Notes under the pieces: generated by a model
The model's database searches: none
What the model was told of the DNA's origin: nothing
Seen by the model: only the letters and a program-made list of their open reading frames with translations
Shown here: positions 1 through 64,000 of the stretch, piece by piece
Numbering within the stretch: position 1 is the stretch's first letter
Layout of the letters: the number at the start of each line of letters is the position of its first letter
Made by a program: the position numbers and the translations under genes
DNA from: a phage
Sequence record: OZ335963.1
Length of the DNA: 64,000 nucleotides
Strand: one strand, 5' to 3'

Positions 1-279
1 ATATCCAGTTAATTCCTCAATTGCTGCATTGCCAGTTAATTTCCGAGTAGCTAACGTGAATTCAATGAAGTCCAGCATATCAGTAATAGTCAGCATTCCA
101 AAACTCTGGGTAGCAATACCAGGCTTAGGCCATTTCTTAATATAATACTGTAACCCACGAGAATAAGTCAGACGATACACTCGTTTAAGCAATTCATTAT
201 CTTTATTCTTTTCAAGAATTGCTTGCTTCTGCTTAGTTGATCCGATAGATGCTATTTCATTCAGAATTTTAAGAATCAT
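1..279 (-). CDS. 30: DNA ligase, N-terminal part (gene runs off the window start)
   Basis: Minus-strand translation from the ATG at 279 gives MILKILNEIASIGSTKQKQAILEKNKDNELLKRVYRL..., matching the T4 ligase N-terminus as I recall it; start overlaps the stop of the next ORF. Confidence 0.85.
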   Translation of the reverse strand, partial: MILKILNEIASIGSTKQKQAILEKNKDNELLKRVYRLTYSRGLQYYIKKWPKPGIATQSFGMLTITDMLDFIEFTLATRKLTGNAAIEELTGY

Positions 280-545
280 TGTTCATCCTTCAGAGTTTGA
301 TTTACAGCTCTATTATAAATCAATTCATCATTAAGCTCAGGCAAAGACCTATGATATGTAGTTCTAACTTTATTTCCTTGCATCCAGTGCTTAACGTAAA
401 TGAAACCTTGCTCTACACATTTTTTAAAAATTCGTTCGTCTTTTTGAGCTCGGAATTCTGGATTGCATCTAAAAAATTGATTTACGTGACCGTAATCACG
501 TGTAGTATTACCTTCATTTTCATAAATAGTGTGAACGACAAACAT
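276..545 (-). CDS. hypothetical protein, 89 aa (30.x region)
   Basis: ORF co-oriented with neighbours; start/stop overlaps with flanking genes. Confidence 0.5.
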   Translation of the reverse strand: MFVVHTIYENEGNTTRDYGHVNQFFRCNPEFRAQKDERIFKKCVEQGFIYVKHWMQGNKVRTTYHRSLPELNDELIYNRAVNQTLKDEQ

Positions 546-1384
546 TAGAATGCTCCTTGAAAAATATTGTCACCACTAGTAGGTCTATTATACAAATACT
601 CTATGCCACCAGGTTTAATGTAGTTCCATGTCTGAAACGGATGTGTCTGATATGGATGATATAGATGATTATATGGATTTAATCCAGGCGTTCTCCAGGT
701 AGTGTTCCAAGGAAAAGAATCGTTTTTAACCATCTTCTCAATTAAATCTTTTATAGCTTTTTCACTATCAAATCTTTCTTTATTTTCCTTCGGCGAAAAA
801 AGCTTATTTTCTACATCATTCCATGTATAAACTCGCTGGGCAGTTTTTGGAATATTGTCACGCTCTCCTCGAGCCATCCAATAAACAGGAACATTTAATA
901 TTTCACTCGCATGATCACAGTGATGAGCGAGATCGTCAATATAACAAATTACGTTATATTTCTCTTTTGCCTTTTTGAACAGCTCTTCTTTTGAAGAATC
1001 ATGACCACACATCATTACTTCTGAAAATGCACCAGGAAAAAGAGCATTCAAATTAAATTGACGATTCAGCAGAGCGTCAATAGAATCACCTAGTGCTGTA
1101 ACAGCTACAAAATTATAATCTTCTTTTAATTTGTTAATTACACACAGGGCATCTTTATATGGAGACAAGTAACGAATAAAATCTGATCGATTGTATTTTT
1201 CAATTAACTTGACACCAAGTTCTTCATCACAATTAAAGAGTTTACCTGGAGAAATAAATTTCTCATCTTGGATCATTTTTAAAATATGTTCTAACGGAAG
1301 ATTATATTTCTGAGCAAAATAAGGAAGACCTGATTGCCAGCTTAAACATACTCCATCAATATCAGTTAAAATAGTAGGCTTCAT
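545..1384 (-). CDS. HAD-superfamily-like hydrolase, 279 aa
   Basis: N-terminal DIDGV (HAD motif I-like, DxDxV); packed between neighbours with overlapping stops/starts. Confidence 0.55.
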   Translation of the reverse strand: MKPTILTDIDGVCLSWQSGLPYFAQKYNLPLEHILKMIQDEKFISPGKLFNCDEELGVKLIEKYNRSDFIRYLSPYKDALCVINKLKEDYNFVAVTALGDSIDALLNRQFNLNALFPGAFSEVMMCGHDSSKEELFKKAKEKYNVICYIDDLAHHCDHASEILNVPVYWMARGERDNIPKTAQRVYTWNDVENKLFSPKENKERFDSEKAIKDLIEKMVKNDSFPWNTTWRTPGLNPYNHLYHPYQTHPFQTWNYIKPGGIEYLYNRPTSGDNIFQGAF

Positions 1385-1845
1385 AGAGAGTCTCTTAATA
1401 GGTTTAACACATCAATAAATTCAGCTTCGGTTAGTATTGTATCATCTTTTGTTAGACCACTAGCCATGCTGTGCTTCAAAACTTTTCCTTTCGAGGCTTG
1501 TAACGCATCACGAAAGCCCTTGTTTTGGAACGCTGCTTCAAAATATGCATTTGTGTATAATTCTTTCCACGCTGGAGAGTATCTTGAAAACGGAACTCCA
1601 AGCCAGAAGAGGGTCCCACGGTCCTGAGCTCTAGCATAAGACCTTCCGGCTTGTTGGGCGGCAAGCCCGGATAACCCAAATATACGACGTTGCTGTTCAA
1701 TATTTTTCACTTTACACCCTTGGAGGAATCCTTCGAGACCTCCAAATTGGATACCATCCATAACGAAAGGCCATTGGGCGAAATTGCTTAATGCGCATGA
1801 TGGCCATTTAAAATTGCTTCTTATCTCTAGCTCAGACATTTTCAA
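1381..1845 (-). CDS. YbiA/NADAR-like domain protein, 154 aa
   Basis: N-terminal LSNFAQWPFVMDGIQF resembles the FSNFAAWP..DG motif of E. coli YbiA (DUF1768/NADAR), from memory. Confidence 0.45.
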   Translation of the reverse strand: MKMSELEIRSNFKWPSCALSNFAQWPFVMDGIQFGGLEGFLQGCKVKNIEQQRRIFGLSGLAAQQAGRSYARAQDRGTLFWLGVPFSRYSPAWKELYTNAYFEAAFQNKGFRDALQASKGKVLKHSMASGLTKDDTILTEAEFIDVLNLLRDSL

Positions 1846-2038
1846 TACTTATAATTTCAACATCAGCCCAATGACCATAGCAAGGAAGACGAAATTCAAC
1901 TGGCCAGTTAGGGTCCTTTTCTAATATAATAGACTCAACTTGTGGTTCTTCATGTTCATCAGTATATGGATTTTTATCTGTTACTTTATATGTGACCTTA
2001 ATGTACTGAATTCCAAAAATCTTATTAATTATATTCAT
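1832..2038 (-). CDS. hypothetical protein, 68 aa
   Basis: ORF in co-oriented gene string. Confidence 0.4.
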   Translation of the reverse strand: MNIINKIFGIQYIKVTYKVTDKNPYTDEHEEPQVESIILEKDPNWPVEFRLPCYGHWADVEIISIENV

Positions 2039-2232
2039 ACTAATTCCTTTAATCCGTAAATAGGAGATAATTCATCGCCCATACGAAGGTCTTCATTTCC
2101 ATCTACCCAAGAAACAATATAAGCCTCTTTTATTTGAATACCACTCCATTTAAATGGAGGTAGAACCTTAGAAATTAATCCAGGTATACCAACTCCCTTT
2201 AATTCAACAGTTTGACCTAAAAAGAATTTCAT
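2035..2232 (-). CDS. hypothetical protein, 65 aa
   Basis: ORF in co-oriented gene string with overlapping stop/start. Confidence 0.4.
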   Translation of the reverse strand: MKFFLGQTVELKGVGIPGLISKVLPPFKWSGIQIKEAYIVSWVDGNEDLRMGDELSPIYGLKELV

Positions 2233-2519
2233 TAGAACCTCATCTGAAAACCGTGCGATTTAACATTACCGCCGCCAATATCAGAAATGTTAATTTCACG
2301 CGCAATTGAAGGGTCAATGTCAATTTCACGATTGAATTTAGTGATAGCTAAAGTATCGCGCCCATTTACAGTACGGAATTCTAAAGGACATACTACATTA
2401 ACGTAGTTTTTAATCGATTCGCTAGTAGGTTGCAAATGAGCAGGAAGGTCTTTAGGCGCCTTAGAGAAAACTACTTCGCAGAAGTTTTTACGAGTATCAA
2501 AATAAGTAGTCATAAACAT
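2232..2519 (-). CDS. hypothetical protein, 95 aa
   Basis: ORF in co-oriented gene string. Confidence 0.45.
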   Translation of the reverse strand: MFMTTYFDTRKNFCEVVFSKAPKDLPAHLQPTSESIKNYVNVVCPLEFRTVNGRDTLAITKFNREIDIDPSIAREINISDIGGGNVKSHGFQMRF

Positions 2520-2560
2520 AGTATTTTCCTCAGTAAGGGGCCGAAGCCCCTTATTTTATT

Positions 2561-2926
2561 TTAAATATCAAATTCGTTAAGAACTACATCAAAGATTGCT
2601 TCAAGATGCTCAGGTTTAGCTCTGTTACTCAGAATATGACGAATCCAAGTTTTAACCAGAAGTTTACGATTAACACCATTCCAGCAAGGATGAGTCCCTA
2701 AATCGCGTTGGCGAAAATCATCATCCAGAGCGATTTTAAAAGAAGAACCTTCTTTCGTGATTGAAACCGTGATGCCATTTTCAAATCGCATATAAACGTA
2801 GTTAGGAGTCATATACTGTTCAATTTCGCATACTGATCCATTTTGATGTTTCCAAAGGCAGATAGTATCAATAGAACCTGCAATACCGTTAGAAACATAT
2901 TTACGTTCAAAGTTGATGTAGTTCAT
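2561..2926 (-). CDS. hypothetical protein, 121 aa
   Basis: ORF in co-oriented gene string. Confidence 0.5.
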   Translation of the reverse strand: MNYINFERKYVSNGIAGSIDTICLWKHQNGSVCEIEQYMTPNYVYMRFENGITVSITKEGSSFKIALDDDFRQRDLGTHPCWNGVNRKLLVKTWIRHILSNRAKPEHLEAIFDVVLNEFDI

Positions 2927-2994
2927 TTTTATTCTCCGAGATGTTTAATTGCGGTACAGGTATATAATATCATATCCTGTACCAAAGTAAACAA

Positions 2995-3327
2995 TTATTT
3001 TACTACTTTCCAATGTTGCATGTCAAGTTTACCAACTTTTTTCATCTTCTCAATTAAGCGTTCGGCACGTTGGCGAGCTGTAACATAATACCATTCACCT
3101 AATTCATTTTGTTCAATTTTTCCAACGATTACTGTATTCAATTCATAAATCCAACCAGTAAAGAAATTATGAACTTGAATTGCAAAGGTGAAATCTGTTC
3201 CCATACCTTCTGTTGTTTCTACTTCAATAATATCACCTTCAACTGCCATTAAGAACCACATAGTTTCATCATATTTACCGTTGAAGCATTTAGTTTTAAC
3301 TGTAGCGTTCAGATTAATCGTTTTCAT
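2995..3327 (-). CDS. hypothetical protein, 110 aa
   Basis: ORF in co-oriented gene string. Confidence 0.5.
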   Translation of the reverse strand: MKTINLNATVKTKCFNGKYDETMWFLMAVEGDIIEVETTEGMGTDFTFAIQVHNFFTGWIYELNTVIVGKIEQNELGEWYYVTARQRAERLIEKMKKVGKLDMQHWKVVK

Positions 3328-3413
3328 TTTATTCTCCTTTGTTTGTGTAAGATAATACTATCACAAAGGAACCATACTGTAAACAACTTTGTGCAATCTT
3401 TGAAAAATAAAAA

Positions 3414-3431
3414 AGGACTCCCGAAGGAGTC
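3414..3431 (-). terminator. GGACUCC-UUCG-GGAGUCC hairpin followed by U-run on the minus-sense RNA
   Basis: Perfect 7-bp stem with UUCG tetraloop on the transcribed strand; plus-strand A-run immediately 5' (U-run after the hairpin in the mRNA). Confidence 0.55.
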
Positions 3432-3437
3432 CTCAAC

Positions 3438-3614
3438 TTATGCTTTCTGCTTACCAAAACGAGAAGCATCATCTCGAAGAACCGCACGTGCTCGGCGCAT
3501 GATCTTCTCAACAGTTTGATTGATACGAGAGTTCGACCCACGCTTGTAACCAGCGCGTTTAGAATCACCAACTTTCTTTTCAACTGCTTTCTTTGCTTTA
3601 GCTTGTTTTGCCAT
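3438..3614 (-). CDS. small basic protein, 58 aa (MAKQAKAKK...; 30.9-like)
   Basis: ATG at 3614 preceded by AAAGAG; the listed 72-aa ORF probably starts at this internal Met. Confidence 0.45.
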   Translation of the reverse strand: MAKQAKAKKAVEKKVGDSKRAGYKRGSNSRINQTVEKIMRRARAVLRDDASRFGKQKA

Positions 3615-4011
3615 TATAAATTCTCTTTTAAATGAAAATGCAGGACTTATTGGCATTGCCTGCGAAAGCCCTCAAGGGGTACTTAGGTTTTGAATATTTA
3701 CCGACAGGATAACCATAAACCTCGTCAACATACCTTATAGCTCTTATCTGTTGCACACCGTTAGCTTAAAGGTTCCGGGTTCGATTTCTCGAGGATAAGA
3801 TATATACTGATGGATATATAGGCCTTGAGGCGTACTCCCGATTGGCCATCACCTCGGGGTAGCATGCACTTGCCGCTATAAGAATAACATTCAAGAGGTA
3901 CACCGTAAAACTGCCGGGGTCTTAAAACTATAATGATTCGCAAATCATTAATCAGACAGTTCGACGGCTCCTCGATTTTAGCTCACACTAAGGCAGTGAA
4001 TCTCCAATAAA

Positions 4012-4260
4012 TTACTTCAGTGTTACCACAAAGTGACGAACTGCTTTTCGTGCGGCAGAAGCCAGAGGCTTAGCATATTTAAGTTCATCTTTTTCCTGAA
4101 GCTCAACAGCTAATGCAGTTTGAGCAGGATTCAGATGTTTGAAATAACGCAGGATTTCAAGAGCTTCGGCTTCAACATCAATAGATGCGCCATAGTTTTC
4201 GTGACCATTATTCCATGCGTTTCGTTGCAGTTCAAGAGCGTGTTGTAATTGTTTAATCAT
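4012..4260 (-). CDS. rIII: rIII-like lysis-inhibition accessory protein, 82 aa
   Basis: 82-aa ORF immediately downstream of gene 31, as in T4; the name rests on size and position only. Confidence 0.55.
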   Translation of the reverse strand: MIKQLQHALELQRNAWNNGHENYGASIDVEAEALEILRYFKHLNPAQTALAVELQEKDELKYAKPLASAARKAVRHFVVTLK

Positions 4261-4399
4261 TTAAAAATTCTCGTTAGAGATTAAAACTCGGTAGTCACGT
4301 TCTTCTGAATTTCATCTTCTTTCGACAGATCTCTCAGTTGTAGACTACCACATAGAATTGTTCGGTTAACTTATTATTCCGACACCCAATTCATATTAT

Positions 4400-4407
4400 T
4401 ATTTATA
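4400..4407 (-). promoter_or_regulatory. T4-type late promoter core TATAAATA (minus sense)
   Basis: Exact TATAAATA on the transcribed strand between gene 31 stop and rIII start. Confidence 0.4.
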
Positions 4408-4743
4408 TCACTTATAAAGACACGGAATAGCTTTATAGTGACAGGTAACAAATTTTTGTTTAATTTCTTTTGGCTGCTTAAGACCCAGAGCTACAAAAGG
4501 ATGCGGAACGTTTCGAATTTGACCAACTGGAAGAGAAGTCAAATCACCAACTTCACAGAAACCTTCAGGAACATCAGGACCAACAGAGTGAATTACACAC
4601 AGTTCAGGAACTTCACCTTGAACACGTTTACCGATAATAAGTCCTGATTCTGTAACTTCTTCATCACCGGCTTGTGCAGGTTCAGAAACTAAAATAACAT
4701 ATTCACCGACAGCACGAATTGGTAGCTGTTGTACTTCAGACAT
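4408..4743 (-). CDS. 31: co-chaperonin gp31 (GroES-like), 111 aa
   Basis: [45 protein letters not shown]... matches T4 gp31 from memory. Confidence 0.9.
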
Positions 4744-4799
4744 CATTTTTCCTTTTTGTTAACAGATGAATTAATAATAACAAATAATTCTTAAAGCAT

Positions 4800-5108
4800 T
4801 TATTTACCAATAAATTGGAGCAAATGCTCAACTTTCATACCATTAACGGAAATCAATTTGTCAATAGAAAAACCTCGCCATGCACCAAGCTCAACATCAA
4901 ATACTGGAACCATATCAGTAGATTCTTTCCGAGTAGATTCAGTCAATTTACCAGTTTGCATGGTTGGCATAAAGTCAGCATCACGAGTACCTTTCATAGT
5001 ACGAATAGTGCCATCAGACTTTTCAAAAACTACATTTGAAATACCCATGGACAATTTAGTTTTCAAAATTTCGCGAATTGCTACTTTTTGTTCAGTCGTC
5101 AGTTTCAT
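4800..5108 (-). CDS. hypothetical protein, 102 aa (31.1 position)
   Basis: ORF between gene 31 and cd. Confidence 0.5.
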   Translation of the reverse strand: MKLTTEQKVAIREILKTKLSMGISNVVFEKSDGTIRTMKGTRDADFMPTMQTGKLTESTRKESTDMVPVFDVELGAWRGFSIDKLISVNGMKVEHLLQFIGK

Positions 5109-5345
5109 TTATTTACCTATTACAGTTTTAATATGAGTTGTTCCACGTTCTTTAAGAGTGGAAAGCAACTTTTGGCATTTTTCTAAATCAGATTTCCAAC
5201 TATACGGTCTATCAATACTAGTCCAGTCAGTTTTATAATACTGTTTCCATTTAGAGAAAAAATATTTCTTATACTCTACAGCAAATGAAATGTTCTCGTT
5301 AGAATAAGAACTAATTGCTGTGAGTTGTACCAAACGAAATTTCAT
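5109..5345 (-). CDS. hypothetical protein, 78 aa (31.2 position)
   Basis: ORF between gene 31 and cd. Confidence 0.45.
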   Translation of the reverse strand: MKFRLVQLTAISSYSNENISFAVEYKKYFFSKWKQYYKTDWTSIDRPYSWKSDLEKCQKLLSTLKERGTTHIKTVIGK

Positions 5346-5926
5346 TATTCACCACAGAATTCGTTGATATTTTCCCAGTTTAACTTATTCAAGTTTTTCT
5401 TAGGAACATTAAACACTTCAATACCTGCATTTCGCAGAATATCATCCCAGCCAGGTTTATTTTTATCGTATGTTTCGCAATAAACCAGCTTTTTAATTCC
5501 AGATTGAGCTATTGCTTTTGCACAATCTGGGCAAGGAGAAAGTGTTACATACATAGTAGCACCTTCAATTGAAGAACCGTTTCGTGCAGCAAACAAAATC
5601 GCATTTAGTTCAGCATGAATTTCATTTTTAGACGACCATTCAGAGTGAGCGCTACGGTGTTCTTTCGCCAAGACAAAACGATCAGTTGAACCAAACGATA
5701 CACATTCAGGCTTATGACCTTGAATGATAGTATGTTTAGGTTTATTCAGCAACCAACCTTGCTCAGCAGCATAATCACAGCAGTTCACACCCCCGGCAGG
5801 TGAACCATTATATCCGGTAGAAATAATACGTCCATTCTTTTCAATTACTGCTCCTACCTTCCAGGAGCAACATTTTGATTCTTGTGATACTAAATATGCA
5901 ATTTGAAGTACTGTACTCGCTTTCAT
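5345..5926 (-). CDS. cd: dCMP deaminase, 193 aa
   Basis: Zinc-ligand motifs HAELNAI and PCPDCAKAI of the cytidine/deoxycytidylate deaminase fold; length and sequence match T4 Cd. Confidence 0.9.
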   Translation of the reverse strand: MKASTVLQIAYLVSQESKCCSWKVGAVIEKNGRIISTGYNGSPAGGVNCCDYAAEQGWLLNKPKHTIIQGHKPECVSFGSTDRFVLAKEHRSAHSEWSSKNEIHAELNAILFAARNGSSIEGATMYVTLSPCPDCAKAIAQSGIKKLVYCETYDKNKPGWDDILRNAGIEVFNVPKKNLNKLNWENINEFCGE

Positions 5927-6261
5927 TTCATAATCACCAGATAAGCAGATTTAGCAGTTTCAACACGATAAATTTCGTGACGAAGTTTAGTTATACTTTT
6001 AATAACAGAACTAATTATATTCTGCCCATCTTTAAAGCGGTTTTTCTTATCAATAAAAATTGCGCCAACCATCTTTTTGTGAAGCTCAACTGGATACTTC
6101 GTCACAATAATAGCATCATACACAGAAGGATGAATACTGTTCACCAGAGTATCGTTCATTAAAGTTATTCTAATGAACTGTGCTGTTTCAGAATCAAGCG
6201 CTCTATGATCGCCAGTATCATTTTCAAGACAAGTATCAATTATATCAGTTAAATTCATCAT
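5923..6261 (-). CDS. hypothetical protein, 112 aa
   Basis: ORF in cd-pseT interval. Confidence 0.45.
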   Translation of the reverse strand: MMNLTDIIDTCLENDTGDHRALDSETAQFIRITLMNDTLVNSIHPSVYDAIIVTKYPVELHKKMVGAIFIDKKNRFKDGQNIISSVIKSITKLRHEIYRVETAKSAYLVIMK

Positions 6262-6494
6262 AGTACGCCATACACCCTTTGTGCTTCAACTAATCCATCA
6301 AAATCCAATTTAAGATGTGTTATTTGGTCACCATCACCTGGATTCACAATTACTAATACTGAACGAGGAGTTTCGGTAATAACGCGAACCGATGTTTCTG
6401 GAAATCGTTCAGAAACCTTATTTACCAATTCTTGAGCAAATATTTTAACTTTTTCTTGGAATTCTTTAACAGTAATTGGTTTTTCACTTAGCAT
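6258..6494 (-). CDS. hypothetical protein, 78 aa
   Basis: ORF in cd-pseT interval. Confidence 0.45.
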   Translation of the reverse strand: MLSEKPITVKEFQEKVKIFAQELVNKVSERFPETSVRVITETPRSVLVIVNPGDGDQITHLKLDFDGLVEAQRVYGVL

Positions 6495-7015
6495 GTTGAT
6501 CCCAGCTCCTTACTTTCAACGTTTTTAACTAATTTGACAGAAACTAATTCAGCATCTTGAGTAATCATTACCGGACCTTCTTCATACTCTTCGAGATATT
6601 CTAGAGCTTTCTTTTTAGCTTCTTCCTTCGTATCAGTTTGAGCATAGATATAAAACATACAACCAGTAATACCTACTACTTTCCACTTAATTTCTTTATC
6701 AGTTTTAATTTCAAATTTACTGACAGAATCATCTTTTTGAACTTCTTCGAAAAAAGAATATTCTAACATATAAGCAATTGAAAATAACGGGCTAACTTTA
6801 TAGGATTCGCCCATTACATCAACAGCTTTATACCAGCAATCATCAATTTCACGTTTAATGCTAATAACATTTTTCGCAGGATCTATTTTTACTTTAAATG
6901 AATTTTCCCCAATAAACTGAGCAATTCGTTTATTAGCCCCACAGGTTTCATTAAAAATATCTTTATATCCAGCTTTAAAGCGATAAACCTTATCTTCTTC
7001 AAACCATTCGCTCAT
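6488..7015 (-). CDS. hypothetical protein, 175 aa
   Basis: ORF in cd-pseT interval; early-promoter-like sequence upstream (~7040-7080). Confidence 0.5.
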   Translation of the reverse strand: MSEWFEEDKVYRFKAGYKDIFNETCGANKRIAQFIGENSFKVKIDPAKNVISIKREIDDCWYKAVDVMGESYKVSPLFSIAYMLEYSFFEEVQKDDSVSKFEIKTDKEIKWKVVGITGCMFYIYAQTDTKEEAKKKALEYLEEYEEGPVMITQDAELVSVKLVKNVESKELGSTC

Positions 7016-7077
7016 TTCAATTTCCTCATTTGTTTTGGTAGAGCTATAATATCACAACTCTACCGTAAAGTAAACTA

Positions 7078-7353
7078 TTAAATTGCTTTGAATTCTGCTG
7101 TCTGCGATTCAAAACGAATATCGCCTTTGATGACTAGCTCAGCATCAAGACCGAATACGACAATGATATGCGCGGAACCTGGATACAGCGTAATTGCAAT
7201 AGAATCCACTTGGTCTGGAAGCAAAGCGTTCAATACATGAGTCACTTGAGCATGAATTCGAAGCTCAGCTGCGTTATCAAGCTTTTCAAACATGTTATTA
7301 GCGATAATTTGGCTAAACACTACTTCTACGATTTTAGAGTAAGTCGGAAACAT
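7078..7353 (-). CDS. hypothetical protein, 91 aa
   Basis: ORF in cd-pseT interval. Confidence 0.45.
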   Translation of the reverse strand: MFPTYSKIVEVVFSQIIANNMFEKLDNAAELRIHAQVTHVLNALLPDQVDSIAITLYPGSAHIIVVFGLDAELVIKGDIRFESQTAEFKAI

Positions 7354-7355
7354 AT

Positions 7356-7556
7356 TTACCTCACATAATTTTCTTCAAGCCAATCAATAACATCCAAAGC
7401 GTTATCAAAAATTGAACCATCTACTTTGTCTTCTGTTTCATAATCAAGAACATCTAATCCTACTCTTCCATCAACAATAGGCCATAAACAAAATAGATAT
7501 TTCTTTTCTTTTTCAATTTTATCACAAAGACGATAAATCTTTTCTAGATTATTCAT
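7356..7556 (-). CDS. hypothetical protein, 66 aa
   Basis: ORF in cd-pseT interval. Confidence 0.4.
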   Translation of the reverse strand: MNNLEKIYRLCDKIEKEKKYLFCLWPIVDGRVGLDVLDYETEDKVDGSIFDNALDVIDWLEENYVR

Positions 7557-7748
7557 AAGTTTTCCACGGTAAAGGCAGTTTAGTTTTCTTTACTGTTAGT
7601 TCAACATCAGGATTCTTTTCCCTTAATTTAAGGCATTCCTCCCAAGCTCTGATTTCACTAGTGAATACACAAAATTGCCCATTACTAGTACCAACTAAAC
7701 CACTATTTACAATAATAATAATAGCCCAAGTTTCATGATGTAAAGCCA

Positions 7749-7749
<1 letters not shown>
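7549..7749 (-). CDS. hypothetical protein, 66 aa
   Basis: ORF in cd-pseT interval. Confidence 0.4.
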
Positions 7750-8956
<1,207 letters not shown>

Positions 8957-8959
8957 TTA

Positions 8960-9190
8960 TTATTTCTCAACCAATGATTGAATATAATCATGCAGGTCTT
9001 TGGATGCTTTACCCCACTTATTTTGGTATTCATTTTTAAGATTAGCACGTGATTGAGCTAATAAAACATCATTAGTTGGAGGTAAAGATTCTAACCGCTG
9101 AATCTGGCGTCCGTAAATCATTGCAGCCATCTCGGATTCATAAATCAATCCTTTGAGATGTTCAAATTGATGCCATGAAATCATTTGCAT
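8960..9190 (-). CDS. hypothetical protein, 76 aa
   Basis: ORF downstream of pseT. Confidence 0.4.
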   Translation of the reverse strand: MQMISWHQFEHLKGLIYESEMAAMIYGRQIQRLESLPPTNDVLLAQSRANLKNEYQNKWGKASKDLHDYIQSLVEK

Positions 9191-9480
9191 TTATCCTCTT
9201 TTAACTCTTGGCGATAATAACATATCATAGTTTTCTGATCATGTACATATCGTTTTACATCATTAAGCCAAATACGAAATTCCTGGGAATCTTCGAATGG
9301 CATACCGACCCAAGCTTTACCATCAATAACTTTAACTTGCCAAGATAGTTTAGCTTCATCATATGACTTTATTTGTACTGGCCAATTAGGATGAACTGTT
9401 TCTTTCTTTACTTCTAGAGGCTTTGTCGAACAACCAACTAGAAGACCAATAGATAATATTAATGCTGATAGTTTAATCAT
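9181..9480 (-). CDS. putative lipoprotein, 99 aa
   Basis: N-terminal signal with lipobox-like LLVGC. Confidence 0.45.
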   Translation of the reverse strand: MIKLSALILSIGLLVGCSTKPLEVKKETVHPNWPVQIKSYDEAKLSWQVKVIDGKAWVGMPFEDSQEFRIWLNDVKRYVHDQKTMICYYRQELKEDKCK

Positions 9481-9830
9481 TTAGAAAGGTCCTGGATGTC
9501 TTCTGCGAACTTGTTGAAGGAGTTGTTGATTTGTTTTTCAACCAATCCTGGCTTATGAGCCACCACATCCGCCTTCTTTGCGTCTTTGCGCAGTTTTTCA
9601 TTTTCACGCTCAATAGCAGCAATTGCCTCACGATTTTTATTATTCATCGCATCAATATAATTATACTGAATTCGCAAATTATTTAATGCTAAAGCGTTTT
9701 CATTGGCCGTTTTTGTAATTTCTACAACAGACGTTTCTAATCTTTCAATTTTATTTTTTAAAATTAAAGAAGTTCCGCCCAATGCAATTACAATTAATAA
9801 CAAGCCTGTTGTCGTATTACTTAATTGCAT
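9477..9830 (-). CDS. membrane-anchored coiled-coil protein, 117 aa
   Basis: N-terminal hydrophobic helix followed by charged, helix-prone sequence. Confidence 0.45.
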   Translation of the reverse strand: MQLSNTTTGLLLIVIALGGTSLILKNKIERLETSVVEITKTANENALALNNLRIQYNYIDAMNNKNREAIAAIERENEKLRKDAKKADVVAHKPGLVEKQINNSFNKFAEDIQDLSK

Positions 9831-10327
9831 AAAGTTTTAATAACCTCTACAATATCGTCTTGAGAAAGACCGTTAATTAAAATATGATGTTCAGCTGGAG
9901 ATTTAGAAATTTTAAAGCATGCCTCAACATCTTCTGCCATATCCGATGCGCTACGATTTGGATTACTAATTCCAAGACGATGTTTTCCCGTTAAAGGATT
10001 AACGATGATATAGCATTTACAGTTGTTAATATGAACATTAGGTTGAGTCTGATTAATGAATACATCACAATCATATTTCGCAAGCTGATTTTCTAAAAAG
10101 ACTTTCATCTCCTCAACCGCATCAGGAAGCATATCACGAGCTTGCTCAAGACGACGATTTCGATATTCTTTAATGGTCGTTTTCCGCTTGACTTGCTTAG
10201 CTAAATCTTTCTTAAGATCGGTGATATATCCAACTCGACGATTTCCTTTAAATACAGAAATCCCATCTGTAGTATCACCGTATGCTTCAACGACCATCTC
10301 AGTAGTAATAAGCTGCAAATCCATCAT
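9821..10327 (-). CDS. alc: Alc-like host transcription shut-off protein, ~167 aa
   Basis: Size and position (between the pseT cluster and rnlA) as in T4; early promoter directly upstream. Confidence 0.5.
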   Translation of the reverse strand: MMDLQLITTEMVVEAYGDTTDGISVFKGNRRVGYITDLKKDLAKQVKRKTTIKEYRNRRLEQARDMLPDAVEEMKVFLENQLAKYDCDVFINQTQPNVHINNCKCYIIVNPLTGKHRLGISNPNRSASDMAEDVEACFKISKSPAEHHILINGLSQDDIVEVIKTLCN

Positions 10328-10355
10328 AAAGTCCTCATGTTATGTCAGTAAGATT

Positions 10356-10385
10356 ATTATAACACAACACGAGGGACTTGTAAAC
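10356..10385 (-). promoter_or_regulatory. T4 early-type sigma70 promoter (GTTTAC -35, TATAAT -10 on minus sense)
   Basis: Minus sense reads GTTTAC-18 nt-TATAAT about 30 nt upstream of the alc start. Confidence 0.5.
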
Positions 10386-10388
10386 AGC

Positions 10389-11976
<1,588 letters not shown>

Positions 11977-11984
11977 AATAAAAT

Positions 11985-11998
11985 GGGCCTTGCGGCCC
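11985..11998 (-). terminator. GGGCC-GCAA-GGCCC hairpin with downstream U-rich tract (minus sense)
   Basis: Perfect 5-bp GC stem between nrdB stop and denA start. Confidence 0.35.
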
Positions 11999-12003
11999 AC
12001 TCC

Positions 12004-12506
12004 TTAAAAATATTTTTTAAAACTCATCATAACTTTATCATCAACATCATTATCAATCTGTGCTACAAGATAAGATGAAAGTTCTACTTCTTGTGGCGCG
12101 GATTGAACATTATCAGAATTAAGGTATTCACGAATCCAAGGATACGGATGTTTAACCGGAGCATCGGTAATTGGGCATGGAAGACCACACTGTTTCATAC
12201 GAGATACAGTCAAGTAATCAATAAAGTTCCACATGCTATTTGTATTTAATCCAGGAACATCGCCATCTTTAAATAAATGAACTGCCCAGTCTTTTTCTTG
12301 ACGGTTAACTTCCATGAAAATATCAACTGCTTCTTGTTCACACTCTTGGGCGATTTTAACCCATTCATCACCATCAGTGCCAAGTTGAAGTTGACGAATA
12401 ATATATTGGGTGCCTTTAAGGTGAAGCTGCTCATCACGTGCAATAAACTTCATAATCTTGGCATTACCTTCCATGATTTCCATGTTCTTATGGAAGTTGA
12501 AAGTAC
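12004..12506 (-). CDS. nrdB: ribonucleotide reductase small subunit NrdB, exon 2
   Basis: Encodes ...TFNFHKNMEIMEGNAKIMKFIARDEQLH...; joined to exon 1 it reconstitutes FYVSFAC|TFNF, cf. E. coli R2 FYVSFACSFAF. Confidence 0.75.
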
Positions 12507-13597
12507 CGTTATGTTCGATTGAGCTCGCTAATTCTCAACCCGTTCTCTTATGAACTGCTACATATTACTATGCAGACCAGACTATATCACAATCCCAGAG
12601 GGATTCTCCCCATTTCGAGTCGCTTGACCCTACGTCCGAAGACTAGTCGTTGAACCTTGCTTTGCAATTGTCGCCGTGCCATCGTTTATATGTTGATGGT
12701 GATAAATCTTTCTTATCACAATATGGACAATTCAATTGAATTCTATTTGGATTTAATTTACATCTGTCATTATGTTTTAGATAAAATCCAGGACCTTTAC
12801 CAATGTGACCGCAGAAATCACATGTGATTTCTTTTTGTGCAGGATGGGTCCCGTTCTTAACCATTTCTAATGTTTTTGCTGATGTTCTTTTCTTATGGTC
12901 TTCTGACAAGAAATGATGTGAACCGTCATTTACCCGTTTTGATTGAGTTTCTGACTGCATTTTACCACCGCAAAATACATGAGTACCTTCTTTTATAGCT
13001 GCAATATTGCGTTCTTTAACTTTTGCAATATGCTCAGCTTGTTGAAAATTATGTATACCTAATGCAACTCTATTTAAATTAGATTTACGCTGTATTTCAC
13101 CGTCTAAAAGATGAAATGTACCATTTTCTATCTTAGATTTAATAGAGGCAATATTTTTAGCTCGTACTTCAGGGATATTAAAAATCTGGATTTCTCTAGA
13201 TTTTGCGGCTTTAGAAGCTAATTCAGAAATTTCTTCAGGAGAATATTTCATTCTAAGCTTTATAGCATGACAAGCCTGGTAATCTTTTTGAGCTAAATGT
13301 ATATCATAATGTTCCTGTATAGAAAGGCACATCAAATTATCTAAATCATTATTTTCACGGTTACCGTCTTTATGATGGATTTCGTATGTTCTTCCATCAG
13401 AATCTTTAGGTATAGGTCCGTTAGCATCTATCCAAATTTTTCTATAGTTCAATTGTGCATCCTCTTAAAAGTATAATCATATTTATATTATACTAATTAA
13501 AGGTGCAAGCAAAACCTTGGCTGCTAGTTTTCCTATAAAGGACTTTCCAGCAATTAAAGGAGTTTTCGATAAACGTTACCGTTTAAAGGCGCATTTT
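12507..13597 (-). mobile_element. group I self-splicing intron in nrdB (~1091 nt) carrying a homing-endonuclease ORF
   Basis: NrdB frame is broken by stop codons right after FYVSFA and resumes ~1.1 kb later; proposed exon 1 ends in U and intron ends in G. Exact splice sites are inferred. Confidence 0.7.
12643..13452 (-). CDS. I-TevIII: intron-encoded HNH homing endonuclease, full length 269 aa (I-TevIII-like)
   Basis: HNH motif EIHHKDGNRENNDLDNLMCLSIQEHYDIH plus C-terminal Cys clusters (CDFCGH...CPYCDKK); lies wholly inside the nrdB intron, with its own AAGAGG SD. Confidence 0.8.
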   Translation of the reverse strand: MNYRKIWIDANGPIPKDSDGRTYEIHHKDGNRENNDLDNLMCLSIQEHYDIHLAQKDYQACHAIKLRMKYSPEEISELASKAAKSREIQIFNIPEVRAKNIASIKSKIENGTFHLLDGEIQRKSNLNRVALGIHNFQQAEHIAKVKERNIAAIKEGTHVFCGGKMQSETQSKRVNDGSHHFLSEDHKKRTSAKTLEMVKNGTHPAQKEITCDFCGHIGKGPGFYLKHNDRCKLNPNRIQLNCPYCDKKDLSPSTYKRWHGDNCKARFND

Positions 13598-14273
13598 ACG
13601 CAAAAGATACATAAAAACGAATAGCTTCTAAGGCATTAATGACATGCAGGCAGAGATAAAGAGATTTCATTAGTGCTCGTTTAGCTTCGGCTTCTTGTTT
13701 AATAGCTCGATTTAAACGAAAATCAGCATCAGGAGATTCTTTAGCTAGTTCTACAAATTCTTTAGCATTTTCCCATTCACGGGTCTTCTTAAGAACATCA
13801 TCGTAATAGCGACCAATGGACTCAGCACGTTTCATAATATCTTCATCTAATACAATCTCATCAAATACCTTTGATGGATCAGTATAAAGATTTCGCATGA
13901 TATGAGTATATGAACGACTGTGAATAGTTTCACTAAAAGTCCATGTAGCAACCCATGTATCAAGACTTGGATCTGAAATTAATGACATAAGTACAGCAGA
14001 CGGTGCACGACCCTGAATGCTATCTAGAAGTGATTGATACTTCAGGTTATTAGTAAAAATATCTTGCTGATACTGAGGAAGCTTATTAAATTGTGCAGCA
14101 TCCATCATCAAGTTTACTTCTTCAGGACGCCAGAAAAATGACAACTGCTTTTCGGTTAAATCTTCAAAAACTTTATGACGTTGAATATCATAACGCGCAA
14201 TACCAAGACCTGAACCGAAGAACATGGGTTCTTTTAAAACATCAACTGGATTTGTATTAAAAACTGTGCTCAT
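13598..14273 (-). CDS. nrdB: ribonucleotide reductase small subunit NrdB, exon 1
   Basis: MSTVFNTNPVDVLKEPMFFGSGLGIARYDIQRH...EAIRFYVSFA, class Ia R2 N-terminal two-thirds. Confidence 0.8.
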
Positions 14274-14324
14274 AAATTTTCCGCTTAGTTAATAGATAGT
14301 GACTCGTCCGTGAGTCAAATTATA

Positions 14325-16589
14325 TCATAATTTACAGGATGAACAATCTTCAGCTTTTGGAGTTTCTATTTCATAATCATCAGTACCAGAACCGTCACGG
14401 GTATTATGATAATAGAAATTTTTTCCGCCAAAATACCAAAAATATAAAAGGTCATCAATCATTATTGACATTGGAACCTTTCCTTTTGGAAAAATCTGCG
14501 GGTCATAATATGTATTCGCTGAAGCTGATTGACACACCCATTTCAGCATAATAGCTACTTGCGTAAGATAAGGTTTATTGCCTTTCTTGGCTAATTTCCA
14601 TGTATAATCATAGAGGTCTATGTTGTGCTCAATATTGGGCACGACTTGATTAAAGGAGCCCTCTTTTGATTCTTTAACAGAGACTGGTCCACGTGGAGGC
14701 TCGATACCGTTTGTACTGTTAGAAACTTGGGAAGATGACTCACATGGCATAAGTGCTGATAATGTGCTATTACGGATGCCAAAGAGCTTAAGGTCTTCCC
14801 GCAGCGACGACCAGTCACAAACGTATTTTGGAGCTGCGATTTGGTCAATCTTTTTATTGTACCAGTCGATAGGTAATTCGCCTCGAGACCAACGAGTGTC
14901 TGAATAATATTCGCAAGGTCCTTTTTCTTTGGCGAGCTTAATGGATGCTTTAATGAGTCCATACTGTAGTCTCTCAAATAGTTCATGCGTTAAATCGTTA
15001 GCATCTTCATAAGAAGCAAAATTACTTGCCAGCCAAGCTGCATAGTTAGTAACACCTACACCAAGATTTCGACGCTTTTTAGCTTTTTCTGCTTCAGGAA
15101 CCGGATATCCTTGGTAGTCCAAAAGATTATCAAGAGCACGAACTTGGACTTCTGCCAATTCATTAATTTTATCTTGGTCTTGCCAATCAAAGTTATCTAA
15201 CACAAATGCAGATAACGTGCACAATCCAATTTCAGCATCAGGACTATTCACATCATTTGTTGGAATAGCAATTTCACAGCACAAGTTACTCTGACGAATA
15301 GGTGCCTTTTCACGAATAAATGGAGTATAGTTATTCGTATTATCAATGAACTGTACATAAATCCTTGCTGTTCCTGAGCGTTCAGTCATGAGCAATTCAA
15401 ACAGTTCACGGGCTTTAATACGCTTTTTACGAATATTAGGGTCTTTTTCTGCAGCTTCGTATAATTCACGGAAACGGTCTTGGTCTTTAAAATAAGAATA
15501 GTAAAGTTCGCCACCCATTTCATGCGGACTGAACAAAGTAATGTAATCATTCTTTCCAAATCGTTCCATCATCAAATCATTCAGCTGGACGCCATAATCC
15601 ATATGACGGATACGGTTTTCTTCTACACCTTTGTTATTTTTCAAAACGAGAAGATTTTCAACTTCCAAATGCCAAATAGGATAATAAGCAGTAGCAGCGC
15701 CGCCACGAATTCCACCCTGTGAGCATGATTTAACAGCAGTTTGAAAATGTTTCCAAAAAGGAATAACACCAGTATGACGTACTTCACCTGTGCCAATCTT
15801 AGAACCTTCGGCACGAATCATACCAACGTTAATACCAATTCCAGCACGTTTGGAGATATATTCAACAATTGAAGCGGAAGCCTTATTGATAGACTTTAAT
15901 GAATCACCTGCCTCAATAACAACGCATGAACTAAACTGTCGAGTTGGAGTACGACAACCAGCCATAATAGGAGTTGGCAGTGAAATCTGTCGAGTAGATA
16001 CTGCTTCATAAAAACGAATAACGTGTTTTAGTCTATCAACAGGTTCATCTTGATGCAATGCCATTCCAATAGTCATAAATGCAAACTGTGGAGTTTCATA
16101 AATTTTACCGGTGGTTTTATCTTTAACTAGATATTTTTCTTTTAATTGCATCGCCCCGGAATAAGTAAATTCCATATCCCGCTCGTGCTTAATTTTTGAT
16201 TCTAAAAATGTAATTTCTTCTGCTGAATATTTTGACAACAATTCAGGGTCGTATTTACCTTCATTTACACAGTAAGAAATATGGTCAATAAATGAACGTG
16301 GTTCATACTGCCCGTAAACATGCTTACGAAGAGCAAACATTAAGCAGCGTGCAGCTACATATTGATAATCAGGCTCTTCAACTGAAATAGAATTCGCAGC
16401 AGCCTTAATGACAATAGTCTGAATGTCATCAGTTGTCATTCCATCACGGAGATATGATTTAATATTTTCATATAATTCATAAGGATCTACAGATGTTCCT
16501 TCAGCTGCCCAAGATAAAACTTTAATAATTTTTTGCGGATCAAAGCTCTGAGAAACACCACTACTTTTGATAACATTAATTAATTGCAT
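14325..16589 (-). CDS. nrdA: ribonucleotide reductase large subunit NrdA, 754 aa
   Basis: 754-aa class Ia R1-like protein immediately upstream of nrdB; length matches T4 NrdA. Confidence 0.95.
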   Translation of the reverse strand: MQLINVIKSSGVSQSFDPQKIIKVLSWAAEGTSVDPYELYENIKSYLRDGMTTDDIQTIVIKAAANSISVEEPDYQYVAARCLMFALRKHVYGQYEPRSFIDHISYCVNEGKYDPELLSKYSAEEITFLESKIKHERDMEFTYSGAMQLKEKYLVKDKTTGKIYETPQFAFMTIGMALHQDEPVDRLKHVIRFYEAVSTRQISLPTPIMAGCRTPTRQFSSCVVIEAGDSLKSINKASASIVEYISKRAGIGINVGMIRAEGSKIGTGEVRHTGVIPFWKHFQTAVKSCSQGGIRGGAATAYYPIWHLEVENLLVLKNNKGVEENRIRHMDYGVQLNDLMMERFGKNDYITLFSPHEMGGELYYSYFKDQDRFRELYEAAEKDPNIRKKRIKARELFELLMTERSGTARIYVQFIDNTNNYTPFIREKAPIRQSNLCCEIAIPTNDVNSPDAEIGLCTLSAFVLDNFDWQDQDKINELAEVQVRALDNLLDYQGYPVPEAEKAKKRRNLGVGVTNYAAWLASNFASYEDANDLTHELFERLQYGLIKASIKLAKEKGPCEYYSDTRWSRGELPIDWYNKKIDQIAAPKYVCDWSSLREDLKLFGIRNSTLSALMPCESSSQVSNSTNGIEPPRGPVSVKESKEGSFNQVVPNIEHNIDLYDYTWKLAKKGNKPYLTQVAIMLKWVCQSASANTYYDPQIFPKGKVPMSIMIDDLLYFWYFGGKNFYYHNTRDGSGTDDYEIETPKAEDCSSCKL

Positions 16590-16906
16590 AAGTCCTCAAC
16601 TTGAAAATCGTCTTTAAACAATCGGTTAACTATATGAGCTATTATATCACCATGACACGGCTTTGGTTTACATGTGCATCCTAGCCTCATTCCACGTAAA
16701 GGCTCTAAATGTGCTTTAGTTATTTCTCCGGATTTAATTCGACGTATAAAATCTTTTTTGAATAATTCAATGGCAGCCTCCCGGCTGCCAGCATCTTTAC
16801 CGACGTAATTTCCCCAAAATGTACCACGGTGAATATTAACATCAAAGTCGGATTTATATTTATTCACTACCTGGCATAGACGGCCCGCGCGGTGATAATT
16901 CGTCAT
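16580..16906 (-). CDS. hypothetical protein, 108 aa
   Basis: ORF between td and nrdA. Confidence 0.5.
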
Positions 16907-17135
16907 ATTGTTTTTCCGTTAAAACAGTAATATCATAATAACAGTCAGAAGAAGTTTTAACTGTGGAAATTTTATTATCAAAATACTCACGGGTCATTTT
17001 ATGAGTATAATATTTTTTGCCATAAATGATAATAGGCTGATTTGGTCCTGGAACTTCTAACTCACTTGGGTTAGGAAGTGTAAAAAGAACGACACCAGAA
17101 GTATCCTTAAATCGTAAAATCATATATCCTCTCAA
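16860..17135 (-). CDS. hypothetical protein, 91 aa
   Basis: ORF between td and nrdA. Confidence 0.45.
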
Positions 17136-17146
17136 TTAAATTAAAA

Positions 17147-18006
17147 TTACACCGCCATCTTTCCTTTAATTGGCGGGTGAGATACATAGTTGTTAAGAAC
17201 AAAATTATGCGGCTTTGCGAATTGACTCAACCAAAATACCTGCGATTCTGTGTCCCATTCATCAAATTCATCTGGAAATTTTAATTGTAATTCGCATAAA
17301 TCCATAGGTTCACGACGCAAAATTTCTTTACATTGTTCTACGTGATTCATATAGATATGAGTATTACCACCAGAAAATATCAAATCTCCTGGAATAAGAT
17401 TACACATCTTAGCTACAATATGAACTAACGTAGCATATGATGCAATATTAAATGGAAGACCGAGGAAAACATCTACCGAACGTTGATACCACTGCAGATC
17501 CAAATAGCCATTACGCACATTAAACTGATAGAACATATGACAAGGTGGTAATGCCATTTGCTTAAGTTCTGCCGGATTCCATGCTGAAACAATTTGACGT
17601 CTATCATTTGGCAGTTTTTTAATACGTTCAACAACTTCTATAATTTGGTCTACGCCACCAAAATCGCGCCACTGTTTTCCATAAATTGGACCAAGTTCAC
17701 CGCTATGGTATCCTAAATCTTTTGCTTGTTTTTCGTAATTTTCATCCCAGACTGTTTTGCCTTGAATTAATGAATCATGTTGAATTAATCGCAAATCATT
17801 GACATTTGTGCTTCCCGATAAAAACCATATTAGCTCAGCAATGCAAGCTTTCCAGGCAAGCTTCTTAGTCGTTACTGCAGGAAAACCTTTAGTTAAATCC
17901 CAGCGTAATTTAGTACCGAACAAAGCAATTGTTCCTGTGCCTGTTCGGTCATCGGTTTCATAACCATTTTCAAAAATGTCTTTAATTAAATCCTGGTATT
18001 GTTTCA

Positions 18007-18007
<1 letters not shown>
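17147..18007 (-). CDS. td: thymidylate synthase, 286 aa, uninterrupted (no intron)
   Basis: MKQYQDLIKDIFENGYETDDRTGTGT...PPCHMFYQF...: one continuous ORF covering the whole enzyme including the active-site region. Confidence 0.95.
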
Positions 18008-19039
<1,032 letters not shown>

Positions 19040-19047
19040 TTTATCTC

Positions 19048-19383
19048 CTAATATAAAGGATCGGGAACATATCCACTAGCTTTAATCATTTTAATTAACG
19101 TTAACATTCCTTTATTAACGGCTCGCGAGATTTCATCAAAAACTTCATCACTAAAAAGTTCTAACACGCCCTTCTGAACTTTTAATTTACAGCCAACAAT
19201 TTCGTCATCGCCTATAGTAAATTCGTTTCCGCCAATTCCACCAAAAAACTTAATTACGCCAGTTAACTGTCTTCCACGAGAATATGGGTCATGTGATAAA
19301 GTAATATGAGTCACCCCAGGTACAGTTTTAAATTGGCAGCGAATGTTTACTCGGGAAATTCCAGTTACATGAATGTCAGACAT
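19048..19383 (-). CDS. hypothetical protein, 111 aa
   Basis: ORF between gene 32 and frd. Confidence 0.5.
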   Translation of the reverse strand: MSDIHVTGISRVNIRCQFKTVPGVTHITLSHDPYSRGRQLTGVIKFFGGIGGNEFTIGDDEIVGCKLKVQKGVLELFSDEVFDEISRAVNKGMLTLIKMIKASGYVPDPLY

Positions 19384-19393
19384 AATATTTTCC

Positions 19394-19636
19394 TCAAACA
19401 GACTTTTTCACAATTTTCCAATCAGCTTTAAACTGTTCAACATCAGAATGGTAAATCCAAAATCCTGCGCTTTCTCCATCCTCATAAAGCGGGCATCCAT
19501 CACATTCATCTTCCCATCCCATATCACGCAAAAGACGTTCAGCTTTTTCAACGAGTTCAGAATCTTTACCGATGATATTAAAATACCATTTACCTCTAAC
19601 TTCTGAATCTTTAATACTCTGACGTTGTAATCTCAT
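19394..19636 (-). CDS. hypothetical protein, 80 aa
   Basis: ORF between gene 32 and frd; early-promoter-like sequence just upstream (19640-19690). Confidence 0.45.
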   Translation of the reverse strand: MRLQRQSIKDSEVRGKWYFNIIGKDSELVEKAERLLRDMGWEDECDGCPLYEDGESAGFWIYHSDVEQFKADWKIVKKSV

Positions 19637-19690
19637 TTTATTCTCCTTAGTTGATAGGGTAATAGTATCACACTACTACCCTTCTGTAAA

Positions 19691-20071
19691 CTACTTTTTG
19701 AAAGTTTTTCGCAAAAGTTCAATGATTTCATCTACATTGTTTTCGTCAACAACGCAGTGAATTTTCGTTACGCCGGAAATCTTGTCTTCGACTTCATCTT
19801 CTTCAGAAGTCGGTTCTTTATACTCACGAAAACAATGAAATTCATCTTCGCAAATTTCTAAAAGTCTATCTTTAAGGTAAAAATGCTTTCCATTTGCGCA
19901 TTCAATGTGTTTTACGGCTTTATATCCATTAGCGACTGAAACTTCTTTAACTTCAAACCATCCGCCATTATCTCGAATAGCTTTAACTATTGATGAATTG
20001 GAACGTGGGCTATAATTAATAAATGTATCAATAAGTCTTGGAACAAGTTCATACTTTCGACCAGTATACAT
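19691..20071 (-). CDS. hypothetical protein, 126 aa
   Basis: ORF between gene 32 and frd. Confidence 0.5.
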   Translation of the reverse strand: MYTGRKYELVPRLIDTFINYSPRSNSSIVKAIRDNGGWFEVKEVSVANGYKAVKHIECANGKHFYLKDRLLEICEDEFHCFREYKEPTSEEDEVEDKISGVTKIHCVVDENNVDEIIELLRKTFKK

Positions 20072-20115
20072 TGTGTTTTCCTCATTTTAACGGGGCTGTA
20101 ATAGCCCCTTGATAA

Positions 20116-20367
20116 TTATTGTTCAATCAATCCCATGTAAAATTCTGCGTCTTCAGAATCCATACCATCACAGTATTCATTAGCCATAAATCGTTCAAGA
20201 ACTTCTAAAGGACCTTCAATAACAATAGAAAAATTGCAATAATTGGGATCATCATGAATACTTGTGATACTAAGTTCAGGATAACGATTACGAATAATTT
20301 CTTCAATATATTCAAAATCAACGATGTCAATATCAACTTTAGCCATATTATTTTCCTCTTTAATCAT
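20116..20367 (-). CDS. hypothetical acidic protein, 83 aa
   Basis: ORF directly downstream of the 70-bp promoter module. Confidence 0.45.
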
Positions 20368-20390
20368 CAGCAGTATTGCCGATAGTTGTA

Positions 20391-20419
20391 TAGTACCACA
20401 GTATGCTTTGGTTGTAAAC
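20391..20419 (-). promoter_or_regulatory. T4 early-type promoter (GTTTAC / TACTAT) inside a 70-bp exact repeat
   Basis: Minus sense GTTTAC-spacer-TACTAT; the same 70 bp recurs at 37317-37386. Confidence 0.5.
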
Positions 20420-20450
20420 CGTTTTGTGAAAAAAATTTTTGAAATAAAAA

Positions 20451-20469
20451 GGGGACCTCTAGGGTCCCC
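20451..20469 (-). terminator. intrinsic terminator downstream of gene 32
   Basis: GGGGACC-loop-GGUCCCC hairpin followed by U-run on minus-sense RNA, ~20 nt after gene 32 stop. Confidence 0.6.
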
Positions 20470-20491
20470 AATTAATTAGTAATATAATCTA

Positions 20492-21400
20492 TTAAAGGTC
20501 ATTCAAAAGGTCATCCAGGTCCGTGTCATCAGCACTAGATGAACTGCCAGAGCTTGAGCTCATAAAATCATCTTCAGTTTTTGTTTTGAAGTCATCAACA
20601 TTGAATGCATCCAAATCATCAGCAACTTTATCAGCTTTCTTAGCGGCAGTCGCTGCGGCACCACCCATAGCAGCAGTTCCCATAACTTGACTGAACTTAG
20701 TGCTCAGTTCTTCAAACGATTTGAATTTATCTTTAGAAGTCATTTCAGAAAGGTCAACCATTTGTTCGAACAATTCTTTCTGGAAAGATTCATCATCAAT
20801 GTTTGGAATCGCAGATTGATTCAGGAATTTAGATTCGTCGTAGTTACTAAAACCAGAAACTTGTTTAACTTTCAGTACAAAGTTAGCACCTTCCCACGGA
20901 CAAGTTACATCAACCGGAGTTTCACCCATTTCAACATCAACTGCAATCATTGCATTGATTTTATCCCAGATTTTCTTGCCGAAACGGTATTTAAATACTT
21001 TACCTTCATTTTCTGGAGTAGCTGGGTCTTTTACTACAAGAATGTTAGCCCAGTAAGAAGTTTTACGTTTAACAAGACCGTACTCTTTATTGTCAGTGTT
21101 GTACAAATCATTTTTACTGATGTACTGACATACTGGACAGGAATCGTAATCACCGTGGGTAGATGAACATGTTTCAATATACCATTTACCATTTTTCTTG
21201 AAACCGTGATTTACAAGAATTGCGAATGGTGCTTGTTCATCATTTTTAGACGGAAGAAAACGAATTACTGCTTGACCGTTACCCGCATTATCGAGTTTCA
21301 GTTTCCACTCGCCTTTATCTTCAGAAGAAAAACCACCTTTATTGCCATTCAGTTTAGCCATTTGTGCAGCAAGTTCAGCAGTAGATTTACGTTTAAACAT
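20492..21400 (-). CDS. 32: single-stranded DNA-binding protein gp32
   Basis: [50 protein letters not shown]... with zinc-ligand region [10 protein letters not shown] and acidic C-terminal tail; matches T4 gp32. Confidence 0.95.
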
Positions 21401-21454
21401 TTTATTTCCTTTTTAATTTAATTTAATTAACAGTTGGTGCTATGACACTTTACC

Positions 21455-22087
21455 TCATAGCTGGCATAATTCGCAATACTCTGGGTCTTCGAGAGGTATC
21501 CAACCTGAGTTGAAATACTTTACCATCGATTTAGCAGTTGTATCAGTTATATTTATATTACCTTTAACTCTTCGCCATCCAGGAGTTTTACCGTAAAGAT
21601 TAGAGGATAATAATAACACATAATTCTCGTAAGCAATATGAGATAATTTCCAAGACTCTATATTAGCTCGTGATGTTTTCCAAGGTCTAAAATCGTCACG
21701 GTTCATATAATTAGCCAATCTCATATGCTCTCTAACTTCCGGGTCTTTGGCTGGATGAGTTTCACCACTCACACCAAATCCACCACCAGCATATACCAGA
21801 TTAAAATAGTCTGGATTATCTCTGGCATTTACTTCAAGTTGGTATTTTCGCTCTGCTTCAATAACATCCAAATCATCATCAATTTGAATTATTTTAACGC
21901 TTGGTTTTTGAAGCATTACTGCATTCAAAAATCTTTTTTGTTTGCATGAGCTCCAGTATTCCTTTCCGGAAGAGTCATATATTATTCCGTTCTCAAATGA
22001 GCAATTTAATTTACTACCGATATAGTAGTATGGCGGAGTCTTATTTTTGACACGGTCTTCAAATGTAAACCAATATACTATATTCAT
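21455..22087 (-). CDS. segG: GIY-YIG homing endonuclease (SegG-like), 210 aa
   Basis: N-terminal VYWFTF...YYIGSK GIY-YIG motif; free-standing between genes 32 and 59. Confidence 0.7.
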   Translation of the reverse strand: MNIVYWFTFEDRVKNKTPPYYYIGSKLNCSFENGIIYDSSGKEYWSSCKQKRFLNAVMLQKPSVKIIQIDDDLDVIEAERKYQLEVNARDNPDYFNLVYAGGGFGVSGETHPAKDPEVREHMRLANYMNRDDFRPWKTSRANIESWKLSHIAYENYVLLLSSNLYGKTPGWRRVKGNINITDTTAKSMVKYFNSGWIPLEDPEYCELCQL

Positions 22088-22088
22088 A

Positions 22089-22742
22089 TTAATACTTGCA
22101 AGATTTCACAGTTTCAATAAAAACACTTTTAGCTTTCTGTGAATCAATATTTAAAATTTTTCTATAAGCCTTTAACTTTATAGAATAATTATTCCAGACT
22201 AAATTATCAGTCTGTTCATCATGTTTATCGATTATATTTAAAAACGAATCAAGCAAGATAAACGTCTCAAACGAAATTATATTCGATTGAAGTAGTTTAA
22301 AAATATAACTTGATTGAACTTTTGGATTATACTCAAAGATTTCTTTAAAAGCAGAAACTTCAACTTTTTTACTAAAATAATAAATGTTGCGAATATCTTC
22401 TTCAAACTTAAATTTAATTTGCTTTAAGCGTCCGATATATTCACGATAAAACACAAGTGCATCAGCGTCAGAGATGTCACCAATCCAAGCATCTTGGTTA
22501 GCAACGAGATTGCTTATAAAGATTAAAGCAAGTTCCTTTAATTTATATTTTTCTGATAACTTCTGGAAAAAATACTTATCCCTTCGCTTTTGATAAGCGG
22601 CATCAGACACCCGCATGCACCAATTATACTTAATTACATCATACTTTCCATTCATATGTTGTTTTATCATTAAGTATAATTTATAAACTGATTTACCATC
22701 AATGTATCTTTCACCACCAGCAGGCATGCGGAGTTTAATCAT
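22089..22742 (-). CDS. 59: helicase loader gp59, 217 aa
   Basis: Size and position between 32/segG and 33 as in T4. Confidence 0.8.
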   Translation of the reverse strand: MIKLRMPAGGERYIDGKSVYKLYLMIKQHMNGKYDVIKYNWCMRVSDAAYQKRRDKYFFQKLSEKYKLKELALIFISNLVANQDAWIGDISDADALVFYREYIGRLKQIKFKFEEDIRNIYYFSKKVEVSAFKEIFEYNPKVQSSYIFKLLQSNIISFETFILLDSFLNIIDKHDEQTDNLVWNNYSIKLKAYRKILNIDSQKAKSVFIETVKSCKY

Positions 22743-23077
22743 AGTAGAAAATCTAATGTATTAGTTTTTTCACAACGAACAACAGAAGGACGTAAAAGAT
22801 TTTCGTCAATAGCTTCTGACTGAATTTTTTCAATTATACCCGAAGGAATAAATTTAGCAAATTGAGTTTCAGGAATAGAATTTTCTTCTAAGAATGCTGT
22901 TGTAGCTTCAAGATAACTCATTCCAAACTCTTCTACCATTTTTTCAATTATAAATCCATTTTCTTGACGGTCAAGAAGCTTTGCAATTTCATCTTTTTCT
23001 TTCTTAATTGAAAGTTCTTTTTCTGAAAGACCGGTCTCATCGACCGGACGAATATCATTTAGAGAAAACTGTGTCAT
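22739..23077 (-). CDS. 33: late transcription co-activator gp33
   Basis: ~112-aa ORF between 59 and dsbA; position-based. Confidence 0.7.
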   Translation of the reverse strand: MTQFSLNDIRPVDETGLSEKELSIKKEKDEIAKLLDRQENGFIIEKMVEEFGMSYLEATTAFLEENSIPETQFAKFIPSGIIEKIQSEAIDENLLRPSVVRCEKTNTLDFLL

Positions 23078-23324
23078 AAAGTTCAACTACCTCTTCAGTT
23101 TCAGCTTCAAACACATCACGGTTATCTTTATGATACAAAGCTAACAGACGATTAAACATCTTGCCATCAACACCAAGTTCATCTTTGGCACGAATTCGAA
23201 TATCTTTAATCAATTCATTATAACCAGAAATTTTCAGTTTATGATCAGATGCTTCTTTAATAAATTTAGCCAAGTCTTCGCCATGGATAGCTTCATCAAA
23301 TTCAACCATTTCTTTTTTAGCCAT
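23055..23324 (-). CDS. dsbA: DsbA (double-stranded DNA-binding late transcription modulator), 89 aa
   Basis: 89-aa ORF between rnh and 33; position/size-based. Confidence 0.7.
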   Translation of the reverse strand: MAKKEMVEFDEAIHGEDLAKFIKEASDHKLKISGYNELIKDIRIRAKDELGVDGKMFNRLLALYHKDNRDVFEAETEEVVELYDTVFSK

Positions 23325-23332
23325 TATTCACC

Positions 23333-24250
23333 TCAAAATTCATTAATGCTATTAGTTAATTTAGAAAGACCAGCTTTTACAAAATATGAATAAATTTTGC
23401 CACGCGGTGGTAATTTATATGAATTATAGTAATTCACAATGTTTGAAGCAATATTATCAGGAATATAATCAAAATCAATTAGAACTAAATTTTCTTTATA
23501 TCGATTATATTCAGATTCAGTGAGAAGCACCTTAGCTTGCTCACGGTCATTAGCAATAGCTTCAACAATAGAGGTTTTCATTGAAGGAGTTCGTTCACCT
23601 TCAACTCTGGTAAACCAAAAGTCAGATCGTACTTTAACTGAAGCAACGTTATCCTTTTTGTCGCCTTTAAGGATTTTAGTCATACAGTCAATTTCAGCAG
23701 AACCGCTTTTAATTTTAACCCATTTCTTGTGCATCGGTGACCATTGCTTAACATTTGGGTATTTGTGAAGTTGAGTAAAGTCACCATCCGACGAAATGAT
23801 TAAAATCTTATGTCCTTCTAAAGAGAACTTTTTAACAAGAACAGCAATATGGTCATCTGCTTCATACTTATCAATATCCATAACAATGTATGGCATATAA
23901 GCTTTCAATTCATCTATAACTTTATGACTGGATTCAAAATAACCTTCCCAGTCCCAAGTAGATTCTTCTCGTGCTTTTCCACGGTTTTTCTTATAATAAT
24001 AAGCAAAATCACGACGCCAATATCCGGATTTTGCGTTATCGATACACAGTACAATTTTAGTGTATCCAAGAGTTTTTGCTTTTTTGACATTAAACTTAAT
24101 TGAGTTCAATATCAAATGACGAACCATTGATAAGTTAATTTTTTCTTTATCTGGGAAGTTTACTAGAGCAGTCGAAAGTGCAATTTGACTAAAGTCAATT
24201 AAGCAAATTCCTTCTTTGTAATCTTCATCCAGCATCATTTCTAAATCCAT
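23333..24250 (-). CDS. rnh: RNase H / 5'-3' exonuclease (FEN-like), 305 aa
   Basis: From the internal ATG: MDLEMMLDEDYKEGICLIDFSQIALS...; acidic metal-binding residues of the flap endonuclease family. Confidence 0.9.
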   Translation of the reverse strand: MDLEMMLDEDYKEGICLIDFSQIALSTALVNFPDKEKINLSMVRHLILNSIKFNVKKAKTLGYTKIVLCIDNAKSGYWRRDFAYYYKKNRGKAREESTWDWEGYFESSHKVIDELKAYMPYIVMDIDKYEADDHIAVLVKKFSLEGHKILIISSDGDFTQLHKYPNVKQWSPMHKKWVKIKSGSAEIDCMTKILKGDKKDNVASVKVRSDFWFTRVEGERTPSMKTSIVEAIANDREQAKVLLTESEYNRYKENLVLIDFDYIPDNIASNIVNYYNSYKLPPRGKIYSYFVKAGLSKLTNSINEF

Positions 24251-24312
24251 ATGAACCTCGTTCAATTAGTGAGATTTCTATTATATACTATCCAAATCTT
24301 AAAGTAAACAAG

Positions 24313-24320
24313 TATAAATA
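24313..24320 (+). promoter_or_regulatory. T4-type late promoter TATAAATA upstream of gene 34
   Basis: Exact TATAAATA ~35 nt before the gene 34 ATG. Confidence 0.6.
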
Positions 24321-24354
24321 CTTATTATTGAAAACACAATAGGAGCCCGGGAGA

Positions 24355-27300
24355 ATGGCCGAGATTAAAAGAAAGTTCAGAGCAGAAGACGGTCTGGACG
24401 CAGGTGGCGATAAAATAATCAATGTAGCTTTAGCTGATCGTACCGTAGGAACTGACGGTGTTAACGTTGATTACTTAATTCAAGAAAACACAGTTCAACA
24501 ATATGATCCAACTCGTGGATATTTAAAAGATTTTGTAATCATTTATAATAATCGTTTTTGGGCAGCAACGGATAATATTCCAAAACCTGCTGGAAGTTTT
24601 AATAGAATTCGTTGGAAAGCATTACGTACTGATGCCGTATATACAACCGTATCATCTGGACCGTATCAATTAAAGTCCGGAGAAGCAATTTCAGTAGATA
24701 CATCAGTTGGTAATGACATTGAGTTTACTTTACCACCTTCTCCGCTCGATGGAGAAACAGTAATAATTCAAGATATCGGTGGAAAACCTGGTATAAATCA
24801 GGTTAAAATAAGTTCTTCAAATCAGAGCATTGTTAATTTTAGAGGTGAACAAGTACGTTCAGTTTTAATGACTCATCCAAAGTCACAGATGATATTCATT
24901 TTTAATAATCGTTTGTGGCAAATGTATGTTGCTGATTATAGCAGAGAAGCTGCAATTGTTACTCCATCGACTGCGTATCAAGCGCAATCTAATGATTTTA
25001 TCGTGCGTAGATTTACTTCCGCAGCGCCGATTAATATTAAACTTCCGAAATTTGCTAATCATGGCGATATTATTAATTTCGTTGATTTAGATAAATTAAA
25101 TCCTCTTTATCATACAATTGTCACGACATATGATGAAACAACTTCAGTACAAGAAGTTGGAACTCATTCCATTGAAGGCCGTACATCGATTGACGGTTTC
25201 TTGATGTTTGATGATAATGAAAAATTATGGAGATTGTTTGACGGGGATAGTAAAGCGCGTTTACGTATCATAACGACTAATTCTAATATTCGTCCAAATG
25301 AAGAAGTTATGGTATTTGGTGCGAATAACGGAACAGCCCAAACAATTGAACTTCAACTTCCAACCGATATTTCCATTGGTGATACTGTTAAAATTTCCAT
25401 GAATTACATGAGAAAAGGACAAACAGTTAAAATCAAAGCTGCCGGTGAAGATAAAATTGCTTCTTCAGTTCAATTGCTGCAATTCCCAAAACGCTCAGAA
25501 TATCCACCTGAAGCTGAATGGGTGACTGTTCAAGAATTAGTTTTTAATGGTGAAACTAATTATGTTCCAGTTTTACAGCTTGCTTATATTGAAGATTCTG
25601 ACGGAAAATACTGGGTAGTACAACAAAACGTTCCAACAGTTGAAAGAGTTGATTCTTTAAATAATTCTACTAGAGCAAGATTAGGCGTAATTGCTTTAGC
25701 TACACAAGCCCAAGCTAACGTCGATTTAGAAAATTCTCCACAAAAAGAATTAGCAATTACTCCAGAAACATTAGCTAACCGTACTGCTACAGAAACTCGT
25801 AGAGGTATCGCAAGAATAGCAACTACTGCTCAAGTAAATCAGAACACTACATTCTCTTTTGCTGATGACCTTATCATCACTCCTAAAAAGCTGAATGAAA
25901 GAACTGCTACAGAAACTCGTAGAGGTGTTGCTGAAATTGCTACGCAGCAGGAAACTAATACAGGTACTGATGATACTACAATCATCACTCCTAAAAAGCT
26001 TCAAGCTCGTCAAGGTTCTGAAACATTATCGGGTATTGTAACTTTTGTATCTACCGCAGGAGCTACTCCAGCCTCTAGTCGTGAATTAAATGGTACAAAT
26101 GTTTATAATAAAAATACTAATAATTTAGTTGTTTCGCCTAAAGCTTTGGATCAGTATAAAGCTACTCCAACACAACAAGGCGCAGTAATTTTAGCAGTTG
26201 AAAGTGAAGTAATTGCTGGACAGAGTCAAGAAGGATGGGCAAATGCGGTTGTAACGCCAGAAACGTTACATAAAAAAACATCAACTGATGGAAGAATTGG
26301 TTTAATTGAAATTGCTACGCAAAGCGAAGTTAATACAGGAACTGATTATACTCGCGCAGTCACTCCTAAAACTTTAAATGACCGTAGAGCAACTGAAAGT
26401 TTAAGTGGTATAGCTGAAATTGCTACACAAGTTGAATTCGACGCAGGCGTCGACGATACTCGTATCTCTACACCATTAAAAATTAAAACTAGATTTGATA
26501 GTACTGATCGTACTTCTGTTGTTGCTCTATCTGGATTAGTTGAATCAGGAACTCTCTGGGACCATTATACCCTTAATATTCTTGAAGCAAATGAGACACA
26601 ACGTGGTACACTTCGTGTGGCTACACAAGTTGAAGCTGCTGCAGGAACATTAGATAATGTTTTGATAACTCCTAAAAAGCTTTTAGGTACTAAATCTACT
26701 GAAGCGCAAGAAGGCGTTATTAAAGTTGCAACTCAAGTTGAAACTGTTACTGGAACGTCAGCAAATACTGCTGTATCTCCAAAAAATTTAAAATGGATTG
26801 TGCAGAGTGAACCTACTTGGGCAGCAACTACTTTGGTAAGAGGTTTTGTTAAAACTTCATCTGGTTCAATTACATTCGTTGGTAATGATACAGTTGGTTC
26901 AACACAGTCATTAGACTTGTACGAGAAAAATAGCTATGCAGTATCGCCATATGAATTAAACCGTGTATTAGCAAATTATTTGCCGTTAAAAGCAAAAGCT
27001 GTAGATAGTAATTTATTGGATGGTCTAGATTCATCTCAGTTCATTCGTAGGGATATTGCGCAGACGGTTAATGGTTCACTAACCTTAACACAACAAACGA
27101 ATCTGAGTGCCCCTCTTGTATCATCTAGTACTGCTACGTTTGGTGGATCAGTTTCGGCAAATAGTACATTAACTATTTCTAATACTGGAACGGCAACTCG
27201 TCTGATTTTTGAGAAAGGACCTCAAACTGGAACGAACCCAGCGCAGACGATGACAGTCAGAGTGTGGGGAAATCAATTCAGCGGTGAATCGGACACAACA

Positions 27301-28224
27301 CGTTCTACTGTATTTGAAGTTAGTGATGAAACTTCTAGTCATTTTTATTCTCAGCGTAATAAAGCTGGTAATATAACATTTAATATCAATGGTACAGTAA
27401 CGCCGATAAATGTTAATGCTTCAGGAACATTGAATGCGAATGGCGTAGCAACATTCGGCAGTTCGGTTACTGCTAATGGCGAATTTATCAGTAAATCATC
27501 GAATGCTTTTAGAGCAATAAACGGTGATTATGGATTCTTTATTCGTAATGATGGTGCTAACACCTATTTTATGCTTACTGCATCTGGTGATCAGACCGGT
27601 GGATTTAATGGATTACGTCCTTTAACTATTAATAATGCATCTGGTCAAGTAACGATTGGTGAAAGCTTGATCATTGCTAAAGGTGCTACTATAAATTCAG
27701 GTGGTTTAACTGTTAACTCGAGAATTCGTTCTCAGGGTACTAAAACCTCTGATTTATATACCCGTGCGCCAACATCTGATACTGTAGGATTCTGGTCAAT
27801 CGATATTAATGATTCAGCCACTTATAACCAGTTCCCGGGTTATTTTAAGATGGTTGAAAAAACTAATGAAGTGACTGGGCTTCCATACTTAGAACGTGGT
27901 GAAGAAGTTAAATCTCCTGGTACATTGACCCAGTTTGGTAACACACTTGATTCGCTTTACCAAGATTGGATTACTTATCCAACGACTCCAGAAGCACGTA
28001 CCACTCGCTGGACACGTACATGGCAGAAAACCAAAAACTCTTGGTCAAGTTTTGTTCAGGTATTTGACGGAGGTAACCCTCCTCAACCTTCAGATATAGG
28101 AGCGATCCCATCTGATAACGGAATAATAGGTAATCTTACTATTCGCGATTTCTTACGAATTGGTAATGTTCGCATTATTCCTGACCCAGTGAATAAAACT
28201 GTTAAATTTGAGTGGATTGAATAA
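24355..28224 (+). CDS. 34: long tail fibre proximal subunit gp34, 1289 aa
   Basis: 1289-aa ORF with internal ~40-aa repeats, first gene of the plus-strand fibre block. Confidence 0.95.
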   Translation: MAEIKRKFRAEDGLDAGGDKIINVALADRTVGTDGVNVDYLIQENTVQQYDPTRGYLKDFVIIYNNRFWAATDNIPKPAGSFNRIRWKALRTDAVYTTVSSGPYQLKSGEAISVDTSVGNDIEFTLPPSPLDGETVIIQDIGGKPGINQVKISSSNQSIVNFRGEQVRSVLMTHPKSQMIFIFNNRLWQMYVADYSREAAIVTPSTAYQAQSNDFIVRRFTSAAPINIKLPKFANHGDIINFVDLDKLNPLYHTIVTTYDETTSVQEVGTHSIEGRTSIDGFLMFDDNEKLWRLFDGDSKARLRIITTNSNIRPNEEVMVFGANNGTAQTIELQLPTDISIGDTVKISMNYMRKGQTVKIKAAGEDKIASSVQLLQFPKRSEYPPEAEWVTVQELVFNGETNYVPVLQLAYIEDSDGKYWVVQQNVPTVERVDSLNNSTRARLGVIALATQAQANVDLENSPQKELAITPETLANRTATETRRGIARIATTAQVNQNTTFSFADDLIITPKKLNERTATETRRGVAEIATQQETNTGTDDTTIITPKKLQARQGSETLSGIVTFVSTAGATPASSRELNGTNVYNKNTNNLVVSPKALDQYKATPTQQGAVILAVESEVIAGQSQEGWANAVVTPETLHKKTSTDGRIGLIEIATQSEVNTGTDYTRAVTPKTLNDRRATESLSGIAEIATQVEFDAGVDDTRISTPLKIKTRFDSTDRTSVVALSGLVESGTLWDHYTLNILEANETQRGTLRVATQVEAAAGTLDNVLITPKKLLGTKSTEAQEGVIKVATQVETVTGTSANTAVSPKNLKWIVQSEPTWAATTLVRGFVKTSSGSITFVGNDTVGSTQSLDLYEKNSYAVSPYELNRVLANYLPLKAKAVDSNLLDGLDSSQFIRRDIAQTVNGSLTLTQQTNLSAPLVSSSTATFGGSVSANSTLTISNTGTATRLIFEKGPQTGTNPAQTMTVRVWGNQFSGESDTTRSTVFEVSDETSSHFYSQRNKAGNITFNINGTVTPINVNASGTLNANGVATFGSSVTANGEFISKSSNAFRAINGDYGFFIRNDGANTYFMLTASGDQTGGFNGLRPLTINNASGQVTIGESLIIAKGATINSGGLTVNSRIRSQGTKTSDLYTRAPTSDTVGFWSIDINDSATYNQFPGYFKMVEKTNEVTGLPYLERGEEVKSPGTLTQFGNTLDSLYQDWITYPTTPEARTTRWTRTWQKTKNSWSSFVQVFDGGNPPQPSDIGAIPSDNGIIGNLTIRDFLRIGNVRIIPDPVNKTVKFEWIE

Positions 28225-28232
28225 GAGGTATT

Positions 28233-29348
28233 ATGGAAAAATTTATGGCAGAGTTTGGACAAGGATATGTCCAAACGCCATTTTTATCGGAAAGTAATTC
28301 AGTAAGATACAAAATAAGTATAGCGGGTTCTTGCCCGCTTTCCACAGCAGGACCGTATGTTAAATTTCAAGATAACCCAGTTGGAAATCAAACATTTAGT
28401 GCAGGTCTTCATTTAAGAGTTTTTGATCCTTCTACGGGAGCATTAGTTGATAGTAAGTCATATGCTTTTTCTACTTCAAATAATACTACATCAGCTGCTT
28501 TTGTTAGTTTCATGAATTCTTTGTCAAACAATAGACTTGCTGCTATATTGACTAGCGGAAAGGTTAATTTTCCTCCTGAAGTGGTATCTTGGCTAAGGAA
28601 AGCAGGAACTTCAGTTTTTCCATCAGATTCAGTATTGTCAAGATTTGACGTATCATATGCTGCTTTTTACACTTCTTCTAAAAGAGCTATTGCATTAGAA
28701 CATGTTAAACTAAGTAATAGAAAAAGCACAGATGATTATCAAACTATTTTAGATGTTGTATTTGACAGCTTAGAAGATGTTGGGGCGACAGGATTTCCTA
28801 AAAGAACATATGAAAGTGTCGAGCAATTTATGTCAGCGGTTGGTGGAACTAATAACGAAATTGCGCGATTGCCAACTTCAGCTGCTATAAGTAAACTTTC
28901 TGACTATAATTTAATTCCTGGTGATGTTCTTTATCTTAAAGCACAGTTATATGCTGATGCTGATTTACTTGATCTTGGAACTACAAATATATCCATTCGT
29001 TTTTATGATGCATCAAATGGATATATTTCTTCGACACAGGCTGAGTTTACTGGACAAGCTGGATCTTGGGAATTAAAGGAAGATTATGTAGTTGTTCCTG
29101 AAAATGCAGTCGGATTTACGATATATGCACAGAGAACTGCTCAAGCTGGTCAAGGCGGCATGAGGAATTTAAGTTTTTCTGAAGTGTCAAGAAATGGCGG
29201 CATTTCAAAACCTGCCGAATTTGGCGTCAATGGTATTCGCGTTAATTATGTCTGTGAATCGGCTTCACCTCCAGATATAATGGTACTTCCTACACAAGCA
29301 TCGTCTAAAACTGGCAAAGTATTTGGGCAAGAATTTAGAGAAGTTTAA
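28233..29348 (+). CDS. 35: long tail fibre hinge connector gp35, 371 aa
   Basis: Position and size in the 34-35-36-37 block; AGAGG SD. Confidence 0.9.
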   Translation: MEKFMAEFGQGYVQTPFLSESNSVRYKISIAGSCPLSTAGPYVKFQDNPVGNQTFSAGLHLRVFDPSTGALVDSKSYAFSTSNNTTSAAFVSFMNSLSNNRLAAILTSGKVNFPPEVVSWLRKAGTSVFPSDSVLSRFDVSYAAFYTSSKRAIALEHVKLSNRKSTDDYQTILDVVFDSLEDVGATGFPKRTYESVEQFMSAVGGTNNEIARLPTSAAISKLSDYNLIPGDVLYLKAQLYADADLLDLGTTNISIRFYDASNGYISSTQAEFTGQAGSWELKEDYVVVPENAVGFTIYAQRTAQAGQGGMRNLSFSEVSRNGGISKPAEFGVNGIRVNYVCESASPPDIMVLPTQASSKTGKVFGQEFREV

Positions 29349-29353
29349 ACTGA

Positions 29354-29378
29354 GGGAGCCTTCGGGTTCCCTTTTTCT
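29354..29378 (+). terminator. GGGAGCC-UUCG-GGUUCCC hairpin plus U-run after gene 35
   Basis: Stem with one G-U pair, UUCG loop, followed by TTTTTCTTT. Confidence 0.55.
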
Positions 29379-29379
29379 T

Positions 29380-29387
29380 TATAAATA
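29380..29387 (+). promoter_or_regulatory. T4-type late promoter TATAAATA upstream of gene 36
   Basis: Exact TATAAATA ~25 nt before the gene 36 ATG. Confidence 0.6.
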
Positions 29388-29410
29388 ATATTAAAATAAA
29401 GGGGCATATA

Positions 29411-30061
29411 ATGGCTGATTTAAAAGTAGGTTCAACTGTGGGTGGATCTGTCATTTGGCATCAAGGAAATTTTCCATTGAATTCAGCCGGTGACGATGTA
29501 CTCTACAAATCATTTAAAATATATTCAGAATATAATAAACCGCAGGCAGCTGATAACGATTTCGTTTCTAAAGCTAATGGTGGTACTTACACCGGTCCAG
29601 TTACTATTAATTATGGTGTAAATAGTTATCTTCAATTAAGTAATAATGAAACCCCCATTCGAATTCGTTCTGGTGGCGGTACCGGTAATACTCTTGTAGT
29701 TGGCGGCTCTTCTGGCGGTATTAGTTTTAGACCTGCAGGTAGTGAAATCACAACTGGACAAATTACTATTACGCAAGAAGGTTTGACAACATTTACTAGG
29801 GCTGTAACGGCTCCATCTGTAACTGTTACATCTACTCCTTCCGCAGCATCTGATGTTACTCGTAAAGATTATGTTGATGGAGCAATAAATACTGTTACAG
29901 CAAATGCAAACTCTAGAGTGTTACGATCTGGTGACACCATGACAGGAAATTTAACTGCGCCAAACCTTTTTTCACAGAATCCTGCATCTCAACCTTCACA
30001 CGTTCCACGATTTGACCAAATCGTAATTAAGGATTCTGTTCAAGATTTCGGCTATTATTAA
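29411..30061 (+). CDS. 36: long tail fibre distal connector gp36, 216 aa
   Basis: Position and size. Confidence 0.9.
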
Positions 30062-30069
30062 GAGGACTT

Positions 30070-33036
30070 ATGGCTACTTTAAAACAAATACAATTTAAAA
30101 GAAGCAAAACTGCAGGTCAACTTCCTGCTGCTTCAGTATTAGCCGAAGGTGAATTGGCTATTAATTTAAAAGATAAAACAATTTTCACAAAAGATGACTC
30201 AGGCAATGTTATAGAATTAGGTTTAAAATATGGAGGAACAATTGATGGTTCTTTAACTGTTAATGGAAATATAATTGGAAATTTAACAGGTAACGCTGCA
30301 ACTGCAACGAAATTAAAAACAGCACGAAAAATTAATGGTATATCCTTTGATGGGTCAAAAGATATCACGCTAACTCCATCTGACATAAATGTCAATAGCA
30401 CAACGTTTATAAAAAATAACGGCGAATTACCGGTTGATGCTAATTTAGATGAGTATGGGCCTGTTGAAGAATATCTTGGAGTTTGGTCGAAAGCAACTTC
30501 AACCAACGCTCAACCAGCAAATAAATTTCCAGAAGACAATGCTGTAGGTGTGCTAGAAGTATTTGTGGCCGGTCAATTTGCTGGTACTCAGAGATATACA
30601 ACTAGATACGGAAATGTTTATATTCGTTCCTTGACTGCTACATGGAACGGAGTAAATGGTCCGTGGAGTGTGTGGCGAAATATTCAATCCGGTACTCGTC
30701 CACTGTCAACAACAATTGATCTTAATGATCTAGGAGGCGCTGAACACCTTGGTTTGTGGCGAAATAGTTCAAATTCCATTGCTACATTTGACAGAAATTT
30801 CCCAGAAGAGGGGTCGTCAGCTCAAGGTCTTTTGGAAGTATATGAAGGTGGAAACTATTCTCGTACACAAAGATATACAACCAGATTTGGTGTTGTTTAT
30901 ACTCGTTGTCTTGCTGCCGCGTGGGATTCTACTGCGCCTAAATGGGGACCGTGGCAACAAGTCGGTAATGTCACACCAGCGACTTTTTATGATGGAGATC
31001 TGAATGATTTTAAAACTCCTGGGTTATATAATATTTTAGGCACTGATGCCGTTATTAATTGTCCTACAGGCGAAGGTTTACCAGCCGTTATTGTTGGTTT
31101 GCTGGAAGTTAAACAGCGTGCTTCTGGTGGTGCTATTTTCCAAAAATTTACTACTGCCGGAACAGGTGCAACTACCCGCGATCGTATTTTTGAGCGCGCA
31201 TATACCGGCGGTGTGTGGGGTGAATGGAACGAAGTATACACATCTTATTCTCTACCAATTACTTTGGGTATGGGCGGTATTAAATCTAACTTAGCAGAGT
31301 TAGACTGGCAAGCATTTGATTTTGTTCCTGGTAGTATGTTTAGCGTTCCTTTGAACAAAATAAAGAACATGCCAGCTAATATGGATTGGGGTACGATTGA
31401 CGGAAACTTAATTATGTTTTCTGTTGGTCCTAGCGAGCACACCAGTACAGGACGTACTGTTCAAGTTTGGCGTGGAACTGTATCCCAGACAAACTATCGT
31501 TATTTTGTCGTTCGTGTATTCGGTAATCCAGGGAGTAGAACATGTACAGTTCGACGCGTTGTTCTTGAAGACGGATCACATACTTGGACTGCTAAACAAG
31601 ATTTTAATGGCGCAGTTAACTTTAACTCTACTGTTAACCTTAATAACACTACCACATTTAAAACAGAAGTTAAATTCCGCTCGTTGAATGCATTCCGTAT
31701 GTATGGCGGAAAATTTGGTACATTTTTACGTAATGATGGAGAGAGTCTTTATATTCTTTCCACCGACGAAGATGATCAAGATGGAAACTTTAATACAAAT
31801 AGACCTTTCCGTTATGAATTAAGAACTGGTGATGTTACTTTAGGTGGTACTAGTGGTGCTAACGTTTTAAAATTAAAACGTGATTCTCTCACCGCATTTT
31901 TTGGTGGTGATATTAACATGAAAGGCTTGCTGACTTTTGACGCCGGACGTTTAGGATCACGAGATTATTTTAAATTTAACCATTGGGGTGATAGTAATAA
32001 TGCGCGTGATAACATTATTCAGTTAGAAGACAGCAAAGGCGCTCATTTTTCCACTGAACGTACTTTAGCGACTGGTGCAATTAAGACTAAATTTTTTGGT
32101 GAAATTGAATCCGATGGTAAATTGGTTATTAAACGTCCGGGTGATTCTATTGTATTATCAACAACTGCTAGTAATTCTTTGCATATTCGTGGTGACATAG
32201 ACGGGACTGGTAACTGGTATATTGGTAAGGGTGGTGCTGATAATGGATTAGCGTTATATAGTTATGCTACTAATGCTGGTGTATACATTACAAACGCAGG
32301 AGATATCACGCTAAGTCCAAAAGGCGTCGAAATGGCCCATGTCAATAACGTTCGATTATATGTTCACGGTGAACGTTGGACTGCTAGTCAACCAGGTGAT
32401 TGGGGTAGTCAGTGGCAAGTGGAAGCGCCAATATTCGTCGATCATGGTTATGTTTCACAGGATTGTTATTATCCAATTATTAAAGGAAGAAGTGTAATCA
32501 CCAATCAAGGGTTTGTAACTGCCGTCGATCTTGGTATTCGTCGTGTCAATAACAATTGGGGACAAGCAATTATTCGTGTTGGATCTGCGGAGGCATCGCC
32601 AGCGGCTGGACACCCTAACGCGGTATTTGAATTTCATTACGACGGTACTTTCTATTCTCCTGGTAATGGTAACTTTAACGATGTGTATATTCGTTCCGAT
32701 GGTCGTCTTAAGATTAATAAAAAAGAGCTAGAAAACGGAGCACTTGAAAAAGTATGCCGACTGAAAGTTTATACATACGATAAGGTTAAGTCTATTAAAG
32801 ATCGTAGTGTTATTAAACGTGAAGTTGGTATTATTGCTCAGGATCTTGAAAAAGAATTACCAGAAGCTGTGTCTAAAGTTGAAGTTGATGGATCTGATGT
32901 TCTGACAATTTCTAACTCCGCTGTGAATGCTCTTTTAATTAAGGCTATCCAAGAAATGAGCGAAGAAATTAAAGAATTGAAAACGCCTTTCTTCACTAAA
33001 ATTGCTCGCAAAATTAGTAATTATTTTAAATTCTAA
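30070..33036 (+). CDS. 37: long tail fibre distal subunit gp37 with C-terminal intramolecular-chaperone-like domain, 988 aa
   Basis: N-terminus [13 protein letters not shown]...[18 protein letters not shown] matches gp37; C-terminal ~115 aa ([18 protein letters not shown]...) resembles self-cleaving chaperone domains of other phage fibres. Confidence 0.9.
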
Positions 33037-33068
33037 CAACAAGGGGCTTTGCCCCTTTGGAGAAAATT

Positions 33069-33869
33069 ATGGCAGTAGTTGGTGTTCCCGGTTGGATTGG
33101 AAGTTCATCTGTAAATGAAACAGGACAACGATGGATGAGTCAAGCGGCTGGTCAATTAAGATTGGGTGTTCCTTGCTGGATGAGCCAATTCGCCGGACGC
33201 TCAAGAGAGATTATTCATACCGTAACAGCAAACCATAACTTTAATGGTCAATGGTTCCGCGACCGTTGCTTTGAAGCTGGCGGTGCACCCATTGTATTCA
33301 ATATTGTTGGTGATATCGTTTCTTATTCTAAAGATGTGCCACTTTTCTTTATGTATGGGGATACGCCTAATGAATATGTTGTTCTTAATATTCATGGTGG
33401 TGTTCATATGTGGGGTCGTGGTGGTAATGGTGGATACACTCACTCAGGAGGCGACGGTAACGGTACACAAGGCGGTCATGTTATTCAAAATGATATCGGT
33501 GGACGGCTTCGTATTTGGAACTACGGTGTTATAGCTGCTGGGGGTGGCGGCGGTGGTGGTATTGCATATCGTCCACACTCAGGGGCAAACTGGCAAGATA
33601 TCGGCGGCGGTGGTGGTCGACCTTTCGGTGGCGCAGGCGGCGGCGGTTATTCCGGTGGTGCTGCTTCGTATGAAGGTCCGGGTGGTGGTTATGACTATGG
33701 TAACGCACACTCCGGCGCAGGCGGTAATGCTGGTGCTGCTGGTCAGAATGCATGGTATGACGGCGGTAAAGTTCTTAAAGTTGGTGTTGGTGGTGCGTCT
33801 GGTCATGCAGTGTTTGGGTCTTCTCCAACTTGGGGTGCTGTTGGAACAATTTACGGACCAAGAGTATAA
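33069..33869 (+). CDS. 38: T2-type gp38 tail fibre tip adhesin with glycine-rich motifs, ~266 aa
   Basis: [13 protein letters not shown]... N-terminus and several poly-Gly tracts (GGGGGGG, GGGGG, GGGG); GGAG SD 7 nt before ATG at 33069. Not the short T4-type chaperone gp38. Confidence 0.8.
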
Positions 33870-33899
33870 TTTGAATAAATATCTTTAAAAGGAGGGTCT

Positions 33900-34556
33900 A
33901 TGGCAGCACCTAGAATATCATTTTCGCCCTCTGGTATTCTGTTTGGTGTTCTGGATCGCTTGTTCAAAGATAACGCTACCGGGAAGGTTCTTGCTTCCCG
34001 AGTAGCTGTCGTAATTCTTTTATTTATGATGGCGATTGTTTGGTATAGGGGAGATAGTTTCTTTGAGTACTATAAGCAATCAAAGTATGAAACATACAGT
34101 GAAATTATTGAAAAGGAAAGAAACGCACGCTTTGAATCTGTCGCCCTGGAACAACTCCAGATAGTTCATATATCATCTGAGGCAGACTTTAGTGTGGTGT
34201 ATTCTTTCCGCCCTAAAAACTTAAACTATTTTGTTGATATTATAGCATATGAAGGAAAATTACCTTCAACAATAAGTGAAAAATCACTTGGAGGATATCC
34301 TGTTGATAAAACTATGGATGAATATGCAGTTCATTTAAATGGACGTCATTATTATTCCAACTCAAAATTTGCTTTTTTACCAACCAAAAAGCCTACTCCC
34401 GAAATAAATTACATGTACAGTTGTCCATATTTTAATTTGGATAACATCTATGCTGGAACAATAACCATGTACTGGTATAGAAATGATCATATAAGTAATG
34501 ACCGCCTTGAATCAATATGTGCTCAGGCGGCCAGAATATTAGGAAGGGCTAAATAA
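33900..34556 (+). CDS. t: holin T, 218 aa
   Basis: MAAPRISFSPSGILFGVLDRLFKDNATGKVLASRVAVVILLFMMAIVWY... with single TM segment and large C-terminal domain; AAGGAGG SD. Confidence 0.9.
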   Translation: MAAPRISFSPSGILFGVLDRLFKDNATGKVLASRVAVVILLFMMAIVWYRGDSFFEYYKQSKYETYSEIIEKERNARFESVALEQLQIVHISSEADFSVVYSFRPKNLNYFVDIIAYEGKLPSTISEKSLGGYPVDKTMDEYAVHLNGRHYYSNSKFAFLPTKKPTPEINYMYSCPYFNLDNIYAGTITMYWYRNDHISNDRLESICAQAARILGRAK

Positions 34557-34829
34557 TTATTTGTTCGTATACATCTCTAGATATCGATATACACCCTCAA
34601 AACCCTCGTTGAATTCGTCGATGAGGGTTTTCTTATCTTCTTGAGTTAATTCAGAAACAATTTTACGGAATGAATTCTGATTTAACTTTCTACCTTCATG
34701 CGTTACTCCAATCTCATTCAGAAATGCGATAAAATTAGCACGATTCTCAACAATATCTTCTCTGGAAAATTTAATCAAAATAGACGCAACAGTAATAATT
34801 TCACGAACTGTATCAATGTTTTTATTCAT
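34557..34829 (-). CDS. asiA: anti-sigma70 factor AsiA, 90 aa
   Basis: MNKNIDTVREIITVASILIKFSREDIVENRANFIAFLNEIGVTHEGRKLNQNSF... matches T4 AsiA. Confidence 0.9.
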   Translation of the reverse strand: MNKNIDTVREIITVASILIKFSREDIVENRANFIAFLNEIGVTHEGRKLNQNSFRKIVSELTQEDKKTLIDEFNEGFEGVYRYLEMYTNK

Positions 34830-34841
34830 TAACTATACCAC

Positions 34842-34994
34842 TCAATTAGTTGACTTTACTATAATATCATCAGACGCTTGATTTGTAAACTGGTCTGTGT
34901 TATTTTCTTCAAAAATTTTTTCTACGAATTCCTTGAACGACTCACGTTCCTGAGCTACATTATGCTCGATTACCTTTTCAAGATTATGACTCAT
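34842..34994 (-). CDS. small ORF, 50 aa (below ORF-track cutoff)
   Basis: ATG overlaps arn stop; read by hand. Confidence 0.3.
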   Translation of the reverse strand: MSHNLEKVIEHNVAQERESFKEFVEKIFEENNTDQFTNQASDDIIVKSTN

Positions 34995-35269
34995 TCAAAA
35001 TAATCTTCAATTTCATAATCATGGACATAAACCATTATAGTTTTTAATACATCATCAATACTTTTTCCTGGAGCTGGAATTACGTAAAAATATCCTGCTT
35101 TTGAGAGGTCTTTATAAGTTCCAACTAAGAAATCATTATTCTCAAGATGTAGTTCTTCAACTAATTCATTAACAATTGAGTGGTATAAATTTGGTAGAAA
35201 CTTATATAGCTTTTCTAGAATATCAATTTTGATTGTGTATTGAACCACAGACTGAGAATCAATAATCAT
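34991..35269 (-). CDS. arn: Arn-like anti-restriction protein, 92 aa
   Basis: 92-aa acidic ORF adjacent to asiA, as in T4. Confidence 0.6.
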   Translation of the reverse strand: MIIDSQSVVQYTIKIDILEKLYKFLPNLYHSIVNELVEELHLENNDFLVGTYKDLSKAGYFYVIPAPGKSIDDVLKTIMVYVHDYEIEDYFE

Positions 35270-35352
35270 AGACCTTCCCCTTATGTTTCTGTTTGCGATT
35301 AGATTCTTTAAACGCTTTCTTCTTATCTTTATGGACAGAAGCTTTATTAAAA

Positions 35353-35571
35353 TTATGTTTTGCGACTAAATTGTTCATAGTGCTGAATTACCTCTCTCAA
35401 ACATTTGCATGTGAATGAAAACTTTTTAGCTACACCACATTCAAATATATGTTCTCTTAAATCACGTGTATCAGTATATCCCATCTCAACGATAAAATGC
35501 CGTATTAGATTTTTATCTTTATCATTGAGAGAATTAAAATAATCGGATTTTGAATTAATTTCCCTGGCCAA
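35353..35571 (-). CDS. hypothetical protein, 72 aa
   Basis: ORF in arn-motA interval. Confidence 0.45.
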   Translation of the reverse strand: MAREINSKSDYFNSLNDKDKNLIRHFIVEMGYTDTRDLREHIFECGVAKKFSFTCKCLREVIQHYEQFSRKT

Positions 35572-35851
35572 ATTGAATCACCCTCAGTTGACGTTTTAGT
35601 TCTTTTATCATTTCTTCGTTCATCGCAATATAAAGATCGCGTAAAGCAGGTTTTAACATTCCATTTACTGGAGAACTAAATGGACATACATAATCTTTTC
35701 CTACGAGCTTTTTGGTGAATTCCATATTACAGAACTGAAATGCTGGTTCATTGGCATAAATTCCCCAATTAGTTGACATCATTTTATTGGCATATTCCAG
35801 TGCCTGGATTTGATTCATAATTCCATCAATTTGAAACTTTTTAATATTCAT
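35555..35851 (-). CDS. hypothetical protein, 98 aa
   Basis: ORF in arn-motA interval. Confidence 0.45.
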   Translation of the reverse strand: MNIKKFQIDGIMNQIQALEYANKMMSTNWGIYANEPAFQFCNMEFTKKLVGKDYVCPFSSPVNGMLKPALRDLYIAMNEEMIKELKRQLRVIQFGQGN

Positions 35852-36312
35852 TAGTAAAGGTCCTCAGAGTAAAGTTCTTTTTCACTACCACCACGTTCAA
35901 TACGTACTTGTCCGGCGTAAGTTGCAATAATCATTGCTTCTTCACGTGTCCAATAATTACTATATTGGTCAATAAATCCTTGGTCATCATCACAAACTTG
36001 TTGAGTAACTAATTGAGGTTTAACTACATCTAAAACTTCTGCCATATCTTTAGAATAATGACGAGCACCTGGAATAACAAGAGTTCGTCCATCTTTTAAT
36101 TTAAAACGGTTGGCAGCACAAACAATTCGTCGTTGATACTTTTGGTTTTTATCCCAGTATGCGGTCTGCCAACAGATTTCAGGAACTTCATCTAAAACAT
36201 TTTGTTCTGTGTATTCACCACTGTAAGAAGCTAATTTAGCAGCCAAACTTTCTGGGGTCTCACGTGACAAAGCTTTATCTAACAGAGCTAAACGTTCTTT
36301 AAAAGTTTTCAT
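35851..36312 (-). CDS. hypothetical protein, 153 aa
   Basis: ORF in arn-motA interval. Confidence 0.5.
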
Positions 36313-36638
36313 TTAAACCATCCTTTAATACGCTGCCACAAAGTTTTCTGTTGAGCTTTGTTAACACCAATTGATCGAATAACTGGTTGAGATTCCTGGA
36401 ATTCTTTATAATCAGCAAGGTAAATTTCGTAAGCTGCATCCGTAAATGAACTTATCGCCGCCATAAAATTATTGCGAATACCTACTGGAGCATCTTTACT
36501 TTCACGAATAATCATGTATTTACCAGTCTTAATCTTTACAATACTTCCAAGATAAGCTCCATGGTACCAGATGTCCCACCCCTCTTGAGTGGGTTCTGCA
36601 CAACGACGAAGTTCATTGATAATTTCTAACTTGTTCAT
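36309..36638 (-). CDS. hypothetical protein, 109 aa
   Basis: ORF in arn-motA interval. Confidence 0.5.
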
Positions 36639-36648
36639 TATTTATTCC

Positions 36649-37284
36649 TCACAGTTCAGATGCTACGGTGATTACTGCTTCAATGTTTTCTGCCGAGCGT
36701 TTAATGTCAAGATACACATTACCGTTTTTAGCGATTTTACATGACATTCCGATATCAGTAAATTTCTGAATATGATGTTCCATCATTTTGTATCCAAAAA
36801 TTCGCATATTTCCGTTGTTGTTAATTTCAAAATTGCGAATTCCGTGAGTGCGTTTTTCTAAAATAGCAAGATAGTTACTACGGTAAGTTTCAACTTTTTT
36901 AAGAACAAATCCATTTTCATCTAAAAGTTTTAACATGAGGTCTTTATCTTCTTCCATATCGGAAGTAATCTCACGAGCTTTACGAGTTGCTCGTTTTTTC
37001 AGTAGTTCAGGAGCATTTTCCTGTGCGTATAAAGTTGCTGCATTTGAAATAATATCCTGAGCTTCACCTGTAATGATTAATCCATCACCAGATTTCTCCA
37101 CCAGGCCTTTTTTAATCAATACCCCAATATTACTATTAACTACTGCATTACCTAAATCTGGATGCACCTCACGAACTTCTGCAGCTGTAATGAAATCTTT
37201 CTTAGCAATGGTAATTAAAATTGCAGCAGTTTTTTCATTCAGAACATCGTTAGAAGCTTTGATGATGTAAGTTACTTTAGACAT
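36649..37284 (-). CDS. motA: middle-transcription activator MotA, 211 aa
   Basis: MSKVTYIIKASNDVLNEKTAAILITIAKKDFITAAEVREVHPDLGNAVVNSNIGVL... matches T4 MotA. Confidence 0.9.
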   Translation of the reverse strand: MSKVTYIIKASNDVLNEKTAAILITIAKKDFITAAEVREVHPDLGNAVVNSNIGVLIKKGLVEKSGDGLIITGEAQDIISNAATLYAQENAPELLKKRATRKAREITSDMEEDKDLMLKLLDENGFVLKKVETYRSNYLAILEKRTHGIRNFEINNNGNMRIFGYKMMEHHIQKFTDIGMSCKIAKNGNVYLDIKRSAENIEAVITVASEL

Positions 37285-37325
37285 TTTCTAATCTCCGTAA
37301 TTCTGTATCAGTAGTTGATAGTTGT

Positions 37326-37355
37326 ATAGTACCACAGTATGCTTTGGTTGTAAAC
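37326..37355 (-). promoter_or_regulatory. T4 early-type promoter upstream of motA (second copy of 70-bp repeat)
   Basis: Minus sense GTTTAC-spacer-TACTAT; identical 70 bp at 20381-20450. Confidence 0.5.
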
Positions 37356-37387
37356 CGTTTTGTGAAAAAAATTTTTGAAATAAAAAA

Positions 37388-37407
37388 GGGAGAGCCTCGG
37401 CTCTCCC
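37388..37407 (-). terminator. intrinsic terminator (GGGAGAGCC-loop-GGCUCUCCC plus U-run)
   Basis: 9-bp GC-rich stem followed by U-run on minus-sense RNA. Confidence 0.6.
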
Positions 37408-37412
37408 TAAAA

Positions 37413-37562
37413 TTACTGCATAACTGTGATAACTGTCATGATAATACGTTGAATTCCGAATGCAAGAAGACCTCCTGCTACAGCAGGAACAACACCTAAA
37501 CCCGCCAGTAAAATGCTACCAGATACTAATGCAGCGCTTGTAATACCAATGAATGGACTCAT
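37413..37562 (-). CDS. small hydrophobic membrane peptide, 49 aa (below ORF-track cutoff)
   Basis: MSPFIGITSAALVSGSILLAGLGVVPAVAGGLLAFGIQRIIMTVITVMQ; ATG overlaps the gene 52 stop (ATGA). Confidence 0.4.
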   Translation of the reverse strand: MSPFIGITSAALVSGSILLAGLGVVPAVAGGLLAFGIQRIIMTVITVMQ

Positions 37563-38887
37563 TTGATTTCCTCTAAATCTTTGGTGTATTCTGTAACTAC
37601 ATCAGTAGTTTTCCAATATTCGTTTTCTTCTTTTTTAGCTTTAGCTTCTTCAGCAAGTTTCTTTGCTTCGTCGGAAGTCATATGAAAAATATTCATTCCG
37701 ACTAGTTTATCAACATAAGAAGAATACATATCAATTTTAGAAAGTTCTTCGGTCAGTTCTTTACGAGTTTTACCTTGTACAACAATTTCACCTGAAATTA
37801 CTTTCTTAATGAAATGCGCCTTGGCAAAGGCTAAACGAAATGCTGATTCAGTTTCTTTGATTTTGTTATCAATTCGTTTTTGGACATAAGTTTTACGAAC
37901 TTCAACGAAGTCTTTGATTAAATCAACTACGTTATCGTAAACTTGTAGCTTTCCTTTCTCATTAATAACGGTGATATTCTGGGAACGACGCTCAATCAAC
38001 CCAAAGTCTTTCATGATTTTTGCATGGCGTTCTTCTTCGTTATCGCTCAAAGAATATTCTTTGCGGAATTTAACTTTGAAGCCAAACCCGTGCTCACCAC
38101 AAGCATCATCCCACGTAATGAAGCCTTTATCTTCAAGCGGGTCTAAGATTTTACTCACATAAGTTTCACGATCATACTTATACGGAATCTCAGTGATATT
38201 CATTTGAGTTCGTGAAGTAAACTTGTACGTTCCACGAATTTCATATTGACCATCAATTTCAACGACTTCACCACGAAATTCTGGGAATTCTACCTTCGGT
38301 TTAGTTACTTTCTTTCCTTGAAGAGCTTGCAATACAGCTTTCTTGACAGAAGAAACACTATGAGGAAGAATGTAAGTTGCATAACCAGTTGCAATACCGG
38401 AAACACCATTAAGAAGAACGGTAGGAATAATAGGCAAATAGAAAGCAGGCGGAATGTGTTCTTTATCTTCATGTACCGGAGCATATTCAGTATCTTTATA
38501 TACGTTATAGAAATTTTTACTTACACGAGCAAAAATATAACGACTTGCCGCTGCTTTTTGAACGGTACGAGAACCAAAGTTTCCTTGACCATCTAACAAA
38601 GGAAAGTTATTATTCCAAGTGTTAGCCATCAAAGCGCCCGCGTCTTGTGCAGAGTTTTCACCATGATGATATCCAAGGTCCGCTACACCACCTGCAATAG
38701 AAGCGAGTTTGTGAAACTTATCTTTATTTCCTCGTGCCAAATCAAGAGCTCGAGCAATAACAAATCGTTGAACTGGCTTAAATCCATCAATCATATTTGG
38801 GATAGCACGATTTTCAACCGTGTACATAGCATAAGCCAATGCTTCATTATCAATGATACTTTTTAAATCGCGATTATTCAGTTGCAT
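37559..38887 (-). CDS. 52: DNA topoisomerase II medium subunit gp52, 442 aa
   Basis: Type IIA topoisomerase A-subunit-like protein of T4 gp52 length and position; remembered match. Confidence 0.9.
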   Translation of the reverse strand: MQLNNRDLKSIIDNEALAYAMYTVENRAIPNMIDGFKPVQRFVIARALDLARGNKDKFHKLASIAGGVADLGYHHGENSAQDAGALMANTWNNNFPLLDGQGNFGSRTVQKAAASRYIFARVSKNFYNVYKDTEYAPVHEDKEHIPPAFYLPIIPTVLLNGVSGIATGYATYILPHSVSSVKKAVLQALQGKKVTKPKVEFPEFRGEVVEIDGQYEIRGTYKFTSRTQMNITEIPYKYDRETYVSKILDPLEDKGFITWDDACGEHGFGFKVKFRKEYSLSDNEEERHAKIMKDFGLIERRSQNITVINEKGKLQVYDNVVDLIKDFVEVRKTYVQKRIDNKIKETESAFRLAFAKAHFIKKVISGEIVVQGKTRKELTEELSKIDMYSSYVDKLVGMNIFHMTSDEAKKLAEEAKAKKEENEYWKTTDVVTEYTKDLEEIK

Positions 38888-38891
38888 AAAT

Positions 38892-39032
38892 TTACCATAC
38901 TAGTGAATGTAGTGCCATAATAACATCAGAAATGAAAAGCACGACTTGAATTAATCCGAACATTACTCCATAATATAGTGCTACCAATAAAGTAGCAAGG
39001 GCTAATGAATAGCCCAAGATTTTCTTAATCAT
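38892..39032 (-). CDS. small hydrophobic membrane peptide, 46 aa (below ORF-track cutoff)
   Basis: MIKKILGYSLALATLLVALYYGVMFGLIQVVLFISDVIMALHSLVW, read by hand. Confidence 0.3.
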   Translation of the reverse strand: MIKKILGYSLALATLLVALYYGVMFGLIQVVLFISDVIMALHSLVW

Positions 39033-39183
39033 TAGTAGATAACAACACAAATGTTAAATATGCACACATACCCTGGGCTAAAGCTTGTGAAAACACACTG
39101 CTAGCATCGATACAGATAGTTAAAACACATGCTACTATCCAACAAATAAATGAAATAACTCCTAATAATTTTGCAATATTCAT
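39025..39183 (-). CDS. ac: Ac-like small membrane protein, ~52 aa
   Basis: MNIAKLLGVISFICWIVACVLTICIDASSVFSQ...; position between 52 and stp as in T4. Confidence 0.4.
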   Translation of the reverse strand: MNIAKLLGVISFICWIVACVLTICIDASSVFSQALAQGMCAYLTFVLLSTND

Positions 39184-39190
39184 ATTTTCC

Positions 39191-39271
39191 TCACTGGCGT
39201 CCGAAGACGCCTTTGGTTTTAAGATTGTTACGATAGAACTGCATCACATGTTCGTTATGGAAATTACTCAT
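39191..39271 (-). CDS. stp: Stp peptide, 26 aa
   Basis: Hand translation gives [26 protein letters not shown], matching the 26-residue T4 Stp as I recall it; ATG overlaps ndd stop. Confidence 0.7.
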
Positions 39272-39726
39272 TAATATGCCTGCAAAACAAATTTAAAGTT
39301 ATCAGCCAACATACGGTTCATTTCTTCAAGCGTTTGATACTCAGAATGATGATTACGAGTAAACGCCAAAGCTAACTGACCTTTTCCAAATCCCGTCGTC
39401 AGAGGTTTCATCTTAGAAGCAGGCAAATAAAATACTGTGTATGGAACATTGTTATTTGCAATAGTACGCGCAAGCTGAGACCGACGTTGACGAATATGAC
39501 TTAGAACTGCACTGAACCCTTGCTTAGAACGCTGATTACCTACATAAAATCGCGCAGATACACATGGACTATCAAATGGACCACCAAATTTGCTCACTAA
39601 AAAGTAAAATCCAGGTTTAGACAAAATGTCTTTATGTGGAGTTCCAAAAACCCATTCACCGCCCTTGATTGTACCAATAACAGTTGCGCCTGCATTATTC
39701 AGATCAGTAACAGTCATGTATTTCAT
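39271..39726 (-). CDS. ndd: nucleoid disruption protein Ndd, 151 aa
   Basis: From the internal ATG at 39726 with GAGGA SD: [25 protein letters not shown]...; position upstream of stp. Confidence 0.8.
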
Positions 39727-39786
39727 ATTAATTTCCTCTAAATTATTTTCTACTCCAAGGCCGCATGAATACACACGGCCAATAAA

Positions 39787-40002
39787 TTAATCGTCACAGT
39801 CGACGCTCAATTCCCAGAACTCTTCTACGGTATAAGTTTCAGTATCATTTTCAATACAGAAACGCTCATTACTGTTGTTTTCTAAAGTAGCGTTAACTGT
39901 CATTTTCTCGCTAGTGCTCTTAAGAGGTGAAATACGAATTAACTGATCACCATTATCTAAACAAAAAATTTCACCAACTTTTACATCTTTAAAAATTTTC
40001 AT
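39787..40002 (-). CDS. hypothetical protein, 71 aa
   Basis: ORF in ndd-denB interval. Confidence 0.45.
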   Translation of the reverse strand: MKIFKDVKVGEIFCLDNGDQLIRISPLKSTSEKMTVNATLENNSNERFCIENDTETYTVEEFWELSVDCDD

Positions 40003-40117
40003 AATTCACCTCAAGGAGTATAAAATCCGAATGCAGTTGTTGACCATCCCATCCAATACGGAAAATTTGCACCAACGTAAAACATGAGAATATAAAACCA
40101 ACCGCTCAGCAAATTCA

Positions 40118-40336
40118 TCATTTTACACCATTCCAAATTGTTTCAACCACAGATTTTAAGCCATTTTGATGAATGTCCATTCCGACAACCGCCATCAAAT
40201 AAATTCCAACTACAACTGAACCTAAGGCAAAAATCAGCATGAAAATGAATAAAGCCGGAAAAATATTATCAAAAAACCATTCCATAAATGTAAAAGCACT
40301 GCGTTTACGCTTCATATTTTCCTCACATAAATCCAA
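40118..40336 (-). CDS. small membrane protein, 72 aa
   Basis: Two hydrophobic segments. Confidence 0.45.
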   Translation of the reverse strand: MDLCEENMKRKRSAFTFMEWFFDNIFPALFIFMLIFALGSVVVGIYLMAVVGMDIHQNGLKSVVETIWNGVK

Positions 40337-40571
40337 AGTAAGCGTTTAATACATCAATCATTAAAACGATTGGGAATATACTCAAAACTACTAGTATTAT
40401 AACTACATTCCATATAGCTTTAACAATCTTTTTCATTTTCTGTTCCTCCGTAGTTGATAGGGTAATAATACCACAGAGGAACAGTCTTGTAAACAACTTT
40501 TTTAAAAATATTCGTAATAAATGTGAATACCAACTACTACTGCTGAAACTTGCGCAACCCACCATGCACAA
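40323..40571 (-). CDS. small membrane protein, 82 aa
   Basis: Hydrophobic C-terminal half. Confidence 0.4.
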   Translation of the reverse strand: MCMVGCASFSSSSWYSHLLRIFLKKLFTRLFLCGIITLSTTEEQKMKKIVKAIWNVVIILVVLSIFPIVLMIDVLNAYFGFM

Positions 40572-40679
40572 GCAATAAGTACAGAATTCAAAATTTTCAT
40601 AATAACCTCATCACAAAAGTAAATACTAAACAAATCAATGGAATACTAATTAACCAAACAAAACACCACCATAATGAAC

Positions 40680-40943
40680 TCATAGTTCAATCTCAGCGAT
40701 TTTCATTTCATTACTATTAATAGCCGCTTTAAGACTATCTGAAAGAATTACATCCCAGTGGTCATTCATATGACCATTAACTAAGCGTGTAATTTCTTCG
40801 GGAGTTGAAAAATAAGGCGTATCAGACTCCCAGTGTGATAATCCCAAACGAGTATAAATCATGCCTTCATCATCGCTAGAATATTCAACTGACACAAACT
40901 CATCAGTTATTTTATGTTTAGCGTAATAAAATTTAAATTTCAT
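40680..40943 (-). CDS. hypothetical protein, 87 aa
   Basis: ORF with early-promoter-like sequence upstream (40950-41015). Confidence 0.45.
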   Translation of the reverse strand: MKFKFYYAKHKITDEFVSVEYSSDDEGMIYTRLGLSHWESDTPYFSTPEEITRLVNGHMNDHWDVILSDSLKAAINSNEMKIAEIEL

Positions 40944-41018
40944 TTTTACTCCTCCGTAGCTGATAGTTGTATAGTACCACAGTCCTTGTGGTATGTAAAC
41001 AGTTTTGTGAAAATTTTT

Positions 41019-41576
41019 TTAAATGGAAAGATACCATCCGTTGTAGTTGCTTTTTCTTACAACCTTACGAAGGTCTTCTCTATCACCGATGAACTTCGGA
41101 GTGTACTGGATGACACCTGGGTGAATTTCTTTAGTGTTGAATATAATTATACAGTCAGCGACCTGATGATTCAGAATGGGCCCTAGATTTATTCCAGAAC
41201 CGTATGGATACTCTCCGCTGCATCCTGTTGTTACAGAAATCCAACGCGAGTCAGTTTGATGTGTCTTAACTTCTACACGAAGCCCACAGTATCTTGGATG
41301 CGCCAATACATCCCATGCGTATGTATACGGGTCATTAACATCCTCTTGGCCTTTGTTAACATACCCGCTCAGCCAATCTGCTACAAAAAACTCTGCGTAC
41401 ACCGCGATACGACATCTTTCGATAACTTCTGCTTTATCCTGGTTCGGGTTTTGTTTTAAAGAGTATCTTGCTGTATCAGCAATTTTGACCTTCATTTCAC
41501 TAGTCAAGTCACTGTTCGATAGGGTAAATGTCGGAATCTGAAATAGTCTCTGTAAACCCGGATTCGTTTTCTGCAT
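41019..41576 (-). CDS. denB: endonuclease IV (DenB-like), 185 aa
   Basis: 185-aa ORF in the position of T4 denB; length match. Confidence 0.75.
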   Translation of the reverse strand: MQKTNPGLQRLFQIPTFTLSNSDLTSEMKVKIADTARYSLKQNPNQDKAEVIERCRIAVYAEFFVADWLSGYVNKGQEDVNDPYTYAWDVLAHPRYCGLRVEVKTHQTDSRWISVTTGCSGEYPYGSGINLGPILNHQVADCIIIFNTKEIHPGVIQYTPKFIGDREDLRKVVRKSNYNGWYLSI

Positions 41577-41838
41577 TTAGACTTTCCTTTTTACCGCTGA
41601 GATAAGCGTTATATACTTTAAGAGTGCCGTAATAAATTCGGTCATTTTCATCTAAAGACTCACGGTCAAGTTCATCGAGTTCCTTTTTATCCATGACTAT
41701 AATATCATTGCAGTAAAGAAACCCAAGTTTTTCGTGACCAAACTCAAATTTATTGCAGTACACAATATTAGCGTGATGATTTCCGTGCAGTTTAATCTCT
41801 TTTATGTCGGAATCACCGATATTCATACAATAAATCAT
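41509..41838 (-). CDS. hypothetical protein, 109 aa
   Basis: ORF between rIIB and denB. Confidence 0.45.
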   Translation of the reverse strand: MIYCMNIGDSDIKEIKLHGNHHANIVYCNKFEFGHEKLGFLYCNDIIVMDKKELDELDRESLDENDRIYYGTLKVYNAYLSGKKESLNAENESGFTETISDSDIYPIEQ

Positions 41839-41876
41839 AATTTTTCCTTAAAACAAAAGGGCCGAAGCCCCTTATT

Positions 41877-42071
41877 TTATTTGAATTGTGCAATTCTTTT
41901 TTCTAAACAATCTGCGTAAGATTTCATTGAGATGAACTGTGAAAGCAGTAATTCTTGCTCAACTTCATTAATCGTTAGAAACTTTGTGCTTTCTAAAAAT
42001 TTGCTCAGTGCATTAATTTTGAGCATTAATTGATCGTATTCTTCTTTTACTCGTGCTTGATAACCTAACAT
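41877..42071 (-). CDS. hypothetical protein, 64 aa
   Basis: ORF flanked by two GGGCC-GAAG-type hairpins. Confidence 0.4.
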   Translation of the reverse strand: MLGYQARVKEEYDQLMLKINALSKFLESTKFLTINEVEQELLLSQFISMKSYADCLEKRIAQFK

Positions 42072-42099
42072 AATTTTCCTTAGTTAAGGGCCGAAGCCC

Positions 42100-43038
42100 T
42101 TATTTAAATTGTTCAGTAACGTCTTCAACTACTTCGTATTGGCAAGTACGCATTTTAGCATCGTTGTAATCAATCGGAATTGATACTACATCACGCGGAT
42201 GCACTTTAACTTTTACAACTCGACTGGTTGAACTGCCAAAGTGACGAATATAAGATTTAGAACACACATGCAGACCACGAGAACAAGTTTGTGTATCATC
42301 GTCATTCACACGAGTACGTGGCATTTTAACTACTTTACCAGGACTGTTATCAAAAGTATTTGAATGACAGTCAAAGTAATTACTGCGAACTACTTTCCAA
42401 GCATAGAAGTAACCATCTTCTGTGATTTCAATATCGTTTGCTACCAAGAAATCAAAGAGTCGAGATACCGCTTTTTGGCTCGGGTTTTCCAACAGATTTT
42501 CCAAGAACGGAAAATAAAATTCAAAGTTTTCGCCTTTTTCCATCGAATCGAGAATACGATCAACTAAACCAGATCGCAATTCAATATTTTGATAGAACAA
42601 GCTTCCACCTTCAATTCGAACATCACCGGAAATATATTTTTCAACAGCGCGACGAACATTAATTTTTTGTGCCGCTTCTTCCAATTTATCTGCAACAAGC
42701 AGATTAAGAATTTCCTGGAAGTTTGAATGAGTATTAGGAGTTGCGTTATAAGTTACACCATCAACAGTAATTGAAATGAATTTTTTAGATGCATTCCAAA
42801 TAATGTCAGATTTAGCAACTGGAGCAATAGCTGTATCGCTATTAACTTTAACAGTAATGTCACCGCTAATAGTAACTTTGGAGCGCTCAGCTTCTTCAGC
42901 ATTTTTCAAAACACGACGGATTGTGTCAACCGATACACCTTGCCAATCAGCCAATTCCTGTTGGGTGTAATTACCACTTGAATACAGTTTGACAATTTCA
43001 GCTTGTTCGTTTTTGGTCAGGCATTTAATATTGTACAT
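42100..43038 (-). CDS. rIIB: rIIB, 312 aa
   Basis: 312-aa ORF immediately downstream of rIIA; size/position match T4. Confidence 0.9.
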   Translation of the reverse strand: MYNIKCLTKNEQAEIVKLYSSGNYTQQELADWQGVSVDTIRRVLKNAEEAERSKVTISGDITVKVNSDTAIAPVAKSDIIWNASKKFISITVDGVTYNATPNTHSNFQEILNLLVADKLEEAAQKINVRRAVEKYISGDVRIEGGSLFYQNIELRSGLVDRILDSMEKGENFEFYFPFLENLLENPSQKAVSRLFDFLVANDIEITEDGYFYAWKVVRSNYFDCHSNTFDNSPGKVVKMPRTRVNDDDTQTCSRGLHVCSKSYIRHFGSSTSRVVKVKVHPRDVVSIPIDYNDAKMRTCQYEVVEDVTEQFK

Positions 43039-43049
43039 AATTTTCCTTA

Positions 43050-45227
43050 TTAGGCCGCAAGGGCCTTCATAGTTTTAGCGATTTGGGAAACTTCATCATC
43101 ACTTAAAGAATTACGATAACCGATGAAGTCGGAAACAATACGGAATTTCTTGGTAAACTCAGCAACCATTTTATCACTATTTTTTGAAGCATTATATGAT
43201 AGTGTTTCAAAAAGATTAGTTACTGTCCAGATGTCATGACCGATGGTATCTTTTCCACCGTTGAAATATACACCCTGTAATGAACTCACCATATTAGCGA
43301 GTCGTGTATATTCTTCAGAAACTTCATCTACACTGAAGTACTTCATCATAAAATCTAGTTCAGGATACTTGATAATTTTATCAATATATCGTTTAGCTGA
43401 ACTTGAATAACCTACATACTTATCATAATCTACATCATCAAAAGCATCTACATATAAATCACGCAAAGTTTCAAAAATACATTGGCACTGACCAAGTTCT
43501 TTTACCTTTTTCTGCAAAAGCGGACGAATAACATAAAATTCATTAATGCCAATAAGATTAGCCATACGAATCAAAATATTCGTAGATGGATGACAAAGCG
43601 ATGTAGTACCATCCATAGAGAAAATATCAGAACGATGCATGTATGCTACATAACCAGTAATTTCATCTGCTTCTGACGTAAGTGTAAACAATTCCTCTTT
43701 TTCCCAGCGCCCGTCTTTAATTTCAAACTTAAATGCAGTGGCAGCTTTAGGACGAGGAGCTGTACTTTTTACTGCCTTTGGAATATAACTTTTAACTAAA
43801 GCTTCAATTTCTGACAAATAATGAATGTTAACTTCATCACTTTCAAACATTGCCATAATATCAGGGAGTAAATCAATCTGCGATTCTACTTCCGGATTAA
43901 TAAACAGAAGACGCTCATTGTGATGAATATTCAAAGTGTTATTAAATTCGCTATCATCTAATGCACGTGCTAATCCACGGACAATATTAACACGATTTTT
44001 AATATTATCAATAACAATATTAATTTTTGTCGTATTAATACCAAACAGACGATAACTTGATGCAACGGCTGAAGTTTCATGACTTTGCTTAATGCGTTTC
44101 AGTCGAGGGTCAAGATTTACTTCATACACAACCCCTGCATTGCATAACTTACTGTCAGGTTCAAACATGCTTTGCATCTTCTTATATGACAGATTTTTAG
44201 TCGTAAATTTGACTGAATTACTAATCATATAATCTCGAGCAGAATATCCCATCTTCATCAATTCACGGTATGTATGACGAGGAGATGTAGATTCTTTAAA
44301 TCGTTTTACATCTTCATTGAATGCTTTCTCACTAAGCTCTTTAACACGCTCAATAATATTTTTACGAGTACGATCATCTAGTGAAAGAGCTTCGCGTGAT
44401 GGAGCAATATCAAGTGAACCCATTGGAAACTTAATGTAATTCACTTCATTGCGGATGCTTAACCAGTTACGGTCTCTAATAACACCATCGATAGGATAAA
44501 CAATACCACCATAGATAGCATACAATCCACCGCGATCTGGCCAGTATCTTTCTGGATTTACGCCGTAATAGTCATCAAAATCCGGAAAATAATCAATTTC
44601 GCGGTCAAGACCATTAATGATAGCTAAATCTTTGAATGGTCGCATGATATAAGAAACTTCATAAGCAAAGTTTCTAAAGTCCTTTTCTTCAACTGGAACT
44701 ACGATTTCAATACCAGTTTTATCATCTGGACCCATTTCTTTTACAAACGTAGGTTTAATCTGCGGACCGTCACCATCCATGTAAGCTACATAACCACGAA
44801 TTTCACCTTTATGGTACGAAGTAATACTAAACGTATCAGTATAGCTAAACGGAGATTTAGAACCTAAACCAAATCCACCAATGAAATCGTTAGATTCGGC
44901 TTTAGATGAACTAAAGTATGAATTATACAACCCAGGAGAATTATCATCACCCTGAATATCAAAATCGCTCATACCTGGACCAAAATCTCGACAAACAAAT
45001 CGCGGATCTAATCGTCCTGGAACTTGAATGATAAATTTTTCAGGATTTCCATTGAGAGCATGGGCATCAATCATGTTAGTAATCAATTCACGGACTACTG
45101 CGCGAATTTTATTTGTATACAAATCAGATGACAGAATTTTAAATACTTTAGGAGATGCTGTGATGCTAAATGCTTTTGATTTAGAACCATTACCAAGAAT
45201 TGTTTCTTTTTCAGTGGTGATAATCAT
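43050..45227 (-). CDS. rIIA: rIIA, 725 aa
   Basis: 725-aa ORF with GHKL-ATPase-like N-terminus; size/position match T4. Confidence 0.9.
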
Positions 45228-45237
45228 AATTTCCTCA

Positions 45238-45441
45238 TTAATTCATATTGCGTTTAATAACTTCAGCAACTTCTAGTAGTTCATCTTTAGTTGCGGTGTC
45301 GGATTGAATTTTATCTCTAATATCCTTAAAGCGGTTTTTAAACTCTTCAGCTTCTCCCATATCGAAAAAGCGTTGAATGATTCTATATTCTCGATGAACT
45401 GCTTTATCAAAAAGTTCTAAATTTACTCTATATGATTTCAT
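45238..45441 (-). CDS. hypothetical protein, 67 aa (rIIA.1 position)
   Basis: ORF between gene 39 and rIIA. Confidence 0.5.
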
Positions 45442-45466
45442 TTCAATATCCTCATTTGCCCAATTA

Positions 45467-45496
45467 ATTATACCACATCCTTGTGGTAAAGTAAAC
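45467..45496 (-). promoter_or_regulatory. T4 early-type promoter (GTTTAC / TATAAT)
   Basis: Minus sense GTTTAC-18 nt-TATAAT upstream of the rIIA.1-rIIA unit. Confidence 0.5.
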
Positions 45497-47316
45497 TATT
45501 GGCTCATCCATTCTTTACGAAGGTCAGCATTATCTCCCATGAGCATTTCAAAAAGCTCTTTCCAGTTCTCAGGAAGTTTAACAACATCATATACTGGGTT
45601 TTGAATCATCTCACGATATTCAGATTTTTCCAAAGAGCCAAGTCCCTTAATATAACGGATGCTATGTTTAGGTAGAGCATCTTTGGCACTCTCATATTCA
45701 GCGACTGTATAAAACCATTCTTGTTTTTTACCGACCTGAGCGATGATTACAGGAGTTTTGACGAAGCGAATTCTTCCTTGTTCAAACAGTTCTGGCCAAT
45801 TACTAAAAAATCCGAGCAGAGAAGGATAAATGCTTCCTAGACCATCATGGTCAGCATCAGTCATAATAGCAATATTATGATAATTCAAGTTTTCAGCCTT
45901 TTCACCAAGAACTAATCCAGTGATTGCGCAAATATCAAACAGTTCTTTGTTTTTAAGCATATCAGCATATGACATACCCCAACTGTTGAGAACTTTACCA
46001 CGTAATGGATAACCACCATGAAGTTCTTTATCACGAACATCAATAAGATATCCGATAGCAGAATCACCCTCAGTCAAGAAAAGAGTCGTGTCAGCGTCTT
46101 TACCACAAAGATTCGCTTTAATATGTTTATGAACCTTAGCTTTAGAAGCCTTTTTAGCTGCTTTAGTTTCTGCTGCCTTTTCTGCAGCCAATTTACGAGC
46201 CAAGGCAGCTTCAATAATTGGCATTAAAATTGCTTCATTATTTAAAATAGCGCGTGAAATCTTTTTAGCATCAAGCTGAATATGACTACGAATTTCACCA
46301 AATGGAGAAGTCAAACGCTCTTTAGTCTGAGAATCAAATCGCATGTTTTTCATATCACGAACAAACATAACGATAGTCAAACATTCTTTAACACGTGCTT
46401 TAGTTACATCAATTTTGAATTTACGTTTGATTTGTGGAATAAGGTCTTCACAAATATCATCCATAACACAATCAATGTGATGGCCACCATTCTTAGTATG
46501 AATGTTATTGACGTATGTTAATTGACGAAAACCATCCGGTGAACGACCAACCGCAATAGAACAATTTTCTTGTTCTTGAACAATAGCATGCTCATCATAT
46601 TGGCGTGCATATTTCTTAAAATTACCCTGAACCTTTTTACCATTAAAGGTAAATTGAATATCAGGATAAACTACTGCAAGTGTCTGGAGACGATCCAGTG
46701 TAATGTCAAGATAAACTTGAGATAGCTCATTAGTTTCAAATGACATAAAATCAGGAATGAAAGTAACGCGAGTTCCTTTCCATTTTCCAGGAATATCTTC
46801 CCATGATTTATTTTCCATGCCATTTGAACAACGAACTACAATATTATTTTGACCGTCGCCAGTTTCACCGACAAACATCACAGAAAAAATGTTAGTTAAA
46901 CTAGAGCCAACACCGTTCATACCGCCAGTGACGCGTTCTTTATCATCACCAAAGTTACCACCTGCTTTTGGAATAGTCCAGGCAGCAACAGGACCAGGAA
47001 TTTCTTCACCAGTAGGTGTTTTAACCATCGCTTGTGGAATACCACGACCGTTATCTTCAACTGTTACTTGATTGTTTTTAATAGTAACATTAATTTTATT
47101 CGCGAATTTAAACTTAGTACGAATACCTTCATCTACTGAGTTATCGATAATTTCATCAATAAGCTTAACAAGACCAGGTACATACTGAACACTTTCCCAT
47201 TTACCAAACAGAAAGCGCTCATGCATTTCATTAGCAGAAGAACCAATGTACATGCCGCTACGCTTTTTGATATGTTCAATATCGCTCAGAATTTTAATTT
47301 CATTCTTAATCATCAC
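45496..47316 (-). CDS. 39: DNA topoisomerase II large (ATPase) subunit gp39, uninterrupted, 606 aa
   Basis: GHKL ATPase motif VEDNGRGIP; a single ORF covers what is split between genes 39 and 60 in T4. Confidence 0.9.
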   Translation of the reverse strand: MMIKNEIKILSDIEHIKKRSGMYIGSSANEMHERFLFGKWESVQYVPGLVKLIDEIIDNSVDEGIRTKFKFANKINVTIKNNQVTVEDNGRGIPQAMVKTPTGEEIPGPVAAWTIPKAGGNFGDDKERVTGGMNGVGSSLTNIFSVMFVGETGDGQNNIVVRCSNGMENKSWEDIPGKWKGTRVTFIPDFMSFETNELSQVYLDITLDRLQTLAVVYPDIQFTFNGKKVQGNFKKYARQYDEHAIVQEQENCSIAVGRSPDGFRQLTYVNNIHTKNGGHHIDCVMDDICEDLIPQIKRKFKIDVTKARVKECLTIVMFVRDMKNMRFDSQTKERLTSPFGEIRSHIQLDAKKISRAILNNEAILMPIIEAALARKLAAEKAAETKAAKKASKAKVHKHIKANLCGKDADTTLFLTEGDSAIGYLIDVRDKELHGGYPLRGKVLNSWGMSYADMLKNKELFDICAITGLVLGEKAENLNYHNIAIMTDADHDGLGSIYPSLLGFFSNWPELFEQGRIRFVKTPVIIAQVGKKQEWFYTVAEYESAKDALPKHSIRYIKGLGSLEKSEYREMIQNPVYDVVKLPENWKELFEMLMGDNADLRKEWMSQ

Positions 47317-47382
47317 TTATCCTCGTTTGGTTTCGGGAATATTATACTCCGGTAATCATAAAGCTAAAGGCCCGAAGGCCTT

Positions 47383-47655
47383 TTATTTAAAACGGATAGT
47401 TGAATCCTTGAAGAATAGACCAGAACATACGGTTCCTTCTACTTTCTGCCCGGTAGGTCCAATAGCGCGAAATCCAGTATGTTGGAAATCATTTTCAGAG
47501 CAACCGAACCAATTATATCCAGTGATTTCAATATTAGTAAAACCGCTTGAAGACAAAACTTTGGTTGCATTATCAGCATCAGTACATCCTACTAAAGATA
47601 CTGCTAATACTAATGCCGCGATAGAACGATTAACATATTTCATAATTTCACTCAA
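47383..47655 (-). CDS. putative lipoprotein, 90 aa
   Basis: Signal peptide with lipobox LVGC. Confidence 0.5.
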   Translation of the reverse strand: MSEIMKYVNRSIAALVLAVSLVGCTDADNATKVLSSSGFTNIEITGYNWFGCSENDFQHTGFRAIGPTGQKVEGTVCSGLFFKDSTIRFK

Positions 47656-48019
47656 ATTTAATGGCTTGAAGGAGACTAATAATTCTCAAGCGGCTTCTTT
47701 CATCTTTAACTGTAAAAGAAAGAGGATCGCCAGATTTCATAGTGATAGTACATTCAAAATCAAAATCTTCAGGAACTTCTTCGAAGAAATCAAATTCTTC
47801 ATCATAAATTAGAACATTACTCTGAAAACTGTGAAGAATTTTTCCATCATTTCCAGATGCTGTACTAATCATTGTAACATTATGGCCTTTCATATCTTCA
47901 ACGATAAATTCGCTTGTAGATATTACGGCATTAATAGAACCATTCCTATAAATAGAAGAAAGTAAATATTTCTTTTCTTCACCTTCACGAATGCGATATT
48001 TCTTACCGATTTTAAACAT
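47648..48019 (-). CDS. hypothetical protein, ~123 aa
   Basis: Listed ORF starts on a GTG; first ATG is at 48019. Confidence 0.45.
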   Translation of the reverse strand: MFKIGKKYRIREGEEKKYLLSSIYRNGSINAVISTSEFIVEDMKGHNVTMISTASGNDGKILHSFQSNVLIYDEEFDFFEEVPEDFDFECTITMKSGDPLSFTVKDERSRLRIISLLQAIKFE

Positions 48020-48021
48020 AA

Positions 48022-48198
48022 TCACCCTTTAAGTAAGTCGTAAAAACCACCATTCACATGCTTAGGAGCAGAAGGCCGACGAGTAGACAGACGATGACAT
48101 TTAGGGCAAACATCATTTTCTCGTTCAGAAATCTTTTTAATTTTTTCATATTTATGGCCGCAATCTTCGGATTGGCATTTATAATCATACATTGGCAT
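48022..48198 (-). CDS. zinc-ribbon protein, 58 aa (below ORF-track cutoff)
   Basis: Hand translation MPMYDYKCQSEDCGHKYEKIKKISERENDVCPKCHRL... with two CxxC pairs. Confidence 0.4.
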   Translation of the reverse strand: MPMYDYKCQSEDCGHKYEKIKKISERENDVCPKCHRLSTRRPSAPKHVNGGFYDLLKG

Positions 48199-48200
48199 AA

Positions 48201-48620
48201 TTATTCCTTAAAGTGAGCTTTCAACATCTGGTACAAGGACCATGCCTGTTCATTATTTTCAATAGTAACTTTCATGACAGGAAATGCTGTGAAATCTTCT
48301 ATTTGTTCTTGCTCTTCCTGCTCTTGCTCTTCAGCTGCCTGATATGGATTTTCAACTTCATTAAAGAATTCAGCTTCATTCGATGAAAGCCAAATAAAAT
48401 CTTCATCCAAAATATCTTTACCAGAAGATAGTACTAAATTTCCAGCAAATGACATAATTTTAATAGGACGCCCAAGAGCATCCACATCTAAAATTTTAAA
48501 AGGATGCATACCTAAACGGCGTGCATAGATTCCGTTATCAGTATGGTCTTTAATAAAATTTTCTTGAGCTTGTTTATTTTTAAATTGATACCATTTATTA
48601 ACTTCAAATCTAATAGCCAT
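48201..48620 (-). CDS. hypothetical protein with acidic Glu/Gln repeat, 139 aa
   Basis: ORF with [10 protein letters not shown] stretch. Confidence 0.5.
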
Positions 48621-48835
48621 TAATAAATTTCCTTCCAGTAAGTTGTGCCGTCTTCAGTGATTTCACGGAATACACCGTAAATTGGCTGTTTATCACCAAT
48701 CTTTTCGTACACATAAACCGAAGTCAAGTGAGTAAACTTAACGGTGTGTTCCTTTTGAACTACTACCAAATCTGGATCGAATAACACATCTTCAAATTCG
48801 TCATTAGTGCAGTTCTGAACAATTTTACGTTTCAT
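48620..48835 (-). CDS. hypothetical protein, 71 aa
   Basis: ORF in 39-dexA interval. Confidence 0.45.
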
Positions 48836-49006
48836 TACAATTTCCTCATTAATTGAACATTGGAGCGATGCGTTTCAGAAGAGTGGCAGCACCTTTGGCA
48901 AATTTTCCATTTTATTCTCCAAGTTATTTTCTGTATCAGTAGTTGATATTGATATAGTACCATAATCAACTACTGATGTATATAGTTTTATGAAAAAATT
49001 TAAACT

Positions 49007-49504
49007 TTATGCATAGCGAGCTTTGCTATAGTGTTTAATCCAACTTTCAGGAATGACTTTGTATGTTCCTAAAAATACCGCATTGTACAACTTAACGCCA
49101 TCTTCTACCCATTGATCGGTAATGTATGCACACATAGCGCGAGTACGATGTTTTTGAACAACCCCTTCTTCGTCTTCGGTAAATTCAAATTCATAAGGAG
49201 CGACGAACTTAATAGCTTGACCGAGTTTCCACTTAAAGTCTACACCTACATGCGAAGTATCAATCGTTTCAATTCCTTTAGCAGGAACAGCTTTCAAAAA
49301 CGCAGACTCAAGAAATTTCGCACGAACATAGCCAAACTGGGGTTTAGACTTTCCATCTTTAGGAATGATACGCACTTTTACTTCAGAATCTTCATCTTTA
49401 ACACCGTGTTTAAGCTGAATGCTTACAATTTCAACCAATTTTCCTGCTGCTTTAGAACGGGATTTATCAGATACACGAGCAATTTCACCAATATTAATAA
49501 TCAT
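49007..49504 (-). CDS. hypothetical protein, 165 aa (possibly MotB-like); paralog of next ORF
   Basis: C-terminal CAYITDQWVEDGVKLYNAVFLGTYKVIP is shared with 49581..50120. Confidence 0.5.
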   Translation of the reverse strand: MIINIGEIARVSDKSRSKAAGKLVEIVSIQLKHGVKDEDSEVKVRIIPKDGKSKPQFGYVRAKFLESAFLKAVPAKGIETIDTSHVGVDFKWKLGQAIKFVAPYEFEFTEDEEGVVQKHRTRAMCAYITDQWVEDGVKLYNAVFLGTYKVIPESWIKHYSKARYA

Positions 49505-49580
49505 AGTTATCTCTCACTTGTTAAAAAGATTTTATACTCCACAGGACCATTATACTCTGGTCCCAAGAGTTTGTAAACTA

Positions 49581-50120
49581 TTAATTCAAAATAGCTACCA
49601 CTGCACTACGAGGTACTACGCTAAAATCACCTGCATGAACAACGTTCAGGAGTTCAACGCCATCTTCAATCCACTGGTCTGTTACCCAACCACAGACCGA
49701 AATAAATGGAGTCTTGATAGCTACTGCACGAGTCAAAAGGTCAGTAGGATCAACTTCTTTGAAGAGGATAATCTCTGCTTCAAAGACTATAGTTTTAATT
49801 ACTTCATCATTATCTAAGCGTTGTGCTCGAATCACGTAAGCTTTATTCTTATCATACCAATTACTTTTTGAAAAACTTTTAACCACAAACTCGCCTTCAC
49901 CAAAAACACTAGTCAATGCTTTATAACCCAAATCTAGTTCAGTAGTTTTAATTTCAGTTTCAACCAGTTTGTAGATTTTGCCGATTTCAATAGCGGTAGT
50001 CATAGTAGGTTCCTTAATTTCCAGTGGTTTAACAGGGCATACATAAGTGCTTACAACATCAAAATCAATCAGTTTAGCTACCGGATTTGGTGTGTATTCA
50101 GGATTATAATTAAATTTCAT
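49581..50120 (-). CDS. hypothetical protein, 179 aa; paralog of preceding ORF
   Basis: C-terminal CGWVTDQWIEDGVELLNVVHAGDFSVVP is homologous to the 165-aa neighbour. Confidence 0.5.
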   Translation of the reverse strand: MKFNYNPEYTPNPVAKLIDFDVVSTYVCPVKPLEIKEPTMTTAIEIGKIYKLVETEIKTTELDLGYKALTSVFGEGEFVVKSFSKSNWYDKNKAYVIRAQRLDNDEVIKTIVFEAEIILFKEVDPTDLLTRAVAIKTPFISVCGWVTDQWIEDGVELLNVVHAGDFSVVPRSAVVAILN

Positions 50121-50122
50121 AA

Positions 50123-50662
50123 TTATCTCATTTCAATAAAATCTATAAGTTCAGCATGGGATTTACGGAACATTACTTGATGTCCGCCAATGATAACTTG
50201 GTCATCTGGCACTTCGTATACAGCAAGATAAAATCCTTTAGAAGATAATTCTTCACGCTCTTCTCGTGTGAACCATCTCATCATATCATATTCGCTAGCG
50301 AAAGCAAAATGATAAAGACCTATAAACCATCCTGGAATATGATATTCTACTCCAACATAATCTTTCTTGAACTTAGTATTAATTACTATATTAGCGTTTT
50401 TAACTAATTGTTTATCTTCATGTGGTACAGGAATTCTTTTATTATCCTCATTATGATGCATAAAATTAGGTCTACTATAACCTACACGTAATAGCCACTC
50501 TTCGCTCCATGAATCTATTATACTCCTATATGGTGTTATTTGAACACAAAGATTTCGACGTATTGTTATAGCATCTTCACAATCAAGAATACTAAACGAT
50601 GATTCAACACGATAAATTTTCATTTTATTATCCTCAGTAGCTATGGTGTTATAATACCACAA
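50123..50662 (-). CDS. hypothetical protein, 179 aa
   Basis: ORF with early-promoter-like sequence upstream. Confidence 0.5.
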   Translation of the reverse strand: MWYYNTIATEDNKMKIYRVESSFSILDCEDAITIRRNLCVQITPYRSIIDSWSEEWLLRVGYSRPNFMHHNEDNKRIPVPHEDKQLVKNANIVINTKFKKDYVGVEYHIPGWFIGLYHFAFASEYDMMRWFTREEREELSSKGFYLAVYEVPDDQVIIGGHQVMFRKSHAELIDFIEMR

Positions 50663-50686
50663 CTAACCGAGGAAGTAAACAACTTT

Positions 50687-51370
50687 TTATCGTTTTGTTG
50701 GAAGAGACAGAGGATCGCACTCTTCCTCTGACGGAGCATCTTCAAGACCCATAGCATATCGCAAAGCATACTTCATCATCAGGATGTCTTTCGCACAATC
50801 ATGAATAGAATCATGCGCAACGAATCCGTCTAAAGTTCCCTTTGGAAGAGGACATGTGGTCATATCACGAACAAGCAGAAGTGCTTCAATTCTGGTACGA
50901 ATATCACGCTGATTCCAGAATTTACATGGTTCTAACTTAAATGTATCAAGCTCATTCTCAGAAACGCCGTTAAAACGTTGAATATCGCGAATGAGATCAA
51001 CTAAAATTGGAAAATCAAACGACATTCCACGGCACCAGCCTTGAGATTTCCAAGGATCGATGTTATGTGCATTGATATAATCATTAAATTTTACAATACC
51101 ATCGATGGTGCTTACATCTTCATCTGATGGTGCAATATTTTTTCGAGCTTCAGGAGACTGATTTTTCCACCATTCGATAGTGCTTTTAGTAAAAAGACGA
51201 TGTCCTTTTTGACTTTTTAAATCAAATTTGATTTTAATGCCGCGCGAAACTAATTCATCAAATGTTTCAACTACTTCTGGGTTAGGATCAAAGGCAATAA
51301 CAGCTAAGTCAATAACAGCTGCTTTTTCACCGCTTCCCATTGTTTCAAAATCTATAATAAAATCAAACAT
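50687..51370 (-). CDS. dexA: exonuclease A (DexA), ~227 aa
   Basis: From the internal ATG: MFDFIIDFETMGSGEKAAVIDLAVIAF... (DEDD-like exonuclease motif). Confidence 0.8.
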   Translation of the reverse strand: MFDFIIDFETMGSGEKAAVIDLAVIAFDPNPEVVETFDELVSRGIKIKFDLKSQKGHRLFTKSTIEWWKNQSPEARKNIAPSDEDVSTIDGIVKFNDYINAHNIDPWKSQGWCRGMSFDFPILVDLIRDIQRFNGVSENELDTFKLEPCKFWNQRDIRTRIEALLLVRDMTTCPLPKGTLDGFVAHDSIHDCAKDILMMKYALRYAMGLEDAPSEEECDPLSLPTKR

Positions 51371-51623
51371 TAATAATCGCCTTATAAAGATGGCTAATTT
51401 CACCTAAAATATAATCACTGATTGTGACAGTTTTCACTCTACCGCAAAAGAATTCTAACGCAGTCAAATCTCGTTCAATTTCTTCCAATTGAAGCATTAA
51501 CTTACTAGACTCAATTTTTACAGTTTCATAATTTTTACTATAAGATATTTCATAAATTTCGCTTACTTTATCTTGAAGAAGATAAAACTGATCTTTAGTT
51601 ATTTCCACGAATAGCTTCCTCAA
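51363..51623 (-). CDS. hypothetical protein, 86 aa
   Basis: ORF between dda and dexA. Confidence 0.45.
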   Translation of the reverse strand: MRKLFVEITKDQFYLLQDKVSEIYEISYSKNYETVKIESSKLMLQLEEIERDLTALEFFCGRVKTVTISDYILGEISHLYKAIINV

Positions 51624-51855
51624 ATTTAATCAGCAGCTTACAGACACTTTCATCTAGCGTAATTACCGTGTCTGTATTACTATGATATGATTGTTTTTCA
51701 ATTCGTTTAACTGCTAGTATAGTATCACTTATAAGATTAAGCTTATAAAGGAGCTCAGCTCCTGTTATCATAACACTGAGGTTATCTTGCTTATCAGTAT
51801 GCTTCTTTATACCATCTATTAGACGATTTAAATATTTTGAATTGATGTTAATCAT
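51595..51855 (-). CDS. hypothetical protein, 86 aa
   Basis: ORF between dda and dexA. Confidence 0.45.
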   Translation of the reverse strand: MININSKYLNRLIDGIKKHTDKQDNLSVMITGAELLYKLNLISDTILAVKRIEKQSYHSNTDTVITLDESVCKLLIKFEEAIRGNN

Positions 51856-51861
51856 ATATCC

Positions 51862-53181
51862 TCACACATAAAACACATCATAACGACCACGAGTGACACC
51901 AACATAAAGAAGCTGCTGAGCTAGTTCAGCATCTGCATAATGAATACAAGGCGTATAGATGAAAGCACGGTCTACAGACATACCCTGAGCTTTATGGAAT
52001 GTTGATGCAGGAAGTGCTTTCACTTTACTAAACTGTGATTTAGCATCCCAAAAATCACTCCACGGAGCTTTTCCACCTTTATTCCAATTTTTATAAGTTT
52101 CTGCCGTTTTACCTAAAAATAAGTTAAACTTATACAGCTCTTCATCAGATGAAATTATTTTAATCTTTTCACGATAATATTCATCATCGCCGTAAGTTTC
52201 TACTGTTAAATCCCAATGACGAATTAGATATTCTCCAGAAACACCACGAGCTTTAACAAATGTTGATGTATACTCTGCTTCTATAATACGAACTAATTGT
52301 CCGTTATTAAAAATAATTTCTGACACAGGTTTTCCATCAATTTTATATGTTTTAATTAATGGTTCCTGCATTACAATAATTTCGCCAACGATAAAATCTT
52401 TATCAGTTTCAAAAATCTTTTTGCGAATAATGCTATTTAACTTGTCGACAGATTTATTCGTAAATGCCATTACGCGATTTTCAAACAAATCATCTAGTGA
52501 TTTTACGATTGAAAAATAATTTACCATAAAATCGCGTAAAGCGGTATCACCAGTAAATCCACGTACTCCATGCCCGTCAACAACTTTATCATAAATCCAC
52601 TTACCATTACGAACATCAGTAGCTACATCAATAATAGGAGCATTACTGCGTTTAACTTCGGTGAGTTCACACTGATAAAAATCTTTGTGCGTAAAGAATG
52701 GACTGATATAAGCAGTGTTTTCTCCTGGGTCAACGGGTCTAATTTGCTTATTATCGCCTATTCCAATTATAGTACACCATGGCGGGATAGTTGAAAGCAG
52801 AATTTTAAATAGCTTTCTATCATACATTGACACTTCGTCGCAGATTAATACTCTACATTTAGCTAAATCCGGCACTTCTTTTTGTTCAAAAAGAACGTTT
52901 TCTTCATATGTTACTGGGTTAATTTTGAGAATACTGTGAATAGTACTCGCTTCTTTCCCTGACAGTTTTGAAAGAATCTTTTTAGCTGCATGAGTAGGAG
53001 CTGCTAAAATAATGCCAGTTTCGCCCGTAGATATTAAGGCTTCAATGATGAACTTAGTAAGAGTAGTCTTACCAGTACCAGCAGGTCCATTAATAGTTAC
53101 ATGATGTTTCTTTTCTTTAATAGCCCTCATAACGATGTTAAAGGCATTTTTCTGACCTTCGGTCAAATCATCAAATGTCAT
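51862..53181 (-). CDS. dda: Dda DNA helicase (SF1B), 439 aa
   Basis: Walker A GPAGTGKT and helicase motifs; length matches T4 Dda. Confidence 0.95.
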   Translation of the reverse strand: MTFDDLTEGQKNAFNIVMRAIKEKKHHVTINGPAGTGKTTLTKFIIEALISTGETGIILAAPTHAAKKILSKLSGKEASTIHSILKINPVTYEENVLFEQKEVPDLAKCRVLICDEVSMYDRKLFKILLSTIPPWCTIIGIGDNKQIRPVDPGENTAYISPFFTHKDFYQCELTEVKRSNAPIIDVATDVRNGKWIYDKVVDGHGVRGFTGDTALRDFMVNYFSIVKSLDDLFENRVMAFTNKSVDKLNSIIRKKIFETDKDFIVGEIIVMQEPLIKTYKIDGKPVSEIIFNNGQLVRIIEAEYTSTFVKARGVSGEYLIRHWDLTVETYGDDEYYREKIKIISSDEELYKFNLFLGKTAETYKNWNKGGKAPWSDFWDAKSQFSKVKALPASTFHKAQGMSVDRAFIYTPCIHYADAELAQQLLYVGVTRGRYDVFYV

Positions 53182-53489
53182 CGTAAATTCCCTGCAATTG
53201 GTATACTAACAATACGCCCAGTATCTAAAATTCGCCGATATAATCTTTGTGTGTCTACATCAGGCTTAACATGTTTAACTTCTATTTTATTAAACCAAAA
53301 CTTACGTGGAGTCTCGACTAATCTCGGAATTCCCATACCTAAAGCTAGTCGATACTGATCTTTAAGAGTTGTAAATACTTTATCAGCAATCTCCCTTTCA
53401 AAAAATACAGCAGGACGATGTTCATCAAGCGGAACAGGCACTGCAAATCCATCTTTATCTCTATACACTATCGCATATACATAAAACAT
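53178..53489 (-). CDS. hypothetical protein, 103 aa
   Basis: ORF overlapping dda start. Confidence 0.5.
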   Translation of the reverse strand: MFYVYAIVYRDKDGFAVPVPLDEHRPAVFFEREIADKVFTTLKDQYRLALGMGIPRLVETPRKFWFNKIEVKHVKPDVDTQRLYRRILDTGRIVSIPIAGNLR

Positions 53490-53490
53490 A

Positions 53491-54237
53491 TTATCCTCGG
53501 ATAAGTTTAAAAATTGAACAATTTAGCGGGTATCCTCTTTTCAGTTTAAGTTTATCAATAAAAGACAAGTTTTGATACCGCTCTACACCTTGAATAATTT
53601 TATCACACATATCATATTGCATTTCTGCTTCTGACAACTTTTTCACAGTTTTCCAATCCGAGCCTTTAAGAAGAACGTTCAATTTAACAACTTCAGCGCC
53701 TTCTGCTATACGAGAACCATCAATACGAGCTTTGAGTGCTATAATCGTTAGCTTAACGTCAGAGGTTTGTTTTGATTTAGAAAGCTGAGAAATGTGTTCA
53801 ATTCGGTTTTCACGTTTTTTCTGTATAGCTTTAATTTGATTATAAGTCTTTTTGATTTTAGCCCATTTCTTTTCATCTAAATTTAGTTTATGAACTTTTT
53901 TCGCAGATGAACGACCAATTCGCAAAGCAAATAAATCACGCTTTTCAATCAACTCTTCTAAAGTATAATCAGAACGAAATGTATTGTACTTTTTCTTTAC
54001 TGCAATAACATTCCCTTTAATGTATCCAACGTTATTATCAAAACGTTCTAATGATAATTTCTCTCCTTCAATACGGTTATCAAAAGGTTCTCCCGAGTAA
54101 GCGCAAACTTTCTGATCTAAAATGTTCTTAATGTAATTGAAGTCTAAGTTAAAATCTTTAGAACGTCTTTTAGCAGATGCCTGAGTGTGCTCTAGACGAC
54201 GTGTAATTTTACGAATTTGATTTTTAGACAGTTTCAT
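53491..54237 (-). CDS. srd: Srd-like protein, 248 aa
   Basis: Position between modA and dda as in T4; basic, helix-rich. Confidence 0.55.
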   Translation of the reverse strand: MKLSKNQIRKITRRLEHTQASAKRRSKDFNLDFNYIKNILDQKVCAYSGEPFDNRIEGEKLSLERFDNNVGYIKGNVIAVKKKYNTFRSDYTLEELIEKRDLFALRIGRSSAKKVHKLNLDEKKWAKIKKTYNQIKAIQKKRENRIEHISQLSKSKQTSDVKLTIIALKARIDGSRIAEGAEVVKLNVLLKGSDWKTVKKLSEAEMQYDMCDKIIQGVERYQNLSFIDKLKLKRGYPLNCSIFKLIRG

Positions 54238-54353
54238 ATTTTTCTCACGGACAGGTTAACTACTTATACTATAACATTTTTACTTCAGCTTGTAAACAAC
54301 TTTATGAAAAATGCTTTAAAACTTTCATGGTATAATGAATCTAAGTCCTTCCA

Positions 54354-54956
54354 TTATAGATTAAATCCTTCAAAGTCAAGAGTATAGATAGTGTATGTTG
54401 AATACTTTTTATACTCGTATCTATCCGCAATTCTAAATACACTTCCAGCTGGTATCATTACTTCTTGTTCATCTGAAACTAATTCCATATTACGATAGCG
54501 ATGGCTATCTGGAAACTTAAAACTCGGGCTATATTCTTTACAACGTAGAGCTTTTATAGCATACTCCTGGAAATTAAATACCATAGGAGCTTTGAATTCA
54601 AAAATAACTTGTGTGTTGTATTCTAATCCAGAAGCAAAATGTAGAGCTATATTTTTATCATATGAAGCTGATACTACTTTATCAAATGTAATAATATCAA
54701 TTCCTTGATTTAACACCTGCTTAGTCTCGACTGGAACACCTCTCCAAAGAGGTTTATCGTTTGGAACCAAACGAGATTTGATTATTTCATTTAACCAAGA
54801 ATGATCGTCTGGCTTATTAGTAATACAATGAATTAAAAGTTCAATTTCGGATAAATTAAATCCTTCAGAAAGTAATTCTTCACGAATAGAAGCACGCACC
54901 GATGCATCCATTGATTTGATTTTAAAATCTTTTAATTGCATTGCTGAATATTTCAT
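54354..54956 (-). CDS. modA: ADP-ribosyltransferase ModA, 200 aa
   Basis: 200-aa ORF, first of a tandem pair of related proteins; position as in T4. Confidence 0.7.
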   Translation of the reverse strand: MKYSAMQLKDFKIKSMDASVRASIREELLSEGFNLSEIELLIHCITNKPDDHSWLNEIIKSRLVPNDKPLWRGVPVETKQVLNQGIDIITFDKVVSASYDKNIALHFASGLEYNTQVIFEFKAPMVFNFQEYAIKALRCKEYSPSFKFPDSHRYRNMELVSDEQEVMIPAGSVFRIADRYEYKKYSTYTIYTLDFEGFNL

Positions 54957-55576
54957 TCAACTACCTCAATATCATACACTTTAAATGTTCCAAATGAATC
55001 GTGTAATTTTTCTTTTGAAATAGAAGTTATTTTATACTTTCCAATTGGAATCATCCATTCTTGTTCACGTACAATCATCATTAAGTTATCAGTACGTTCT
55101 GAATCTAATCCATCAGTATCTTCATATGTATACTTAAACTCAGTGTTAGGAGAAGAAAGTATAATATCGCTGATATGGTCAGAATAATTAAAAGCTTTAT
55201 CAGTTTTTAAGCGAAATATTATTTCAGTGGAATATTCAACATAAGAAAAACCGCATGCTGTGTGCAAACTAGTAGTAAATGAATCTACTCTGTTCGTTGA
55301 AAACACTTCTCCAGCTTGTAAATCTTTAATGAGTTCTTTTGTCGATTTTGATATACCACGATATAGCTGATAAGGCGATTTAGTTAAATGCTTTTTAACG
55401 ATTTTATTCAACTGCCGATGAAGAGCTTCATTCTTTTTGGCTTCCATACATTGCCAAAGAACTGACTGTTCAAAGTCAGTAAATTTTTCACAGACCTTTT
55501 TATACATATCATATTGAAAATCGACACTTTCAGCTTTTATAGATAACTGTTCAACATCTGCTAGATTAATAATCAT
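54953..55576 (-). CDS. modB: ADP-ribosyltransferase ModB, ~207 aa
   Basis: Second ADP-ribosyltransferase paralog; GGAGG SD 6 nt before the ATG at 55576. Confidence 0.7.
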   Translation of the reverse strand: MIINLADVEQLSIKAESVDFQYDMYKKVCEKFTDFEQSVLWQCMEAKKNEALHRQLNKIVKKHLTKSPYQLYRGISKSTKELIKDLQAGEVFSTNRVDSFTTSLHTACGFSYVEYSTEIIFRLKTDKAFNYSDHISDIILSSPNTEFKYTYEDTDGLDSERTDNLMMIVREQEWMIPIGKYKITSISKEKLHDSFGTFKVYDIEVVE

Positions 55577-55643
55577 GATAGCCTCCATATACTTCAGAAG
55601 CTATCATATCATTGTTAGGAAGGAAAGTAAACAACTTTTTGAA

Positions 55644-56561
55644 TTATTTTGCCCAGGGAGCCCAGGGCGGAGGGTCAAGATGGTATGAAGCTAGTTCTTC
55701 TAGAAGAGCATCTGGGGCTTCAATTCCATAATTCTGTAATACTATACGGTACTCTTTCTTATAATCACTAGAATCATTCTGGATATTCGTAGAATGATTA
55801 TCTTCTAACATCTCAAATAAATCCATATTAATTCCTAGCGATAAAAAACCAAAATAACGATTAGCTTCAATAATCTTTCTTTCTTCTTCAGACATTCTCC
55901 AGCGTAGTCCAACATCAAAATGAGCCCAGACCATCTTAACAAATGCATTTATATCTTTAATATCTTCAATAATGAATGATTTACTTTTAGAAGGTTGACT
56001 CGCTAATTTAACTTTATCGTCTTCAAACAGGTCAAAAAGACCATATTCATGATTATCTTCTAACATCTCAAATAAATCCATATTAATTCCTAGCGATAAA
56101 AAACCAAAATAACGATTAGCTTCAATAATCTTTCTTTCTTCTTCAGACATTCTCCAGCGTAGTCCAACATCAAAATGAGCCCAGACCATCTTAACAAATG
56201 CATTTATATCTTTAATATCTTCAATAATGAATGATTTACTTTTAGAAGGTTGACTCGCTAATTTAACTTTATCGTCTTCAAACAGGTCAAAAAGACCATA
56301 TTCATGGGCTCTTTTATAGCCTTTAATAGTTAAAGCTTCAGAAGAAGAAAAAGGTGAATCAGTATTCTGCAAAATATCTTCAGTATGCTTTATAATTAGA
56401 ATAACATTTTCTGGATATTTTCTTTCTTTTATATCTTTAATTAAAAGATCCGGATTTTCTGCTAAAGGAATAATTAATGAGCACTTTTTATCAAGTGTAT
56501 TTACCGATTTACCTTCTTTGGACATAAATTCTATTGAATAATGTTTTGCTACTTCAATCAT
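55644..56561 (-). CDS. hypothetical protein, 305 aa, containing an exact 85-aa tandem duplication
   Basis: Residues [24 protein letters not shown]...FEMLEDNH occur twice in a row, encoded by a perfect 255-bp direct repeat. Confidence 0.6.
55794..56306. repeat. perfect tandem direct repeat, 2 x 255 bp
   Basis: 55794-56048 is identical to 56049-56303 (plus 3 nt into a third period); in-frame within the 305-aa ORF. Confidence 0.9.
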
Positions 56562-56714
56562 GTGATTTCCTCTTGCCTACTAACGGACCATCAGGAATTT
56601 TGTTTTCCTGGATATATTTCTCATTTTCTTCCATCATTTTACTGCCAATTTTAAGAAGCAAATCCATTGCTTCATTTGCTTTAGCCTTGGCCTCTTCTAG
56701 CGTCATATCTCTGT

Positions 56715-56918
56715 TCACGATTTATCCCCATAGATGTCTCTCATCAATTTAAGCGCTGAGCGTTCTAATTTCTTTTCTTTCTCAGCACCAATCATTGATT
56801 TCATCCATTCTTCTGATTCGTTCTGCATTTCTTTATTTGCTTGTTCAACCCAACCATCATCAATATACATTGAGTTTGGTCTATTGAACCATTCAAGCAT
56901 TTTCTTCAGAACTTTCAT
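56715..56918 (-). CDS. hypothetical protein, 67 aa
   Basis: ORF. Confidence 0.4.
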
Positions 56919-57390
56919 TTGTTTTACCTAAAACAACAGTAGGAGCATCGTCAAATTTATGAATTTTTAGCAAATTTGGATGTAAAATATTCCACACAGA
57001 AGAAATAAAGTATGATAAAGCATCTTCACTTGCAATTATAAATTTATTTCCTTTATCTATTTTCCAACTATATACTGAATCATACGAATAAAAAGATAAA
57101 GGTTTATCATTATATTGTTCTGCGCTAACATTAATGTATTCTGATTTAGTAAATGCTTCAATTGCTCTAAACGGAATATTTGGTACAGTTTCAATAATAC
57201 CAATCTTTTTAAGTTTTATTTCAGCATCTTCTGGAACTGGCATTGAAACGAAATTTTCTACGAGATACATTGGGTCACAATAACCCTTATCAATCATTAC
57301 TGCTACGGTAATTGGAACGTCTTTAGCAAACGACAAACTATTACTGCTAATATACATTTCAAACAAAATCGCTTCCATAATTTTCCTCAA
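56893..57390 (-). CDS. hypothetical protein, 165 aa
   Basis: ORF. Confidence 0.5.
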
Positions 57391-57725
57391 TCACAAGATG
57401 TAGATGAACAACTAGAATCACAAGAACTTCCACACGAATCGCCTGCCCATACATGAACAGGAACATTAGTGTCATATGAATCAGAACTAGACTGTGTATT
57501 CTGCGTATTAGATGATGCAGGTGTTGACCAGCGCCAAGGATTTTTATAATATTCTTGGGCTTCTTCATAAGTCATAGTAACTGCTTCTACTGTTCCATCT
57601 CCCATATAAACATATTCAACTACAGTTAAAGGAAGGTAGTCATTTGAAATAGGAACTACACCTTCTCCGGGAGTTGTAGAGAAAAAATCCGTAAAGAAAC
57701 TTTTAAACCAATTAAAGATAAACAT
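57387..57725 (-). CDS. hypothetical protein with Ser/Cys-rich C-terminal tail, 112 aa
   Basis: C-terminus [16 protein letters not shown]. Confidence 0.45.
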
Positions 57726-57937
57726 TACAAAAAGCCTCTTTGAAATTCGACTCTTTGAAATCCACCCCAGTCAGTGTATCGCATTTCAGCATTGAACTCG
57801 ACTGAACCATCTGTATGCATCATGAATGAATGCGTGACGATATCACAATCCCAGCTTTTCATACCCCATTTATCAGAGATAGCTTTGTCAAGAACCTTCT
57901 GGAGGTCTTCATTTGGTTTAATCCAGCGATTTAACAT
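57725..57937 (-). CDS. hypothetical protein, 70 aa
   Basis: ORF downstream of soc terminator. Confidence 0.45.
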   Translation of the reverse strand: MLNRWIKPNEDLQKVLDKAISDKWGMKSWDCDIVTHSFMMHTDGSVEFNAEMRYTDWGGFQRVEFQRGFL

Positions 57938-58008
57938 AGTGCTCTCCTCTATAAGATAGTTTTATTATACCATACTCATTTTGGAAAGTAAACCGGTAAA
58001 ATGAAAAA

Positions 58009-58026
58009 GGACTCCCGAAGGAGTCC
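58009..58026 (-). terminator. GGACUCC-UUCG-GGAGUCC hairpin plus U-run downstream of soc
   Basis: Same 18-nt hairpin as at 3414-3431; U-run follows on minus-sense RNA. Confidence 0.6.
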
Positions 58027-58034
58027 TTGAATTA

Positions 58035-58280
58035 TTAACCACCAGTTACTTTCCACAAATCTTCATTTGCAGTAATCCATTCAGTACGTTGATTTTCTTC
58101 ATATACTGTAGTATATGCTGCTTTTTCTGAAGGGAATATCTGATAATGAGCGCCAGAAATTTTGTGAACGTCAGAATAAAGAGGGAAAGCTACAGAAATT
58201 TCTTTTCCTTCAATTTTCTTATTTCCATCTAATTTCTGCTCAAATGTTTTAATATTAACATAACCGCGAGTACTAGCCAT
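58035..58280 (-). CDS. soc: small outer capsid protein Soc, 81 aa
   Basis: MASTRGYVNIKTFEQKLDGNKKIEGKEISVAFPLYSDVHKISGAHYQIFP... matches T4 Soc. Confidence 0.9.
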   Translation of the reverse strand: MASTRGYVNIKTFEQKLDGNKKIEGKEISVAFPLYSDVHKISGAHYQIFPSEKAAYTTVYEENQRTEWITANEDLWKVTGG

Positions 58281-58310
58281 GTAATTCTCCTTTTATTTAA
58301 ATTACATGAC

Positions 58311-58318
58311 TATTTATA
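58311..58318 (-). promoter_or_regulatory. T4-type late promoter TATAAATA upstream of soc
   Basis: Exact TATAAATA on minus sense ~30 nt before the soc ATG. Confidence 0.55.
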
Positions 58319-58352
58319 ATAAATTCTCACAGCTTTTAAGCTGTCGTTTATA

Positions 58353-58871
58353 TTAATAACCTCGGTCTTGACGAGCGAAGTTTTCGGCATTTTTTAGATA
58401 ATAAAGTTTAAAGATTTCTTCAGCCGTAAGACCGAGACCTTGGAACATGTTCAGAACGAAATGAAGAATATCAATCATTTCGAATTTAATTTCCAACTGG
58501 TCTTGCGGAGACAAATCAGTAATTAGAGTTTCACGGCGTTCACCGTGTTGAGCTTTCCAAGGCTTCCATACAGCGGATGCATCTTTTTCACCATTGCTCA
58601 TACCACCAAGAGAAGTCAGAAGTTCGCGGAATTCATCATCAATATAATCTTTCTGATTACGCAACCAATCAACAACTTCGCCTGCGGTAGCCAAATCATC
58701 AGGATGACGGTTATATTCAGGTTTATCTTTAGCTAAACGAACCTGCAGAGATTTCTGCATATCAAGCATAACCTGCAGCGGGTCTTTTTCATCACCGAGA
58801 ATATCCCAGTATTCATTTTGAGCTTTATCAGCGCCTTCAATCAGTTGACTACATTCGTTGAAATGTGGCAT
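58353..58871 (-). CDS. 56: dCTPase/dUTPase gp56 (MazG-like), 172 aa
   Basis: MazG-type NTP pyrophosphatase-like protein of T4 gp56 size, directly upstream of soc; remembered match. Confidence 0.85.
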   Translation of the reverse strand: MPHFNECSQLIEGADKAQNEYWDILGDEKDPLQVMLDMQKSLQVRLAKDKPEYNRHPDDLATAGEVVDWLRNQKDYIDDEFRELLTSLGGMSNGEKDASAVWKPWKAQHGERRETLITDLSPQDQLEIKFEMIDILHFVLNMFQGLGLTAEEIFKLYYLKNAENFARQDRGY

Positions 58872-58872
58872 G

Positions 58873-59523
58873 TTATTTTTCCTTTCTTATGAAGTTTTCT
58901 ATCATATGTCTATAGCAGATATTAGGATAACCTGCCTTGACAGCTATTTTATTAAATTTTGTGCGCTTAGGTCTATTATTATAAACCCATAATTCATAAA
59001 GCGCATCATAACTATTCCATATTTCTCCTCGCCTAGGATTTGGTAAACCATATCGAGGCGAATTTTTACCGCTAAATCTTCCTTTTCGGGCTTTACTCAT
59101 ATTAGCCTTGGCTTCATCGGATATAATTTTACCTTTATGAGCTAGACGCATTTTGGCTTTAGTTTCTTCTGGAGTCTTTTTGCCTTTAATCCATGACGGC
59201 TTGCCATATCTAGGATTATTTTCACCCGAGAAAAGAACAGAGTTTTGGATTTTAAGGGTTTCTATTAATCTACTTGTTAATTTAACACCTTTATTATATC
59301 GCATTAAATTTACAGCATAATGCAATCCTCTCACATCTGGATATATTTTAGTTAATAATCTATGAGCTATAAAATGCTCACGCGCAGTTAACTCAACAAG
59401 ATTGTTTTTGCCATCTGCTCCTCCCATACATCTAGGAATTATATGATGGCGTTCTTTATATCCGCCAAGATGCCGGCATTTAGCTTTTGTAATTAAAGCC
59501 GAGTAAATTTTTTGGTAATTCAC
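58873..59523 (-). CDS. free-standing HNH homing endonuclease with NUMOD3-like repeats, 216 aa
   Basis: HNH motif ERHHIIPRCMGGADGKNNLVELTAREHFIAH; C-terminal ENNPRYGKP / KNSPRYGLP repeats; only in-frame start is GTG at 59523 with AAAGGA SD. Confidence 0.75.
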   Translation of the reverse strand: MNYQKIYSALITKAKCRHLGGYKERHHIIPRCMGGADGKNNLVELTAREHFIAHRLLTKIYPDVRGLHYAVNLMRYNKGVKLTSRLIETLKIQNSVLFSGENNPRYGKPSWIKGKKTPEETKAKMRLAHKGKIISDEAKANMSKARKGRFSGKNSPRYGLPNPRRGEIWNSYDALYELWVYNNRPKRTKFNKIAVKAGYPNICYRHMIENFIRKEK

Positions 59524-59546
59524 ATATATCCTTTCAATTCATGGGT

Positions 59547-59580
59547 TAGTAGATTAATTATACAATAAATATATAAAGCA
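59547..59580 (-). promoter_or_regulatory. MotA-dependent middle promoter (TGCTTTA box, 11 nt, TATAAT)
   Basis: Minus sense TGCTTTA-tatatttattg-TATAAT upstream of the HNH ORF. Confidence 0.45.
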
Positions 59581-59593
59581 ATAAGGAGGATAT

Positions 59594-59794
59594 ATGGTAC
59601 AAAAATTAATGGCACTTGTAGATGCCATAAAAGGTAATAAAAGACGTATAGCTTTTACTATTTCTGCTATGGTAGGAATTTTACTTTGGAATTTTGTTTT
59701 ATCGCCAGTTGCTATTGCTCATGGTGTTAGTATTCCAGTAATTACTCTCGATACATTCGTAGATTTAGCATTTGCTTTAGTTGGGTTAATTTAA
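59594..59794 (+). CDS. small two-helix membrane protein, 66 aa, on the opposite strand
   Basis: Strong SD AAGGAGG 4 nt before ATG; two hydrophobic segments; T4-like codon usage; stop overlaps gene 61 stop. Confidence 0.4.
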   Translation: MVQKLMALVDAIKGNKRRIAFTISAMVGILLWNFVLSPVAIAHGVSIPVITLDTFVDLAFALVGLI

Positions 59795-60819
59795 ATCTTA
59801 GCATATTTAGATAGCCGCATTTTGGCCATCAACCCTTGGGCAATATTATTTTTCATATATTCCATAATTTGTTCAGGGGTTGCACCTTCCTTTCTAATCA
59901 TATCATTAACATCTTTTGATTTCCAGGGAGATTTGTCCCAAAACATAACCCTTTCTCCTGCATCAACCAATTTAGTCATTCGTTTAATAGTATCAGGGTG
60001 ACGAGGTTCATTATCTAAAACCCATACACGTCTATCTTTAAATGGAACAATTTCTAGGTCTAATTGACCACCCGTAATAGCTATACCATTTTCAATAAAA
60101 AGTGAATCTATAGGTCCTTCTAGAACATATACATCACCATCTTTGACCCGTTCAACGCCATAGATTTTTGTTGCCTCAGGATAAGCTTTGATGGTGATAT
60201 ATTTTTGGGGAGCATCTTTCTTTAATGCACGTCCTTGAAAAGACTCAGCTTTTCCGTTAGCATTATAAATTGGAATAACAAGACGAGGCTCAGGTATTTC
60301 CTTTTTATATGTTCCTGGCGCTATACTATTAACTAATTTAGGCCATTCGGTTGTAAACCAAAGATATTTCCATTTATCCTTTGGAATACAACGGGCTTTT
60401 ACATATTTTATAATTGGATGGTCTTCCGCCAGTTTATCTAATCTAATGCATGACGGAAGAGATTTAATTATTTTTTTCTCAGGTTGTTTAGGAAGTTCTT
60501 TAGGTTTTTCTACTGGACGACTTTTACCTTTTTCTTTTCTTATTTCAAAGATATACTCACGATATAAATCGGGTTCAAACTCCTTTAAATATATTCTGAT
60601 TGGTGCATGATAGTTACAGTTATAACAATGAATATTTCCTTCATTATTATCGCCATAATACCATCCACGAGCTTTATTTTGGTCGGTTTTTGAATCTCCA
60701 CAAACAGGGCATCTAAACCGCAATTTAAAAGTTGAACTATTATTTACTTGTGCGAATTTAGGTAAATGAGCCAATGCACGGTATGCAAACTCATTATCAA
60801 TCCAAGGTATTGATGACAT
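59791..60819 (-). CDS. 61: DNA primase gp61, 342 aa
   Basis: N-terminal zinc-binding CPVCGDS...HCYNC and TOPRIM-type core; length matches T4 gp61. Confidence 0.95.
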   Translation of the reverse strand: MSSIPWIDNEFAYRALAHLPKFAQVNNSSTFKLRFRCPVCGDSKTDQNKARGWYYGDNNEGNIHCYNCNYHAPIRIYLKEFEPDLYREYIFEIRKEKGKSRPVEKPKELPKQPEKKIIKSLPSCIRLDKLAEDHPIIKYVKARCIPKDKWKYLWFTTEWPKLVNSIAPGTYKKEIPEPRLVIPIYNANGKAESFQGRALKKDAPQKYITIKAYPEATKIYGVERVKDGDVYVLEGPIDSLFIENGIAITGGQLDLEIVPFKDRRVWVLDNEPRHPDTIKRMTKLVDAGERVMFWDKSPWKSKDVNDMIRKEGATPEQIMEYMKNNIAQGLMAKMRLSKYAKI

Positions 60820-60821
60820 TT

Positions 60822-60986
60822 TTACTCTTCTTTTTCTTTAGATTCCTCTTTTTTCTTTTTAGGAATCTGTTCAGGACCTTTATTTACTACAGCGCCTGAC
60901 GTTGTTCCAGTGGAGATATTTTCAGGATTACCACCTGAGTCTCCAGCTACCATATCTTCTTTAATAAATTCTTTATATGTTTTCAT
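60822..60986 (-). CDS. small acidic/lysine-rich ORF, 54 aa (below ORF-track cutoff)
   Basis: Hand translation MKTYKEFIKEDMVAGDSGGNPEN...KKKKEESKEKEE between 61.2-like ORF and gene 61. Confidence 0.3.
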   Translation of the reverse strand: MKTYKEFIKEDMVAGDSGGNPENISTGTTSGAVVNKGPEQIPKKKKEESKEKEE

Positions 60987-60987
60987 A

Positions 60988-61614
60988 TTAACCTCTATTC
61001 ATAAAAGCATTAAAAATTTGGTCATCAATAGAAACATTTACTTTAGACTGTTTTTCTGATGGTAATTCATATCCACATATTACAATTTTGTGATCAATAT
61101 CAAAATACACAGAAGCAATATGATTAATGATGTTTTCAGTAAAGTCTAAATCAACATCAATATCTTTTTGACCACAGCCCAAAGGATAAATAATGCGAGT
61201 AATTCGATTATCTTTAACAAAGATTCCACCGACATACTCTGTGCTGCGTTTAAAATCTACACGCCGACGAAATGAAAAATATTCAGGCTCTTTATGAGCT
61301 CTGCTCATAGGACACAACGAGTAACTAGAATAAGAGATGTCAAATCCTACGCCTTCAATATGAGCCAAAGTATCATGATTAAACCAATTATAATCGTACG
61401 CCAAATCCATTAGATTATAATATGTAAAAGGCACTGGATTAACATCATTAGTCACAAGCACGTAATTAGCAATTGCTATAATTTCATTGTTTTTAACGAA
61501 TACAAACCGTGATTGATGGGAATGACCTGGACCCGCGTTTTCACGATTAATGATATAACACTGGGCACCTTTATATTTGTATGTATCTTTGCACTTGTGC
61601 ATTTGATAGAGCAT
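60988..61614 (-). CDS. hypothetical protein, 208 aa
   Basis: ORF between sp and gene 61. Confidence 0.55.
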   Translation of the reverse strand: MLYQMHKCKDTYKYKGAQCYIINRENAGPGHSHQSRFVFVKNNEIIAIANYVLVTNDVNPVPFTYYNLMDLAYDYNWFNHDTLAHIEGVGFDISYSSYSLCPMSRAHKEPEYFSFRRRVDFKRSTEYVGGIFVKDNRITRIIYPLGCGQKDIDVDLDFTENIINHIASVYFDIDHKIVICGYELPSEKQSKVNVSIDDQIFNAFMNRG

Positions 61615-61907
61615 TATTCACCTACCACTTCAGCGATGATATTTTTATTATTAAAGTTTTTATCACAATACAGAACATAATTATACTGCATTACACCACC
61701 AGATTTAAGTTGTTTTTGCACTTCAGCTTTCATTTCAGGACGATCACGCTCAACGATATTCATAATATCCGCTTCAATTTGAATTTCAACCTCAGTCTGA
61801 TCTGCAGTCATAGACCACTCGCACAAATCTTTATCATAACCCGCCATAGCAGGCTGAGCAGCACAAGAAGATAAAGCAAAAATTGCAGCAAAGATAAATT
61901 TTTTCAT
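61614..61907 (-). CDS. sp: Spackle periplasmic protein, 97 aa
   Basis: Cleavable signal peptide MKKFIFAAIFALSSCAAQPAMA; size and position as T4 sp. Confidence 0.75.
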   Translation of the reverse strand: MKKFIFAAIFALSSCAAQPAMAGYDKDLCEWSMTADQTEVEIQIEADIMNIVERDRPEMKAEVQKQLKSGGVMQYNYVLYCDKNFNNKNIIAEVVGE

Positions 61908-61935
61908 GATAATCTCCTCAGTAGTTTATGTTCAT

Positions 61936-61965
61936 ATAGTATCTCAATTTCCAACAAAAGTAAAC
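61936..61965 (-). promoter_or_regulatory. T4 early-type promoter upstream of sp
   Basis: Minus sense GTTTAC-18 nt-TACTAT. Confidence 0.45.
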
Positions 61966-62219
61966 TATTTTATTTCCTCAAGTTCGTTAATCAGTAAAAG
62001 TTCTCTGACGCTAAAAACAAAGAAAAATGTGTTCCCATCAACCAGAGCATGACCGCTAATAGAACACCCTCTGCGGAATTTAGAAACTTCACAATCTAGA
62101 ACTGTAAAGGGTTTTAATCCTATGACTTTAGCTATGTGTCTATTCAGTTCACAACCACTTGCGAATTTTTCCAAATCTTCTTCTGATTTAAACTGATATT
62201 CTCTATTAACTAGCATCAT
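61965..62219 (-). CDS. hypothetical protein, 84 aa
   Basis: ORF with early promoter upstream (62232-62290). Confidence 0.45.
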   Translation of the reverse strand: MMLVNREYQFKSEEDLEKFASGCELNRHIAKVIGLKPFTVLDCEVSKFRRGCSISGHALVDGNTFFFVFSVRELLLINELEEIK

Positions 62220-62282
62220 TTTCTTTTCTCCGCGATTAGCTGATAGAATTACTATAACACAACTCTATCAGCTTGTAAACTA

Positions 62283-62567
62283 CTATTTTACTAGCATCAA
62301 TAACTGTTTCTCTAACTTAATAATTTTACGAAAGTATCTTTTGCATTGACGAATCTGCCGCTTCGTAGGGCGCACAGCAAACTTAATAAATTCCACTCGA
62401 CCAAATGGAGGGCTTTCTTCTGATGGAATATCTAACACCAATTCCCACGTATCCGCAATAAGTGCCTTGAATTGAGTATTTTTCCTGACGTTATACGGAG
62501 TAGGTTTAAATAAAACAATATGCATATTACCCTCGGCAATCCACTTCACATACTTTCTTGTCATCAA
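62283..62567 (-). CDS. hypothetical protein, 94 aa
   Basis: ORF downstream of dmd. Confidence 0.45.
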   Translation of the reverse strand: MMTRKYVKWIAEGNMHIVLFKPTPYNVRKNTQFKALIADTWELVLDIPSEESPPFGRVEFIKFAVRPTKRQIRQCKRYFRKIIKLEKQLLMLVK

Positions 62568-62709
62568 TGAAAGCTTTAACTAGCGCTTTATTAACTTCAG
62601 CATATTGAGTAGTAGCCCATTGAACGTCATCTTTCATCATTGTGATTTCTTTAGTAAACATGCTTTCATTCTTAAACCACCCCATAAAAACTACCTTTAC
62701 CAATTCCAT
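62527..62709 (-). CDS. dmd: Dmd antitoxin (inhibitor of host RnlA/LsoA toxins), 60 aa
   Basis: MELVKVVFMGWFKNESMFTKEITMMKDDVQWATTQYAEVNKALVKAFIDDKKVCEVDCRG matches T4 Dmd as I recall it. Confidence 0.75.
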   Translation of the reverse strand: MELVKVVFMGWFKNESMFTKEITMMKDDVQWATTQYAEVNKALVKAFIDDKKVCEVDCRG

Positions 62710-62738
62710 AACAATCTCCTCATTTAACCAACAAGACT

Positions 62739-62768
62739 ACTATACCATAGTCTTGTTGGCTTGTAAAC
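62739..62768 (-). promoter_or_regulatory. T4 early-type promoter upstream of dmd
   Basis: Minus sense GTTTAC-18 nt-TATAGT directly after gene 41 stop. Confidence 0.5.
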
Positions 62769-64000
62769 TAAAATTTTAATTCATTTGCCAAAGCATCTAA
62801 CTGAGCTCGAGCTGATTCGTTTCTTTGATAGCGATTCTGTTCAGCCTGAATCTGCTGTGAACCTGCTACTTCGTTTACTTCGGTTGGAGTAGAATCTTGC
62901 TCAATTTCTACCCATTTTTGATTTCCTTTTTGAACACCCATCAAAAACTTATTCCATTTATTCTTATCACCATATCGTGATTTGATTTGCTTAATGAGTT
63001 GTTGTTCAGCGGCTGCTAACTCCTCGGTTTCAATGACCGCAAGCATAAAATCGGCTGTTGCTGGAAGACCGGCAGATTCTGCAATATCGCTCATGTTAAC
63101 ATCAGAAGAATCCCAAGCTTGCTTACCAACCTGTGCTGCAGTCCAAAGAACAGTTTCGGTTTCAACAGCCAGAGCACGCAATTCTTCTGCGATGGCTTTA
63201 ACAGTTGTGTAACTATTTTCTGAATAAACTCTGATGCGACAAGATTTACAAATACCCAGATAGTCAACAATAATGATTGTTGGAACAAAATTCTTCTTGA
63301 GCTTTAATTCGTTTAAAAGCGATCGAAATGTATTAGCGTCTGCTCCACCAGTAGGATATTGCTTAACGATTAAACGACCGAGAGTAGATTTCTCACGCCA
63401 TTTTTCCATTTTTCCTTTATACTCAGCGTAAGAAATATGCCCATCATCAATGTCATCAAGAGAAACATCAAGCATGTTAGCGTCAATACGCTTAGCACAG
63501 ACTTCTTCTGCCATTTCCATGGAAATGTAAAGAACATTGTGTCCGAGTTGTAAATAATCCGCTGCCAATGAACACAGACCTAATGACTTACCGACGTTAA
63601 CACCAGCCATTAAAACGTTCAGTGTTCCAGTTTCAGCTCCACCTTTAGTAATTTTATTTAGAATTTTGAGTCTAAATGGAACCTTACGAGCTTTATTCAT
63701 ATAAGATAGCCAACGTGCTTCGTAGTCATCCATCCAATCATGACCAACGTAACTATCAAATGAAATTGATAATGCTTGGCGCATGATGTCAGGAATAGCG
63801 CCAACATCCGGCATTTTCTTATTTCGTTTTTCTGGAGGAAGCTCAGCATTAGTTTGAATTTCAATTATTTTAGACGTAGCATTAAACATCGCCCTTTGCT
63901 GAACATATTTTTCTGTTTCTTTTACTAACCAGCTGTGGTCTTCTGGAGAATCGGCTAGTTTCGAAATAAGTGTTTTTACACCAGAATATTCTGTTTCAGT
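62768..64000 (-). CDS. 41: replicative DNA helicase gp41, C-terminal ~410 aa (5' end beyond window)
   Basis: Walker A MAGVNVGKS and DnaB-family motifs; frame stays open past the listed Met to the window edge (...DHSWLVKETEKYVQQRAMFNATSK). Confidence 0.95.
   Translation of the reverse strand, partial: TETEYSGVKTLISKLADSPEDHSWLVKETEKYVQQRAMFNATSKIIEIQTNAELPPEKRNKKMPDVGAIPDIMRQALSISFDSYVGHDWMDDYEARWLSYMNKARKVPFRLKILNKITKGGAETGTLNVLMAGVNVGKSLGLCSLAADYLQLGHNVLYISMEMAEEVCAKRIDANMLDVSLDDIDDGHISYAEYKGKMEKWREKSTLGRLIVKQYPTGGADANTFRSLLNELKLKKNFVPTIIIVDYLGICKSCRIRVYSENSYTTVKAIAEELRALAVETETVLWTAAQVGKQAWDSSDVNMSDIAESAGLPATADFMLAVIETEELAAAEQQLIKQIKSRYGDKNKWNKFLMGVQKGNQKWVEIEQDSTPTEVNEVAGSQQIQAEQNRYQRNESARAQLDALANELKF

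Follow-up and report, generated by a model that had tools for sequence, protein, structure and literature searches.

An RB3-Type Group I Intron Encoding Full-Length I-TevIII Interrupts nrdB in a Phage Genome

INTRODUCTION

The RB3-type intron of nrdB and its endonuclease I-TevIII are known biology, having already been characterized genetically and biochemically. The full-length intron of phage RB3 was described by Eddy and Gold in 1991 (as cited in PMC2988022), and RB3 I-TevIII was characterized by Robbins et al. in 2007 (PMC1865063). Alanine mutants of H26, H27, N39, and H48 abolish cleavage by the RB3 enzyme, and mutagenesis has established that C211, C214, C242, and C245 bind zinc and have a role in DNA binding (PMC1865063). 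The published cleavage activity is that of the RB3 allele only, which carries D23 (PMC1865063). A promoter and a sequestered ribosome-binding site have been described for I-TevIII, and a late promoter with such a sequestered site is common to other phage introns with homing endonucleases (PMC2988022). In T4, the intron depends on the adjacent MobE for homing in trans (PMC2790892).

Here, we analyze a window of 64,000 nt (the whole stretch of DNA considered) from phage record OZ335963.1, in which the nrdB feature lies on the minus strand. The original prediction that this gene is split by an intron proves correct but ordinary: nrdB is interrupted by a known group I intron with I-TevIII. We are close to certain that the element is the RB3-type nrdB group I intron of Tequatrovirus, with full-length I-TevIII in its P6 loop. 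The prediction was silent on the earlier description of the full-length version in RB3.

RESULTS

Exons and splice junctions of nrdB

The NrdB frame opens with an ATG at 14273 and runs to ...FYVSFA, where the open reading frame (ORF) list and its translation show a stop codon. The interruption, predicted to be about 1.1 kb long, is an intron of 1091 nt on the minus strand (12507..13597), which starts with AAAAUGCGCC and ends with a terminal omega-G (G12507). It separates exon 1 (13598..14273, minus strand, 676 nt) from exon 2 (12004..12506, minus strand, 503 nt including the stop codon). Both exons were delimited by the ORF list, translation, alignment with E. coli R2, and colinearity with phage ECML-134. 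Cutting after U13598 and before G12506 takes out exactly the 1091 nt of the intron and yields a predicted NrdB of 392 aa that reads ...EAIRFYVSFAC followed directly by TFNFHKNMEIMEG, joining ...FYVSFAC to TFNFHKN.... In the predicted RNA, ...UUUGCGU is followed by GUACUUUC.

Splicing restores the conserved R2 motif, as had been proposed. Over residues 3 to 388, the 392-aa product can be aligned with E. coli R2 (1piy_A and others; E = 4e-126), and the junction region is free of gaps (FYVSFACTFNF versus FYVSFACSFAF). This full-length product, colinear with E. coli R2 and with the NrdB proteins of ECML-134 and T4, belongs to the class Ia R2 subunits. The spliced DNA junction is likewise colinear and gap-free with the intron-less nrdB of ECML-134. 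Matches to the spliced junction sequence occur in 655 phage records, with at least 80% covered at one place in 548, a figure that takes in some short-intron alleles besides intron-less nrdB. None of the alternative boundary placements restores GCGTGTAC. The junction boundaries are supported by the translation, by the T4 junctions, and by ECML-134 colinearity. The splice points put forward earlier are exact, since identical junction sequences in T4 bound a 598-nt intron and give a 388-aa NrdB. In the 1980s, the T4 intron was reportedly shown by experiment to splice at this identical junction sequence.

Group I ribozyme core

At the gathering threshold, an Rfam search of the whole window returned no match. 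The negative result does not argue against such an intron, because the ORF breaks the model, as seen from an E-value search and from alleles lacking the ORF. In the E-value search, the native intron scored 33.9 bits against Intron_gpI (RF00028; E = 1.3e-6), with only the 3' half aligned, in which J6/7-P7 and P7' are matched as signature sequences; the native score stays below the threshold because an ORF of about 800 nt in the P6 loop splits the model. The CE1 and SG1 alleles, which are natural alleles with the ORF wholly or largely deleted, reach 68.6 and 57.9 bits, respectively, against a gathering score of 50. Group I membership rests on this ORF-less core and extends to the window through CE1, whose core differs from the one described here solely by a 2-nt indel in a loop. 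The covariance-model check suggested with the original prediction thus supports a group I intron, as does the folding check: in the predicted structure, all of the helices from P1 to P9 can be placed in the intron.

The ends are those of a group I intron, with a 5' exon ending in U and an intron ending in G. In the predicted P1, GCGU of the exon faces GCGC, the internal guide sequence (13592..13589, minus strand), so that U13598, the last base of exon 1, lies opposite G13592 in the U.G wobble pair of the 5' splice site; as drawn, P1 has 4 bp only. The 5' ribozyme core (13509..13597, minus strand) was assigned from the CE1 Rfam alignment, the minimum free energy (MFE) fold, coordinate mapping, and compensatory changes in P2 and P5. 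On the same strand, it comprises P2 (13585..13570), the 5' strand of P3 (13562..13557), P4 (13552..13547 with 13527..13522), P5 (13542..13531), and the 5' strands of P6 (13521..13519) and P6a (13515..13509). The 3' core (12507..12665, minus strand), assigned from Rfam alignments, structure coordinates, and pair counts, opens with the 3' strands of P6a and P6 (12665..12654), followed by P7, which forms a pseudoknot (12648..12644 with 12584..12580), P7.1 with a UUCG loop (12643..12634), P7.2 (12630..12617), the 3' strand of P3 (12611..12606), P8 (12605..12591), P9 (12577..12557), P9.1 (12555..12542), and P9.2 (12540..12517), all on the minus strand.

This 88-pair model, including the P7 pseudoknot, leaves 99.8% of cells paired, compared with 36 to 44% when the partners are slid. 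Among the seven closely related sequences that make up the covariation sample, compensatory double changes occur in five pairs (two in P2 and one each in P5, the P6 extension, and P9), and P3, P4, P6, P7, and P8 are invariant, hence neutral as evidence. Pair conservation and covariation together support conserved core helices P3 to P8 with a P7-P3 pseudoknot. Guanosine-dependent self-splicing has reportedly been observed for the T4 derivative of this intron, whose junction sequences are identical and whose core is nearly so. Within the ORF, weak Rfam matches (rseX, ceN113, and Atu_L1; E = 4 to 6) are attributable to chance, and a tRNA scan of the window came back empty.

The I-TevIII reading frame and its upstream hairpin

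The ORF in the P6 loop (12643..13452, minus strand) encodes 269 aa from a TTG start to a UAG stop (12645..12643), and at its 3' end some 23 nt are shared with ribozyme helices (P6a and P6, 3' strands; P7, 5' strand). An H-N-H catalytic domain covers residues 4 to 48 (13309..13443, minus strand; Pfam HNH_3, 48.7 bits, cutoff 24.8, E = 6e-13), in which H26, H27, N39, and H48 are all kept. A motif search located two zinc fingers of the form CX2CX12-13HX3C at residues 211 to 231 and 242 to 263 (12664..12822, minus strand), with C211, C214, C242, and C245 present; by analogy with the RB3 enzyme, the two fingers form the DNA-binding and dimerization end of the endonuclease. The intact H-N-H and zinc-finger ORF noted earlier is I-TevIII: 268 of its 269 residues are identical to those of the RB3 enzyme, the sole change being Y23 here versus D23. 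Orthology is further indicated by the intron and position shared with RB3 and by the same start codon, since TTG is also annotated for RB3 I-TevIII. A Pfam FlgM match at residues 74 to 114 (26.2 bits, cutoff 25) sits in a repetitive basic linker and was judged spurious.

Directly upstream of the ORF, a local hairpin within the P6 extension (13456..13507, minus strand) pairs CACCUUUAA with UAAGAGGAUG and sequesters the predicted Shine-Dalgarno sequence AAGAGG (13466..13461). Its fold energy of -14.9 kcal/mol (z = -3.94) was equaled by none of 200 shuffles, and one of its pairs is compensatory. The T4 late-promoter motif TATAAATA lies at 13487..13480, mostly in the apical loop. Because motif statistics show no enrichment of TATAAATA in the window (7 found versus 9.45 expected), we base the late-promoter assignment on homology with the element mapped in T4. 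A sigma-70 promoter scan did no better than shuffles (9 found versus 9.7 expected).

Spread and mobility

The spacer between nrdA and nrdB (14274..14324, minus strand) is 51 bp long and holds a short hairpin, GACTCACGGACGAGTC. The lack of a mobE-like ORF there, which had been pointed out, is borne out, as nothing MobE-like was found in the 51 bp between the nrdA stop and the nrdB start. The RB3 spacer holds a 732-bp mobE, the T4 spacer holds mobE and nrdB.1, and the closest relatives, ECO07P1 and e11/2, share the 51-bp spacer length.

JK45 and G2469 carry an identical intron (100%), and the introns of RB3, RB5, and RB9 match at 99.9%. ECO07P1 differs at 2 of the 1091 intron nt and at 50 of 1179 exon nt, which makes the intron ~20 times less diverged than the flanking exons. 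The comparison with JK45 sets an identical intron against exons that are 84.6% and 76.5% identical; for UTK0003, the intron is 89.4% identical and the exons are 71.7% and 75.9% identical. Full-length elements occur at one shared site in about 85 phage records, and the spliced reading frame is intact in each. The low divergence of the intron relative to the exons agrees with a recent horizontal spread through homing. The substitutions at +5 and +8 of exon 2 (ACT TTC for ACC TTT) were considered as phage-specific features and set aside, being synonymous and also present in e11/2.

The suggestion that the intron may still be mobile agrees with these sequence signatures and with experiments published for the near-identical intron of RB3 (PMC1865063). 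Alternatively, the intron could splice but have lost autonomous mobility, with I-TevIII (Y23, TTG start) inactive or unexpressed and the element persisting passively or through trans-homing. Position 23 is only 3 residues before catalytic H26, the assayed allele is D23 only (PMC1865063), and a first study, according to the introduction of PMC1865063, failed to demonstrate mobility of the RB3 intron; moreover, the defunct T4 copy is kept through MobE-driven trans-homing (PMC2790892). However, Y23 is common to JK45, fPS-2, and the divergent, 89%-identical UTK0003 ortholog, which makes it the commoner and probably the ancestral state in I-TevIII. The dN/dS of the ORF against the UTK0003 ortholog is 0.12, so by this sequence comparison the protein is under purifying selection. 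All of the catalytic residues and zinc ligands are intact, and a TTG start is annotated in RB3 as well. Finally, no mobE sits beside nrdB to act in trans, yet the intron is far less diverged than its exons. We regard a loss of mobility as very unlikely, and low intron divergence together with purifying selection on the ORF fits an active homing element.

Alternative readings of the interrupted gene

Most of the deposited relatives carry two "ribonucleotide reductase beta" coding sequences (CDSs) plus an endonuclease, as would be expected if a free-standing HNH gene had divided nrdB in two, each fragment being translated on its own before reassembly. The nrdA gene of Aeromonas phage Aeh1 is a known gene in pieces of this kind, and an in-frame ATG at 12483, 8 codons into exon 2, could be taken as the second start. 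However, starting there would lose the conserved CTFNFHKN, which aligns with R2, and direct reading of the sequence upstream of this ATG revealed no visible Shine-Dalgarno-like sequence. The sequences on either side of the ORF make up a group I core, which shows compensatory changes and, in alleles lacking the ORF, exceeds the Rfam threshold; the last bases of the 5' exon and of the intron are U and G, respectively; and the curators of T4 and RB3 annotate a join. The locus therefore differs from the Aeh1 nrdA type in having a ribozyme core on both sides of the ORF and a downstream fragment without translation signals of its own at the break, and we consider separate translation highly improbable. 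Other intervening elements, for which an ORF lying within a gene is the sole support, have a negligible probability and are refuted by Rfam, Pfam, and the junction translation: there is no Rfam group II match; the insert is out of frame, with a stop after FYVSFA, and cannot be an intein; no reverse transcriptase or transposase domain accompanies HNH_3, the sole domain counted from Pfam; and an IS-like insertion inactivating nrdB is at odds with an element found at one site in more than 85 phages, each with an intact spliced frame.

DISCUSSION

Our analysis establishes the anatomy of the nrdB intron, its junctions, its family memberships, its near-identity to a characterized element, and its signatures of conservation and spread. 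For the splicing chemistry, expression timing, cleavage geometry, and homing, we draw inferences from the published work on T4 and RB3. By analogy with these systems, the primary nrdB transcript would fold as a group I ribozyme, in which exon GCGU and intron GCGC form P1, helices P3 to P8 with the P7 pseudoknot form the core, and P2, P7.1, P7.2, P9, P9.1, and P9.2 form the periphery. The intron would then remove itself through two guanosine-initiated transesterifications, and exon joining would produce a functional 392-aa class Ia R2 subunit. In early transcripts, the ribosome-binding site of I-TevIII would be hidden in the local hairpin, while transcripts from the intron's own late promoter would lack the 5' strand of that hairpin and allow the endonuclease to be made late in infection. 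During mixed infection, an I-TevIII dimer would bind intron-less nrdB through its zinc-finger end and cut it at positions -14 and -16, and repair of the double-strand break would then transfer the intron, along with short stretches of the adjoining exons, to the recipient.

Across the Tequatrovirus records compared, of which about 130 contain the intron, nrdB is found in several states. The intron-less gene probably accounts for several hundred records. The full-length, presumably mobile form is present in about 85, with the copy in the window lacking the mobE helper. Independently truncated ORFs are represented by the T4 and SG1 types, and a precisely ORF-less form, the CE1 type, would correspond to recombination between two ACAATTG repeats.

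At this one site, public T4-like genomes may preserve every stage in the life cycle of a homing element, including, in the window, spread without MobE; we rate this idea as likely as not. If it is true, the dynamics of invasion, decay, and loss would be quantitatively testable from sequence data alone.

With about 85 deposited phage genomes holding the full-length element, the locus carries little weight as a discovery. Its correct annotation is join(14273..13598, 12506..12004) on the minus strand, together with I-TevIII. Related GenBank records mostly split nrdB into two CDSs or call the pieces "hypothetical", and in the CE1 record, exon 2 is labeled "major capsid protein".

Among known systems, a group I core is shared with other phage introns, namely, T4 td/I-TevI, T4 nrdD/I-TevII, and introns from Staphylococcus, Bacillus, and T7-like phages, and the 3' half (P7-P3'-P8-P7'-P9) has 70 to 92% local similarity to many of them. 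These introns differ in their host genes and insertion sites, and I-TevI and I-TevII are GIY-YIG enzymes, not H-N-H enzymes; the td gene in the window is intron-less. The alleles with a wholly or largely deleted ORF (vB_EcoM_CE1, PD112, BYEP01, CJY920, and SG1) share both the insertion site and the ribozyme core. In CE1, the ORF has been precisely deleted between the ACAATTG repeats, leaving 304 nt, whereas a different deletion in SG1 leaves 420 nt.

The 598-nt T4 nrdB intron has the same junction sequences and retains the zinc-finger-encoding 3' end of the ORF. Relative to ours, its core shows only a small number of substitutions, among them one compensatory pair and one G.U-to-G-C change in P9, as well as two 1-nt indels (in the P5 loop and 3 nt from the 3' end). 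The T4 copy is truncated, as the original prediction had it: a 491-nt out-of-frame internal deletion has removed the H-N-H domain and the linker, and the record labels the ORF "I-TevIII homing endonuclease (defective)", whereas the ORF is intact here.

The closest characterized system remains the RB3 nrdB intron, with the same insertion site and 1091-nt length and 99.9% nucleotide identity (97.1% in a whole-gene search over exons and intron). RB3 also shares the 269-aa enzyme with an H-N-H domain and two zinc fingers, the TTG start, the upstream hairpin, and the promoter, and its record gives nrdB as a join of two pieces, together with I-TevIII. It differs in having D23 in place of Y23 and a 732-bp mobE in place of the 51-bp spacer. 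The locus described here is thus another natural case of a full-length I-TevIII intron without a neighboring mobE.

The split nrdB gene

On the minus strand, the NrdB frame runs from an ATG at 14273 to ...LEAIRFYVSFA, where a stop codon follows immediately, and it reopens ahead of ...MEIMEGNAKIM to end at 12004; a 269-amino-acid ORF with a TTG start lies between the two pieces (13452..12643, minus strand). Excising 13597..12507 (1,091 nt) in silico fuses ...UUUGCGU with GUACUUUC... and yields a 392-amino-acid NrdB in which FYVSFAC joined to TFNFHKNMEIMEG spans the junction, so the frame break and junction of the original prediction were exact to the nucleotide. None of the alternative boundary placements gives back GCGTGTAC. 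Among solved structures, residues 3-388 of the spliced protein align with E. coli R2 (E = 4e-126), gap-free at the junction (airfyvsfacTfnf versus airfyvsfacSfaf), and the spliced sequence is colinear, with zero gaps, with the intron-less nrdB of phage ECML-134. A synthetic spliced junction of 146 nt matched 655 phage records, in 548 of which one place covers at least 80% of it, and many of the matches listed are single unbroken pieces. The gene is annotated as a two-piece join in RB3 and T4, and in T4 identical junction sequences bound a 598-nt intron, giving the 388-amino-acid T4 NrdB. By three independent sequence comparisons (solved structures, intron-less genes, and curated records), the nrdB junctions are real.

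Misannotation is common in public records (CE1, ECO07P1, JK45, and many others), where each nrdB exon is given a CDS of its own or the label "hypothetical protein"; exon 2 of CE1 (1828-2307 of L003, the CE1 sequence compared here) is labeled "major capsid protein." Directly downstream of nrdB lies denA (endonuclease II; 11566..11979, minus strand), in which Pfam recognizes a GIY-YIG domain (E = 2e-6). Going by the annotation of its RB3 and T4 orthologs, it is a host-DNA degradation enzyme and not a homing endonuclease belonging to the nrdB intron.

An RB3-type intron and its deletion alleles

The window as a whole is Tequatrovirus DNA, and across 25 kb it is ~95-97% identical to the deposited phages closest to it. 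Searched against 50,697 phage records, the 1,091-nt insert was matched in 129, with at least 80% of it covered in 85. It recurs at 100% identity in Escherichia phage G2469 and in Shigella phage JK45, the RB3, RB5, and RB9 group being 99.9% identical, and the RB3 record annotates the corresponding ORF as I-TevIII. Judged from these matches, the element is the RB3-type nrdB intron with I-TevIII, already described and not new. The original observation is confirmed and its reading supported; what we observed directly is how the element is built, the families to which it belongs, its near-identity to the RB3 intron, and its evolutionary signatures.

The original prediction had T4 carrying a truncated version, and T4 indeed matches just 56% of the insert, with an aligned 491-nt internal deletion that takes out the ORF's N-terminal half and leaves the remainder out of frame; in the T4 record, what is left is called "I-TevIII homing endonuclease (defective)." The SG1 variant is 420 nt, and ORF-less alleles of 304 to 309 nt occur in CE1, PD112, CJY920, and also BYEP01. 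In these four alleles, the deletion runs precisely from one copy to the other of a 7-bp direct repeat, ACAATTG, the first copy overlapping the I-TevIII start codon (13456..13450, minus strand) and the second lying near the 3' end of the ORF (12671..12665, minus strand), and the 304- to 309-nt ribozyme stays intact (the CE1 intron is at L003 1501-1804). The ORF deletions of T4 and SG1 are different from this type and independent.

The group I ribozyme

At the gathering threshold, Rfam gave zero matches in the whole window. At an E-value threshold, the covariance-model search that bears on the predicted group I identity placed RF00028 at 12798..12558 (33.9 bits; E = 1.3e-6), with the 3' half correctly aligned (AAGGUUCAACGACUA ... 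GAUAUAGUCU) and the 5' half forced into the ORF. The native intron falls below the gathering threshold because its ~800-nt ORF occupies the P6 loop; the ORF-less CE1 allele reaches 68.6 bits and SG1 57.9 bits, both above the gathering score of 50. When the ORF of the window is cut out between its two ACAATTG repeats, the remaining 306-nt core differs from the 304-nt CE1 intron by one 2-nt loop indel only.

An MFE fold with the P7 pseudoknot placed P2, P3, P4, P5, P6, P6a, a P6 extension, P7, P7.1 (UUCG loop), P7.2, P8, P9, P9.1, and P9.2. P1 is just 4 bp long: exon GCGU pairs with intron GCGC, and the splice site carries the U.G pair. Having P7.1 and P7.2 between P7 and P3' is the arrangement of subgroup IA, in which the T4 introns are placed. 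Across 7 distinct alleles, a small and closely related sample for covariation, paired cells amount to 99.8%, versus 36-44% with partners slid 1-3 columns. Compensatory double changes occur in five pairs (two in P2 and one each in P5, the P6 extension, and P9); the central helices are invariant and thus informative neither way.

Locally, the intron 3' core is 70-92% similar to the group I introns of Staphylococcus, Bacillus, T7-like, and other phages. Its last ~90 nt (P9 to the 3' end) are 86.5% identical to an "ATPase" gene region of Pseudoalteromonas phage pYD6-A (16993-17079 of database match H80), and the P7-P3'-P8-P7' segment also matches many Staphylococcus, Bacillus, Yersinia, Pectobacterium, and Vibrio phages at unannotated or gene-internal sites. 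These sites, in pYD6-A and the other phages, are probably unannotated group I introns.

I-TevIII and its expression

In RB3 I-TevIII, which is active as a dimer and on which mobility of the RB3 intron depends, the mutations H26A, H27A, N39A, and H48A abolish cleavage, and C211, C214, C242, and C245 belong to two CX2CX12-13HX3C zinc fingers required for DNA binding (Robbins et al. 2007, PMC1865063). The window ORF keeps 8 of 8 key residues and both zinc-finger motifs, and Pfam HNH_3 covers residues 4-48 at 48.7 bits (cutoff, 24.8), in agreement with the intact HNH and zinc-finger protein originally read. The sole protein difference from RB3 is at position 23 (Y in the window, D in RB3); since Y23 is common to JK45, fPS-2, and the divergent ortholog of Salmonella phage UTK0003 (Gelderlandvirus), D23 of RB3 is the unusual state. 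Codon differences from UTK0003 (56 synonymous and 28 non-synonymous; dN/dS of ~0.12) point to purifying selection on the protein. By eye, the linker from the H-N-H domain to the zinc fingers (12835..13200, minus strand; residues ~85-206) looks like five tandem ~22-amino-acid modules, each closing on G-[TSI]-H-x-[FP] (NGTFHLL, LGIHNFQ, EGTHVFC, DGSHHFL, and NGTHPAQ). A marginal Pfam FlgM match (residues 74-114; 26.2 bits) falls in this modular linker and is probably spurious.

Just 5' of the TTG, a hairpin at 13507..13456 (-14.9 kcal/mol; z = -3.94; equalled by 0 of 200 shuffles) pairs CACCUUUAA with UAAGAGGAUG and buries the Shine-Dalgarno AAGAGG, and most of the T4 late-promoter motif TATAAATA (13487..13480) falls within its apical loop. 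Since this motif shows no enrichment across the window, we infer the late-promoter step from the mapped T4 element. The fPS-2 record has a predicted middle promoter at the equivalent of 13511..13487. In published work, the I-TevIII ribosome-binding site is sequestered in early and middle transcripts and freed in late-promoter transcripts from the intron, which lack the 5' strand of the hairpin, and a putative operator overlaps the intron late promoter (PMC2988022). By homology, I-TevIII would be regulated in this way in the window.

Mobility and comparison with T4 and RB3

The intron is conserved far above its exons: compared with ECO07P1, the closest phage overall, there are 2 mismatches in 1,091 intron nt and 50 in 1,179 exon nt; with JK45, the intron is 100% identical and the exons 84.6% and 76.5%; and with UTK0003, the values are 89.4% and 71.7% and 75.9%. 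The junction-proximal 43 bp of exon 1, with the published cleavage positions, are invariant among the Tequatrovirus intron carriers examined. Recent horizontal spread through homing would leave just such a pattern. The suggestion that the intron may still be mobile fits its lower divergence and the I-TevIII-dependent mobility of the RB3 intron (PMC1865063).

Most likely, NrdB would be restored through guanosine-initiated self-splicing, I-TevIII would be expressed late in infection, its dimer would make a double-strand break in intron-less alleles at positions -14 and -16, and the cut allele would gain the intron through repair copying. The splicing chemistry, timing, and homing in this scheme are drawn by analogy from published T4 and RB3 work.

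Elsewhere in the window, td (17147..18019, minus strand) is unbroken, with a single continuous Pfam Thymidylat_synt match that spans all 266 profile positions (1-266); the phage thus lacks T4's td intron and I-TevI, yet it carries the full nrdB intron. A 606-amino-acid ORF (45496..47316, minus strand) holds GyrB-type ATPase, DNA_gyraseB, and TOPRIM_C domains together, so gene 39, for the large subunit of topoisomerase II, appears unsplit. In T4, genes 39 and 60 are parted by mobA, and gene 60 has a translational bypass.

The original prediction also placed no mobE between nrdA and nrdB. The spacer from the nrdA stop to the nrdB start is indeed 51 bp (14324..14274, minus strand), a length common to the closest relatives, ECO07P1 and e11/2, and tblastn with RB3 and T4 MobE queries found no MobE in it. 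A spacer hairpin, TGACTCACGGACGAGTCA (14300..14317, minus strand), is terminator-like by scan, and its stem is kept in both relatives. Far from nrdA/nrdB, the N-terminal ~130 residues of a 216-amino-acid ORF (58873..59523, minus strand) are 48-62% identical to the T4/RB3 MobE H-N-H endonuclease (tblastn E = 5e-29), and the phage thus has a mobE-like free-standing homing endonuclease gene there; by size and order, we take its neighbors to be candidates for T4 genes 56 and 61. Between nrdA and nrdB, RB3 has a 732-bp mobE, and T4 has mobE and nrdB.1. T4 MobE moves the defunct T4 nrdB intron in trans (Wilson & Edgell 2009, PMC2790892); unlike T4, the phage studied here lacks an adjacent MobE helper, and the intron's own endonuclease is intact.

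What the first reader, a model, noticed from the sequence alone, without database searches (positions are those of the whole stretch)
55794..56306. Perfect 255-bp in-frame tandem duplication inside an early gene
Positions 55794-56048 and 56049-56303 are identical base for base, so the 305-aa ORF carries two copies of an 85-residue segment. Zero divergence implies a very recent duplication or an assembly artefact; the unduplicated protein would be about 220 aa. Such repeats are recombination-prone and could mark a gene under rapid change.
Basis: seen in the sequence. Interest (0 to 1): 0.6.

Follow-up and report, generated by a model that had tools for sequence, protein, structure and literature searches.

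The report
Tandem duplication in fused phage genes
A T4-like phage genome carries a perfect 255-base head-to-tail duplication across the boundary of two small early genes (modA.3 and modA.2) that a one-base insertion has fused into one 305-codon frame; it is either a very recent duplication of a kind well known in T4 or an untrimmed assembly overlap, and is of modest interest either way.

Summary
Window 55794-56048 and 56049-56303 are identical, with 3 further matching bases, and this is the only large tandem repeat in the window. The window is a Tequatrovirus (T4-like) genome, 97-99% identical to its closest public relatives.

In about 500 related phages the locus holds two genes in different frames: modA.3 (156-160 aa, a paralogue of Mrh, Pfam PF24070) and modA.2 (60 aa). 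Here an extra T in a T5 run at the 3' end of modA.3 fuses them. The insertion is present in both copies and in no other record searched. The duplication runs from His86 of ModA.3 to His11 of ModA.2, and the new junction keeps one copy of a 3-bp microhomology (CAT).

About 110 other genes in the window are intact, so the assembly is not generally error-prone.

My best reading (about 0.55) is a genuine, very recent microhomology-mediated tandem duplication, as documented for T4, probably neutral. The main rival (about 0.38) is an untrimmed contig overlap. Only reads or PCR can decide. Structure prediction was uninformative. Interest is low.

The parts
55644..56561 (-). 305-aa fused and partly duplicated ORF. 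Layout: ModA.3 residues 1-154, linker LSLGIN, ModA.2 residues 1-11, ModA.3 residues 87-154, linker LSLGIN, ModA.2 residues 1-60.
   Evidence: ORF list. Pfam PF24070 T4_MRH matches residues 5-147, E 2.5e-49. phrog_1234 (Mrh) matches residues 3-154 and phrog_1647 (ModA.2) matches residues 246-305. Translations compared with PP01 ModA.3 and ModA.2.
55794..56048 (.). Copy 1 of the 255-bp unit. It is distal in the coding direction and encodes ORF residues 172-256.
56049..56303 (.). Copy 2 of the 255-bp unit. It is proximal in the coding direction and encodes ORF residues 87-171.
56049..56051 (.). Novel junction. It holds a single copy of the 3-bp microhomology ATG (+ strand), which is CAT (His) on the coding strand. 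The two parental copies lie at 55794-55796 (His11 of ModA.2) and 56304-56306 (His86 of ModA.3).
   Evidence: Comparison of the two parental sites with the junction; they share nothing beyond ATG. Both parental sites are present in PP01.
55843..55848 (-). A6 run on the + strand (T6 on the coding strand), in copy 1. Relatives have 5 bases here. The extra base shifts the modA.3 frame into the modA.2 frame, so the modA.3 stop is bypassed.
   Evidence: Alignment with PP01 and Killian. Run-length census of 5 relatives. None of 481 phage records matches this 76-nt segment at 100%.
56098..56103 (-). The same A6/T6 run in copy 2.
55824..55826 (-). Original start codon of modA.2, now internal as ORF residue 246, with its AGGA ribosome-binding site upstream. 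A second copy of this start lies at 56079-56081 (residue 161).
   Evidence: Killian ModA.2 residues 1-60 map to window 55826-55647 at 100% identity. Coding-strand sequence.
54953..55588 (-). modB (ADP-ribosyltransferase), the downstream neighbour. It is intact.
56554..56718 (-). modA.4, the upstream neighbour. It is intact.
56893..57390 (-). mrh, the paralogue of modA.3 (about 25% identity, same Pfam family). It is intact.

Best explanation
This is a genuine, very recent tandem duplication in a T4-like phage genome.

Step 1 (shown): in this lineage an extra T in a T5 run, three codons before the modA.3 stop, shifted the frame. ModA.3 now reads through a 6-residue linker (LSLGIN) into ModA.2, giving a 220-aa fusion.

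Step 2 (order inferred from the insertion being in both copies): illegitimate recombination or replication slippage occurred between two CAT triplets 255 bp apart, the codon for His86 of ModA.3 and the codon for His11 of ModA.2. This duplicated the segment head to tail and left one CAT at the new junction. Because 255 is divisible by 3 and the two genes were already in one frame, the result is a single 305-aa ORF.

Consequence (inferred): the product keeps a complete Mrh-like domain and a complete ModA.2 at its ends, with a partial domain repeat between them. ModA.2 can probably still be made from its own ribosome-binding site and ATG. The change is most likely neutral or mildly deleterious in these dispensable early genes. 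It would be transient, because T4's recombination machinery should collapse a 255-bp perfect repeat.
For: - The repeat is exact and head to tail, and the junction keeps one copy of a 3-bp microhomology that is present at both parental sites. This is the signature reported for T4 tandem duplications and amplifications (PMC9391042).
- An arbitrary 255-bp block copied in this genome would show 3 or more bp of such extension in only about 2-8% of cases.
- The length is a multiple of 3.
- About 110 other genes in the window map to phage Killian proteins in a single frame. The window holds 74 A/T runs of 6 or more bases without any other coding frameshift. The assembly therefore looks accurate, and the T6 is probably real.
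- The T6 is present in both copies, which fits insertion first and duplication second.
- Neither flank is a 100% match to another known phage, so nothing points to a chimeric join of two strains.
Against: - No reads are available, so physical existence is unproven.
- Perfect identity is exactly what an untrimmed contig overlap gives.
- The duplication and the fusion occur in no other record: about 500 Tequatrovirus genomes, 98 protein clusters, IMG/VR, JGI metagenomes, GTDB genomes and E. coli RefSeq.
- 3 bp is at the short end of the 2-10 bp range reported for T4, where 6-10 bp is typical.
- 255 equals the largest k-mer some assemblers allow. This is from memory and was not tested.
- A 255-bp perfect repeat should be unstable in T4 (established knowledge, not tested here).
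- Nothing explains why the duplication covers the only frame-changing private mutation in the window.
Confidence: 0.55

Rival explanations
1. This is an assembly or processing artefact. T4-like genomes are circularly permuted and assemble as circles. A contig whose two ends overlap by 255 bp, if rotated or joined without trimming (or if the window wraps across the record ends), yields exactly a perfect internal tandem repeat. Two overlapping contigs joined end to end would do the same. Under this reading the T6 fusion may still be real, and the true ORF would be 220 aa.
For: - The two copies show zero divergence.
- The duplication is unique among all public relatives.
- The junction sequence is absent from every collection searched.
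- 255 (2^8 - 1) is the upper k-mer limit of some de Bruijn assemblers (memory, not tested).
- The window runs straight through the conventional T4 origin at the rIIA/rIIB boundary near 43 kb. The record therefore has a non-standard start and may have been rotated.
Against: - A 3-bp extension or microhomology is expected in only about 2-8% of arbitrary overlaps.
- The chance that a random break falls on the single frame-changing private mutation of the window is about 0.4%.
- The rest of the window is clean.
- Common default k values (127 or below, or 141) do not give 255 (memory).
- If the record has the assembler's arbitrary start, an overlap would sit at the record ends, not inside it.
Confidence: 0.38
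2. The duplication is real and is kept by selection (a sub-case of the best explanation). Under this reading the frameshift fusion and the duplication are successive adaptive hits in the modA.3-modA.2 locus. Examples would be escape from a host defence that senses one of these early proteins, or a gain of function of the fused, extended protein.
For: - Two rare private events lie in the same 255 bp, while about 110 other genes are untouched.
- The reading frame is preserved.
- T4 is known to adapt to host defence by tandem amplification (PMC9391042; PMC13096335 listed).
Against: - Known adaptive cases amplify whole genes to raise dosage. This event copies a partial domain.
- Private substitutions are not in excess in the locus.
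- ModA.3 is strongly conserved in length and sequence elsewhere.
- No function or host interaction is known for ModA.2 or ModA.3.
- The structure models are too poor to show a foldable repeat.
Confidence: 0.08
3. The T5 run in wild-type phages (GGU UUU UAU) is a natural low-level -1 frameshift site that already makes some ModA.3-ModA.2 fusion protein. This genome has merely hard-wired that product.
For: - tRNA-Phe can re-pair with UUU after slipping back one base.
- The modA.2 frame is open for the 6 codons between the run and the modA.2 ATG.
- The 8-nt spacing and the relative frame of the two genes are conserved in all 9 annotated relatives fetched.
Against: - The site is not a canonical X XXY YYZ heptamer.
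- No stimulatory structure was looked for or seen.
- Six open codons are easily chance.
- No fused protein appears among 98 clusters.
- There is no experimental support.
Confidence: 0.03

Closest known systems
Microhomology-mediated tandem duplications and segmental amplifications of phage T4. Examples are rII duplications, Hp17 amplifications of genes 16-18, and dmd-tifA amplification under toxIN selection (Srikant, Guegler and Laub 2022, PMC9391042, and the references it cites to Kumagai 1993 and Wu 1991).
   Same: The same phage genus, a head-to-tail arrangement, and a novel junction that retains one copy of a short homology flanking the unit in the parent. The copies are perfectly identical, which implies a recent origin.
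   Different: This case has only two copies of 255 bp and is intragenic, spanning a gene boundary rather than covering whole genes. Its microhomology is 3 bp, against the typical 6-10 bp. No selective agent is known, no compensating deletion was seen, and it is not experimentally verified.
Untrimmed terminal overlap of a circular or circularly permuted genome assembly (false direct terminal repeat)
   Same: A perfect repeat of a few hundred bases or fewer, unique to one record, with no divergence between the copies.
   Different: Such overlaps normally sit at the record ends and have the assembler's k-mer length. This repeat is internal to the window, has a 3-bp microhomology, is a multiple of 3, and covers a private frameshift.
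T4 Mrh (RpoH-modulating protein) family, Pfam PF24070 / phrog_1234
   Same: The N-terminal 154 residues of the ORF match the family profile end to end. The mrh paralogue lies 330 bp upstream.
   Different: ModA.3 is only about 25% identical to Mrh and has no tested function. Here it is fused to ModA.2 and carries a repeat of its C-terminal half.
Gene 'accordions' in poxviruses (tandem amplification under host-factor selection)
   Same: The concept is shared: transient tandem copy-number gain in a large dsDNA virus.
   Different: Those events amplify whole genes many-fold under a defined selection. Here there is a single partial duplication with no evidence of selection.

Membership tests
T4-type microhomology-mediated tandem duplication | Direct head-to-tail repeat of a segment that is single-copy in relatives | tested here: met
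   The best relatives span 1145 bp where the window has 1401 bp. The collapsed window aligns colinearly with PP01.
T4-type microhomology-mediated tandem duplication | A short homology present at both parental end points, with one copy retained at the novel junction | tested here: met
   ATG/CAT lies at 55794-96 and 56304-06, with one copy at 56049-51. It is only 3 bp, and chance gives this in 2-8% of cases.
T4-type microhomology-mediated tandem duplication | The duplication exists in the packaged phage DNA (spanning reads, PCR) | not testable with these tools
   No reads are available. The source record was not found in any collection.
Assembly overlap artefact | The repeat coincides with contig ends or a rotation point, and its length equals the assembler's overlap | not testable with these tools
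   The record's coordinates and assembly method are unknown. 255 is not a common default k (memory).
Assembly overlap artefact | Read depth and spanning reads support one copy only | not testable with these tools
   No reads.
Pfam PF24070 T4_MRH-like | Full-length profile match above the gathering score | tested here: met
   167.2 bits against a cut-off of 24.4, residues 5-147 on profile positions 1-143 of 144. A second partial stretch comes from the repeat. phrog_1234 matches with E 4.9e-70.
Pfam PF24070 T4_MRH-like | Mrh function (modulation of late transcription in rpoH hosts) | not testable with these tools
   This is known only for Mrh itself (PMC8076793). ModA.3 is untested.
ModA.2 (phrog_1647) | Full-length profile match | tested here: met
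   Residues 246-305 match profile positions 1-62 of 62, E 4e-32. They are 100% identical to Killian ModA.2.
Programmed -1 ribosomal frameshift site | Canonical slippery heptamer X XXY YYZ with a downstream stimulator | tested here: not met
   The wild-type sequence U GGU UUU UAU is not a canonical heptamer (sequence). No stimulator was examined.

The most novel reading that the evidence does not exclude
The frameshift fusion of ModA.3 to ModA.2 and the later in-frame partial duplication are successive selected steps that build a new multi-module early protein, or disable a defence trigger, in a wild T4-like phage. That would be a caught-in-the-act example of gene fusion plus internal duplication as a route to new phage proteins, held against T4's strong tendency to collapse repeats.
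Probability: 0.08. Interest if true: 0.5.

Novelty: new member of a known kind. Interest (0 to 1): 0.2.

Why it matters
If real, this is a natural snapshot of the microhomology-driven duplication process that T4-like phages use to remodel their genomes. Here it acts on a gene boundary that a frameshift had already fused, so it shows how two small accessory genes can become one larger modular ORF in two steps.

It would also give a handle on two conserved but uncharacterised early genes next to the ModA/ModB ADP-ribosyltransferases and Mrh.

If it is an artefact, the practical value is curation. The record would need a 255-bp trim, and the 305-aa 'protein' should not enter databases. In both cases annotators should note that the underlying 220-aa ORF is a private fusion of modA.3 and modA.2.

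Tried and rejected
- Finding the source or an independent copy. I tried an exact look-up of the 305-aa protein, the junction 48-mer in IMG/VR, the T6 37-mer in IMG/VR, JGI metagenomes and GTDB genomes, and megablast against complete E. coli genomes. All found nothing, so no independent confirmation or refutation was possible.
- Structure prediction of the duplicated form against the single form. AlphaFold2 gave mean pLDDT 41.4 for the 305-aa ORF and 46.6 for a native 156-aa ModA.3. The family is too narrow for a deep alignment, with only 9 representatives at 50% identity among 1.84 billion proteins. I ran no fold search because the models are unreliable, so whether residues 87-154 form an autonomous subdomain remains unknown.
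- Sequence search of solved structures found no match.
- Generally error-prone assembly: rejected. About 110 genes are in frame relative to Killian, despite 74 A/T runs of 6 or more bases in the window.
- Locally accelerated evolution: rejected. 14 private positions are spread evenly over 4.2 kb, and only the insertion lies inside the unit.
- Chimeric join of two known phages: not supported. The flanks are 97.5-98.9% identical to different relatives, which is ordinary mosaicism, and there is no 100% donor.
- Literature search for modA.2 and modA.3 returned only irrelevant papers.
- The promoter and terminator scan of the locus showed nothing specific to the repeat.

Full report
**Observation.** Window 55794-56048 and 56049-56303 are identical base for base. 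The identity extends 3 bp further (ATG at 56304-56306) and 0 bp to the left. Tandem Repeats Finder gives 55794-56306, period 255, 2.0 copies and 100% matches, and nothing comparable exists elsewhere in the 64 kb. The repeat lies in a 305-aa ORF on the minus strand (55644-56561), whose residues 87-171 and 172-256 are the same 85-residue unit.

**Context.** The window is a Tequatrovirus (T4-like) genome.
- The 1.4 kb around the repeat matches 538 phage records, and the best are 98.0-98.6% identical (PP01, SH-2, CrRp10 and others). Twelve kb around it reaches at most 97% (phage Killian). The source genome itself is therefore not in the collection.
- The annotated gene order in PP01 is srd, modA, modB, modA.2, modA.3, modA.4, srh, mrh, mrh.1, mrh.2, soc, all on the minus strand. 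This is the T4 early region by established T4 knowledge.
- In every top hit the match spans 1145 bp of the record against 1401 bp of the query, in two pieces. The difference is one 255-bp unit plus one base.

**What the ORF really is.**
- In PP01, modA.3 (156 aa) and modA.2 (60 aa) are separate genes, 8 nt apart and in different frames. modA.3 belongs to Pfam PF24070 T4_MRH and phrog_1234. modA.2 belongs to phrog_1647.
- I removed one copy from the window and aligned the result to PP01. The only gap is an extra A in an A-run on the + strand: A6 at 55843-55848 and again at 56098-56103, which is T6 on the coding strand. Relatives have five.
- The insertion sits three codons before the modA.3 stop. 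...NRYFGFYR* becomes ...[23 protein letters not shown]..., so ModA.3 reads through the former intergenic bases into ModA.2.
- The ORF is therefore laid out as ModA.3(1-154), LSLGIN, ModA.2(1-11), ModA.3(87-154), LSLGIN, ModA.2(1-60). The profile hits agree: PF24070 on residues 5-147 plus a second partial stretch, and phrog_1647 on residues 246-305.

**How private the two changes are.**
- A search with the 220-aa collapsed protein against 5.8 billion proteins returned 98 clusters. All were 126-160 aa long and none covered more than 71% of the query.
- None of 481 phage records matches the 76 nt around the T-run at 100%. The best are 75 of 76, with a 75-base span.
- A tblastn search with the 60-aa fusion peptide gives only two-frame, 179-nt matches at the top of 502 records.
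- The junction 48-mer and the T6 37-mer are absent from IMG/VR, JGI metagenomes and GTDB genomes. The exact protein is not on record. Complete E. coli genomes hold nothing similar.
- Both changes are therefore unique to this genome as far as public data go.

**Anatomy of the junction.** On the + strand the left parental site reads ...TTCGTAGA-ATG-ATTATC..., the right parental site reads ...CATATTC-ATG-GGCTCT..., and the novel junction reads ...CATATTC-ATG-ATTATC.... The two parental sites share nothing beyond ATG. On the coding strand these are CAT codons, His86 of ModA.3 and His11 of ModA.2. One copy of a short homology retained at the join is the signature of T4 tandem duplications and amplifications. 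Srikant et al. report 6-10 bp as typical and 2-10 bp as the range (PMC9391042). I copied an arbitrary 255-bp block at every position of this genome. An extension of 3 bp or more appeared in 2.4% of distinct events, which is about 8% when weighted by position (the weighting is my arithmetic on its counts). The microhomology is therefore modest evidence, not decisive.

**Quality of the surrounding assembly.** I translated all 116 annotated Killian CDS that correspond to the window and mapped them back.
- Apart from genes absent through ordinary mosaicism, two small C-terminal differences and a divergent tail-fibre segment, every one maps in a single frame.
- The exceptions are modA.3/modA.2 and nrdB. 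nrdB is interrupted by an insert of about 1.1 kb that resembles an intron.
- The window holds 74 A/T runs of 6 or more bases, yet no other coding frameshift.
- This argues against a homopolymer-error-prone assembly and makes the T6 more likely to be real. Because it is present in both copies, it most simply predates the duplication.

**No sign of accelerated change.** Against 14 relatives, the window has 14 private positions between 54.0 and 58.2 kb. They are evenly spread, and only the inserted A lies inside the unit. The flanks have different best relatives at 97.5-98.9%, which is ordinary Tequatrovirus mosaicism, and there is no 100% donor that would suggest a chimeric join. ModA.3 is well conserved, at 91-98% identity and always 156-160 aa. 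Two variants exist among relatives: a 12-bp indel polymorphism (KLALNLA against KLA), and one other allele with a frameshifted C-terminus in phage NiC89 (P0097).

**Function.**
- Mrh, the family founder, affects T4 late gene expression in rpoH mutant hosts and forms a very large complex in vitro (PMC8076793). ModA.3 is only about 25% identical to it and is untested. ModA.2 has no Pfam family.
- The family is tiny, with 9 representatives at 50% identity among 1.84 billion proteins. No solved structure matches.
- AlphaFold2 gave mean pLDDT 41.4 for the 305-aa ORF and 46.6 for a native 156-aa ModA.3. Both are too low to tell whether residues 87-154 form an autonomous subdomain.
- By inference, the fused protein keeps a complete Mrh-like domain and a complete ModA.2. 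The modA.2 ribosome-binding site (AGGA) and ATG survive in both copies, so free ModA.2 may still be made, together with a hybrid of about 145 aa that starts at the upstream copy.

**Verdict on mechanism.**
- Two explanations remain. The first is a genuine, very recent microhomology-mediated duplication laid over an older private frameshift fusion (about 0.55). The second is an untrimmed 255-bp overlap from circular assembly, rotation or contig joining (about 0.38).
- For the real event: the microhomology, the multiple-of-3 length, the clean assembly, and the fact that the window runs uninterrupted through the conventional T4 origin, which would fit an unrotated record whose overlap would sit at its ends.
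- For the artefact: zero divergence, uniqueness, the expected instability of a 255-bp perfect repeat in T4 (established knowledge of its high recombination rate, not tested here), and the suspicious value 255 (2^8 - 1, a k-mer ceiling in some assemblers, from memory).
- It is unexplained that the repeat covers the only frame-changing private mutation in 64 kb, which has about a 0.4% chance if the two are independent. Selection on the locus would explain it, but nothing else supports selection (about 0.08, as a sub-case of the real event).
- A natural -1 slip at the wild-type U5 run is conceivable but unsupported (about 0.03).

**Novelty and interest.** Tandem duplication at microhomology is a known behaviour of T4, and untrimmed overlaps are a known artefact. 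This is a new instance of a known kind in two dispensable genes of unknown function. A specialist would not be surprised. The useful correction is that the ORF is a frameshift fusion of two genes. Interest is about 0.2.

Noticed in passing
window 12007-14273 (minus strand); insert 12505-13598; ORF 12643-13452: The nrdB homologue is split by an insert of about 1.1 kb that carries a 269-aa HNH_3 endonuclease ORF. This looks like the T-even nrdB group I intron with a full-length I-TevIII-type homing endonuclease. Killian lacks the insert but has a free-standing endonuclease ORF between nrdA and nrdB, which the window lacks. The Rfam gathering scan found no group I intron, perhaps because the ORF splits the model.
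   Followed up: partly
window 20381-20455 and 37317-37391: A 75-bp dispersed direct repeat (74/75 identical) lies 17 kb apart, in intergenic DNA near gene 32 and near the lysozyme gene e. It contains GTGAAAAAAATTTTTGAAAT. It could act as a regulatory element and as a substrate for deletion or duplication.
   Followed up: partly
GenBank records under hits H4-H7, H14-H16 and others; L011, L012, L015, L017: ModA.2, ModA.3 and ModA.4 of many T4-like phages are annotated as 'molybdenum ABC transporter, periplasmic molybdenum-binding protein ModA'. This is a name-collision error that has propagated from the T4 gene names modA.2-modA.4.
   Followed up: no
protein P0097 (Escherichia phage NiC89, 158 aa), alignment A1: Another ModA.3 allele has a frameshifted C-terminus (…[33 protein letters not shown]). 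The C-terminal third of ModA.3 has therefore been hit by a frameshift, or by a sequencing error, in at least one other genome.
   Followed up: no
window 56000 and 56262 (inside each repeat copy); alignment A1 columns about 112-115: A 12-bp indel polymorphism exists among relatives (KLALNLA against KLA), and it is itself a small imperfect tandem repeat. The window carries the short allele, giving 156-aa-type ModA.3 rather than the 160-aa type.
   Followed up: partly
protein P0102 (1356 aa) and P0105 (1830 aa): Two very long proteins match a short N-terminal stretch of ModA.3. P0102 matches residues about 26-69 in 17 separate stretches. This is either an unrelated repeat protein or low-complexity similarity.
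   Followed up: no
window 40772-40943 and 62298-62525: Two small ORFs differ from their Killian counterparts only at the C-terminal end (57 of 60 aa and 76 of 85 aa aligned). The first is associated with 1-bp indels near the gene end. These are the only other length differences seen among about 110 genes.
   Followed up: no

Follow-up and report, generated by a model that had tools for sequence, protein, structure and literature searches.

The free-standing homing endonuclease genes of phage T4 typically come as cassettes without a promoter and are expressed from promoters upstream (PMC2988022). One of them, mobE, lies between nrdA and nrdB; it is mobile and has no promoter, and the HNH endonuclease that it encodes nicks nrdB of phage T2 and spreads by gene conversion of the DSB-repair type (Wilson & Edgell 2009, PMC2790892). 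SegF, a GIY-YIG enzyme encoded between gene 56 and soc, targets gene 56 of T2 and produces localized marker exclusion, as Belle et al. (2002) are cited in PMC2988022 and PMC2993671. A list of the 15 homing endonucleases of T4 from 2010 has none at the site between genes 56 and 61 described below, and the same source predicts a GUG start for mobA, a precedent for initiation at GTG (PMC2988022). A different precedent comes from Neisseria, where strains without Dam carry an endonuclease gene at the dam locus, the "dam replacing gene" drg (PMC4269198), as in the idea that an endonuclease can replace dam. Here we analyzed a stretch of phage DNA of 64,000 nucleotides (sequence record OZ335963.1; hereafter, the window) that has a candidate homing endonuclease gene beside gene 56.

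The candidate gene occupies positions 58873-59523 on the minus strand and encodes 216 aa, from a GTG start to a TAA stop that lies 1 nt ahead of the gene 56 ATG. The downstream cistron, gene 56 (58353-58871, minus strand; dCTPase/dUTPase, matched by dUTPase_2 and PHROG 173), carries the start allele MPHFNEC and is followed after 72 nt by soc (58035-58280, minus strand; Pfam Soc, 3.9e-53). On the other side lies gene 61, encoding DNA primase (59791-60819, minus strand; PHROG 47, 5e-106). The initial annotation of the window had described a GTG-initiated HNH nuclease of 216 aa with NUMOD3 repeats between genes 56 and 61, and the ORF list, a NUMOD3 match and the invariant HNH residues all agree with that description. 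The sole ATG nearby is out of frame with respect to the ORF and is directly followed by TGA. The GTG start is common to five Tequatrovirus copies and a Jiaodavirus copy of the gene; in phage VR5 the corresponding codon is ATG. The T4 gene order on which the initial annotation drew (soc, segF, 56, dam, 61) is that of the NC_000866 record. The initial annotation had also noted that soc sits directly beside gene 56 without segF and that the window shows no DPPY-type methyltransferase ORF; tblastn searches of the whole 64-kb window with T4 SegF and with T4 Dam (E ≤ 10) accordingly returned no match for either protein.

Protein searches placed the ORF among the HNH/Mob families, as had been expected, with matches to PHROG 655, NUMOD3 and MobE-type proteins. 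The PHROG 655 family ("homing endonuclease") matched at 3.7e-59 and an "HNH endonuclease" PHROG at 1.8e-12. Pfam NUMOD3 (PF07460) matched in two stretches at 29.4 bits against a cutoff of 20.4 (7.4e-7), and Pfam HNH (PF01844) remained below its gathering cutoff (14.7 vs 21.4 bits, E = 0.036). Residues H26, H27, N41, H50 and H54 are invariant in an alignment of 48 sequences with 38-93% identity to the query; the HNH profile reaches E ≤ 0.01 in 30 of these homologs (best 2.3e-4) and NUMOD3 is found in 44. More than 3000 homologs are present in a large protein collection, and nearly all of them carry the NUMOD3 flag. A PDB sequence search gave nothing significant (best E = 0.15, unrelated), and NCBIfam gave just one sub-threshold match, to an IscB HNH-region model. 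The AlphaFold2 (AF2) model has a mean pLDDT of 84.5, with a core of strands 24-27 and 42-45 and helix 47-60 at pLDDT ≥94, and this predicted strand-strand-helix order would fit the beta-beta-alpha pattern. Beyond the core, the model continues with helical NUMOD3 segments and ends in a three-helix bundle, probably a DNA-binding module. Among the T4 paralogs, MobE is closest, with 43.9-46.2% identity over the N-terminal ~170 aa (E down to 1e-28 in tblastn against mobE-annotated genes). The gene in the MobE position of phage Killian is 45% identical (E = 1.4e-30), and MobD is more distant (34%).

We compared the junctions of the ORF in the window with those in Killian, ELT1, T4, EC121, IME537 and 45 further loci. 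These alignments show that the gene is a precisely bounded insert of ~650 bp within the gene 56 leader. The empty site reads ...CATGAATT-GAAAGGA-AAAATA-ATG(56), and the occupied site reads ...CATGAATT-GAAAGGA-TATAT-GTG...HNH...ATAA-GAAAGGA-AAAATAAC-ATG(56). Thus, the two copies of GAAAGGA form a 7-bp direct repeat that brackets the insert. The upstream copy (59529-59535, minus strand) is the Shine-Dalgarno sequence (SD) of the HNH GTG, with a 5-nt spacer, and the downstream copy (58880-58886, minus strand) lies inside the last HNH codons (RKEK*) and is the SD of gene 56. The final HNH codons (RKEK) and the TAA stop are native gene 56 leader sequence, and because GAAAGGA is duplicated at both insert ends, gene 56 retains its SD. 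A fold of the leader RNA (59470-59556, minus strand) revealed no hairpin that would sequester the ribosome-binding site (z = -0.1), so we dropped the idea of translational control in the style of MobE or I-TevI.

Three loci that lack the HNH gene (L010, L025 and L026) have the gene 56 start sequence expected from exact excision of the cassette via the GAAAGGA repeat (GAAAGGAAAAATAAC ATGCCACA...), within a stretch of ~60 nt around locus position 4001 (990 in L010). Such sequences either predate the insertion or are the footprint left when an endonuclease gene was lost. Changes in codons 2-3 of gene 56 (MPHF versus MAHF or MAYF) were considered as a mark of target-site immunity. They give no clean signature, since the same three HNH-less loci share MPHF and the HNH-positive phage VR5 keeps MAHF.

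In middle promoters that depend on MotA, a MotA box with the consensus (a/t)(a/t)(a/t)TGCTT(t/c)A is followed after 11-13 bp by a TAnnnT -10 element. Alignments and the annotation of the T4 record point to a site of this type, TGCTTTA-N11-TATAAT, at 59557-59580 on the minus strand, upstream of the HNH gene; given as TTATTGCTTTA-N11-TATAAT, it matches the consensus. This site is the one that the initial annotation had described as a MotA-box middle promoter ahead of the endonuclease. Within the window we counted 8 sites of this motif class where 2.3 are expected, and none of 100 shuffles attained 8. In a sigma-70 scan, no promoter was called at the site, and hits were no more frequent than in shuffles. 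The site can be aligned with sequence upstream of gene 56 in T4, whose gene 56 transcript is tied to oriA in the T4 record, and HNH-less genomes have it too, equally far from gene 56. Since it is present in those genomes, the promoter was not imported by the HNH gene, and we regard it as the putative ancestral middle promoter of gene 56. A segment of ~45 bp around it is kept in all four configurations of HNH and dam described below. Its presence in HNH-less genomes suggests that the HNH cassette is promoterless and has captured the gene 56 middle promoter.

The interval between this promoter and gene 61 contains a conserved hydrophobic ORF of 66 aa on the plus strand (59594-59794; phrog_2024), which lies between the HNH gene and gene 61 and adjoins the site of the dam cassette. 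It has a strong SD (AAGGAGG), runs convergently with the primase gene and overlaps the gene 61 stop by 4 nt. The protein is 91% identical in T4, 44-51% in other genera and 30% in Jiaodavirus, and its T4 equivalent (positions 4239-4436 of our T4 locus, L003) is missing from the annotation of the T4 RefSeq record NC_000866.4. Between gene 61 and the gene 56 promoter, the minus strand matches the consensus of a terminator-like hairpin with a T-run behind it (59609-59628). This candidate hairpin lies opposite the beginning of the 66-aa ORF, in antisense orientation, and could shield the HNH-56 unit from read-through out of gene 61.

Based on these features, we assign the ORF to the free-standing homing endonuclease genes of the Mob class of T4, with MobE as its nearest characterized relative, carried as a cassette in the gene 56 leader; we assign this reading a probability of roughly 0.8. 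The protein would combine an N-terminal HNH (beta-beta-alpha-metal) nuclease domain with NUMOD3 linker repeats and the C-terminal three-helix module. As in the MobE system, an HNH domain is joined to a C-terminal region, here a probable DNA-binding one, the cassette appears to be promoterless and to rely on an upstream promoter, it sits just upstream of an essential gene of nucleotide metabolism, and its distribution among T-even relatives is patchy. The two differ in location, because mobE lies at the nrdA/nrdB site and the present cassette in the gene 56 leader, and in expression signals, with an AUG that overlaps the upstream stop in mobE and a separate SD and GTG here. In addition, the gene in the window comes first behind a putative middle promoter, and its product has a C-terminal half that cannot be aligned with MobE. 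SegF resembles the new gene in that both flank gene 56, although segF belongs to the GIY-YIG family, lies on the opposite side of gene 56 and is absent from the window. Gene 56 thus appears to draw homing endonucleases repeatedly, both as a place of insertion and as a target. The arrangement of nuclease domain, NUMOD linkers and helix-turn-helix is known from I-HmuI and I-TevI, but the HNH gene in the window is not intron-encoded: it is intergenic, is encoded in neither an intron nor an intein, and is present or absent at a fixed site among close relatives.

A presumed life cycle of the cassette can be outlined from these comparisons. The ~650-bp promoterless element would lie downstream of the pre-existing MotA-dependent promoter and upstream of the gene 56 start, so that the HNH gene would be transcribed as the first cistron of an HNH-56 message and would use its own SD and GTG for translation. 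By analogy with MobE and SegF, we infer that in mixed infections the enzyme would nick or cut an HNH-less relative's DNA at some point between genes 56 and 61, and that repair would then copy the cassette and flanking markers from the HNH-positive genome, resulting in localized marker exclusion. The gene 56 start region as the cleavage target is only a guess, because free-standing T4 endonucleases often cut hundreds of base pairs away (PMC2988022).

A protein at least 90% identical is present in about 56 phage records in GenBank, where it is annotated as a homing endonuclease. With queries spanning the junctions, we found the gene at the gene 56 locus in ~32 of ~424 Tequatrovirus-type records; it is absent from ~370 records whose flanks are otherwise 95-99% identical. 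These population counts rest on the GenBank phage collection because a scan of IMG/VR with the HNH protein gave 3 loci only. The soc and mrh.2 alleles differ among HNH-positive genomes within 1.5 kb, and thus these genomes are not a single clone. Matches also came from ~22 Klebsiella phage records, among them Jiaodavirus 15882-6-1, and the slot order 61, small ORF, HNH, 56 is common to three genera. The Jiaodavirus 15882-6-1 copy is 92.6% identical in amino acids and has the same GTG and SD; the copy in Dhakavirus VR5, annotated as "mobE", is 79% identical and starts with ATG. At the DNA level, the window and Jiaodavirus 15882-6-1 are 90.5% identical in the HNH gene, 75.0% in gene 56 and 64.9% in gene 61. 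A sliding comparison resolved a block at ~58845-59545 with 88-100% DNA identity between flanks of 45-75%. The block comprises ~27 nt from the start of gene 56 together with the HNH gene and the SD of the latter, its edges are sharp, and by this comparison it is a horizontally shared cassette. Because the cassette has moved between genera with such sharply defined ends, it should be a convenient natural system for mapping the target site of a Mob-type enzyme.

The gene is itself an internal mosaic, in which the HNH domain diverges differently from the NUMOD3 segment in the middle, depending on the lineage. In the NUMOD3 segment (59000-59200), synonymous sites are saturated relative to the Jiaodavirus and 235Ecol030PP copies and the HNH domain is nearly identical, whereas the pattern is reversed against the VR5 copy. 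This observation suggests that endonuclease alleles recombine at the level of domains. One IMG/VR locus (IMGVR_UViG_2974741249, ~1600-5300; L040 and L053) has an HNH copy that is 81% identical and can be aligned only from residue 17. There, the primase is split into several ORFs, gene 56 is represented by ORFs of 139 and 149 aa, and a second, distant HNH-like ORF lies ahead of soc. The locus could be a poor assembly or a truly rearranged, endonuclease-rich region.

Several other accounts of the gene have to be weighed against an active Mob-class cassette. It could be a stranded, defunct endonuclease that is no longer mobile and is inherited vertically, comparable to I-TevIII of T4. A GTG start could mean low expression, and the HNH-type gene 56 allele of the HNH-less loci would fit a cycle of gain and loss in which many copies are declining. 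However, the catalytic residues are invariant and each of the seven copies that we examined is intact; where the comparison is informative, dN/dS is 0.09-0.18, indicating that the gene is under purifying selection. Together with the patchy distribution among close relatives and the sharp-edged block of high identity across genera, set in far more divergent flanks, these data make a relic unlikely. The initial annotation had proposed a different history, a single event in which a mobile endonuclease replaced dam, so that the two genes would be alternative occupants of one site. The window itself and 29 records do have HNH without dam, and the complete genome of Killian, which shares the layout of the window, has no Dam homolog (best tblastn E = 1.4). 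In contrast to Neisseria drg, however, endonuclease and dam coexist in some phages, and their junctions differ. T4 has the layout 56, dam, 61 and EC121 simply 56, 61; the window, Killian and 235Ecol030PP have 56, HNH, 61; and ELT1 and IME537 have 56, HNH, dam, 61, with HNH proteins 98.6-99.1% identical to that of the window. ELT1 and IME537 contradict replacement, in the spirit of the refuting case named in the initial annotation, because they have the same HNH gene at this position and dam directly beside it. The HNH gene lies between the gene 56 SD and the promoter, and the dam indel lies beyond the other side of the promoter, ~60 bp away, so the two junctions are separated by the conserved promoter segment. 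The empty site of the dam cassette falls at 59581-59583 (no strand assigned), with the MotA box on one side and the AAGGAGG SD of the 66-aa ORF on the other, and dam-positive relatives carry 0.9-1.5 kb there. Moreover, the promoter haplotype tracks dam status rather than HNH status, and at least 190 records have neither gene. Mutual exclusivity at a single site is thus not what is found, and we consider replacement of dam by the endonuclease highly improbable. What stands of the earlier interpretation is a mobile HNH/NUMOD3 gene behind a MotA-type promoter in a region without dam and segF.

The two genes are nevertheless distributed unevenly. Junction queries gave 29 records with HNH and no dam, 3 with both, at least 190 with neither and ~180 with dam alone, the last being the remainder of the 183 dam-positive records. 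HNH is enriched on dam-less genomes (29/32 vs ~190/370; odds ratio 9.2, p = 9e-6), a skew on which the replacement proposal can also draw, although the records are non-independent and partly GenBank/RefSeq duplicates. Given this dependence among the records and the mere ~60 bp between the sites, we take this skew as linkage rather than replacement; linkage is the parsimonious account, possibly reinforced by co-conversion during homing. In a stronger form of the latter, homing of HNH into a dam-positive genome would usually copy the dam-less flank of the donor and thereby remove the restriction endonuclease (REase)-like and dam cassette. Co-conversion of flanking markers is established for free-standing T4 endonucleases (PMC2988022, PMC2790892), the 29:3 versus ~190:180 distribution and the closeness of the sites are as it would predict, and in the two genomes with both genes the crossover is no more than ~14 bp from the edge of the cassette. 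Linkage and common descent could suffice, however, given the duplicated and related records, and half of the HNH-less genomes likewise lack dam, so that HNH is not needed to explain its absence. We therefore regard regular removal of dam by co-conversion as a tentative idea, rather doubtful at present. The preferred reading remains a Mob-class cassette in the gene 56 leader, with the absence of dam as a separate and common polymorphism, which we attribute from the alignments to a dam-less allele at the neighboring accessory-cassette site.

Two product names in the Killian record could suggest that this phage has a methyltransferase after all. The 111-aa "DNA adenine methyltransferase" (L058:9427-9762) is a DUF7247 protein and the 70-aa "putative methyltransferase" (L056:22627-22839) is a DUF7202 protein, and neither has similarity to Dam. 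Many further product names in the Killian GenBank record look unreliable. Phages with the layout of the window are thus probably without a phage Dam, and they are expected to lack adenine methylation at GATC, which bears on DpnI/MboI typing and on host restriction. The same expectation holds for many relatives that lack both HNH and dam. The dam-less state is common, accounting for about half of the Tequatrovirus-type records, and is not specific to genomes with the endonuclease.

In 147 of the 183 dam-positive records, dam is preceded by an ORF of 186 aa (gp144 in IME537), of which T4 and ELT1 have only a 21-aa remnant. The 186-aa ORF has a sub-threshold match to Pfam DpnII (E = 0.0045) and an invariant D72...E85-x-K87 motif, and it is named "putative restriction endonuclease" in one GenBank record (Shinka). 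Judged by these alignments and profile matches, what the window lacks, in terms of most relatives, is a two-gene accessory cassette with a predicted REase-fold protein and Dam, rather than a core gene. The pair looks like the relic of a GATC restriction-modification system, with T4 left with dam and a 21-aa stub. It is conceivable, though we would not favor it, that two selfish modules, HNH on one hand and REase-fold plus Dam on the other, compete beside the gene 56/oriA promoter, and that homing of HNH strips the REase-like and dam cassette. If true, this competition would account for the 29:3 skew, and GATC methylation in T-even populations would change as a result.

The HNH gene is therefore an ordinary member of a well-known class, already annotated in the public records counted above, and our literature searches found no paper describing this element, experimental or otherwise. 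Its possible interplay with the neighboring REase-like and dam cassette is the remaining point of novelty. Together, the comparisons indicate that the T-even interval around genes 56 and 61 has at least three independent accessory slots, for a segF-type gene, for HNH and for the dam cassette.

Elsewhere in the window, positions 55794-56306 form a perfect (100% match), in-frame tandem duplication of 255 bp inside the ORF at 55644-56561 (minus strand). A query spanning the duplication junction was broken into two pieces in the best 8 of 502 matching records, where a contiguous match would rank first, so that the duplication must have arisen very recently or else reflect an assembly artefact. It yields an ORF of 305 aa in which a part matching phrog_1234 (Mrh/ModA.3-like) is joined to a part matching phrog_1647.

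Follow-up and report, generated by a model that had tools for sequence, protein, structure and literature searches.

A small membrane-protein gene convergent with primase gene 61 is probably part of the T-even phage backbone and expressed late

We have analysed a phage DNA of 64,000 nucleotides (sequence record OZ335963.1), called the window below, and focused on the segment that, in a T4-type (Tequatrovirus) genome, extends from gene 56 to gene 61. This segment contains on the plus strand a small ORF which is probably a genuine, vertically inherited gene of the T-even backbone, lying outside the adjacent HNH insert and encoding a late membrane protein, perhaps one related to lysis. Comparison with related phages strongly supports purifying selection on its reading frame, and it is on this conservation that the evidence beyond chance rests. 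The features of the region are as follows.

58035..58280, minus strand: soc.
58353..58871, minus strand: gene 56, dCTPase.
58873..59523, minus strand: HNH/NUMOD3 homing-endonuclease ORF, between the start of gene 56 and the backbone DNA of the small ORF.
59564..59571, plus strand: late-promoter-type box AATAAATA of the small ORF, with A at -13 against the consensus TATAAATA.
59583..59589, plus strand: Shine-Dalgarno sequence AAGGAGG, with a 4-nt spacer to the ATG of the small ORF.
59594..59794, plus strand: small ORF, a coding sequence of 66 aa (ATG at 59594, TAA at 59792-59794), member of PHROG 2024.
59599..59628, minus strand (primase strand): terminator-like hairpin followed by a T-run, inside codons 2-12 of the small ORF.
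59648..59719, plus strand: single predicted transmembrane (TM) helix, codons 19-42 of the small ORF.
59687..59752, plus strand: conserved core, codons 32-53 of the small ORF (W32-N33-x4-P38-x-A40-x3-G44-x3-P48-x4-D53).
59791..59794: TTAA, in which the stop codons of the small ORF (plus) and gene 61 (minus) overlap.
59791..60819, minus strand: primase gene 61, followed by 61.1, 61.2 and sp.

The layout given in the first-pass annotation was recovered in full. The 66-codon plus-strand frame is present at 59594-59794, the near-consensus Shine-Dalgarno sequence claimed for it is AAGGAGG at 59583-59589 with a spacer of 4 nt, and the ORF indeed fills the space between the HNH ORF and gene 61, sharing with the latter the 4-nt TTAA of the stop-to-stop overlap. 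The described bias towards the minus strand is equally evident, as the minus strand between 48 and 64 kb contains 23 ORFs of at least 80 aa, totalling 4375 aa, and the plus strand 4, totalling 456 aa. The same 4-nt stop overlap with gene 61 is found, by annotated coordinates, in T4, RB69, KLB31, a Dhakavirus, HMGUkp2 and L037. The motif AAGGAGG occurs only twice in the whole 64-kb window, both strands included, and the other copy lies directly 5' of the holin gene t.

The first-pass annotation had also considered a chance ORF opposite the middle promoter, in which case the spacer would be conserved for its promoters and terminator alone. The non-coding strand does carry many spurious ORFs of 40-97 aa, a terminator-like hairpin lies in the region, and an opposite-strand promoter is annotated there in the relative SA20RB. 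Since 19 plus-strand ATG-started ORFs of at least 40 aa are found in 48-64 kb, the length of the small ORF is by itself not significant; however, it is the only one of them with a strong Shine-Dalgarno sequence. The signature of selection is, moreover, specific to its frame: among 8 unique Tequatrovirus sequences this frame has no stops and a pN/pS of 0.16, as compared with 0.29-1.29 in the other five frames. Between the window and T4 we counted 9 synonymous and 6 non-synonymous changes (Fisher p = 0.002), and between the window and RB69 synonymous sites are saturated (pS 0.79, pN 0.33, p = 3e-8) while the protein can still be aligned. A comparable constraint acts on soc, a late gene nearby. 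Protein searches returned about 120 clusters of 57-73 aa from T4-type phage contigs and assemblies, with no frame-breaking differences, and tblastn at 80% identity or above placed the small ORF in about 503 Tequatrovirus records, which equals the number carrying a primase at least 80% identical. The reading frame is thus kept in relatives, as the proposed check of conservation and synonymous substitution demanded, and the protein is conserved in unrelated genomic contexts as well. As for the hairpin at 59599-59628, probably the terminator of gene 61, it is present in the window and T4 and weak or absent in the other lineages; being specific to Tequatrovirus, it does not explain the conservation of the region and was rejected as its cause. 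A chance origin, contradicted by purifying selection and by conservation across genera, is therefore very improbable.

A second proposal was that the small ORF had arrived as cargo of the HNH homing-endonuclease insertion, and the point in its favour is adjacency in the window and nothing else. Alignment to SA20RB places the insert at about 58887-59528, flanked by a repeated tcctttc that corresponds to the Shine-Dalgarno sequence of gene 56. These boundaries leave the small ORF outside; together with its Shine-Dalgarno sequence, its promoter box and 35 nt further upstream, it belongs to backbone DNA that is 94% identical to that of HNH-free phages. The HNH arrangement occurs in 32 of 797 matching records, whereas practically every Tequatrovirus record contains the small ORF. 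At this junction SA20RB, EC121 and others are free of any insert and nevertheless carry the small ORF, as does RB69, and in T4, where dam occupies the place of the HNH ORF, it is located at 17738..17938 (plus strand) of NC_000866, in an unannotated gap of 309 nt between dam and gene 61. Further evidence comes from a Dhakavirus with the same junction, in which the HNH protein shares 78% aa identity with that of the window and the primase 61.5%, while the small ORF is alignable over 25 residues only. The same endonuclease thus adjoins a very different allele of the small ORF, which indicates that it moves independently of it. The cargo proposal fails on these grounds, and we give it next to no credence.

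A gene of 60-66 aa with this location and orientation, convergent with the primase gene, was found in at least six lineages of T4-type phages, namely Tequatrovirus, Mosigvirus, Dhakavirus, Gaprivervirus, Kanagawavirus and the unclassified Klebsiella phages K65 and HMGUkp2. The position on the plus strand, facing gene 61 and upstream of gene 56, is conserved in T4, RB69, KLB31, K65, a Dhakavirus, SP18, HMGUkp2 and the T4-type contig L037. The Mosigvirus orthologue, RB69ORF029w, is 49% identical to the protein of the window. Absence was confined to genomes in which gene 61 borders directly on gene 56 or on other genes of its own strand, as seen in Krischvirus, Slopekvirus, Muldoonvirus and Roskildevirus. 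Scans of IMG/VR with single proteins gave 11 loci. Two alleles can be distinguished, type A in T4, RB69 and SP18 (...AIKGNKKR...LWNF..P.A.AHG...P...LD) and type B in the Dhaka, Kanagawa and Klebsiella phages (...LWNL.VVP.AA.QG..LP..T.EH...), and the family alignment contains no conserved stretch of 7-10 columns. SP18 possesses an intact type-A copy and, abutting the primase gene, the 3' remnant of a type-B copy, which directly documents the replacement of one allele by another through recombination. Truncated copies occur in some lineages, so the gene must be dispensable at least sometimes.

The protein matches PHROG 2024 with E = 8.8e-30 (103 bits, residues 2-66 on positions 1-65 of the 65-position profile). 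The members of this family, which includes RB69ORF029w and RB32ORF030w, have the same size, the same position and strand next to the primase gene and the same TM prediction, and the small ORF is one of them; a distant member, P0135, matches the profile with E = 1.3e-9. In PHROGs there was no match besides this unnamed family. Searches of Pfam and NCBIfam with 26 members gave no meaningful match, and no Pfam family, Imm included, appeared at E = 1. Foldseek comparison of the AlphaFold2 model with PDB and BFVD returned orthologues and noise only. An exhaustive HMM search of 1.84 billion representatives yielded 21 small proteins, none with an assigned function. When phage records were searched, P0135 gave no match, and a homologue from E. 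coli prophages gave weak matches only, leading back to the same T4-type gene. Orthologues are named 'hypothetical' apart from a few unreliable labels. One is the UniProt name 'Holin' (OE5505), which is automatic and unsupported; another, 'head morphogenesis' in T6 and BW-1, belongs to an unreliable annotation chain in which soc is called terminase and gp56 ferredoxin. The members in T4 and SP18 are unannotated in the reference records, and in the collection searched no NCBI accession corresponds to the exact T4 protein. The gene was not found in the literature retrieved on the RB69 and RB32 ORF names, on unannotated T4 small proteins or on T4 ribosome profiling.

The expectation of a small membrane-protein gene with strong translation signals is borne out by conservation, by the Shine-Dalgarno sequence and by the TM prediction; of the two hydrophobic helices originally described, however, only one is retained. 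Residues 19-42 are TM-grade, with a summed Hessa dG of about +0.7, and the corresponding segment ranges from -2.4 to +3.8 in all members of the family but one that is truncated. The C-terminal stretch 47-66 is not TM-grade, with values of +6.2 here and +3 to +12.6 across the family. One TM segment (residues 21-41) was likewise predicted by TMHMM for RB69ORF029w, which was listed as a novel ORF (Nolan 2006). The AlphaFold2 model consists of helices at 2-12, 16-42 and 52-63, with a mean pLDDT of 78. Residues 1-18 make up an amphipathic helix with a K/R cluster at its end (net charge +4), and the C-terminal 23 residues, although hydrophobic, have an acidic character (net -2 here, 0 to -2 in the family as a whole). 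Because this K/R cluster precedes the TM helix, the positive-inside rule predicts an orientation with the N-terminus in and the C-terminus out. W32, N33 and P38 are invariant in the 26-member alignment, A40, G44, P48 and G64 are nearly so, and position 53 is D or E in nearly all aligned members; the conserved core thus reaches from the outer end of the helix into the beginning of the C-terminal tail. The most distant members keep this core, with occasional conservative changes to Y-N or W-D. A holin-like dual start (M1/M6) was considered and rejected, as it is not conserved outside Tequatrovirus and M6 is not preceded by a Shine-Dalgarno sequence.

The signals in front of the gene are of the late type. 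The T4 late-promoter consensus is TATAAATA at -13 to -6 (PMC2988020, PMC1524935); position -13 is the least conserved one across T4-type phages (PMC2988020, PMC1524935), and A is found there in 9 of 50 listed T4 late promoters (PMC2988020). In the loci that we examined (15/15), ATAAATA lies 12-22 nt before the ATG, a motif with a background of 1.25e-4 per nt, or about 0.4% for a stretch of 30 nt, and AGGAG(G) or GGAGG with a spacer of 4-6 nt precedes the gene in all lineages (15/15). At -13 the Dhakavirus and HMGUkp2 have T, which gives a perfect TATAAATA, the window and RB69 have A, SP18, KLB31 and K65 have C, and T4 has G, a rarer deviation from the consensus. In T4 the sequence upstream of the Shine-Dalgarno sequence is unrelated to that of the window, and yet the box is kept at the same distance. 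The window contains five copies of AATAAATA, as compared with 13 +/- 3.8 in shuffled sequences. The combination of [T/A]ATAAATA with a following ATG-started ORF of more than 40 aa is found in the window at genes 34, 36, t and soc and at the small ORF, and an SD-like motif was detected at all of these but gene 36. Gene t and the small ORF share the same layout, consisting of AATAAATA, 11 nt in gene t and 15 nt in the small ORF, AAGGAGG, 4 nt and the ATG. T4 late transcription depends on gp55, gp33 and gp45 and begins after the onset of DNA replication. The small ORF has the sequence features of a T4 late gene, a TATAAATA-type box and a short AT-rich leader, no -35 element being needed. A scan for sigma70-type promoters in 59300-60100 gave a number of sites equal to that expected by chance, none of them promoter-like and directly upstream of the small ORF, and the nearest one on the plus strand is at 59330-59359. 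From the conserved box, the Shine-Dalgarno sequence and the layout resembling that of gene t we infer that transcription of the small ORF is late and gp55-dependent, with a predicted start near 59577. Earlier work predicted no late promoter before RB69ORF029w (Nolan 2006), and a T4 omics paper does not mention antisense, unannotated or strand-specific analysis.

Neither strand of 59700-63900 yielded a terminator-like site, and as none follows on the plus strand within 4 kb, the late message probably continues into gene 61 as antisense RNA. The main function could in that case reside in the RNA, the transcript shutting down the primase mRNA and the ORF being secondary. The two genes converge with overlapping stops, no terminator-like site interrupts the transcript and, as the terminator hairpin of gene 61 lies inside the ORF, the two mRNAs would be complementary over about 190 nt; a precedent is provided by T4, for which late transcripts of both polarities are known (PMC2988020). 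Such a function, however, needs neither an open frame nor a consensus Shine-Dalgarno sequence, nor the conservation of amino acids while synonymous sites are saturated, and it does not account for homologues in unrelated contexts without a primase gene nearby. We therefore consider a mainly RNA-level role improbable, although antisense and protein roles are not exclusive. Type I toxin-antitoxin systems, in which a dedicated antisense RNA overlaps the mRNA of a small hydrophobic toxin, were considered as well. The 3' UTR of gene 61 is antisense to the small ORF, but this overlap is a by-product of the convergent arrangement, and no Rfam family matched.

Returning to the protein as the main product, we propose that the small ORF would be transcribed late by the gp55/gp33/gp45-RNA polymerase from about 59577, giving a message with a short leader that would be effectively monocistronic before continuing antisense into gene 61. 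The 66-aa product would span the inner membrane once, by a TM helix at about 19-42, its basic N-terminus lying in the cytoplasm and its acidic amphipathic tail of 23 residues at the periplasmic face. Its action may depend on the invariant W-N-x4-P core, situated at the outer end of the helix, and on the A, G and P residues behind it, which are nearly invariant.

The genomic context of the distant homologues bears on what this action could be. In metagenomic phages the order is a tail-tip gene, a gene for a 94-aa TM-plus-coiled-coil protein, endonuclease VII, the small TM gene, often with an ATGA overlap, and a minor-tail-like gene that belongs to PHROG 1924 (E = 7e-8). T4-type lysozyme is located 0.9-6 kb away from the distant homologues. 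In the prophages of E. coli the homologue comes last, beside the junction with the host and after the tail-tip genes; one such prophage, present in 25 of 5426 complete genomes, has yegD as its insertion site, and another lies next to bssR. Both a T4-type lysozyme and an 81-aa protein named DUF2730 by PGAP are encoded about 1.5 kb away from the prophage homologue; the Pfam score of the 81-aa protein is 22.3 bits and thus below the threshold of 24.9. DUF2730 is the family of the phage Mu gp25 'releasin' (PMC9239132). The TM-coiled-coil counterparts in the metagenomic phages match generic coiled-coil models only. Such surroundings are consistent with a late role and give a hint of lysis, and they would fit a tail-associated or exclusion-moron role about equally well.

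We tentatively suggest that the product could be an accessory factor in late envelope events, in lysis timing or the holin-endolysin pathway, because its signals copy those of gene t and because the distant homologues lie near T4-type lysozymes and TM-coiled-coil proteins. The link to lysis is circumstantial. In T4-type phages the gene lies away from e, t, rI and the spanin genes, and the immediate neighbours of the distant homologues are endonuclease VII and the PHROG 1924 protein rather than lysis genes alone. A bolder version, which we put forward with considerable doubt, is that the product might be an unrecognised component of late envelope control in T4, modulating holin T or lysis inhibition or acting late to block the entry of secondary DNA, with its core at the periplasmic face, and that the same module might be reused in the tail/lysis clusters of unrelated phages and in E. 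coli prophages.

Two other possibilities were considered. The protein could be an inner-membrane protein of the superinfection-exclusion or immunity type, as guessed in the first-pass annotation, blocking DNA entry or a receptor-proximal step of secondary phages. It is small, single-pass and predicted to reside in the inner membrane; the last place in the E. coli prophage, after the tail-tip genes, is typical of exclusion morons; and the exchange of very different alleles in SP18 is what diversifying pressure between host and phage would be expected to produce. The T4 exclusion proteins Imm and Sp are, however, early genes, and the late-type box, the sole conserved signal here, argues against an Imm-like early exclusion role; with regard to Imm/Sp-type proteins, no Pfam match was found either. 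We hold exclusion to be unlikely. The second possibility is a membrane-associated helper of morphogenesis, for instance in tail or head assembly at the inner membrane. The metagenomic-phage gene lies between the tail-tip gene and the minor-tail-like PHROG 1924 gene, and the late-gene signals resemble those of the structural genes 34, 36 and soc. The 'head morphogenesis' label of T6 and BW-1 carries no weight for this possibility given the unreliability of its annotation chain, no homology was found to gp40 or similar proteins, and none of the T4 assembly steps is known to be missing such a membrane factor. An assembly role has, in our opinion, little probability.

With an accessory role in late envelope events as the preferred reading, the small ORF can be compared with known systems. 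Like the small holins (class II, pinholins such as S21; T), it is small, predicted to be inserted in the membrane and preceded by late-type signals, and it contains, as one segment at about 19-42, the TM domain of which holins have at least one in a small protein. It differs from these small holins in that only this one segment is TM-grade. Holins, which release endolysin by a lethal and timed permeabilisation of the inner membrane, also possess a hydrophilic and highly charged, usually basic, C-terminal cytoplasmic tail, whereas in the small ORF the N-terminus is basic and the C-terminus hydrophobic and acidic; T4-type phages already have holin T, and the small ORF has no conserved dual start. 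Linkage to an endolysin, a further trait of holins, does not exist in the T4-type phages, while the distant homologues have a T4-type lysozyme at 0.9-6 kb. Neither a holin nor an antiholin match was obtained in Pfam or NCBIfam with the 26 members, nor a structural one. With Mu gp25 'releasin', a single-TM lysis protein of the DUF2730 family (PMC9239132), the likeness consists of the single TM segment; it is the neighbour of the prophage homologue, not the small ORF, that resembles the gp25 family, and its match is below the Pfam threshold. T4 Imm resembles it as a small inner-membrane protein of a T-even phage but differs in that the small ORF has late-type signals only and no Pfam match to Imm; Imm is an early gene product with two TM segments. 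The T4 antiholin RI consists of a releasable signal-anchor and a folded domain. No sequence similarity to RI was detected, and the tail of the small ORF amounts to about 23 residues; nevertheless, an N-terminal membrane segment, a periplasmic C-terminal part able in principle to touch a partner in the periplasm, and a late role, all predicted for the small ORF, are shared with it.

Taken as a whole, the small ORF is an ordinary hypothetical gene, annotated in hundreds of relatives, and the result for an HNH payload is negative. What deserves attention is its absence from the T4 and SP18 reference annotations despite near-universal conservation and late-type signals of its own. Studies of lysis, lysis inhibition and late transcription take T4 as their reference phage, and most omics and genetic screens rely on its RefSeq gene list. 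Expression, proteomic and knock-down screens based on this list would miss the gene, which the list omits. The T4 annotation could simply gain the small ORF, which would then be available as a well-defined candidate for late envelope functions.

The small ORF, a predicted single-TM protein gene convergent with primase gene 61, is also present in the T4 reference, where it lies in a 309-nt unannotated gap flanked by dam on one side and by gene 61 on the other (NC_000866.4).

L001 3739-3939 (NC_000866.4 17738..17938), plus strand: small ORF in T4, a conserved ORF with no CDS in the reference

No NCBI accession exists for the exact T4 protein, whose sequence is present only in Logan and in ENA gene calls. 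The product names of the T6 record AP018814 (L039) are unreliable; soc is named "terminase small subunit", gp56 "ferredoxin", and the small ORF, with its start placed at Met6, "putative head morphogenesis protein", a label that it also carries in the record of phage BW-1.

The small ORF and holin gene t share one expression layout (at 59564-59596 and 33874-33902, respectively), namely AATAAATA, a spacer of 15 nt (11 nt in t), AAGGAGG, 4 nt and ATG, and the only two copies of AAGGAGG in the 64-kb window are those preceding these two genes. Late-promoter-like octamers are depleted in the whole window relative to dinucleotide shuffles (AATAAATA, 5 observed against 13 +/- 3.8; TATAAATA, 7 against 9.5), and the boxes followed by an ATG-started ORF of >40 aa are those of genes 34, 36, t, soc and the small ORF.

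In the lineage of Klebsiella phage K65_evo10 (L006) the convergent small ORF and primase do not overlap and are separated by a GC-rich hairpin, AGGGGCtttgGCCCCT (L006 2663-2680), which looks like a bidirectional terminator. Shigella phage SP18, by its intact copy, belongs with T4 and RB69 to allele type A, type B being that of Dhaka, Kanagawa and the Klebsiella phages.

L020 2641-2838, minus strand: intact type-A small ORF, unannotated, in SP18 (GQ981382)

SP18 (L020 2529-2838) also contains a second, partial copy, a type-B 3' remnant (WNLLVVPIAATQG...GIPS*) that abuts the primase stop directly. The type-A copy together with this remnant is the trace of an allelic replacement through recombination.

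On the other side of the small ORF, the window carries an endonuclease insert at the junction that dam occupies in T4.

58873-59523: HNH/NUMOD3 endonuclease (Dhakavirus counterpart, L019 2789-3445)
58353-58871: gene 56

The insert spans approximately 58887-59528, and the tcctttc repeated at its borders is the SD of gene 56. The window and Dhakavirus endonucleases, both located at the gene 56/small-ORF junction, are 78% identical, yet the primases of the two phages are only 61.5% identical, which indicates that HNH/NUMOD3 has homed between genera. Window gp56 is 83% identical to that of RB69 and only 74% to that of T4. Identity to T4 reaches 98% for the flanking primase and 91% for the small ORF, and gene 56 is thus a mosaic patch adjoining the endonuclease insertion site.

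Family members were also located in uncultured phages and, as distant homologues, in E. coli prophages.

L033 6543-7159; L034 6534-7153; L032 6553-7210: family member and endonuclease VII region, uncultured phages
L040 22302-22514: distant homologue WP_047667744.1, E. coli EC28 chromosome
L036 7001-7204: distant homologue, E. coli prophage

In the uncultured phages the endonuclease VII gene lies immediately upstream of the family member, and its stop overlaps the family-member start in two lineages (L033 and L034/L035), which suggests translational coupling of the two genes there; a tail-tip gene and a 94-aa TM-plus-coiled-coil gene are also found upstream. In the E. coli prophages the homologue is the last prophage gene, in the vicinity of a T4-type lysozyme, a DUF2730-like TM-coiled-coil protein and a GIY-YIG fragment; one such prophage, present in 25 of 5426 complete genomes, interrupts yegD, while a second adjoins bssR.
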